Notes: a model not told the origin generated them from the letters alone. Positions 1 through 28,614 are shown, counted from the stretch's first letter. The stretch is 28,614 nucleotides of DNA from an uncultured Planctomycetia bacterium (GCA_964415105.1 CAYPYT010000002.1:1-28614), one strand, 5' to 3'. Program-made: numbers and translations.

Positions 1-182
1 AAAGTGGAGTAAATTTTTTAAAGGAACCGCAAAATTCCACTTTTGACACAGTCTGTTCGCGCGAATGACATTTTTGGACATTTCGCGACAACCTCAAAAT
101 AGTCCATAAGGCTGGAAATGTGCATGAATGTTGATTTAACTGTACCTTGTTTTGTTTAAATGGGTTACAAGGAGTTCACCCA

Positions 183-3100
183 TTATACCGACATAAGAAG
201 TTTTTCCATTCTTTCATTGAGATTTTTCAAATCATTCGGATCCTTTATGAGAACCGGATCGAGAAGAAGAGTTAACAGGGTGGGATCTTTCTTTAGTTGC
301 TCTATTGTAACATCGATATCGGCAGTGTTATTCGTAAGAATATTACATATATTTTTAAACGCTAAATCATTATTGGCTAAGTAGGCGACACTTGCCGCGA
401 TTATGCCTCCTATATGAAAAAATCTTTCGTGACTTATTTTTCTTCTGTCGTAATCAATGAATATAACATGAGCGTTCTTAAGTTTTGATAAATTTTCTTG
501 AACATATTGTTCTTTGAACGGCAGAACAATAACTGTGTTATCATTATTTCCATCCGAGGTTAACGCGAAATCCACAAGTTCTTTTACCGATTTTTTTTCG
601 TCCGTTATGTTTCCAAAATCTATTTTATAACCCTTGTTTGATAAATGCGTACGTATTTTCTGCAAAATTTCTTTTTGTTCCCGCGAAACCGCGTATCCGC
701 TCCACATTTTTATTACGTAGTCATCCTTTGTTTGTTTTTCCACAGCTGTTTCAAGATTTCTGTGCAGTATTTCAAGTTTTACTCTTTCTTTCACCGCGGG
801 TATTTTTTCTTCCGGTATGGAATATCTGTCTAACGGACATTCCTTTCCTTTCAGACTGGTTTTTAGTTTGATATTGTAAATAGCTTCAAGATTTTTTTCG
901 GTTTCTTCGCGGGTAGAGCCACTCATGGCAGGGTTTATTCTGTAATGCTTAGGCTTACCTTTTACCGGCAATAAAATACCGATTTCCTTTAACATCCGAA
1001 CTTCTATATCCACCGTACTCGGCTTGTGCGATGTTCTAAGCGCGTATAAAGATTCTTTACTGAACTCTTCGAATTTAAAGTTTCCAAAACTAACGCGTAA
1101 TGCCTCGGCGGGCGAACCCGGCGGTAAGGATTTATTTATAGTTTTTTCTTTCATCAACTTTTTAAACTTTTCACTTCCATTATCTGTCAGTTCGAAATTA
1201 CCTCTGAACGGATTTACTCTCATTAACAGAACGGATATTAGATCTGCCATTTGTTTGTATCTTTCAGCTTTTTCAAATTCTTTGATAATCTTATCTGCCT
1301 GTTCTTGACCCATCATGCCGTATAATGCTTCTTTTCTAGATCTCGGAGGGTCTTCTTTCATTAGCCCTGTATTTAAGCTCCATCGCCCTGTATCCATATT
1401 GTTTTCAACAGAATCGGCCTCTTCTTTCAAATCCTCGATCAACGCTTCTATTTCTCCGACAGAACATTGAGACATATCTGAATCCTTTTTGATCCCCCTT
1501 TTTATCAACCCCGTCGCTTTTTCAAGAAGCAGCATATTATATATCCTCGCTATCACATTCCTCACTTTTATTACCTTTTCTTCTTTATGCCTTTTTTCCA
1601 AGATCGCTTTAATTTCTCTCCAATCTTTTTTTCTCATTTCTTCTAAAGAACATCCTATCGCCTCAGGTATATTTACATCTTCACCTGAATTCTTACTATT
1701 ATCCTGTATCGATTTTTGAGAAGTATCAGCCCATTCTAAAACGTCTCCAACAACCGTCTGTTTGTCCCGTTTACCCATATTTAATCTGCCAAACATGGCA
1801 TGTAAGAAGCCATTTTTTCTTTCATTATGATGGTCTATTACATCGCATATCGTCCTTTGTATCCCTGACGCCGGAAGATATTTTTTTCTGAACGCATTGC
1901 CGGCGGGTTTTTGGTCCTCTTCTGACCACTTTAGTATTACAATCTTGACAAAATTAAGCTTTGCTCTTTCATCTTCAACCGCGTTAAGTATCGCGATCCA
2001 CTCTTCCGGTATTGAAATCCCGCTATCAATTTTATCCAAAGCTTTCAGGCAATAGAACCCTTTCCACATCTCGTTTTCGTCAAAAGGAGATAGCGTTGTT
2101 ACTATTTCTCCCATCAAAAACGGTGCTAATCCTATAGACGGTCTTATTTCAGACATGTAAATCGCCGCTTTGTATTGGATTTCGGCAACGGGATCTTCTA
2201 ACGCTCCTAAAATAATCTCCAGATATTTGGGCTTATCTAATCTCGTTAAAACTTCAAGCGCTATCATACGAAACTTCGGATCTTTATTCTTCACTCCGCC
2301 TAAAACACTGGAAATATCTTCCTCATTAAGCGTTCTTACCCTGTCAGGAAATTCCATAAAAATATTGGCTTCATATATTTCTAACAATTCCTTTAATACG
2401 TCATTTCCGGTATTATCTTCTTTTATCCCGGGAGCCACCCATCCTCCATGAAAAATTGCCGCTTCTTTTTGTCCATCTTCATTTTCCATCACAAAAGTCG
2501 GCTCATAAATCTCTACTCTCCCTTCTGGAACTTTGGAATTGGGGATTATTTTTAACGTTAATAAACTTCTTCTCGTTTTCGAAAAATCCCTACTGCTGTT
2601 AAACGATATCGCGCCGTTCAGAAACATCAGCGCTTTTTCTTCCGTTAGTATTTTATTAATAAAAAACCGGCTGTAATATTTTGACGGATCGCTTAGATCA
2701 ATTACATTGAATCCTTCCTTTACCAATAAGTGAACATTTCTCAATATCTCCGGACTGTACAAGAATCTTCCGGGAAGAGCTATTTTTTCCAACCCTTCCT
2801 GTGATTTGTTGCCAAATATTTCTAAACTTGCCCCTTTTTCTTCAACCATTGTTATTTTTATCTTTCGAAACTGTTGTTTTGTTATTTTCGCGACACTATC
2901 CGCGAACAACAAACATTGATTCCTAAAACTATTTCGCTCTTCATTATTGAAACCTTGCATTGTTTCTTCTATTTCACAATCACCAAAATCGAATTGTTTT
3001 TTGTCCGTACGCGTCATTAATTGTTCTTCCCCAAATATAATTTCTAAATCGTCCGGACATGTTCCGATTATTCTTCCAAATATTTCCCTTATTTGCCGCT

Positions 3101-4442
3101 GATGCCGTTTCATTTCTTCCAGATAGCATGAGCCAATAGATCCATGCAGATTCTTTTGCGCTTCGATGCAATAGTCACCATGATAAAACGCGTATTTTTG
3201 ATCTTTATCAAGCGTTAACCAATCGGTATAACCACTCTCCTGCAAAACTTTTAATTCCCTTGGGGTTAACTTGGGATATTTTTTTAGCAATATTTCTATG
3301 ACTTCTATCTCTGCTAACTCATGAAAAATTGTTAATATCTGCTCTACAAAAGATCCCAGTGACATATTAATGTATGTATTCGCCGATTTAATCTCTCTGG
3401 TACTTTCATTAAATATAATTTTCGTTTCTCCTCTATGGCTTCTAAAAACATCGTCTTTTGTCCCAATATTTTCCATCACACAAAAAGTAAGATTGTATCT
3501 CTCTTTTGCATTTTTAAACGAGTCATTAGTTGCCATAAGCATTCTAAAGATAAGATCTAACAGCCGTTCAGTTAATCTCTTTGAGTCTTTAACCTTTTGC
3601 TCTCCGTTCAACATAAAAACAGCTTCCTCTTTCACAATTGAAGTAAATTCATCATAAATTCGAAATCGTTTTAAATTCTCTACATAAACTTCCGGCGAAA
3701 CCGGTCCAGTAACAAAATTCGCGACTTGGATAAATTCAAACTTATTATCAATCGCGGCAGTTATCAACCGCCTTCTTTCCTTTGAATCTTCGGGAGAAAT
3801 AAATAATCCGGTGTTAAAAAAATTGCGCCTATTGCTTTCGTTTTTTAATATCGGCTGAACCGTAAGATAAAAACGTGCTTCTTTTATTTGCTCATCCTGT
3901 TTTTTGTAATCTTCCTGTACAACAAAACCATTTTCCGCCATAAACATTATTTCTAATGCTTTGGCGATAATATCGTTCAGAATAAGTTCATCGGATAAAC
4001 GAGCAGGCTTTTTTCCTTTATGACAAAGGTCATAATACCTCTGTAACACTTTCTCGTTACCAAAGATCAGTTCCTTGATCCCATTGTACCTATATCTATT
4101 CCCGCTAATTCCGCCCCATCCTCTTTTTCCGTTTTGCATGATCTGCATCATCGCTTCAATATCTTCGTGAATAATTGACCTAACGAGTCTTAGCGGATTG
4201 TTGTATACTTCTTTGGAGACGAGATACTTACCGCTCTTATGCAAAATTGCTTCACTTCCATATAGCAGCAATAAAAGGCTCTGATTCATTGACGTAGCCA
4301 TAACGACCTGAGATTTGTCCAAAACCGCCCTAATCTCGCTTTTAACCAAAGGGTCTTGCGAAGCCATCCATGGCGCCAAAGCAAAACCCGTATTACTCGT
4401 TAAAAACACTAAAACTATTGTTATTGCAATTATTTTTCTCAT
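183..4442 (-). CDS. Large secreted modular protein (~1420 aa) with a HEAT-like repeat; function unknown
   Basis: ORF 183..4481. ATG at 4442 gives a signal-peptide-like start (MRKIIAITIVLVFLTSNTGFA-LAP). HEAT-like segment at ~2140-2310 (VLGGVKNKDPKFRMIALEVL...ALEDPVAEIQYKAA). Confidence 0.8.
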   Translation of the reverse strand: MRKIIAITIVLVFLTSNTGFALAPWMASQDPLVKSEIRAVLDKSQVVMATSMNQSLLLLLYGSEAILHKSGKYLVSKEVYNNPLRLVRSIIHEDIEAMMQIMQNGKRGWGGISGNRYRYNGIKELIFGNEKVLQRYYDLCHKGKKPARLSDELILNDIIAKALEIMFMAENGFVVQEDYKKQDEQIKEARFYLTVQPILKNESNRRNFFNTGLFISPEDSKERRRLITAAIDNKFEFIQVANFVTGPVSPEVYVENLKRFRIYDEFTSIVKEEAVFMLNGEQKVKDSKRLTERLLDLIFRMLMATNDSFKNAKERYNLTFCVMENIGTKDDVFRSHRGETKIIFNESTREIKSANTYINMSLGSFVEQILTIFHELAEIEVIEILLKKYPKLTPRELKVLQESGYTDWLTLDKDQKYAFYHGDYCIEAQKNLHGSIGSCYLEEMKRHQRQIREIFGRIIGTCPDDLEIIFGEEQLMTRTDKKQFDFGDCEIEETMQGFNNEERNSFRNQCLLFADSVAKITKQQFRKIKITMVEEKGASLEIFGNKSQEGLEKIALPGRFLYSPEILRNVHLLVKEGFNVIDLSDPSKYYSRFFINKILTEEKALMFLNGAISFNSSRDFSKTRRSLLTLKIIPNSKVPEGRVEIYEPTFVMENEDGQKEAAIFHGGWVAPGIKEDNTGNDVLKELLEIYEANIFMEFPDRVRTLNEEDISSVLGGVKNKDPKFRMIALEVLTRLDKPKYLEIILGALEDPVAEIQYKAAIYMSEIRPSIGLAPFLMGEIVTTLSPFDENEMWKGFYCLKALDKIDSGISIPEEWIAILNAVEDERAKLNFVKIVILKWSEEDQKPAGNAFRKKYLPASGIQRTICDVIDHHNERKNGFLHAMFGRLNMGKRDKQTVVGDVLEWADTSQKSIQDNSKNSGEDVNIPEAIGCSLEEMRKKDWREIKAILEKRHKEEKVIKVRNVIARIYNMLLLEKATGLIKRGIKKDSDMSQCSVGEIEALIEDLKEEADSVENNMDTGRWSLNTGLMKEDPPRSRKEALYGMMGQEQADKIIKEFEKAERYKQMADLISVLLMRVNPFRGNFELTDNGSEKFKKLMKEKTINKSLPPGSPAEALRVSFGNFKFEEFSKESLYALRTSHKPSTVDIEVRMLKEIGILLPVKGKPKHYRINPAMSGSTREETEKNLEAIYNIKLKTSLKGKECPLDRYSIPEEKIPAVKERVKLEILHRNLETAVEKQTKDDYVIKMWSGYAVSREQKEILQKIRTHLSNKGYKIDFGNITDEKKSVKELVDFALTSDGNNDNTVIVLPFKEQYVQENLSKLKNAHVIFIDYDRRKISHERFFHIGGIIAASVAYLANNDLAFKNICNILTNNTADIDVTIEQLKKDPTLLTLLLDPVLIKDPNDLKNLNERMEKLLMSV

Positions 4443-4623
4443 TATTTCTGATTTATTCCTTTTTTTACACTCTACCCGCATTCTTTGATACCGTCATCAA
4501 GATATAAAGCTTTTGTTATGCTAACCTTCATCCCCTTCGACTTACGTCCCTTTTCCCAGCCAACATTTATAACACAAATTAGACCAAAAAACAATCAAAA
4601 TATACCTTTTTTGAACCTTACAA

Positions 4624-4682
4624 AATAGGGACGTCTCCCTATTATTAGTAGAACAAAAATAAAGAAATAGGGAGAGTCTTCC
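4624..4682. repeat. REP-like palindrome (RAYT-flank family) plus a degenerate inverted copy
   Basis: AATAGGG-ACGTCT-CCCTATT at 4624-4643 and degenerate AATAGGGAGAGTCTTCC at 4666-4682. Confidence 0.7.
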
Positions 4683-4859
4683 AGTGCGCTATGAAATGAA
4701 TTTTTAATCTAATTTTTCCACTTTCGAAAAAGGAGAACAGGCAGGGCTGGCGAGTAGCTATTGGTTATCAAAAAAAATGCCTCTCAAAGGATTCTCTCAC
4801 TCTTAGAAAGTCAGGAATTTGAAGGAGTTCGCTTTGATAATTTGCTGATCTTATCGGAA

Positions 4860-5315
4860 TTAAATATAATCCGGCGAGCTATATTTCGTGAAGAGCCCTT
4901 TATCACTGTCAACATATCTCTGCACACGTACATGCTTTGGAGAGACCGCGGTAGTTAACCACTTCCATGCCTCCTCAATTTCTTCCGATTTAAAATACAA
5001 TGCTGGGGATTCGCCAAAAACCGATTCAATAAGAATTTCATTCATAACTTTTGTCCATGAATGCGCGCCGACAATCGCGATAAGCTGGATATCCTTCATG
5101 TGTTTTTTCAAAAATTGAAAGATTTCCCATTCCGATTTAATCTTCGCGCCCGTCATTTTAGTGGAATCAACTAAAAGCCTAAGTTTTTTATTCGCGTCTT
5201 CAACCGCCTTTTCCAATTCCGGAAGAAATTCTTCAATTTCTTTAGCAGTAAGTTTCCCCGTAATTTCAAACCCAAAAACATTTGAATGTTCATGATGAAT
5301 TTTTTGTATCCCCAT
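4860..5315 (-). CDS. STAS/SEC14 domain (SpoIIAA-like) protein
   Basis: 151 aa with the family pattern (FEITGKLTAKE...LRLLVD...IAIVG...YF...EEAWKWL). GGAGG RBS upstream. Confidence 0.8.
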   Translation of the reverse strand: MGIQKIHHEHSNVFGFEITGKLTAKEIEEFLPELEKAVEDANKKLRLLVDSTKMTGAKIKSEWEIFQFLKKHMKDIQLIAIVGAHSWTKVMNEILIESVFGESPALYFKSEEIEEAWKWLTTAVSPKHVRVQRYVDSDKGLFTKYSSPDYI

Positions 5316-5347
5316 AATCCCTCCTATTTTATAGCAACTTATACTAC

Positions 5348-5382
5348 GTTATAGATAGTTATAGCGTATTTTAGCTATAACT
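5348..5382. promoter_or_regulatory. Candidate operator palindrome upstream of the STAS/SEC14 gene
   Basis: AGTTATAGC-N8-GCTATAACT (5357-5382, perfect 9-bp arms) plus an extra GTTATAG at 5348-5354. Confidence 0.45.
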
Positions 5383-5459
5383 GCAAATAATTCCATATAA
5401 TTGCTTCCCCAAAAACTCCATTAAAACAACATGCCAGTGAATATCGCTTATTTCATTTT

Positions 5460-5564
5460 TTATAGTTCTGCCTGTTTGCGGGAAAAATCCGCATTTTTTG
5501 TCCATTCAAGCAATTTTTTCTTAAGTTCGCCCTTACTCGGCAAATAAAGTTTGTATCCTTTAGT
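5460..5564 (-). pseudogene. C-terminal remnant resembling a DUF1016/YhcG (PD-(D/E)XK) protein
   Basis: Hand translation TKGYKLYLPSKGELKKKLLEWTKNADFSRKQAEL* resembles the family C-terminal YxLYLPsxeEL motif. No start codon; abuts the REP at 5567. Confidence 0.6.
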
Positions 5565-5566
5565 TT

Positions 5567-5660
5567 TAATAGGGACAGACACTTATTTAACTTATTATGG
5601 GATTCTGGGGACCCACAACCCCTATTTCAGAGATAATTAAGTATTGTGTCCCGGATTTCC
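5567..5660. repeat. Cluster of REP-like palindromes
   Basis: TAATAGGGACAGACACTTATTTA (5567-5589) nearly matches the RAYT flanking repeat. Two divergent relatives lie at ~5607-5626 and ~5636-5658. Confidence 0.7.
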
Positions 5661-5717
5661 TCAAATTCGAATTGCGCCAAAGGCCTTTTGCCATCCTTTT
5701 TAAATATTCGCCTATTT

Positions 5718-6575
5718 CTAACGTTTTTTAGCGTTGCCTTTGATCGTTTTTACATCTTTTGCGATTCTTTTGCCTTCCGAGTTAATCCGCCTTTGTAGCT
5801 TTTTAATATCTTCTTCCGGCGGTAACGCTTCGGGTTTAATACCGCTTTTCCCAAGCAAGTCTCGTACATCTTTGTTGTTTTTAACATGTTCACCGGTAAT
5901 TGCCGGTTCACTTCGCAGATTGTTCTTTTTTGTATTGAAACCGGTGATTTCAGCGGCCAGGTCTTTGGCTTTGATGGTAATGGTCGGCAAAAAATCGGAT
6001 AGCGAACGGTTTTCAGGCATAGCCAGTTTTTTTTTCATCTCAAGAGTAGTGTAACCCCCGAAAAGCGCCTGGTCGCCTTTACTGCGTAGACGCGCGAAAC
6101 CTTTGCCATCGACACCGCGTTCATAAACAATTCCGGATAGTTCTATTTCCGTATCAGCCAGTTTTTCCCGTGCCCTCAACCGTTCCACCAACACAACACG
6201 TTCTTCTAATAATTCCTGTTTGCGCGTTTGAATAGCAAAATAGCTTTGGGCAAAGGCAATCTGTTCTTTCCTGGGGTCGCCATTTTGAGCGATGAGATAA
6301 CAAGCGTAACGGGTTAACATGAAGTCTTCTATATCTTTTGAAGCCCCTTTTGGCATCGGAATCGTTTTGTTGACGTCAACAAAATGATCAAAAATATTCT
6401 GCATAGAATTCAAACAGGCTGTTTTCGCTTTTTCGATGACCTGCAGAAAATTACGCCACTCGGAATAATCCAAAAGTTTCTGCAAATCTCTTGCCATCCA
6501 GTATTCAACACCGTTTTGAGTATAAGCCGATTCTTCAAATGTTTTGTTGAGTTGCACTATGATCTCTTTTTTCAT
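5718..6575 (-). CDS. dinD: DNA damage-inducible protein D (Bro-N-like N-terminus)
   Basis: 285 aa with EYWMARDLQKLLDY.EWRNF, LTRYACYLIAQNGDPRK.EIAFAQ.YFA.QTRKQE and RSKGDQALFGG. GGAGG RBS. Confidence 0.9.
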   Translation of the reverse strand: MKKEIIVQLNKTFEESAYTQNGVEYWMARDLQKLLDYSEWRNFLQVIEKAKTACLNSMQNIFDHFVDVNKTIPMPKGASKDIEDFMLTRYACYLIAQNGDPRKEQIAFAQSYFAIQTRKQELLEERVVLVERLRAREKLADTEIELSGIVYERGVDGKGFARLRSKGDQALFGGYTTLEMKKKLAMPENRSLSDFLPTITIKAKDLAAEITGFNTKKNNLRSEPAITGEHVKNNKDVRDLLGKSGIKPEALPPEEDIKKLQRRINSEGKRIAKDVKTIKGNAKKR

Positions 6576-6607
6576 CTACGTATCCTCCATTTGAATTTTA
6601 ATCTGCC

Positions 6608-6708
6608 CAGACACCTATTTAATTTATTAGTAAAAATTGGGACGGTTCTATTTCTTTCACTTCTTATGCCCTTGTAGGGAATAACCGGAACAGACACCTA
6701 TTTAATTT
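6608..6708. repeat. Cluster of partial REP-like copies
   Basis: CAGACACCTATTTAA at 6608-6622 and 6691-6705; AAATTGGGACGGTTCTATTT at ~6634-6653. Confidence 0.6.
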
Positions 6709-6805
6709 CAAGTGATATTAAGGCTATGTGGAAAACCCAGTCCACGCGCTCGCTCCGCGCTTGGTACAGTCCCCATTTTCTTTTAAACCTTATTATGTGG
6801 CACAT

Positions 6806-6857
6806 ACAAAAATTCGCACCCTTGCGCTTTTGGAGGAGAGGCACAAAGGTACGAATT
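6806..6857 (-). terminator. Intrinsic terminator downstream of tRNA-Ser
   Basis: 17-bp stem (6811-6827 / 6841-6857; three G.U pairs on the minus-strand RNA), 13-nt loop, followed by a U run. Confidence 0.65.
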
Positions 6858-6865
6858 GGTTGCAA

Positions 6866-6953
6866 TGGCGGAGGAAGTAGGATTTGAACCCACGGACCAT
6901 TACTGGTCAACGGTTTTCAAGACCGCCGCATTAAACCGCTCTGCCATTCCTCC
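6866..6953 (-). tRNA. tRNA-Ser (anticodon UGA)
   Basis: Cloverleaf with acceptor GGAGGAA/TTCCTCC, anticodon loop CTTGAAA, long variable arm, T-loop TTCAAAT, G73 and encoded CCA. Confidence 0.97.
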
Positions 6954-7065
6954 GCTTTACTTTTTTCTATCTCTAAACATGCTTATTTATGTTTTTTTTC
7001 GCCGGAAACGGAAAACCGCTCTGGCATTTCTCCGGGTTGTATTCTTATCAACAACCGTCATTTTA

Positions 7066-7752
7066 TCAAACTTTGGGGGTATTTACAAATTCTAATATTT
7101 TTGTGTATATACCGTTATAAATGCTGAAAGAATCTGCCGCGGTGGATTTTATGAATGCTATGAATGAGAGGTTTGAGAAAAACGGGCAGAAAACTGCCAT
7201 TACCACTATGAGGTTGCCTATAAAAATAAGGACTAACGAAAAAATAATTCCCGATTTTCCGACGTCGGACTGCCGCAATCTTAAAGCTTCGGAAGTCATA
7301 ACAAAATGAAACGCCAAGGTAACACCAATCAAGAAAACAAAAACAGCGGACATAAAAGGCGGTTCTTTGCCCATTGTTTTTAGCGCCCAAAAAATCGGGC
7401 CCAAAAGAAGCGTGTAAATCGGCACAAAATACGGGCTGAGTTCTATAAAAAAATTGGTCTTGGATGTAACTACGCTTCCACCTCTCGGAGTTACATTAAA
7501 AGAAACAACGCTTCCGCCTGAGATCCATGTTGCCGCCACATGCGTCAGTTCATGTCCAAGAACATATAAATAAACAGGTTTCGCGATAAATATATGAAAA
7601 ACAAGGTATACAAGAACTCCTCTTTCAAACAAATGAAACAGGTTACTGTCAAATCCTATATCCGCGATAGCCCCATAAAAAGATTTTGCCGCGCCGACGG
7701 CAACGGGCAAAAGAAGAATACCTAATATCGTTTTTAAAAATCGTGAAAACAT
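7066..7752 (-). CDS. Membrane protein, M50-like zinc metallopeptidase
   Basis: Multiple TM segments and an HExxH motif (LGHELTH), followed by the NFFIELSPYF segment typical of this group. Confidence 0.7.
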   Translation of the reverse strand: MFSRFLKTILGILLLPVAVGAAKSFYGAIADIGFDSNLFHLFERGVLVYLVFHIFIAKPVYLYVLGHELTHVAATWISGGSVVSFNVTPRGGSVVTSKTNFFIELSPYFVPIYTLLLGPIFWALKTMGKEPPFMSAVFVFLIGVTLAFHFVMTSEALRLRQSDVGKSGIIFSLVLIFIGNLIVVMAVFCPFFSNLSFIAFIKSTAADSFSIYNGIYTKILEFVNTPKV

Positions 7753-7789
7753 ATTTTTATTCGTCTATACTTTCATCTCCCAAAACACC

Positions 7790-7876
7790 ATTTAAATAGG
7801 GACGTCTCCCATTTAATTTAAGAGGTGACGTTCCTATTTAGTCGTTTAATTAAATGGGAGACGTCCCTATTTAAAT
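7790..7876. repeat. REPIN-like doublet: perfect 29-bp inverted repeat with a third degenerate copy in the spacer
   Basis: ATTTAAATAGGGACGTCTCCCATTTAATT (7790-7818) is the exact reverse complement of 7848-7876. The spacer contains GGTGACGTTCCTATTTA. Confidence 0.85.
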
Positions 7877-9142
7877 TTTATCGGATCCGAAATATGGTCT
7901 TAAGGCTTCGGGAATTATTATTGAGCCGTCTTTTGTTTGATACGTTTCAAGAAGCGCGACTACAAGTCTTGGAAGCGCCACGCCCGAAGCGTTTAAGGTG
8001 TGGACATATTTCGGTCTCTCGCTTCTATTTTTCGGCTGATATTTTATATTCGCGCGCCGCGCCTGAAAGTCCGCGAACAGCGAACAGCTGGATACTTCAA
8101 GCCATCTTTTGCTTCCGGGAGCCCATAACTCTATATCATAGCATTTATGCGCGGCAAAACTAATATCACTGGTACAGAGTTCAAGCACGCGGTATGGAAG
8201 AGCCAATTTCCTTAATATATCTTCCGCGTTCTCAAGTAAAGATTCTAATTCTTTCATTGATTCGTCGGGATGAGTAAATTTAACCATTTCAACTTTATCG
8301 AATTGATGGACACGTATCAAGCCGCGTGTATCTTTACCGTAAGACCCGGCCTCACGCCTGAAACACATGGTATATGCCGTATAATAGATCGGAAGAGTTT
8401 CTTCTTCCAGCACTTCATCAGCATGAAAATTGGTAACGGGAACTTCCGCCGTCGGTATAAGAAAAAGGTCGTCTTCCTTTATATTGTACATATCTTCCTC
8501 AAGTTTTGGAATTTGTCCCGTACCTCTCATGCTTTTGCGGTTCACTAAAACCGGCGGTAAGATCTCTTTATACCCGTGTTCTTTCACATGCACGTCTATC
8601 ATGAAATTTATAAGCGCCCTTTCAAGCTTCGCGCCGGCGGCGACAAAAAGCGGAAACCCTGATCCTGTTATTTTTGCCGCGCGTTCAAAATCAAAAATCC
8701 CATTTATCTTTCCAAGTTCAATATGATCACGAGGACTAAACTTTGTTTCAGCAATGCTCCCCCATTCTCGCACATGCCGGTTATCTTTTTCACTTTTGCC
8801 GCGAGGTACGCTTTCATGCGGCATATTCGGGATCATATCAAGAATTCGGCTGTATTCCGCTGACGCTTCGCCAAGCTTTTTATCTAATTCGCTTATTTTT
8901 TCAGAAATTTTACCGACATCTTCTTTCGCGACTTTTGAATCTTTTTTTTGTTTTATCATTTCCCCGATCTTCTTTGAAGCTTCGTTTTTTTTACGTTTCA
9001 AAGCTTCGACTTCTTGAAGTAGATCTCTTCTGGCGCTATCAGCTTTCAGAAATTTATCTACAAGTTCGGGTTTATCGGATCGATCCTTAAGTCCCTTTTT
9101 AACAAGATCAGCGTTTTCTCTTATGAATTTCGGGTCAAGCAT
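7871..9142 (-). CDS. serS: Serine--tRNA ligase
   Basis: 423 aa with N-terminal coiled coil, LIPTAEVP, CFRREAGSYGKDTRGLIRVHQFDKVE, EVSSCS and HTLNASG. Confidence 0.98.
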   Translation of the reverse strand: MLDPKFIRENADLVKKGLKDRSDKPELVDKFLKADSARRDLLQEVEALKRKKNEASKKIGEMIKQKKDSKVAKEDVGKISEKISELDKKLGEASAEYSRILDMIPNMPHESVPRGKSEKDNRHVREWGSIAETKFSPRDHIELGKINGIFDFERAAKITGSGFPLFVAAGAKLERALINFMIDVHVKEHGYKEILPPVLVNRKSMRGTGQIPKLEEDMYNIKEDDLFLIPTAEVPVTNFHADEVLEEETLPIYYTAYTMCFRREAGSYGKDTRGLIRVHQFDKVEMVKFTHPDESMKELESLLENAEDILRKLALPYRVLELCTSDISFAAHKCYDIELWAPGSKRWLEVSSCSLFADFQARRANIKYQPKNRSERPKYVHTLNASGVALPRLVVALLETYQTKDGSIIIPEALRPYFGSDKI

Positions 9143-9190
9143 CTGCTTTTTCCTTTCTAAAAATCTTTTCTGTTATCATTAATCGTATTA

Positions 9191-9219
9191 TTTATAGCAC
9201 GTCCATACCCTTTATGCAA
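9191..9219 (-). promoter_or_regulatory. Putative sigma70 promoter of serS
   Basis: TTGCAT-N17-TATAAA with TG at the extended -10 position. Confidence 0.5.
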
Positions 9220-9230
9220 CTTTTCAATAA

Positions 9231-9395
9231 AAAATAATGTTTCATAATCTGGGACTGAATATATTCACTTTTGATTATCGCGGTTACGGGAATAATTCCG
9301 GCACGCCGCGAGAGGCGGGGTTATATAAAGACATTGCCGCCGCGTATACTTATCTTACCAAAACACACCTTTTTATTTTATTTTGCAGAACTTGA
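9231..9395 (+). pseudogene. Internal fragment of an alpha/beta hydrolase (ABHD13/BEM46-like)
   Basis: Hand translation MFHNLGLNIFTFDYRGYGNNSGTPREAGLYKDIAAAYTYL has the DYRGYGxSxG.P.E.GLY.D motif. In-frame stops at 9228 and 9393; no catalytic Ser region. Confidence 0.7.
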
Positions 9396-9514
9396 CAAAG
9401 TTGCTTTAATCGTGTATATTTATATATATTGTTCGTCTATTGCTGAACAATCGAATAGTCAATGTTCCGTTACAGAAGAACGTTACGGTTGGCATGTTCG
9501 CTCAATAGCGAACA
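9392..9514 (+). promoter_or_regulatory. Sigma70 promoter plus three palindromic operators of mobile mystery protein A
   Basis: TTGACA(9392)-N17-TATATT(9415). TGTTC-N10-GAAC(A/G) at 9430, 9463 and 9495. Confidence 0.7.
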
Positions 9515-9532
9515 AAATTAAGGAGTTTGACC

Positions 9533-10000
9533 ATGAAAATACAGAATAGAGCATTGATCATAGAACAGTTGGATAGTAAATTGCAAAAATATAAACTATT
9601 AAAAGATATTGGCATCCCTCAAAAAGGATGGATTCGCGCCATTAGAGATGCTCTGAATATGAATTGTAGACAATTTGCTCAACGTCTAAAAATAAAAAGC
9701 CGCGGCAGGATCATTGATCTGGAGCATAGCGAAATCACCGGCGCTGTAACAATTAAAACCATGCGACACACCGCTCAAGCATTAGATTGCGTATTTGTAT
9801 ATGGTTTAATCCCGCGTATAAGCCTGAAAGATACCATTAGGAAACAAGCTGAAAATGCGGCGAAACAAAAAACATCAAAAACAACACATACAATGCTATT
9901 GGAAGATCAACAGCTCACCACTCGTGAAGAAAAAAAAACATACACATCCATGGTAGATGAATTAATCAGGAATATGCCAAAAACTCTTTGGGATCAATAA
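9533..10000 (+). CDS. Mobile mystery protein A (XRE-family HTH)
   Basis: P.KGWIRAIRDALNM...QFA.RL, E.SE..GA.TIKTMR..AQALDC.FVY.LIP and C-terminal P..LWD. AGGAG RBS 7 nt before ATG 9533. Confidence 0.88.
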   Translation: MKIQNRALIIEQLDSKLQKYKLLKDIGIPQKGWIRAIRDALNMNCRQFAQRLKIKSRGRIIDLEHSEITGAVTIKTMRHTAQALDCVFVYGLIPRISLKDTIRKQAENAAKQKTSKTTHTMLLEDQQLTTREEKKTYTSMVDELIRNMPKTLWDQ

Positions 10001-10001
10001 T

Positions 10002-10031
10002 ATGAAGCTTATATATCCGGAAGGAGCAACC
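10002..10031 (+). pseudogene. 10-codon stub of mobile mystery protein B (Fic family)
   Basis: MKLIYPEGAT starts 1 nt after the protein A stop and matches the usual protein B start (Y.EGATP). The sequence then loses similarity; no Fic motif. Confidence 0.65.
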
Positions 10032-10041
10032 CGAAAACAAG

Positions 10042-10074
10042 TCCCCCCTTTGAAAAAGGGGGTTAGGGAGATTT
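10042..10074. repeat. CCCCCTTT-N3-AAAGGGGG type palindromic repeat
   Basis: TCCCCCCTTTGAAAAAGGGGGTTAGGGAGATTT, directly 3' of the recQ stop. May also act as a terminator. Confidence 0.55.
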
Positions 10075-10076
10075 GG

Positions 10077-11996
10077 CTATCCCGTATGGTTCAGAACCCA
10101 TGCTTCCACTTCTTTGTATGGATATTTGCCTAGCACACCAAATTCGGGTAGTTTCTTCGCACGCAATTTCGTTAATACCGGTGAATTCACTCCACACAAA
10201 AATCTTGTTATTGTTGCGTCGGATAAGTTGGAATTTTTTGCGCAATCGAAGACATTTTTAGTGATCTCTTTGAACTCATATTCGAATAAAGGCCGTAGCC
10301 GTATAGTCGCCGCAACACTAGCCGGGCCTTCTTCACACACAGAACAATGCCCGCATACCTTTTGGATATCTTCACCAAAATGCATTGAAAGCCTGCTGTT
10401 TAGACATGAGCCGCTTTCAAAAAAATCAATCATATCATGAATCCGCTTTATCTCACTTTTCTCTTTTTCTTTGACCAAGATAAAAAGATCTTCACTTACC
10501 GCGTCAACATTAAAATCACTGTTGACAATATCGTACACTTCAACTGATTGCGCCGCGCGCAATTCGAGCCATCCCTTTTCTTCAAAATATTCCAACGCTT
10601 TTATAACACGTTCCCTCGGCGGACCATATTCTGCCATAACCGATTCCATATCAACCATCGTCCAGGTTTTCGCGGTGGTGGAATATTTGAAAATTGTCTG
10701 AACAAACTTCTTTCTGTCCCCGTCAAACCTGTTAATTATGTTTCGCGGGTCATCGATAAATTTGAAAGTGTATTTCTCGAAATATATGTATTTCGGCCTG
10801 AGGATTCCCTTCATTTCTAAATATACAAACAGTGTTTTCAACGGCAATATCCTGATATCTGTTTCAAAAGATAACGAATACATTTTTATTTCCAGTTTTT
10901 CGGATTGCTTTGATTTTATTATCTTCAAAAGTTTCCGGATTGCCGTTTTTGCGGGGGTATCCCCATAAATAAAATTTTCTAAAACCTGAATATTGTCCCT
11001 ATTCGCCAAAACTTCGCAGAATGAGGGTTCCCCGTCTCTGCCGGATCTCCCTATTTCCTGGCTGTAGCCCTCTATTGATTTCGGAAGGTCATAATGGACA
11101 ACTCTCCTGATGTCTTTTTTGTCAATACCCATTCCAAAAGCTATCGTCGCCGCGACAACCGGAACTTTCCCCTCCATAAACTTATTCTGAATTTCTTCCC
11201 TTTCCGAATTTTGCAATCCGGCATGATAAGGCATAGCCCTGACACCGTTAGAATTCAACATTTCAGCAACTTTTTCAGCGGTTTTTTGTAGCGTCACATA
11301 AATTATCGTGGAGACATCAGCATTTTTCTTGATTCTGCTTAACAGCACGGAGTCTTTTTCATTTTCACTAACGGGTGAAACCCGGAGAAAAAGATTCTTA
11401 CGATAAAAACCCGTCATAACCACATTCCGTCCGGGAACATTAAATTTCGCGCATATATCATCCCGAACACGCGGTACTGCCGTCGCTGTTAAAAGAAGTG
11501 TCTGGCTGATCCCGAACTCTTCTTTGTAAAAAGGAATCTTCAAATATTCCGGACGAAAATTGTGTCCCCACTCCGAAATACAATGCGCCTCATCAACAAC
11601 AAGCAGTGATATTTTCATCCCTTTAAGCTGAATCCTAAAACGTTCATTCTTAAACCGCTCAACGGATATCATGAGTATTTTCAAAGATCCCTCTCTCGCC
11701 TTCACGAGAACATCATTATATTCTTTCCTATCCATCGTTGAATCCAGTTTCGCGGCGGGGATATTTTTTCGCGACAAAAAATCAAGTTGATCTTTCATTA
11801 AAGAAAGCAGAGGGGAAACCACTAAAGTTATCCCGGGCAGAAGAAGCGCGGGCAATTGATAACACAAGGACTTACCGCCTCCGGTAGGAAATATAGCAAG
11901 GGCGGACTGTCCGGCAAGAAGCAGTTCCATCACTTCTTTCTGCCCTTTCAAAAAGTCACGAAATCCGAAATATTTATGTAAGTTGTTTTTGATCAG
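10077..11996 (-). CDS. recQ: RecQ-family ATP-dependent DNA helicase
   Basis: PTGGGKSLCYQL, DEAHCISEWGHNFRP.Y, ATIAFGMGIDK, QEIGRSGRDG and the Zn-binding C...C.HCS.C. The ORF track starts at 11951, but RecQ-like sequence continues in frame to CTG at 11996. Confidence 0.93.
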   Translation of the reverse strand: MIKNNLHKYFGFRDFLKGQKEVMELLLAGQSALAIFPTGGGKSLCYQLPALLLPGITLVVSPLLSLMKDQLDFLSRKNIPAAKLDSTMDRKEYNDVLVKAREGSLKILMISVERFKNERFRIQLKGMKISLLVVDEAHCISEWGHNFRPEYLKIPFYKEEFGISQTLLLTATAVPRVRDDICAKFNVPGRNVVMTGFYRKNLFLRVSPVSENEKDSVLLSRIKKNADVSTIIYVTLQKTAEKVAEMLNSNGVRAMPYHAGLQNSEREEIQNKFMEGKVPVVAATIAFGMGIDKKDIRRVVHYDLPKSIEGYSQEIGRSGRDGEPSFCEVLANRDNIQVLENFIYGDTPAKTAIRKLLKIIKSKQSEKLEIKMYSLSFETDIRILPLKTLFVYLEMKGILRPKYIYFEKYTFKFIDDPRNIINRFDGDRKKFVQTIFKYSTTAKTWTMVDMESVMAEYGPPRERVIKALEYFEEKGWLELRAAQSVEVYDIVNSDFNVDAVSEDLFILVKEKEKSEIKRIHDMIDFFESGSCLNSRLSMHFGEDIQKVCGHCSVCEEGPASVAATIRLRPLFEYEFKEITKNVFDCAKNSNLSDATITRFLCGVNSPVLTKLRAKKLPEFGVLGKYPYKEVEAWVLNHTG

Positions 11997-12448
11997 TTAC
12001 CTCCCGAAATAAACTTTTTCTCCCGCCGCACTTCCACCTCGGAACTGCCGCTATAAATTGTCTCCCTTATTACACGATTAGTAATGTCATCGATATACAT
12101 CCTCAATGTTTCATTTAATTCTTGAAATTCCGGCCAAAGTATCTCGTCAACAAAACTTTTCGAAACCAGCGCCATAATCGTTGTATGTTTTTGGCCGCTG
12201 TAACGGTATGCCTCAAACCCATACCGTCGGCATAATGAAACAAAAAGCCGCCGCGACCACATATCTCCAAAGCTGAATTTAAATTCAACAGGAGGATCAA
12301 TTTTACGTATCTTTCGCAAACGAATCCGGATCCGGTCTAACGCGTTTTTTGCCGCTATCTTTTCGCCTTCAAAGTTGGTTCCGGCAAACAACGCCTCTAC
12401 ACGTTTTAGTTTCCCGATCAATGCCCTTTCCTCATCGTAATAATTCAA
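11993..12448 (-). CDS. Conserved hypothetical protein
   Basis: 151 aa, globular composition; stop overlaps the probable recQ start. Start codon uncertain. Confidence 0.7.
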   Translation of the reverse strand: MNYYDEERALIGKLKRVEALFAGTNFEGEKIAAKNALDRIRIRLRKIRKIDPPVEFKFSFGDMWSRRLFVSLCRRYGFEAYRYSGQKHTTIMALVSKSFVDEILWPEFQELNETLRMYIDDITNRVIRETIYSGSSEVEVRREKKFISGGN

Positions 12449-12709
12449 AAAAATCGCGTTTCCCCAAATATCAAGATATCATCCAATTCGGTATCAACCG
12501 AATAGTTTACCATCTCCTTTTCTACCATGAAAAAATGTTATTCTTCGGTAGAATATATCTTGATGATTTTACCGGAAGCATAGTAGTGTCAAGAGGCAGA
12601 GTTACCAACTTATCCACAGTATTAACAAAGAAAAAACACTACTCCTGCTGTAATCGAGAACACTCCTTCCCTCTCCCAAAACATCAACCTCGTAGGTTGG
12701 TGGTAAAAT

Positions 12710-13123
12710 TTATATATCAAACACTACCGCGGCTTCATATCCAATGATTGTTTTTTTTATTTTCATATCATAACAATCCGCGGCTTTTATTCCTAATTTT
12801 ATCCTGTCGTCATCCTCTATTTTCTGGCCTTTCGCTTCCGCGAGGAGTTTATTTTTATCTAAACTCAGCACTTTAAATTCAAAAAACAGCACACTTTTTT
12901 CATTTGCCGCGCATAAAACTTTATTAAGCCACGCCATCAGAAGGCTTTCCGTGTCGGAGGCTTCCACTTCTATTCGCTCCGCGTTTGTGCCCGTCAATCC
13001 TTTAAGATCCGCCATTAGATCAAACATCGCGTATGCCGCGTTCTCAAAAAGTTCAGGCTCAGTATAACCATGAATTAAGGCGGCAACATCTTCCATGTGC
13101 GGAATTTGTTTATATTTTCCCAT
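12710..13123 (-). CDS. Archease
   Basis: 137 aa with N-terminal H-x-x-D, ELFENAAYAMF, L..WLN, IKA and C-terminal VFDI. Confidence 0.88.
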   Translation of the reverse strand: MGKYKQIPHMEDVAALIHGYTEPELFENAAYAMFDLMADLKGLTGTNAERIEVEASDTESLLMAWLNKVLCAANEKSVLFFEFKVLSLDKNKLLAEAKGQKIEDDDRIKLGIKAADCYDMKIKKTIIGYEAAVVFDI

Positions 13124-13148
13124 ACAGTTTCCTCTTTTTACTTTTCTC

Positions 13149-14213
13149 TCAAAACCATTTTTTCCGTTTAAATACCGCCAGCAACAAAATTCCTATTGTA
13201 AACATTAAGCCTAAAACTATAAAATACCCATACTTCCACTCCAATTCCGGCATATATTTAAAATTCATACCATAAATCCCGGCAACAAATGTAAGCGGAA
13301 TAAATATAGCGGCGAAAATCGTCAGAACTTTCATCACTTCATTCATTTTATTGCTTAGGCTTGAAAGGTAAATATCAAGCAGACCTGAAATTAAATCACG
13401 AAAAGCTTCTATCGCGTCAATAACCTGAATCGCGTGATCGTACACATCTCTTAGGTATATCACGGTAGCTTTTTTAATTATAGGGGATTCACCCCTCGTT
13501 AGCGCGCTGATAGTTTCACGTAAAGGCCAGATCGCTTTACGAAGGAAAATGGCGTCTCTTTTAAGATTTTGAAGCGTCTGTAGTATTCTGGGGGAAGGCC
13601 TTTTCAGAAGGTTTTCTTCTATTTTCTCTATTTTTTCACCCAGCTCTTCAATAATTGAAAAATAGTTATCGACTATCGCGTCCATAAGAGCGTAAGCTAA
13701 GTAATCCGCTCCTTTCTGCCTAACGCGACCCTTATCCGTTCTTATTCTTTCCCTAATCGTTTCAAAAACATCACCCGTCCGCTCTTGAAACGAAATAACG
13801 AAATTTTCTCCGACGATTAAACTAACTTGTTCGGCTAAAATTTCGGAAGTATTACCTCCCTTGTAGAGCATTTTAATAACTAAGAAAAAATATTTACCGA
13901 AATCCTCAAATTTGGGACGCTGAGAGGTATTCATTATGTCTTCTAAAACAAGCGGATGAATTTCAAATTTATCCCCGATTTTTTTAATAACATCAACATT
14001 ATGAACCCCATCTATATTGAACCAGTTGACCGATGCCTCTTTTTTGACAGAAAGACATTCATCCGCGTTTTTCTCTTCTTTTTCCTGAAAAGAATCAGCG
14101 TTATAACTAAACACCGTACACTTTATATCATGCGCTCTTTTTTCTCCCACATGCACAAGAGTGCCGGGAACCATTCCGGTTTTTTTTGATACTTCTTTAA
14201 TGAATTTTGCCAT
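13149..14213 (-). CDS. corA: Magnesium/cobalt transporter CorA
   Basis: HPLVLEDI....QRPKFE, KMNEVMKVLT and the GMN motif (AGIYGMNF..MPEL). ATG 14213 has an RBS, so it is preferred over 14252. Confidence 0.95.
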   Translation of the reverse strand: MAKFIKEVSKKTGMVPGTLVHVGEKRAHDIKCTVFSYNADSFQEKEEKNADECLSVKKEASVNWFNIDGVHNVDVIKKIGDKFEIHPLVLEDIMNTSQRPKFEDFGKYFFLVIKMLYKGGNTSEILAEQVSLIVGENFVISFQERTGDVFETIRERIRTDKGRVRQKGADYLAYALMDAIVDNYFSIIEELGEKIEKIEENLLKRPSPRILQTLQNLKRDAIFLRKAIWPLRETISALTRGESPIIKKATVIYLRDVYDHAIQVIDAIEAFRDLISGLLDIYLSSLSNKMNEVMKVLTIFAAIFIPLTFVAGIYGMNFKYMPELEWKYGYFIVLGLMFTIGILLLAVFKRKKWF

Positions 14214-14369
14214 TTCTCCCCCCGAGTAATACGCGTTTATCTTACCAAACACACTTTTAACTATATCTAATCCTGAAGTTTAAATCAATTCTTTTCTGTA
14301 TATTACCAAAACTACCAAAAAAAACATATTTCCTTGATTTTTTGCTTCGTATTTTGCGAAACTCTATCG

Positions 14370-15029
14370 TCAAAAAGATACGCTTGCTTTAACGCCTATC
14401 ACATTATTGTATGTCCAATTTTTATCTTTTTTATTCAATTCCCACAGATAAAAAATATCTGTTTTGAGATATTTTAACAATTCCGCGTTTATCCCGCTAT
14501 ATAAACGATTACGGGTAAGCCTCTCTCCATGAAAATCCAAAAAAACTTCATCCGCCAAATACGGCTGAATATCAAATTTTGTCCATTTCCAGGGAAACAT
14601 AAGAGAAAATTTGTTCCTATACCTCCATTTATCCTCTTTGTCTTCAGGACAACGCAACTCAAATCTGTTTCTATCCGATATTGTTATTCCCTGACACTTC
14701 CCCTTAAAAGTAATATTGCCATGGGGACGGTTTTCCTGTTTCCATTCTCCGTCTTTCTTTTCGCTTACTTGCCGGTAATTTAATCCAAAATCAAGCCCCT
14801 CTGTCACATTATAAGAAACACCGATGTCCGTGTGCAGATAATAGCGCTCCATCATATCCCCGCCAAGTCTTAACTCTTCTTCAACTTTCAGTTTCAATTT
14901 TTCGTTAACCTTTTTTTCTACACTTTCCGTATTCCAAAACTGTAAATCTCCGTTTTCAAAAGCAAAAGCTGATATCGCGATTGCCGCGTTTATGCCTATA
15001 AATAAAATTGTTAGCGCTATTTTTTTCAT
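14370..15029 (-). CDS. DUF2490-like outer-membrane beta-barrel protein
   Basis: Signal peptide from ATG 15029 (MKKIALTILFIGINAAIAISAFA); ENRP, RNRFELR, RYRNK, RNRLYSG; alternating beta pattern and terminal Phe. Confidence 0.75.
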   Translation of the reverse strand: MKKIALTILFIGINAAIAISAFAFENGDLQFWNTESVEKKVNEKLKLKVEEELRLGGDMMERYYLHTDIGVSYNVTEGLDFGLNYRQVSEKKDGEWKQENRPHGNITFKGKCQGITISDRNRFELRCPEDKEDKWRYRNKFSLMFPWKWTKFDIQPYLADEVFLDFHGERLTRNRLYSGINAELLKYLKTDIFYLWELNKKDKNWTYNNVIGVKASVSF

Positions 15030-15085
15030 TTTCCCCTTTTCCATATTTCCCGTTTCCACCCTTTAATTTCCCTTTCTACCTCTTC

Positions 15086-15179
15086 GTAGGGGCGGACCCA
15101 TGTGTCCGCCCTTTTCTCTTTTCTTTTTTATTTTTTCTTTATCCGTATTATAAGGGCGCACACACGGGTGCGCCCCTAC
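15086..15179. repeat. GTAG-type REP doublet (REPIN)
   Basis: GTAGGGGCGGACCCATGTGTCCGCCC (15086-15111) and an inverted copy at 15154-15179 that reads GTAGGGGCGCACCCGTGTGTGCGCCC on the minus strand. Confidence 0.85.
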
Positions 15180-16858
15180 GGCATTAAAAGGGGCGAAACG
15201 CCCCGACCCTGCCATTTCATTTCTCCCATTACTCCCTGCGCGATATTTGTTAGATGATCACCTATCTTTTCAAAATTATCCACCAAATCAATAAAAATGA
15301 ATCCGGATCTCAAATTACATTTGCCTTTATTCAGCCGATTAACATGTTTTTTCTTCAGTTTTTTTTGTAAATTATTTATAATTGTTTCGTGCGTTAAAAC
15401 CCGCTCCGCTTTTTTAATATCATTATTCATTAGAGCATCTTTAGTATCCGACATCATTGCTCTGAGCTCTTTCCACATACCGTCTAATTCTTTATTCGCT
15501 TCGTCTGAACAAGAAAGCTTTTCATCTTTTTTTCTTTCACATAGTTCAGCGACATTTTCGGAATGGTCCCCTATCCTTTCGATATCATTAACACTGTGAA
15601 TCAGCACCGGAAGTTCTTCCGCTTCTTCGGGCGGAATTTCGCGTTCTGAAAGCTCAACCAGGTATTGGGTTATTTCCGACTGAAGCCCATCCACAATTTG
15701 CTCTAAATTCGAAACTGTCCTCAAAGGGCTTATATCGTTACTAAAGAAAGCTTTTACGGCGGCGGAAACGCCTTCGCACGCTAAATCCAGCATGCGCACA
15801 CTCTCCATCCGAGCCTGCCGCATAGCTATCGGCGGGGTATCTAATAAATGTTTTTCTAAATACTGAGCGCCCATCTCAAGTGAATCTTTACTCTTTGGAA
15901 CCATCCAAATGCTGAGTTTTTCAAGAAATCCTATAAAAGGTAAAAACACTACGGCATTAAGCACATTAAACATACTATGGGCAACCGCGATATAAAACAT
16001 TACGTTTTGTGTGGTTAATTCGCCCGGAATTATAAAGTTAATTCCCTTAATAAACCAGCCGGTATATACGAAGAAAAGCATATACGCTACACCTATTACG
16101 TTAAACAATGTATGCGCCATAGCCGCGCGGCGGGCATTTAGATTGGTGCCTATCGCGGCTAATTGCGCGGTAATGGTTGTTCCGATATTGTCGCCAAGCA
16201 ATATCGGAATAGCCTCGGGAAACGTTATAAGTCCGTTAAACGCTAAAACCTGTACTATCGCGATAGTAGCGCTTGAACTTTGCAAGAGTACCGTAAAAAT
16301 AATTCCGACCAAAACCCCAAGCAGGGGATTATTGCTGAAAATAACGAACATATTCTCAATATGCGGGTTTTGCTTTAAAGGCTCAAAAGCATCTTTTAGA
16401 AATGAAAGTCCCATAAAAAGCATGCCGAACCCCATAAGTACCTGTCCCCAAAACCTTATATTTCGGGTTCTTCCTATCTGCATTATGCCGAATCCCACAC
16501 CAATGGCCGGAAGAGCATAATTGGTAATTTTAAAAACCCCCATAGATGCAACCAGCCATGCTGTAAACGTCGTCCCGATGTTAGCGCCGATGATAACACT
16601 AATGGCCTGTTTCAAAACCAATAATCCCGCGTTGACAAACCCTACTACCATAACAGTAGTCGCGCTGGAAGACTGGATCAAACACGTTACGCCGGCTCCC
16701 ACTAAAACACCTACCACAGAAATCCTGGTCGCCATGTGAAGAATGCTTTTTATTCTTTCGCCGGCTATTTTTTTCAATCCTTTCGACATAAACTGCATGC
16801 CGAAAAAGAAAAACCCAAGCCCTCCAAGTAAATTGAAAATTAGGTCTCTTATACACAT
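15176..16858 (-). CDS. Na/Pi cotransporter family protein with C-terminal PhoU-like domain
   Basis: Two QSSS repeats (IQSSSATT, LQSSSATI), GANIGTT/GDNIGTT, and C-terminal DIERIGDH / FEKIGDHLTNI. Confidence 0.93.
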   Translation of the reverse strand: MCIRDLIFNLLGGLGFFFFGMQFMSKGLKKIAGERIKSILHMATRISVVGVLVGAGVTCLIQSSSATTVMVVGFVNAGLLVLKQAISVIIGANIGTTFTAWLVASMGVFKITNYALPAIGVGFGIMQIGRTRNIRFWGQVLMGFGMLFMGLSFLKDAFEPLKQNPHIENMFVIFSNNPLLGVLVGIIFTVLLQSSSATIAIVQVLAFNGLITFPEAIPILLGDNIGTTITAQLAAIGTNLNARRAAMAHTLFNVIGVAYMLFFVYTGWFIKGINFIIPGELTTQNVMFYIAVAHSMFNVLNAVVFLPFIGFLEKLSIWMVPKSKDSLEMGAQYLEKHLLDTPPIAMRQARMESVRMLDLACEGVSAAVKAFFSNDISPLRTVSNLEQIVDGLQSEITQYLVELSEREIPPEEAEELPVLIHSVNDIERIGDHSENVAELCERKKDEKLSCSDEANKELDGMWKELRAMMSDTKDALMNNDIKKAERVLTHETIINNLQKKLKKKHVNRLNKGKCNLRSGFIFIDLVDNFEKIGDHLTNIAQGVMGEMKWQGRGVSPLLMP

Positions 16859-16900
16859 TTTGGTTCCTCCTGAGGAGTTTTCTTTTAGATACTCAGAAGC

Positions 16901-16955
16901 AGTTTATATTTTTCGTGTGAATAAATGATGAAGGAAATGTGAAGATTTGATGAAG
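16901..16955 (-). promoter_or_regulatory. Pho-box-like tandem repeats plus -10 element upstream of the Na/Pi cotransporter
   Basis: CTTCAT / CTTCAC / CTTCAT / ATTCAC at exact 11-bp period (16950, 16939, 16928, 16917), then TAAACT 10 nt downstream. Confidence 0.65.
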
Positions 16956-16977
16956 AATAATCCGTTTTTTTTTAGCC

Positions 16978-18399
16978 TTATTTGGGAAATATCATTGTAA
17001 TTTTTGTACCTTTTCCGACCTCGCTGGCTATTTGAATATCTCCTTTCTGAAGTTTTATAATATGTTTTACTATCGCCAGACCCAGCCCCGTCCCGCCGGC
17101 TTCACGGGAACGCGCTTTATCTACCCTGTAAAACCTTTCAAAAACACGACCCAAATGTTCTTTAGATATACCTATGCCGTTATCTTCGATTGTAGTGACA
17201 AGATTCGAGCCTACATCAAAAATAGAAACTTTAATCTGTCCTTGAGTGCCGGTATACTTAACAGCGTTATCGATCAAATTTATTAAAACTTGCGCGATTT
17301 TTTCCCTATCTCCTCTCAGAAAGAAATCGTCCCCTTTATAATCTATGTTCAACACCTGTTTTTTCAAAGAAAGCACATTGTTGAATTCGGAAATAACTTC
17401 ATCCAGCAAATATCTTATGTCAAATTTAGTCTGCTCCGCCTTTTTTTCTGAATGCTCTATCTCTGTAAGCGTAAGCAGATCATTCACAATATTATTAAGC
17501 CGCTCCGTATGTTTTCTTATTATTCCCAAAAACTTTTTGGCGTTTTTTTTGTCGTTAATCGCACCGTCTTCAAGTGTTTCAATAAACCCTTGTATTGAGG
17601 TAAGCGGAGTTTTTAATTCGTGCGACACATTCGCGACAAAATCTGTTCTGATTTTATCCATCTTTTTTAAGTTGTCTATCTTGTGTTCCAGCTCATCAGC
17701 CATAAGATTGAACGAATCCGCTAATTCTTCCAATTCGTTGTTTGTTTTGATCTTCACCCTTTTAGTCAAATCCCCTTCCGCGATGCTTCGCGCCATATCA
17801 TTCATATTGCGAAAGGGTAAACTTATTTTCCGGGAAATAAAATATCCTATGGCCAAAGTTATTATGATCGCCATAAAACCGCCTAAAGCGAAAACTCGGC
17901 GAATAAATCCCACCTCTTTCCGGATATCCACAAGAGGAACGGCCACACGAATAACACCTTCTTCTCGACCGTCTTCAATTACAGGCAGAGCGATATACTT
18001 CATGTAAAACTTAAGAGTTTCACTATACCGAGTACTCTCCCCGATACCTTTTTCGTACGCGGCAACGATTTCTTCCCTATCTACATGGTTTTCCATCAAA
18101 TCAGAGATTGTTTCGGAATCGCATACCACCCTGCCGCTTTTGTCTATAACACTGATCCTTAAGTTCAATAATCCGGAAAGTTCTTCGGTTTTGCTCTGAA
18201 TAACGTTATATTTCTTTTCAATCAGATCCTTTTTCATGATGTTTCTTACCAGCAGTAAATTGCTCGTTAATTTGCCGGATATTTTTTCTTCATAATATTT
18301 TTCGATACGCGCGGTAACTGAAAAACTTAAAACAAATATCGCGACTAATATCAGGAATATTTCCGCGCCCAAAATTTTCCATATTATTTTAATACGCAT
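16978..18399 (-). CDS. phoR: Sensor histidine kinase, PhoR-like (HAMP, HisKA, HATPase)
   Basis: Two TM segments, DFVANVSHELKTPLTSI, NLIDNAVKY, FERFYRVDKARSRE.GGTGLGLAIVKH. Confidence 0.85.
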   Translation of the reverse strand: MRIKIIWKILGAEIFLILVAIFVLSFSVTARIEKYYEEKISGKLTSNLLLVRNIMKKDLIEKKYNVIQSKTEELSGLLNLRISVIDKSGRVVCDSETISDLMENHVDREEIVAAYEKGIGESTRYSETLKFYMKYIALPVIEDGREEGVIRVAVPLVDIRKEVGFIRRVFALGGFMAIIITLAIGYFISRKISLPFRNMNDMARSIAEGDLTKRVKIKTNNELEELADSFNLMADELEHKIDNLKKMDKIRTDFVANVSHELKTPLTSIQGFIETLEDGAINDKKNAKKFLGIIRKHTERLNNIVNDLLTLTEIEHSEKKAEQTKFDIRYLLDEVISEFNNVLSLKKQVLNIDYKGDDFFLRGDREKIAQVLINLIDNAVKYTGTQGQIKVSIFDVGSNLVTTIEDNGIGISKEHLGRVFERFYRVDKARSREAGGTGLGLAIVKHIIKLQKGDIQIASEVGKGTKITMIFPK

Positions 18400-18401
18400 A
18401 T

Positions 18402-19079
18402 TTATCCCTCTTTAAGTCTATATCCGGAACCCCGAACAGTTTCAATATAGTCGCGCGCCGTTTGAAGTTTTTTTCTGATGGATTTTATGTGCGCGTCTAT
18501 CGTTCTATCATAAATTTCAGAATCATACCCGAAAATATTATCCAAAAGTTTATTTCTGCTTATCACTACACCGGGCCGCGCTATCATGAATTCTAAAATT
18601 TTAAATTCGGTATGTGTCAACAAAACCTCTTTGCCCTCGACATACACCTTGTGTTTTACGCTATCAACTAATAGAATTCCCCGCGCCGTTTTTCGAGATA
18701 ACTTTGGAGCATCAACTCTTCTTAAAACCGCCTTGATCCTCGCGCTCAATTCTCTCGGACTGAAAGGTTTCGTTAAATAATCATCGGCCCCCAATTCCAG
18801 CCCGGCAACTTTATCCGCTTCGCGCGACTTTGCCGTGAGCATAATAATCGGGATTCGACCTGTTAGTTCATTATTTTTTAGAAGTTTGCAAACCTCAAAA
18901 CCGTCGATATCGGGAAGCATCAAATCCAAAAGAATCATATCCGGTCTGTCTTTTTTTGCCGAAGAAAACCCCTGTTTGCCGGTAATTGACGACGCAACAG
19001 TATACTTTTCTTTTTTTAAATTGTATTTGATCATCTCAACAATATCTTTGTCATCTTCAATAATAAGAATTTTTTTCAC
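18402..19079 (-). CDS. phoB: OmpR/PhoB-family response regulator
   Basis: Receiver domain (EDD, DLMLP, TAK) and winged helix (RTIDAHIK..R.KL, ETVRG.GY). GTG start. The pho assignment rests on context. Confidence 0.8.
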   Translation of the reverse strand: MKKILIIEDDKDIVEMIKYNLKKEKYTVASSITGKQGFSSAKKDRPDMILLDLMLPDIDGFEVCKLLKNNELTGRIPIIMLTAKSREADKVAGLELGADDYLTKPFSPRELSARIKAVLRRVDAPKLSRKTARGILLVDSVKHKVYVEGKEVLLTHTEFKILEFMIARPGVVISRNKLLDNIFGYDSEIYDRTIDAHIKSIRKKLQTARDYIETVRGSGYRLKEG

Positions 19080-19105
19080 AAGAATATCCCCCTCGTTAGT
19101 GAAAT

Positions 19106-19114
19106 ATTATATCA
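19106..19114 (-). promoter_or_regulatory. Extended -10 promoter element of the phoB/phoR-like operon
   Basis: TG-A-TATAAT 26 nt upstream of the GTG start. Confidence 0.5.
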
Positions 19115-19253
19115 TGCCGCCTCCCCGCCGGGCAGGGACCTCTCGCCTTCCAAAATCCGGATATGTTATTCATATTCGCCCTGTTCTTTGAATTGATACA
19201 GGCTAAAGTGCGGAATTCAGTAACCGGCGCGTTAAGTTCGCGTACCATGAGCA

Positions 19254-20567
19254 TCACTCGGAAAAATCCACAACCTGGACTTCATTTGTATCGTTTATCT
19301 TACTCATAAAATCATAAATTTTGTTATCAAAAATAATGTCGCTTCGCGCGATAGGTCTTTTTATATGTATACCTTCCAAAGTCCGGCACCGGCTTAACGC
19401 GACATATGTCTGGCCATGAGCAAAAGCTCCTCCTCCTATATCTATCATAACATCATCAAACGTCTGCCCTTGACTCTTATGTATAGTTATCGCCCATGCC
19501 AGTTTTATCGGGTATTGTTTGAAACTTCCGACAACTTCTTCCTCAATACGCCCGGTTTTTTTATTGTATGCATAGCGCACCTTTTCCCACGTCGTCTTGG
19601 GAACGTCACAAATTGTGTGATCTATGCTCACCCTGATTACTCCATCGGAAAGCTCCACTATTTCACAGATTGTCCCGTTCACCCATTGTTTTTTAGTGTC
19701 ATTTTTAAGCATGATCACCTGGGCGCCTGTTTTCAGCGTAATATCTTTTTCAGCAGGGTATTCCTTATCGTTAAATTCACCTTCCACGCTCGCGGAATAC
19801 ACAAATTCTTCGCGCGGAATTTGCGCCAAACGTTTTCGGTTAAGCGTATTCGCCACGTTATTCGTTGCCGTCAGAGTTACAACCCCTTCCGGAACATCAG
19901 ATATTTTCGAAGACACCCTTTCGTTTAAAACAGAAAGATCGTCCTTACTGCACTTATTTTCTCTAACCTTATTTAATAAATTTATAAACTTCTCATCTTT
20001 TTGCCTGTATATCTTGTTAAGAGAGATTACCCGCAGGCTAATTTCATCAAATACTTTCGCGCTGAAAAAATATGGGCTTTTATATTTTTGTTTAAGTATC
20101 TCTTTAAATTCCTGATTAACAACCGGCGGCAATTGAAAAAGATCGCCGAACAAGAGTATCCTCGCCCCGCCGAAAGGCTCATTATATGCATCCCGATTCA
20201 ACCTGAGAGAATAATCTATCCCGTCCAATAGATCCGCTCTTACCATAGACGCTTCATCAATAATGACAGCATCTATCCTCTCCATTAGATCACCCTTATT
20301 CAAACGTCTTATATGCTCTTCCAGAATCAATCTTGGCGGAAACCTAAAAAAAGAATGGATAGTTTGCCCCCGAACCTTGATCGCCGCCACCCCGGTCGGA
20401 GCCAATACCACCACATTCTTTTTGGTGTTCATCCTGAAATATTCCAATAAAGTCGACTTCCCTGTTCCCGCTTTTCCTGTAATCAATATATGTTCGCGAG
20501 AATTCTCCAAAAGCTCAAAAGCCTCCCGAAATTCATCACTAAACTCAAAATCCCCCGGAAGCCCCAT
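19254..20567 (-). CDS. Pif1-like superfamily 1B DNA helicase
   Basis: GKAGTGKS, APTGVAA, IDEASMV, GDLFQLPPV, QYPIKLAWAITIHKSQG and YVALSRC. Confidence 0.9.
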   Translation of the reverse strand: MGLPGDFEFSDEFREAFELLENSREHILITGKAGTGKSTLLEYFRMNTKKNVVVLAPTGVAAIKVRGQTIHSFFRFPPRLILEEHIRRLNKGDLMERIDAVIIDEASMVRADLLDGIDYSLRLNRDAYNEPFGGARILLFGDLFQLPPVVNQEFKEILKQKYKSPYFFSAKVFDEISLRVISLNKIYRQKDEKFINLLNKVRENKCSKDDLSVLNERVSSKISDVPEGVVTLTATNNVANTLNRKRLAQIPREEFVYSASVEGEFNDKEYPAEKDITLKTGAQVIMLKNDTKKQWVNGTICEIVELSDGVIRVSIDHTICDVPKTTWEKVRYAYNKKTGRIEEEVVGSFKQYPIKLAWAITIHKSQGQTFDDVMIDIGGGAFAHGQTYVALSRCRTLEGIHIKRPIARSDIIFDNKIYDFMSKINDTNEVQVVDFSE

Positions 20568-20605
20568 CCCCCGCCCACCTCCATTTTTTAAATAGGGACA
20601 GACAC

Positions 20606-21286
20606 CTATTTACCGTTTATTTTCCGCTGTCGCCCTCTCGGCTTTAATTTTAAGAACCGATTAAGTTTTTTTTCAAGCTTTTCTACGAAATTCTCGGCTC
20701 CCAACGGTCTTCCTTTTCTTGTATTTTCTCGTATTCGGTTTACTTCCTTTGCATCAGCTTGTACGCTTATAAATTTTTTCCATTCTTTTTGCTCATATCC
20801 CATATAATCGAAAAATTTATTTACTCCCAATTCATCACGCTCGTCCGCACCACAGTGCGTCTTCGCGCTTGACCATTCCCATAATTCCGGCTTCTCCACC
20901 ATTTTCGCCCTCACAGCGTTTTGTTCTATATAACGCGCGCAGGCTATAGTATGCCTTTCATCCATAACACATGAAAAAAATCGTCCCTGGAACAAATGAC
21001 CGGATGTCTCCATTTCCTTATTGTAATACTGTGAATATTTCATATGCGCATATTTAAAAACATTTGCCATTGAATCTTCTTCTTCGGGAACGGCTATAAA
21101 ATGAACGTGGTTCGACATAAGACTGTATGTTAATATCGTTAAATGATATTTATCGGCTTCTTTTTTTAGGAAGGATATATACTTTTTACGATCAGCGTCA
21201 TCGGAGAATATATTCTGCCGATAGTTTCCTCTTTGGGTGATGTGATGCGGATACCCCACAGCTACGACTCTTGCAATCCTTGGCAT
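20606..21286 (-). CDS. REP-associated tyrosine transposase (Y1 HUH, IS200/IS605 TnpA superfamily)
   Basis: MPR.AR....HH(I)TQRGN, HUH motif LMSNHVHF, GHLFQGRF.S, catalytic Tyr in RYIEQN, and C-terminal PRGR. Confidence 0.93.
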   Translation of the reverse strand: MPRIARVVAVGYPHHITQRGNYRQNIFSDDADRKKYISFLKKEADKYHLTILTYSLMSNHVHFIAVPEEEDSMANVFKYAHMKYSQYYNKEMETSGHLFQGRFFSCVMDERHTIACARYIEQNAVRAKMVEKPELWEWSSAKTHCGADERDELGVNKFFDYMGYEQKEWKKFISVQADAKEVNRIRENTRKGRPLGAENFVEKLEKKLNRFLKLKPRGRQRKINGK

Positions 21287-21292
21287 AGGCGT

Positions 21293-21321
21293 ATTGTATC
21301 TATTTATCTGCGCAGTGTCAA
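21293..21321 (-). promoter_or_regulatory. Near-consensus sigma70 promoter of RAYT, probably leaderless
   Basis: TTGACA-N17-TACAAT, then 6 nt to the ATG. No Shine-Dalgarno. Confidence 0.7.
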
Positions 21322-21344
21322 TTTAAATAGGTGTCTGTCCCTAT

Positions 21345-21755
21345 TTAAAAAACCATTTTGCTTTTTCTTTTGGGGATTTTTTTTGTTTCAACCTTTTCAT
21401 CTATGGATGGTACTTGGCAAATGCCCTCTACTAAGGCTCCTTCGTCAACGATTAAAACAGGTGTTTTGATTTTACCTGTCACTCTCGCCGACGCGGCGAG
21501 TTTTAGCCGCGTACTGCTAATAACATCTCCTGTCACTTTACCAAATATGTTTATGTCTTCTCCTTGAATTGTCTTAGCGTTTATTTCCGCCTTTTCACCG
21601 ATAGTTAAGGTTCCTTTTGTCTCCAAAGTACCTTTGAACTTGCTGTTTATCTTCAAATTAACCGGGGTGCTAAATTTAAGATCACCTGTCATTTCAGAAT
21701 CGATCTCGATAACTTTATCTTGCTCTTTTGATTTATTTCTTTTAAACATAAGCAC
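21345..21755 (-). CDS. Bactofilin (polymer-forming cytoskeletal protein)
   Basis: Beta-helix repeats (GDL.F...LKINSKFKG, LTIGEKA.I, I.GKV.GDV, A.V.GKI.TP.L.VDEGA..EG.C). Start at 21755 (GTG) or 21749 (ATG). Confidence 0.9.
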   Translation of the reverse strand: MLMFKRNKSKEQDKVIEIDSEMTGDLKFSTPVNLKINSKFKGTLETKGTLTIGEKAEINAKTIQGEDINIFGKVTGDVISSTRLKLAASARVTGKIKTPVLIVDEGALVEGICQVPSIDEKVETKKIPKRKSKMVF

Positions 21756-21777
21756 TTCCCTTTCCTAAACTCATAAT

Positions 21778-21882
21778 CTACATGCCGCCCAACAAACCGG
21801 AGAACTTACGTTTTATGATCATATACATGACGCAAATTACCCATGCTAATATTGAAGTCCGTATTATGATTTTAGTTTTCAC
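21778..21882 (-). CDS. Putative 34-aa single-TM small protein
   Basis: GTG 9 nt after AAGGAG; MKTKIIIRTSILAWVICVMYMIIKRKFSGLLGGM*. Fills the gap between two co-oriented genes. Confidence 0.35.
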   Translation of the reverse strand: MKTKIIIRTSILAWVICVMYMIIKRKFSGLLGGM

Positions 21883-21907
21883 CCTATTCATCTCCTTTTA
21901 TGCGAAT

Positions 21908-22591
21908 TTACACCGCGATATTTGAGACAAGATACGTTTCTATGGACTTAAACCGCTCTCTGTTTTTTTTGTAAAATGGAAGCAATTTGTGGTACTTTCT
22001 TACCTTCTCTACATCTTTTACCTCAATAATTTGAATGCTCTTGGGAAGCCACTTTTTAATGTTGTGGTAGGCGCCAATAAAAAGAATACCTTTCTCGCCA
22101 TGACATAAAGTCTTATCTATGCTTTTTGCAATAAATTTATCCCTTTTTCTCAAAAGCCTGTCTTTTGTAAGTGTGTACCTCGCGTACGCGAATAATTTAT
22201 TGATAATCGGCTTTTTTTGTATCAAGGCTTGCAGTTTGTCCCGCTCCTTTTTAACAAGATTGAAATCTTCGGTTTTAACCAAAATAGCGCCTTTAGAAAG
22301 AAGTTTTGACACTAATTTATAATTTTTACTTCCGGACTTTACTCCCTCATCAACGATTGCCCGCGCCACTTCACCTTCGGTCATCATTCCATCCTGATAT
22401 ACTTTTACATCTTCTATGTTCATTGAATCGAAATAATTTGAAATAACATTCCAAAAAACATCAACTGTTTTTCTGTGTCTCCACCAAAGCTCTTCTCCTA
22501 AATCAGCTATGGCTCGTTTTGTCATATCTTCCGCCAAAGAGCCGAGGTCCGCGTTTGTATGAATGATCGGGACATAAATTAGTGTTCGCAT
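21908..22591 (-). CDS. Hypothetical protein at the distal end of the gvp cluster; possible TraB/Tiki-like fold
   Basis: 227 aa with IIHT, YQDG, RDKFIAKSI and GILFIGAYH. The fold call is an inference. Confidence 0.7.
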   Translation of the reverse strand: MRTLIYVPIIHTNADLGSLAEDMTKRAIADLGEELWWRHRKTVDVFWNVISNYFDSMNIEDVKVYQDGMMTEGEVARAIVDEGVKSGSKNYKLVSKLLSKGAILVKTEDFNLVKKERDKLQALIQKKPIINKLFAYARYTLTKDRLLRKRDKFIAKSIDKTLCHGEKGILFIGAYHNIKKWLPKSIQIIEVKDVEKVRKYHKLLPFYKKNRERFKSIETYLVSNIAV

Positions 22592-22605
22592 TTCAATTAA
22601 ACCTT

Positions 22606-22899
22606 TTATTTTACTTTTATCTTTTGCTCCAGCCGTTCCATCCTTTTTTCAAGCGCTGTTGTTTCTTTTTCCTTCGCTTTTGACGATAAATATGGATCCT
22701 GCTGCCACCAATTTATTCCCATCTCCATCGCTTTGTCAACGGAGGCAACAAGAAGCCGTATCTTAATGTTAAGTAGATCAATGTCGGCAAGCTGGATTTT
22801 TATATCTCCTGCTATTACAATTCCCTTATCCAATACCCGCTCTAAAATATCCGCGAGATTAGTGGCCTGATTCGCGTGCATCATTTTTGTTTCACCCAT
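22606..22899 (-). CDS. gvpJ: Gas vesicle protein, GvpJ-like (GvpA/J/S family)
   Basis: LADILERVLDKGIVIAGDI...LL.IKIRLLVASVDKA.EMGINWWQQDPYLS. Confidence 0.88.
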   Translation of the reverse strand: MGETKMMHANQATNLADILERVLDKGIVIAGDIKIQLADIDLLNIKIRLLVASVDKAMEMGINWWQQDPYLSSKAKEKETTALEKRMERLEQKIKVK

Positions 22900-22914
22900 A
22901 AAACTTCCCCCTTC

Positions 22915-23196
22915 TTACTCTGTTAATTCTTTTGCCTTTATGACCAGGTTCGCTACTTTTTCGCGTAATCGCGCGAGGACATGACACTCCATGCAATTGG
23001 ATTTTTCACTGCTGTAATCCGGACAGGAAAGAAGCACTTCGACTTCTTTTAGAATTTCTTCAGCCAATTTCACTTTCTCGTGTATCACTTTGGTATTATT
23101 AATTTCGCGCGTTAAATCTTTTATTATTGGTTCTTGTTTTTGAAATATCTGACAACATATTTTGGGAGGCTCTTCATTCATGCTTGCTCCTTTCAC
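22915..23196 (-). CDS. Cys-rich small hypothetical protein within the gvp cluster
   Basis: 93 aa with CC near the N-terminus and C-x9-CxxCH. Start overlaps the gvpK stop (ATGA). Confidence 0.7.
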   Translation of the reverse strand: MKGASMNEEPPKICCQIFQKQEPIIKDLTREINNTKVIHEKVKLAEEILKEVEVLLSCPDYSSEKSNCMECHVLARLREKVANLVIKAKELTE

Positions 23197-23534
23197 ATCA
23201 AATCCCCTAAAGGCCCTAAATTTATATTTAGCTCTTCGTCCTTAACTCCGAATATATCTTTCAACTCTTTCATCTTATTATCTATTTGCATAAAGGCCTC
23301 ACCGATACTTTCTATCTTCTCGCCCGAAAGCGAACCGCCGTCCATTCTTCTAATGGCCTGTTTTTCCAAGAGTTTTCTGATCAACTCAATAAGCGTAAGA
23401 ACCAACTTCGCTAAACCTTTTTCCACATTCTTCGGGTCGATGTTAATTCTTTCAACATCAGAGCCTTCTACTTCGTCCGGATCTTTAACAATTATTCCCG
23501 CGGATGTTCTATTCATTTTAAGCTGACTCCTCAT
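23193..23534 (-). CDS. gvpK: Gas vesicle protein GvpK
   Basis: RINIDP.NVEKGLAKLVLT.IELIR.LLE.QAIRR and LNINLGPLG. Start may be ATG 23516. Confidence 0.92.
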   Translation of the reverse strand: MRSQLKMNRTSAGIIVKDPDEVEGSDVERINIDPKNVEKGLAKLVLTLIELIRKLLEKQAIRRMDGGSLSGEKIESIGEAFMQIDNKMKELKDIFGVKDEELNINLGPLGDLM

Positions 23535-23733
23535 TGGCGCCTGAGATCGGCGCTCCTCGATAACGTTCCATAGTTTCCACTGAACTAAGCATTACCCTTA
23601 ACCCGATATATATAAGATCTACATCAGCTACAGAAATCACAATATCTCCTGAGGCGATTACACCTTTATCTAGGGCTACGTCTAAGATCTTTAAAAGTGT
23701 TACATCTTTTGATTTTGTAATAGCATCAGCCAT
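23518..23733 (-). CDS. Gas vesicle protein, GvpA/J/S family (GvpS-like)
   Basis: VTLL.ILD..LDKGV...GDIVISVADVDLIYIGLRVMLSSVETM. Confidence 0.85.
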   Translation of the reverse strand: MADAITKSKDVTLLKILDVALDKGVIASGDIVISVADVDLIYIGLRVMLSSVETMERYRGAPISGANEESA

Positions 23734-23751
23734 TTGTGCCTTTCTCTTTTC

Positions 23752-24549
23752 TCATTGGGTCCCACAAAAATTATAAGGCGGCCAGACCCCGGTACAATCG
23801 AAGATTAGCCCTTTATCCGCGTATTTATCCTTAAGACTCGTCAGGATATTTTCAAACTCTTTTATCCGTTTGCTGTTTATCAATAACGCGACGTTTAAAA
23901 CCATATCTTCTTTTTTTTCTGTCACTTCTTTGGGGAGCAGTTTATTAAGCCTACTATCCACAGCCGTCCTTTTTAATCTTTCAAAACAGTCTTTCATGTA
24001 TTCATCAATTTTTTCTTCCATAACATTTTTTATGATTTCATCCTTTTTCTTTTTCAAAAAATATGCTTTGCCCTTGCCGGCAGAGGTTATCTCTCTGTCT
24101 TTTTCTTTGATCAATTCGTTTTCCGCACAAAGAACGTCTTTAAAAAATTCACTGTTACGATATATCTTGAGACCCCATTCCTCTTTGCCATCCAAGCCCG
24201 CCAACACAGCTTTAAACTCGAGATTGTTCGTTTTAAGCAGTTTTTCTACATTCGCTTCCTTTTCAAAAACCGTTCCGAACTTAAAAGGGAGAACCGTCTG
24301 ATCCTTCATGATCTCTTCTATTACCTTTTCATGAAGCCGGGTATTTTTCTCCACCCAATCCATGTCGGTCAAATTCTTTTTTTGGCTATCTTCGCTAAAA
24401 TCATTGGGCAAAACCCTGCTGACAACCGCGTAAGTTCCACGAAAGTAAACGGGATAAACCCTAAGTCCCATTTCTTCAAAATTACCTCGACTCGGCTTTG
24501 CCTTAGTGACACAATATAAGTAAATAAGTGTTTTTTCTTCTGTCTTCAT
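23752..24549 (-). CDS. GvpL/GvpF family gas vesicle protein
   Basis: YLYCV, HE.VIE, VLPFKFGTVF, EEWGLKIY, LNVALL and WPPYNF. Confidence 0.9.
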   Translation of the reverse strand: MKTEEKTLIYLYCVTKAKPSRGNFEEMGLRVYPVYFRGTYAVVSRVLPNDFSEDSQKKNLTDMDWVEKNTRLHEKVIEEIMKDQTVLPFKFGTVFEKEANVEKLLKTNNLEFKAVLAGLDGKEEWGLKIYRNSEFFKDVLCAENELIKEKDREITSAGKGKAYFLKKKKDEIIKNVMEEKIDEYMKDCFERLKRTAVDSRLNKLLPKEVTEKKEDMVLNVALLINSKRIKEFENILTSLKDKYADKGLIFDCTGVWPPYNFCGTQ

Positions 24550-24590
24550 ATGTTATACCTACGTTTTAACAAAATTATCCAGCCGGCTTA

Positions 24591-24836
24591 TTATCCTTTG
24601 CGTTCATAAGAATCAATTTCTAAATTATCATTCAGCTTAACCACATAAATATTCCTGTCCTGAACCTTAGTCGACAGGCCGAGGGATTTTATAAACGAGC
24701 TCTCTTCGTAAGCCTCAGCTTCGCTCTCCCAGCCATCATCGACTTTTGAGGCCTTAATCACTTTTACATCCTTGACATTGAGAGTTTTTTTCAAAAATTC
24801 CACGACTGTTTTTTTTGTGTCTTCAATATTTGCCAT
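24591..24836 (-). CDS. gvpO: Gas vesicle protein, GvpO/GvpR-like
   Basis: 81 aa with GW..E.E.YEE and Y.VKL...LEI.SYER; located inside the gvp cluster. Confidence 0.65.
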   Translation of the reverse strand: MANIEDTKKTVVEFLKKTLNVKDVKVIKASKVDDGWESEAEAYEESSFIKSLGLSTKVQDRNIYVVKLNDNLEIDSYERKG

Positions 24837-24857
24837 TTCCGCCCCCCCTTAAATTTT

Positions 24858-25094
24858 TTAAGTTAAACCCTTCGACTCCCTAATAGCATCCAAGCGCTCT
24901 AAAAGTTCTTTTTCCAGGACGTTATATTCCTTTTCATTTATTTCATCCATTTCAAACCTTAGTTGCGCCCGCATAAGTTCTTCTTTCACGAGCCCTTCGT
25001 CGGACATCTCTTTTTCCATTATATCGTTAACCTTTTTTCCGATCCAGATCACGCCGTTTAACGGCGCGAGCAGTATATCGTCGAGTAAAAACAT
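24858..25094 (-). CDS. gvpG: Gas vesicle protein GvpG
   Basis: MFLLDDILLAPL.GV.WI and L..AQLRFE..EI.E.EY..LE.ELLERL. Confidence 0.9.
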   Translation of the reverse strand: MFLLDDILLAPLNGVIWIGKKVNDIMEKEMSDEGLVKEELMRAQLRFEMDEINEKEYNVLEKELLERLDAIRESKGLT

Positions 25095-25096
25095 CT

Positions 25097-25864
25097 TTAA
25101 TACCTTCCTGTCTCGATTACCAGATTAACAAAATTAAACGGCGGCAGTATTCCTACATATTTAAACTTTATTTTATCGCCATATCGCGCGTCAAGCGCTT
25201 GGACTCTTTGGTCAAACTCCGGCTCATTATCTTCGGGTACTAAAAAGGCGGCGTTTATGATCATCCTTTCACCGTAAGGAGTGTTGACCTTCGTATCTTG
25301 CGCCAAAGGTGAGAGCGTATTTAAGATCTCATCCTTGTGAATATCTTTCTCTTTCTGCAGGGCCGCTTCGACCTTCCTGCCGATTTCAACACGCAGATAG
25401 TAAGTTTTTCCCGAGGGCTCAGACGATATCGCCTCTTTAAGCTTCCTGATGTCCTCGTATTTTTCCAATATCTCTTTGTATATTATCTCTTCGTTAAACA
25501 TCGCTTTAATCGCGAACTCTTTTTTGCCCCTGATTTTATCCAGCAGATCTTTAAATTTATCGTACTCTTTTTCCAGTATCTTCTTAACCATCTCTTCGTT
25601 TTCGGCGATCGTTACGAATCTTACCGGCAGAACCGTATATTCTTTCATCACTTCCTCAATTGCTCTTTCATGGGCAAACATATTTTCGCTTGAGATAGGA
25701 TATTTTTTAATCGGAGAATTACTGACTACAGCCGCGATGCCGTTAAAACAAATTGTACGCACTTCATCCTGTCTGCCTCCGATACCCAGCGGACCAAAGG
25801 ATTGAGTTTCATTCGATTCGATTATACAGTATATGTACTTGCCTTCTTTTATGATTACATCCAT
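25097..25864 (-). CDS. GvpL/GvpF family gas vesicle protein
   Basis: GKYIYCI, AHERAIEEVM, VLPVRF, INAAFLV and LPPFNFV. Confidence 0.9.
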   Translation of the reverse strand: MDVIIKEGKYIYCIIESNETQSFGPLGIGGRQDEVRTICFNGIAAVVSNSPIKKYPISSENMFAHERAIEEVMKEYTVLPVRFVTIAENEEMVKKILEKEYDKFKDLLDKIRGKKEFAIKAMFNEEIIYKEILEKYEDIRKLKEAISSEPSGKTYYLRVEIGRKVEAALQKEKDIHKDEILNTLSPLAQDTKVNTPYGERMIINAAFLVPEDNEPEFDQRVQALDARYGDKIKFKYVGILPPFNFVNLVIETGRY

Positions 25865-26635
25865 TTATTTTTCCCACTCTTCAGGATAAATAACAATGTT
25901 GACAAAATTAAAAACAGGCAGAGGGCCGACATACATAAACTTTATCCTCTCCTTGTATTTTTCGCCCAGATCATCCGTTATGTTATCAAATTCTTTTTCT
26001 CTGCCTTTATCTACCAAAAAGGCGGCATTCATAAACATTTCGTCGCCAATAGTCGTGTTAAGCTTAAAATCAAAGACCGTTCTTCTCAGCGCGTCAACGA
26101 TCTCTTCGGTCTCCTCCTTTTTCTTCTTTTCCAAGACCTTCTCCACCATTTTGCCAATTTCCATTTTGGCCTGAATATTTTTATTATTTTTGCCGTTCTG
26201 AATATCCTCTTTTTTTCTTTTGATCGCTTTATCCTCATCCACGATTTCTTTGAAGATTACATCCATATTCTTCCATGCACCTTTAAGTCCTAACTCTATT
26301 TTGTGATCCACATCACGTAACGCGTTCTTAAATTCTCTTTCTCTTCTGCCAAGAAGATTTCTTATCTCATCGGCGCTTGAGGCGATGGTCCCGAACCTGA
26401 CCGGAAGCACGCTGTCAAATTCCTTCATCACTTCCTCAATCACCCTTTCATGAGCAAGCATATTCTCCCGATTAACGATAAATTTAGTTATAGGATGACT
26501 ACTCACAACCATGCTCAGGTCATTATGACCGATAGTCAGAACATCGTCACCCCTTGAACCTATTCCTTTAAGCCCAAAGTGCCTTTCCTGTCTTGCGGCA
26601 ATAACACAATAAATATATTTTCCTTCACTCTCCAT
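25865..26635 (-). CDS. GvpL/GvpF family gas vesicle protein
   Basis: GKYIYCV, AHERVIEEVM, VLPVRFGTIA, NAAFLV and GPLPVFNFV. Paralog of its downstream neighbour. Confidence 0.9.
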   Translation of the reverse strand: MESEGKYIYCVIAARQERHFGLKGIGSRGDDVLTIGHNDLSMVVSSHPITKFIVNRENMLAHERVIEEVMKEFDSVLPVRFGTIASSADEIRNLLGRREREFKNALRDVDHKIELGLKGAWKNMDVIFKEIVDEDKAIKRKKEDIQNGKNNKNIQAKMEIGKMVEKVLEKKKKEETEEIVDALRRTVFDFKLNTTIGDEMFMNAAFLVDKGREKEFDNITDDLGEKYKERIKFMYVGPLPVFNFVNIVIYPEEWEK

Positions 26636-27708
26636 TATTCCTTCACCTTTACTAAAATTGAACTTTTTTGAAAATCCCCTTCCTTAAACGAACAACTTTC
26701 ACCCTGACAATATTCCAATAAGGCTTTATGAGCGCGGCCAGCATCATCAAATTCTTTTTCCGCGGTATGGCTTCCCGGATTTTTATCGGGATGCGAAGAA
26801 ACGGCTTTTACATGATACGCCTTTTTTATATCTTCTTTGACCGCGGATTCATTTAAAAGACCTAATTTTTCCTTAGCCCAAACAATCTCTTCGAATTCCA
26901 GCTTCTTTACCTCTAAGGCATAAAAGCTGTACGGCGGAAGGGGACCAACACATCTAAAATTTACTTTCTCATTAAACTTATCATTTAACTCTTCTACTTT
27001 TTTGTCAAAGTCTCCCCGCTTATCTTTGTCTATTAGAAAGGCGGCATTGACCAGCATTTTATCATCCATAAGTTCGTGGGTTTTAAAATCTACGCAAAAT
27101 GTTTTTAAGGTATCCTGTATTTCTTTGGCAATATTATCTCTTTTTTTATCCAAAGTCTTTTTGAGCATAAAGCCCGCCTTCATTTGATCCTCCGCGGTAA
27201 TCGCTTTGGGGTTACTCAAAAGTTTTTCTTTAAACTCTTTTATCTCTTTTTCTTCCCCTGCCTCTTTAATAATGGAATCAAAATCACTCCATGTGCCGGC
27301 AATGTCTATTTCTATTTTATCTTTTATTTTCGTAAAAATTTCTTTTATGAGATTATATCCTTTGATTAGAACGTCCCTGACTTCATCTTCATCACGCGCG
27401 AATGTCCCGAATTGCATGGGAATAATTGTAACTTGCGTAGTCATGACTTTTTCAATAACCGTTTGATGACTAATCAACAGTCTTGATAGAACGTCCTTGC
27501 TCATACGCGTAGGGTTTATTATTTCAGAGTCTCTTACCAAAGCCGCGATATCCTGATAGACAACCGTATATGCCATGTTAGATTCACTTTCTTCTAACCC
27601 GGCGCGGCAGACCTTACCCGCGCCTGCTTGAGAAGGATCTGAAAGAAGACCCTTCGGAATGGAAAGATGCAGACTTGTGTTCGAATTTAAAATCCCATAA
27701 ATATACAT
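26635..27708 (-). CDS. GvpL/GvpF family protein fused to a C-terminal J-domain
   Basis: GvpF/L motifs (IIPMQFGT, NAAFLI, GPLPPYSF), then AKEKLGL...DIKKAYH......HPDKNP...KEFD...AHKAL with an intact HPD motif. Confidence 0.88.
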   Translation of the reverse strand: MYIYGILNSNTSLHLSIPKGLLSDPSQAGAGKVCRAGLEESESNMAYTVVYQDIAALVRDSEIINPTRMSKDVLSRLLISHQTVIEKVMTTQVTIIPMQFGTFARDEDEVRDVLIKGYNLIKEIFTKIKDKIEIDIAGTWSDFDSIIKEAGEEKEIKEFKEKLLSNPKAITAEDQMKAGFMLKKTLDKKRDNIAKEIQDTLKTFCVDFKTHELMDDKMLVNAAFLIDKDKRGDFDKKVEELNDKFNEKVNFRCVGPLPPYSFYALEVKKLEFEEIVWAKEKLGLLNESAVKEDIKKAYHVKAVSSHPDKNPGSHTAEKEFDDAGRAHKALLEYCQGESCSFKEGDFQKSSILVKVKE

Positions 27709-27736
27709 TTCTTGCCTTTCTATGATATTCCCCTCA

Positions 27737-27863
27737 TGTCATTGCGAGCCCCGCTCGAACGAAGGGGGAGGGCAAAACAATCTCTGCACGTACAATATTG
27801 CGACAACTACCGCGCGGGCGTGCCAAAATCGTTTCGGCTGATTTTGTCAGCCTCGCAATGACA
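27737..27863. repeat. 127-bp palindromic miniature element with TGTCATTGCGAG termini (similar to Rickettsia palindromic elements)
   Basis: Perfect 12-bp terminal inverted repeats TGTCATTGCGAG / CTCGCAATGACA, internal CAATCTC motif and CAAAATC/GATTTTG hairpin. Confidence 0.7.
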
Positions 27864-27892
27864 ATGGCAAAAAAAACTCCCAATTACTGCTA

Positions 27893-27976
27893 TTACGGCA
27901 CTTTTGGTTTTTTCTTAAAAATACCGCCAAAAAACTTCTTAATCCCTCCAACTAAACCCTTGATTAATTTGAACAT
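27893..27976 (-). CDS. Putative 27-aa cationic amphipathic peptide
   Basis: ATG 1 nt after the cdc48 stop, with GGAGG 9 nt upstream; MFKLIKGLVGGIKKFFGGIFKKKPKVP*. Confidence 0.55.
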   Translation of the reverse strand: MFKLIKGLVGGIKKFFGGIFKKKPKVP

Positions 27977-27977
27977 G

Positions 27978-28613
27978 TTATTCAGCCTCCTTTCTTTTTG
28001 TGCCTCTGGCGCCCGCTAATTCCAAAGCTTTTTCAAAATGACTCCCCGTGATCTTTAAATCCGTATGAACCGTTTCTGTTCCTCTACGCTCAATATATTC
28101 TCTTATTGCTATCATGGAAGCCTTCCTGCATATAAATTCGATGTCCGAGCCTACTTTTCCTTCAGTTTTTCCTGCTAATTCTTTGAAATTTACTTCCCTG
28201 GTCAATGGTTTGTTCTTAGTGTGTATCCTAAATATCTCTTCTCTGGTCTTCTCGTCAGGTTTCCTCAGTTCAAATAAAATATCGAACCTGCCCGAGCGTA
28301 ATATAGCCGGGTCAACCATATCAAGCCTGTTGGTAGCCGCTATGACGACAACCCCCTTCAATTCTTCTATTCCATCCATCTCCGTCAGAAATTGACTTAT
28401 CACCCGTTCTGTTACATGGGCGTCGGTAGAGCTCGAGCCGCGTCTCGGGACAACGCTGTCTATCTCGTCAAAAAAAAGAATCGTGGGAGAAGCCTGTTTC
28501 GCTATCTTAAAAACCTCGCGGATCGCCCTTTCACTTTCGCCTACATACTTGGATACAAGCGCCGGCCCTTTCACCGAGATGAAGTTAACCCCGCTTTCAG
28601 TGGCGATCGCTTT
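27978..28613 (-). CDS. CDC48/p97(VAT)-family AAA+ ATPase, C-terminal D2 part (5' end outside the window)
   Basis: KAIATE..VNFISVKGP.L.SKYVGESERAIRE.F, Walker B FFDEIDS, SRH ATNRLD..DPA.LR.GRFD. The frame is open to the window edge. Confidence 0.92.
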   Translation of the reverse strand, partial: KAIATESGVNFISVKGPALVSKYVGESERAIREVFKIAKQASPTILFFDEIDSVVPRRGSSSTDAHVTERVISQFLTEMDGIEELKGVVVIAATNRLDMVDPAILRSGRFDILFELRKPDEKTREEIFRIHTKNKPLTREVNFKELAGKTEGKVGSDIEFICRKASMIAIREYIERRGTETVHTDLKITGSHFEKALELAGARGTKRKEAE

Positions 28614-28614
28614 A

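Follow-up and report, generated by a model that had tools for sequence, protein, structure and literature searches.

Organization of the gas-vesicle cluster

The window analysed here, an entire contig of 28,614 nucleotides from the metagenome-assembled genome of an uncultured Planctomycetia bacterium, carries on its minus strand, from position 28613 down to 21908, a run of genes for gas vesicles, the protein-walled organelles used for flotation. The source DNA is matched in lake-water metagenomes, and lake water is a habitat in which buoyancy makes sense; no RNA runs with the stretch were found. The original prediction of one co-oriented, tight gas-vesicle run that includes a J-domain fusion and an ATPase of the Cdc48/VAT type is borne out, with all of the named genes on this strand and in the order given. 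Its last gene, listed as unknown, lies at 21908-22591, just outside the interval 22606-28614 that had been assigned to the run. The features of the window, and those found upstream on contigs C135 and C152 of the same assembly, are as follows.

C152:1538-1753, gvpA; NF006874 GvpA, 130 bits (cut-off 100)
C135:2490-3464, minus strand, gvpN (MoxR-like AAA+ ATPase); TIGR02640, 340.8 bits (equivalog cut-off 266.8)
C135:1-1080, minus strand, N-D1 part of Cdc48; CDC48_N 94.4 bits, CDC48_2 45.5 bits, AAA D1; TIGR01243 positions 3-350
27978..28613, minus strand, last 211 residues of the Cdc48/VAT-type AAA+ ATPase (D2 AAA, lid and tail), 5' end cut by the contig end; Pfam AAA 1.4e-34, AAA_lid_3; TIGR01243 positions 505-708
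27893..27976, minus strand, cationic amphipathic micro-ORF of 27 residues, net charge +8; ATG 1 nt after the cdc48 stop
26635..27708, minus strand, GvpF/L (residues 1-263) fused to a C-terminal J-domain (residues 286-330); Pfam GvpL_GvpF 1.3e-54, DnaJ 37.7 bits (cut-off 27.8)
25865..26635, minus strand, GvpF/L paralogue 2, 256 residues; Pfam GvpL_GvpF 5.2e-62
25097..25864, minus strand, GvpF/L paralogue 3, 255 residues; Pfam GvpL_GvpF 2.9e-70
24858..25094, minus strand, GvpG, 78 residues; Pfam GvpG 1.5e-17, 64 bits (cut-off 30.6)
24591..24836, minus strand, conserved GvpO-like protein, 81 residues; PF05800 GvpO 12.7 bits, E 0.13 (gathering cut-off 25 bits)
23752..24549, minus strand, GvpF/L paralogue 4, 265 residues; Pfam GvpL_GvpF 7.8e-59
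23518..23733, minus strand, small GvpA-family protein, GvpM/S-like, 71 residues; Pfam Gas_vesicle 46.1 bits; best NCBIfam model GvpM, under its cut-off
23193..23534, minus strand, GvpK, 113 residues; Pfam GvpK 6.2e-34
22915..23196, minus strand, helical 93-residue protein with invariant cysteines C15, C58, C68 and C71; conserved cluster member
22606..22899, minus strand, GvpJ-like GvpA-family protein, 97 residues; Pfam Gas_vesicle 61.9 bits; best NCBIfam model GvpJ, under its cut-off
21908..22591, minus strand, conserved tail gene, 227 residues, predicted Tiki/TraB/ChaN/erythromycin-esterase-like fold; structure model pLDDT 89

The accessory core in the window (GvpF/L, GvpG, GvpK and the GvpJ/M-type proteins) scores above the Pfam gathering thresholds throughout. 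Its genes overlap or are closely packed, with the exception of a 269-nt spacer between cdc48 and the fusion gene (hereafter gvpF/L::J); the start of GvpF/L paralogue 2 overlaps the stop of the fusion, and gvpK overlaps the preceding GvpM/S-like gene by 17 nt. By NCBIfam models, paralogue 2 is closer to cyanobacterial GvpF than to GvpL but falls under both cut-offs, and paralogue 4 is the most GvpL-like of the GvpF/L proteins, with the GvpL model as its best match, again under the cut-off. GvpO is the commonest weak match of the orthologues of the 81-residue protein (14 of 15, best E 8.5e-5), which is probably a divergent protein of the GvpO/GvpR type and is best called GvpO-like.

The gvp genes of the window make up the last two thirds of a single large cluster, which is split over three contigs of one assembly in the order C152, C135, a gap of ~0.46 kb, and the window. 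The ends of C152 and C135 overlap by 55 nt. The cdc48 gene is broken between C135, which stops within D1, and the window, which starts within D2; the distance between the two TIGR01243 matches is constant in relatives, at ~456 nt in every one, and contigs of 447 and 518 nt in public data extend beyond the right end of the window. Together C152 and C135 supply the upstream half of the cluster: gvpA, two helical-repeat proteins, DnaJ-type zinc fingers, gvpN, hsp20, a truncated arsA/get3 and the N-D1 part of cdc48. In this genome and its relatives the order runs from gvpA through two paralogous helical-repeat proteins, a DnaJ-type zinc-finger protein, a 114-residue protein, gvpN, a 101-residue protein, hsp20 and arsA/get3 to cdc48, and continues with the 27-residue amphipathic peptide, gvpF/L::J, two gvpF/L genes, gvpG, the gvpO-like gene, a further gvpF/L, the gvpM/S-like gene, gvpK, the 4-Cys protein, gvpJ and the Tiki/ChaN-fold protein. 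Next to the cluster are genes for an IS200-like transposase and a PIF1 helicase, which make rearrangement plausible.

The genes for GvpA, GvpN and GvpC had been expected outside the window, perhaps past its right edge. Inspection upstream located gvpA on C152, and gvpN together with hsp20 on C135; a Pfam match to GvpC is absent from the cluster. The two helical-repeat proteins encoded after gvpA on C152 are paralogous, matching one another at E 2e-10, and might take over the function of GvpC. Profile searches of the window and upstream contigs found no regulators of the GvpD/GvpE type in the cluster.

A Cdc48/VAT-type ATPase and its adjoining peptide

About 152 residues between the two Cdc48 pieces, including the D2 Walker A motif, are unassembled, and the pieces score 420.8 and 249.4 bits against TIGR01243, whose cut-off of 802.65 applies to the whole protein. 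An intact orthologue (locus L028), 82-85% identical over both pieces, scores 949.1 bits against the same cut-off. The D1 motifs are complete on C135 (Walker A GPPGTGKT, Walker B IIFIDE, pore loop KFYG), and the window retains the Walker B (ILFFDE) and pore loop (KYVG) of D2. Among solved structures the best relative of the window's piece is residues 519-690 of the VAT D2 domain, and that of the orthologue is VAT over its full length (5g4f, 757 bits). The window's copy ends in ...GTKRKEAE and has no HbYX motif, the element that docks on the 20S proteasome and that is a trait of archaeal Cdc48/VAT and not of the whole family; a Proteasome-family gene (PF00227) was not found in this 87%-complete genome.

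The peptide that follows cdc48 is present in a single copy in the genome and has a hydrophobic moment of 0.53, against 0.22 +/- 0.11 for shuffled sequences. Homologues sharing the core IKGLxxxIKKFFxGIFKKK occupy the equivalent position in 11 other loci.

Conservation of the cdc48-gvp linkage

The synteny of cdc48 with gvp genes on which the original prediction depended is found well beyond this genome: of 36 informative loci, 32, spread over 18 NCBI phylum labels, have cdc48 as the gene immediately before gvpF/L::J, with a gap of 12-448 nt, and the remaining four lack it at that position. In most of these loci hsp20, gvpN and gvpA are also upstream. Among 400 further genomes from the phylum to which the window belongs, CDC48_N exceeds its cut-off in 11 and GvpF/L is present in 14; the two occur together in nine, and in eight of these nine they lie less than 5 kb apart on the same contig. 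Five of the 14 gvp-bearing genomes, several of them fragmentary, have no CDC48_N, and a genome of the same genus has neither CDC48_N nor gvp genes. In this phylum, CDC48_N is found almost only in genomes with gvp genes.

In a tree that also took in the 98 nearest representatives of 50%-identity clusters, the 26 gvp-linked Cdc48 proteins were separated from all of these by a single branch with an SH-like support of 96. Their identity to the nearest other representatives does not exceed about 57%; one of these representatives, at 53% identity, lies outside a gvp context. Taken together, these data make it very probable that Cdc48 is a dedicated component of the gvp system.

The J-domain fusion and other chaperones

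The J-domain of the fusion is encoded at nt 26719-26853, and its HPD motif (residues 306-308, codons 26785-26793) is retained in all 30 intact orthologues of GvpF/L::J. The genome has one DnaK (905.7 bits), which adjoins a canonical DnaJ on contig C49. The arsA/get3 gene of this genome is a remnant of 87 residues; its relatives encode a one-domain Get3/ArsA of 317 residues. A ClpB-like Hsp100 (859 residues, contig C7) is also encoded, and a second disaggregase is for this reason not obviously needed.

A modelled complex of the GvpF/L domain of the fusion (residues 1-275) with GvpA scored 0.37, against 0.01 for the best control. Of 78 solved complexes 51 reached the mark, as did two of 108 mismatches; at scores up to 0.60, however, only five of the solved complexes passed, together with all four passing mismatches. 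The model, in which the fold of GvpA is uncertain, lends weak support to such a complex. Binding of GvpF to GvpA is reported for Halobacterium (PMC7688916).

The 4-Cys protein and the tail gene

The 4-Cys protein has no match in Pfam or NCBIfam, and its orthologues are found in the equivalent position at 11-12 loci. Orthologues of the tail gene, likewise without a Pfam match, follow gvpJ at 13-14 loci, with H11, D15, H39, QDG66-68, E108, E116, RD150-151 and H176 invariant. Members of the Tiki/TraB/ChaN/erythromycin-esterase superfamily have in common an alpha/beta fold with xxH in the N-terminal part, an acidic residue and an Arg in the centre, and GxxH in the C-terminal part; the invariant residues set beside this pattern are H11, E108/E116, R150 and H176. 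Against solved structures the best match of the tail-gene model is ChaN (2g5g), with 161 residues aligned at an rmsd of 4.2 Å and a Z of 8.8, which is at the tool's noise limit; HopBA1, EreC and RRSP follow with Z 5-6, and matches in AFDB to TraB/GumN and ChaN entries are weak (E 2e-3). The product is a probable hydrolase.

Discussion

The Cdc48 described here belongs to a lineage of bacterial ATPases, VAT-like in their N-D1-D2 build, that accompanies gvp clusters in many phyla together with GvpN. The original prediction had set the locus against model systems in which GvpN is the dedicated ATPase, and had read a p97/VAT-type unfoldase plus an Hsp70 recruiter as a hint of a distinct assembly or recycling route, a contrast that would have Cdc48 in place of GvpN. 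The window itself is without gvpN; however, a bona fide gvpN, over the equivalog cut-off, lies ~1.4 kb upstream of cdc48 on a contig of the same genome, and in relatives a gvpN is likewise present at every cdc48-bearing locus for which the full 10 kb ahead of gvpF/L::J is available. Since gvpN is present upstream both here and in relatives, Cdc48 is an addition to the GvpN route and not an alternative, and replacement of GvpN is extremely improbable. Nor are four GvpF/L paralogues unusual, as the Pelodictyon and Polaribacter clusters have four and five L/F copies (Castillo and Saier, 2010; PMC2963123).

On balance we favor an explanation in which a split gvp cluster encodes a dedicated Cdc48 and a private proteostasis relay for its shell proteins, and ATP-driven handling of aggregation-prone shell proteins by the sHsp, by DnaK via the J-domain and by Cdc48 is likely. 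The very hydrophobic proteins of the GvpA family would be held in an assembly-competent state by this relay. Hsp20, with a Get3/ArsA-type ATPase in relatives, would hold the shell proteins; the GvpF/L domain of the fusion would bind them, and its J-domain would switch the housekeeping DnaK onto them. The Cdc48 hexamer would then thread and unfold mis-assembled or aggregated shell subunits, or strip accessory factors off growing vesicles, such that they could re-enter assembly, while GvpN would retain its usual part in vesicle growth. The specific role of Cdc48 as an unfoldase or disaggregase acting on Gvp proteins during assembly, proposed from sequence, is a tentative assignment at a little under even odds. 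To our knowledge the model systems (Halobacterium, Anabaena, B. megaterium and Serratia) assemble vesicles without any Cdc48, and the module is for this reason auxiliary or lineage-specific.

Cdc48 might instead serve turnover or regulation: it would dismantle collapsed or surplus vesicles, or would remove or unfold a scaffold or regulator among the Gvp proteins, with the effect of reducing buoyancy or recycling shell protein; substrates might pass to a hydrolase, for example the Tiki/ChaN-fold product of the tail gene. The enzymes of the VAT/Cdc48 family are segregases that extract subunits from stable assemblies, and VAT is the best solved relative of the protein described here; the cluster ends in a conserved gene for a probable hydrolase, and GvpD/GvpE-type regulators are missing from it. 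However, the tail-gene product is not a chambered protease and has no visible docking motif, the Cdc48 tail is without HbYX in a genome in which no Proteasome-family gene was found, and the placement of cdc48 between hsp20 and the J-domain fusion points to folding help and not to destruction. We consider turnover unlikely, at about one chance in four. It is highly improbable that Cdc48 serves general housekeeping as an unfoldase, or that its gene is a passenger placed near gvp genes by chance. The many substrates of Cdc48-family ATPases in archaea and eukaryotes would be in keeping with such an origin, as would the transposase and helicase at the cluster border; against this, cdc48 keeps its place between hsp20/arsA and gvpF/L::J in 32 of 36 loci with 18 phylum labels, nine of the 11 genomes with CDC48_N among the 400 of the phylum have gvp genes and the same-genus genome has neither, and the gvp-linked proteins form one clade.

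Returning to the proposed proteostasis relay, its package of Cdc48, Hsp20 and GvpF/L::J is found again in many uncultured bacterial phyla, beside the usual GvpN, and our literature search found no paper describing it. A broader proposal, which we put forward as a conjecture with somewhat less than even prospects, is that a Cdc48/VAT lineage, dedicated to this task and spreading horizontally, is integral to and required for gas-vesicle biogenesis in a large proportion of uncultured planktonic and sediment bacteria, where with GvpF/L::J, DnaK and the sHsp it would extract and refold GvpA-family subunits, and the 27-residue peptide would be an adaptor or a tether to the vesicle surface or membrane. 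If true, this would be the first bacterial Cdc48 system specific to an organelle, and its components could serve as helper genes against the proteotoxicity that attends the heterologous expression of gas vesicles as acoustic reporters.

Comparison with known systems

We compared the cluster with the characterized clusters of Halobacterium (gvpACNO/DEFGHIJKLM), Anabaena/Microcystis (gvpA-C-N-J-K-F-G-V-W), Bacillus megaterium (gvpAPQBRNFGLSKJTU) and Serratia ATCC 39006. It shares with these GvpA, GvpN, GvpF/L, GvpG, GvpK, the small GvpA paralogues (J/M/S) and a GvpO-like protein in a co-oriented arrangement. A member of the sHsp type is known in some characterized clusters, GvpH and GvpQ being sHsp-like. 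We know of no characterized model cluster with a Cdc48/VAT ATPase, a J-domain fused to GvpF/L, DnaJ-type zinc-finger proteins, the 27-residue peptide, or the 4-Cys or Tiki/ChaN-fold proteins.

The nearest cluster type is the ArsA/Hsp20 type of Castillo and Saier (2010; PMC2963123), in which the clusters of Pelodictyon luteolum, Polaribacter irgensii and Geobacter uraniireducens contain hsp20, an arsA homologue and four to five GvpL/F genes; neither Cdc48 nor the J-domain fusion is named there. The gvp-linked ArsAs of that work are two-domain proteins of about 600 residues, whereas those of the relatives studied here have one domain and the window's genome only the remnant.

The N (double-psi barrel and beta-clam)-D1-D2 architecture is common to the present Cdc48, to VAT of Thermoplasma acidophilum (PDB 5g4f, 5g4g, 5vc7) and to archaeal Cdc48, as are pore loops with aromatic residues in the two rings (KFYG and KYVG here, KYYG and KWVG in VAT). 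Unlike VAT, it is bacterial, linked to gvp genes and placed in its own clade, and the window's copy is without HbYX. The proposed relay follows the same logic as disaggregation by sHsp, Hsp70/J-protein and Hsp100 (ClpB), namely a holdase, a client-targeting J-domain and a threading ring ATPase. It differs from the ClpB system in that the ring ATPase is of the Cdc48 type, the J-domain is joined to a GvpF/L domain specific for the client, and all of the parts, whose co-operation we infer, are encoded within one organelle operon.

Gene content of the gas-vesicle cluster

Pfam and NCBIfam profile matches confirm that the window carries a gas-vesicle (gvp) cluster containing part of a CDC48-family ATPase and a GvpF/L domain fused to a C-terminal J-domain (GvpF/L::J); the gene list and order of the original prediction agree with these assignments. 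All of the gvp genes lie on the minus strand, in the following order from the right edge leftwards:

27978-28613(-): last 211 aa of a CDC48-family ATPase (AAA and AAA_lid_3; TIGR01243 positions 505-708), truncated by the contig end
26635-27708(-): GvpL_GvpF plus DnaJ J-domain (Pfam)
25865-26635(-): GvpL_GvpF (Pfam)
25097-25864(-): GvpL_GvpF (Pfam)
24858-25094(-): GvpG (Pfam)
24591-24836(-): 81-aa protein without a match at E ≤ 0.01
23752-24549(-): GvpL_GvpF (Pfam)
23518-23733(-): Gas_vesicle family, GvpM/S-like (Pfam/NCBIfam)
23193-23534(-): GvpK (Pfam)
22915-23196(-): 93-aa protein with four cysteines, without a match
22606-22899(-): Gas_vesicle family, GvpJ-like (Pfam/NCBIfam)
21908-22591(-): 227-aa tail gene, without a match

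The region downstream of the cluster encodes a bactofilin, a transposase of IS200-like type, a PIF1-type helicase and a two-component system, along with ordinary chromosomal genes, such as those for seryl-tRNA synthetase, CorA and archease. The bactofilin gene, 21345-21755(-), lies 150 nt 3' of the last conserved gene of the cluster; the sole other locus with one downstream is a relative in which it lies a few kb beyond the cluster (L030:20562-20951), and it may or may not belong to the gvp system, for example in positioning. At the other end of the window, a 1432-aa ORF, 183-4481(-), matches no Pfam family at E ≤ 1e-4. The window spans the entire 28,614-nt contig C2. The assembly comprises 1.435 Mb in 208 contigs, with an estimated completeness of 86.8%. 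The public runs containing the window DNA are lake-water metagenomes, and no RNA run is found among those containing the gvp stretch.

The upstream half of the cluster lies on other contigs

A search of the window's own genome found a third Gas_vesicle-family gene on contig C152, and on contig C135 both a GvpN above the equivalog cut-off and the only CDC48_N domain in the genome. C135 is 4,071 nt long and carries its gvp genes on the minus strand. In reading order, the features of the two contigs are:

C135(-): DnaJ-type CxxCxGxG zinc-finger protein
C135(-): 114-aa protein
C135(-): gvpN
C135(-): 101-aa protein
C135(-): Hsp20 (NF041800, 141.3 bits against a cut-off of 140)
C135:1231-1494(-): ArsA/Get3 remnant, 87 aa, between hsp20 and cdc48
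C135(-): first 360 aa of Cdc48 (CDC48_N, CDC48_2 and AAA D1; TIGR01243 positions 3-350), running off the contig start
C152: gvpA (NF006874, 130 bits against a cut-off of 100)
C152:1917-2684(+) and 2727-3440(+): two paralogous helical-repeat proteins, directly after gvpA

Thus gvpA, gvpN and hsp20, which the original prediction proposed to seek upstream, are all present in the same assembly. Its contrast of a p97/VAT-type unfoldase with GvpN did not hold, as Cdc48 is found in addition to GvpN and does not replace it. C152 and C135 share 55 nt, in reverse complement, where the end of C152 meets the far end of C135. There is no exact overlap between the window end and the start of C135, and the join between them is drawn from Cdc48 homology and from public contigs that run past the window end. 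The two ends encode consecutive parts of Cdc48 in the same orientation, every relative has about 456 nt between the two Cdc48 matches, and contigs of 447 and 518 nt from the source samples extend past base 28614; it follows that a stretch of about 152 aa of Cdc48, with the D2 Walker A motif in it, is simply missing from the assembly.

The two helical-repeat proteins (about 240-255 aa) match each other at E 2e-10, show weak apolipoprotein-like matches and occupy the same place in relatives. They do not match the Pfam GvpC repeat, and are candidates for a GvpC-like role on the outer surface. No significant Pfam or NCBIfam match was found for the 101-aa and 114-aa proteins. In the ArsA/Get3 remnant, P-loop residues 1-32 are joined in frame to the last ~50 residues, while relatives have a 317-aa Get3/ArsA at its place (L028:6904-7857; TIGR00345, 293 bits); the remnant arose either by internal deletion in the organism or through collapse of the assembly.

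Conservation and distribution of the cluster

Relatives of the GvpF/L::J protein were found in 38 loci of a one-genome-per-species collection, and all proteins of the reconstructed cluster were mapped onto these loci by tblastn. The predicted synteny of cdc48 with gvp genes is real: among the 36 loci that extend for about 600 nt or more upstream, the end of Cdc48 D2 lies 12-448 nt before the fusion gene in 32, which fall under 18 different NCBI phylum labels, although labels of metagenome-assembled genomes (MAGs) may be wrong. The longer loci run in the order gvpA, two helical-repeat proteins, zinc finger, gvpN, 101-aa protein, zinc finger, hsp20, arsA, cdc48, gvpF/L::J, gvpF/L, gvpF/L, gvpG, GvpO-like, gvpF/L, gvpM/S-like, gvpK, 4-Cys protein, gvpJ and 227-aa protein. 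Cdc48 is the best conserved of the cluster proteins, with 60-88% identity to the pieces from the window's genome. One Omnitrophota relative (L028:11725-13367(+)) has two extra ORFs, of 198 and 349 aa, between the second and third gvpF/L, without a counterpart in the window.

For a check with a starting point other than the fusion protein, we searched 400 other genomes of the window's phylum, which are related and so not independent samples. CDC48_N was above cut-off in 11 of these and GvpF/L in 14, with both present in nine; in eight of the nine the two lie on one contig less than 5 kb apart, and in the two genomes with CDC48_N only the domain sits at contig ends. The sole genome of the same genus has neither CDC48_N nor GvpF/L, which makes the distribution of the cluster patchy. 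A spread that is wide yet patchy is consistent with movement of the entire package from one lineage to another. The genes for the IS200-like Y1 transposase and PIF1-type helicase, 19254-21286(-), directly flank the cluster and, with the same-genus genome that lacks both gvp genes and cdc48, are consistent with the entire cluster having been gained or lost as one mobile unit.

Cdc48 belongs to a clade linked to gas-vesicle genes

A FastTree phylogeny was built from 26 full-length gvp-linked Cdc48 proteins and the 98 nearest 50%-identity cluster representatives (650-830 aa). All 26 gvp-linked proteins fall on one side of a branch with SH-like support of 96, in a count for which the rows were grouped by the counted feature itself and genomic context was looked up for few of the 98 representatives. 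One of the nearest representatives (53% identity) has no gvp neighbours, and a second lies on a contig too short to judge. An intact Cdc48 orthologue passes TIGR01243 (949 against a cut-off of 802.65); among solved structures it is closest to VAT of Thermoplasma (5g4f), with 757 bits over its residues 3-702. D1 of the Cdc48 from the window's genome carries GPPGTGKT as Walker A, IIFIDE as Walker B and KFYG as pore loop; in D2, Walker B is ILFFDE and the pore loop is KYVG. The corresponding loops of VAT read KYYG and KWVG. VAT owes its ability to thread substrates without ubiquitin adaptors to aromatic residues in the loops of both rings, which the p97 D1 loop does not have.

The C-terminus (...KRKEAE) has no HbYX motif, the element that docks archaeal Cdc48 on the 20S proteasome, and no Proteasome-family gene was found in the 87%-complete genome. 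The genome does encode a ClpB-like Hsp100 of 859 aa, and Cdc48 is therefore not merely a stand-in for a missing disaggregase. We consider it very probable that Cdc48 is a dedicated component of the gvp system.

The GvpF/L::J fusion

The Pfam J-domain match in the fusion is above cut-off at residues 286-330, with the HPD motif at 306-308 (nt 26785-26793); this motif is kept in all 30 of the intact orthologues. The genome has one DnaK, which adjoins a canonical DnaJ. A modelled complex of the GvpF/L part of the fusion (residues 1-275) with GvpA scored 0.37 against 0.01 for the best control, which the tool rates as weak support. Of 78 solved complexes 51 reached the mark, as did 2 of 108 mismatches; at scores of 0.60 or below, however, only 5 of the 78 solved complexes passed, along with all 4 mismatches that passed. 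The modelled interface places GvpA residues 54-70, in a fold that is itself uncertain, against fusion residues 144-186. This agrees with, and does not prove, a role in which the fusion would bring DnaK to the shell subunits.

Small and uncharacterised members

The amphipathic peptide of the original prediction corresponds to a 27-aa micro-ORF (27893-27976), whose ATG lies one base past the cdc48 stop. Peptides sharing its core, IKGLxxxIKKFFxGIFKKK, occur at the same place in 11 other loci, and the micro-ORF is single-copy in the window's genome. It has a helical hydrophobic moment of 0.53, against 0.22 ± 0.11 for shuffles, and a net charge of +8; judged by its sequence and conservation, it is a real micro-protein. 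A 49-aa ORF, 27734-27883(-), was rejected as a gene, with no relative in the 38 loci.

The 269-nt cdc48/gvpF/L::J spacer contains no known RNA; at Rfam gathering scores the sole match in the whole window is a tRNA at 6869-6953. Within this spacer a 127-nt stretch (27737-27863) has the arms of a perfect 12-nt inverted repeat (TGTCATTGCGAG / CTCGCAATGACA) at its two ends. The assembly, of 1.43 Mb, contains just three copies of the 12-mer; the remaining one (C152:1388) lies within a nested palindrome ~150 nt upstream of gvpA. A contig from another lake sample has one arm in a different context. Such an arrangement may reflect a REP/MITE-like element, or else a regulatory site that is shared.

The 81-aa protein is weakly GvpO-like by sequence, and a profile search of the PDB with this family gave no match. 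Neither the 93-aa protein, with its four invariant cysteines, nor the 227-aa protein has a significant Pfam or NCBIfam match. The latter has invariant His, Asp, Glu and Arg residues and a model with pLDDT 89, for which Foldseek against the PDB found nothing below E 0.08. An exhaustive VIA search gave ChaN as the best solved match (Z 8.8), with erythromycin esterase, HopBA1 and RRSP next, and weak matches in AFDB were to TraB/GumN and ChaN entries. The model suggests a predicted Tiki/TraB/ChaN-type hydrolase fold, with VIA scores at the noise limit of the tool.

A proposed chaperone relay

Our data show a complete gvp cluster in which GvpN occurs together with a small heat-shock protein (sHsp), a GvpF/L::J fusion whose HPD motif is intact, and a Cdc48/VAT-type ATPase from a gvp-specific clade. 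We propose that these chaperones form a private relay for the aggregation-prone GvpA-family proteins. Hsp20, joined in relatives by the Get3/ArsA ATPase, would act as holdase; the GvpF/L domain of the fusion would bind the client and its J-domain would switch DnaK. Cdc48 would then serve as the threading motor, releasing subunits that have mis-assembled or removing helpers from the shell as it grows. The sequence is equally compatible with a Cdc48 that dismantles collapsed vesicles, and we hold its role as an assembly-side unfoldase tentatively, at a little short of an even chance.

Comparison with known gas-vesicle systems

GvpA is extremely hydrophobic and has to stay soluble while it is fed into a growing 3-nm shell. 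Proteotoxic stress is reported to limit the heterologous expression of gas vesicles, which is used for ultrasound reporter genes (PMC12848028). In a literature search limited largely to journals outside subscription, no account of Cdc48 or of a J-domain fusion within a gvp cluster was found. Papers on gas vesicles and CDC48 were haloarchaeal or unrelated by title and abstract; none was found for gas vesicles with gvpN and J-domain; gas vesicles with gvpN, gvpF, Hsp70 and Hsp20 gave only the ArsA paper and a Halobacterium transcriptome; and MAG papers mentioning gvp genes, one of them also hsp20, had no Cdc48.

Castillo and Saier (2010; PMC2963123) reported clusters in Pelodictyon, Polaribacter and Geobacter that contain hsp20, a homologue of arsA and four to five copies of GvpL/F. 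Multiple GvpF/L paralogues, Hsp20 and ArsA are common to those clusters and the type described here and were thus already known, and the four GvpF/L paralogues are not the unusual feature that they had been taken to be. The present type combines an sHsp, a Get3-type ATPase and a Cdc48 unfoldase with a J-domain on a putative GvpA-binding fold. These genes are concrete, testable candidate helpers for gas-vesicle assembly, and the arrangement suggests that a Cdc48/VAT enzyme may work in bacteria independently of the proteasome.
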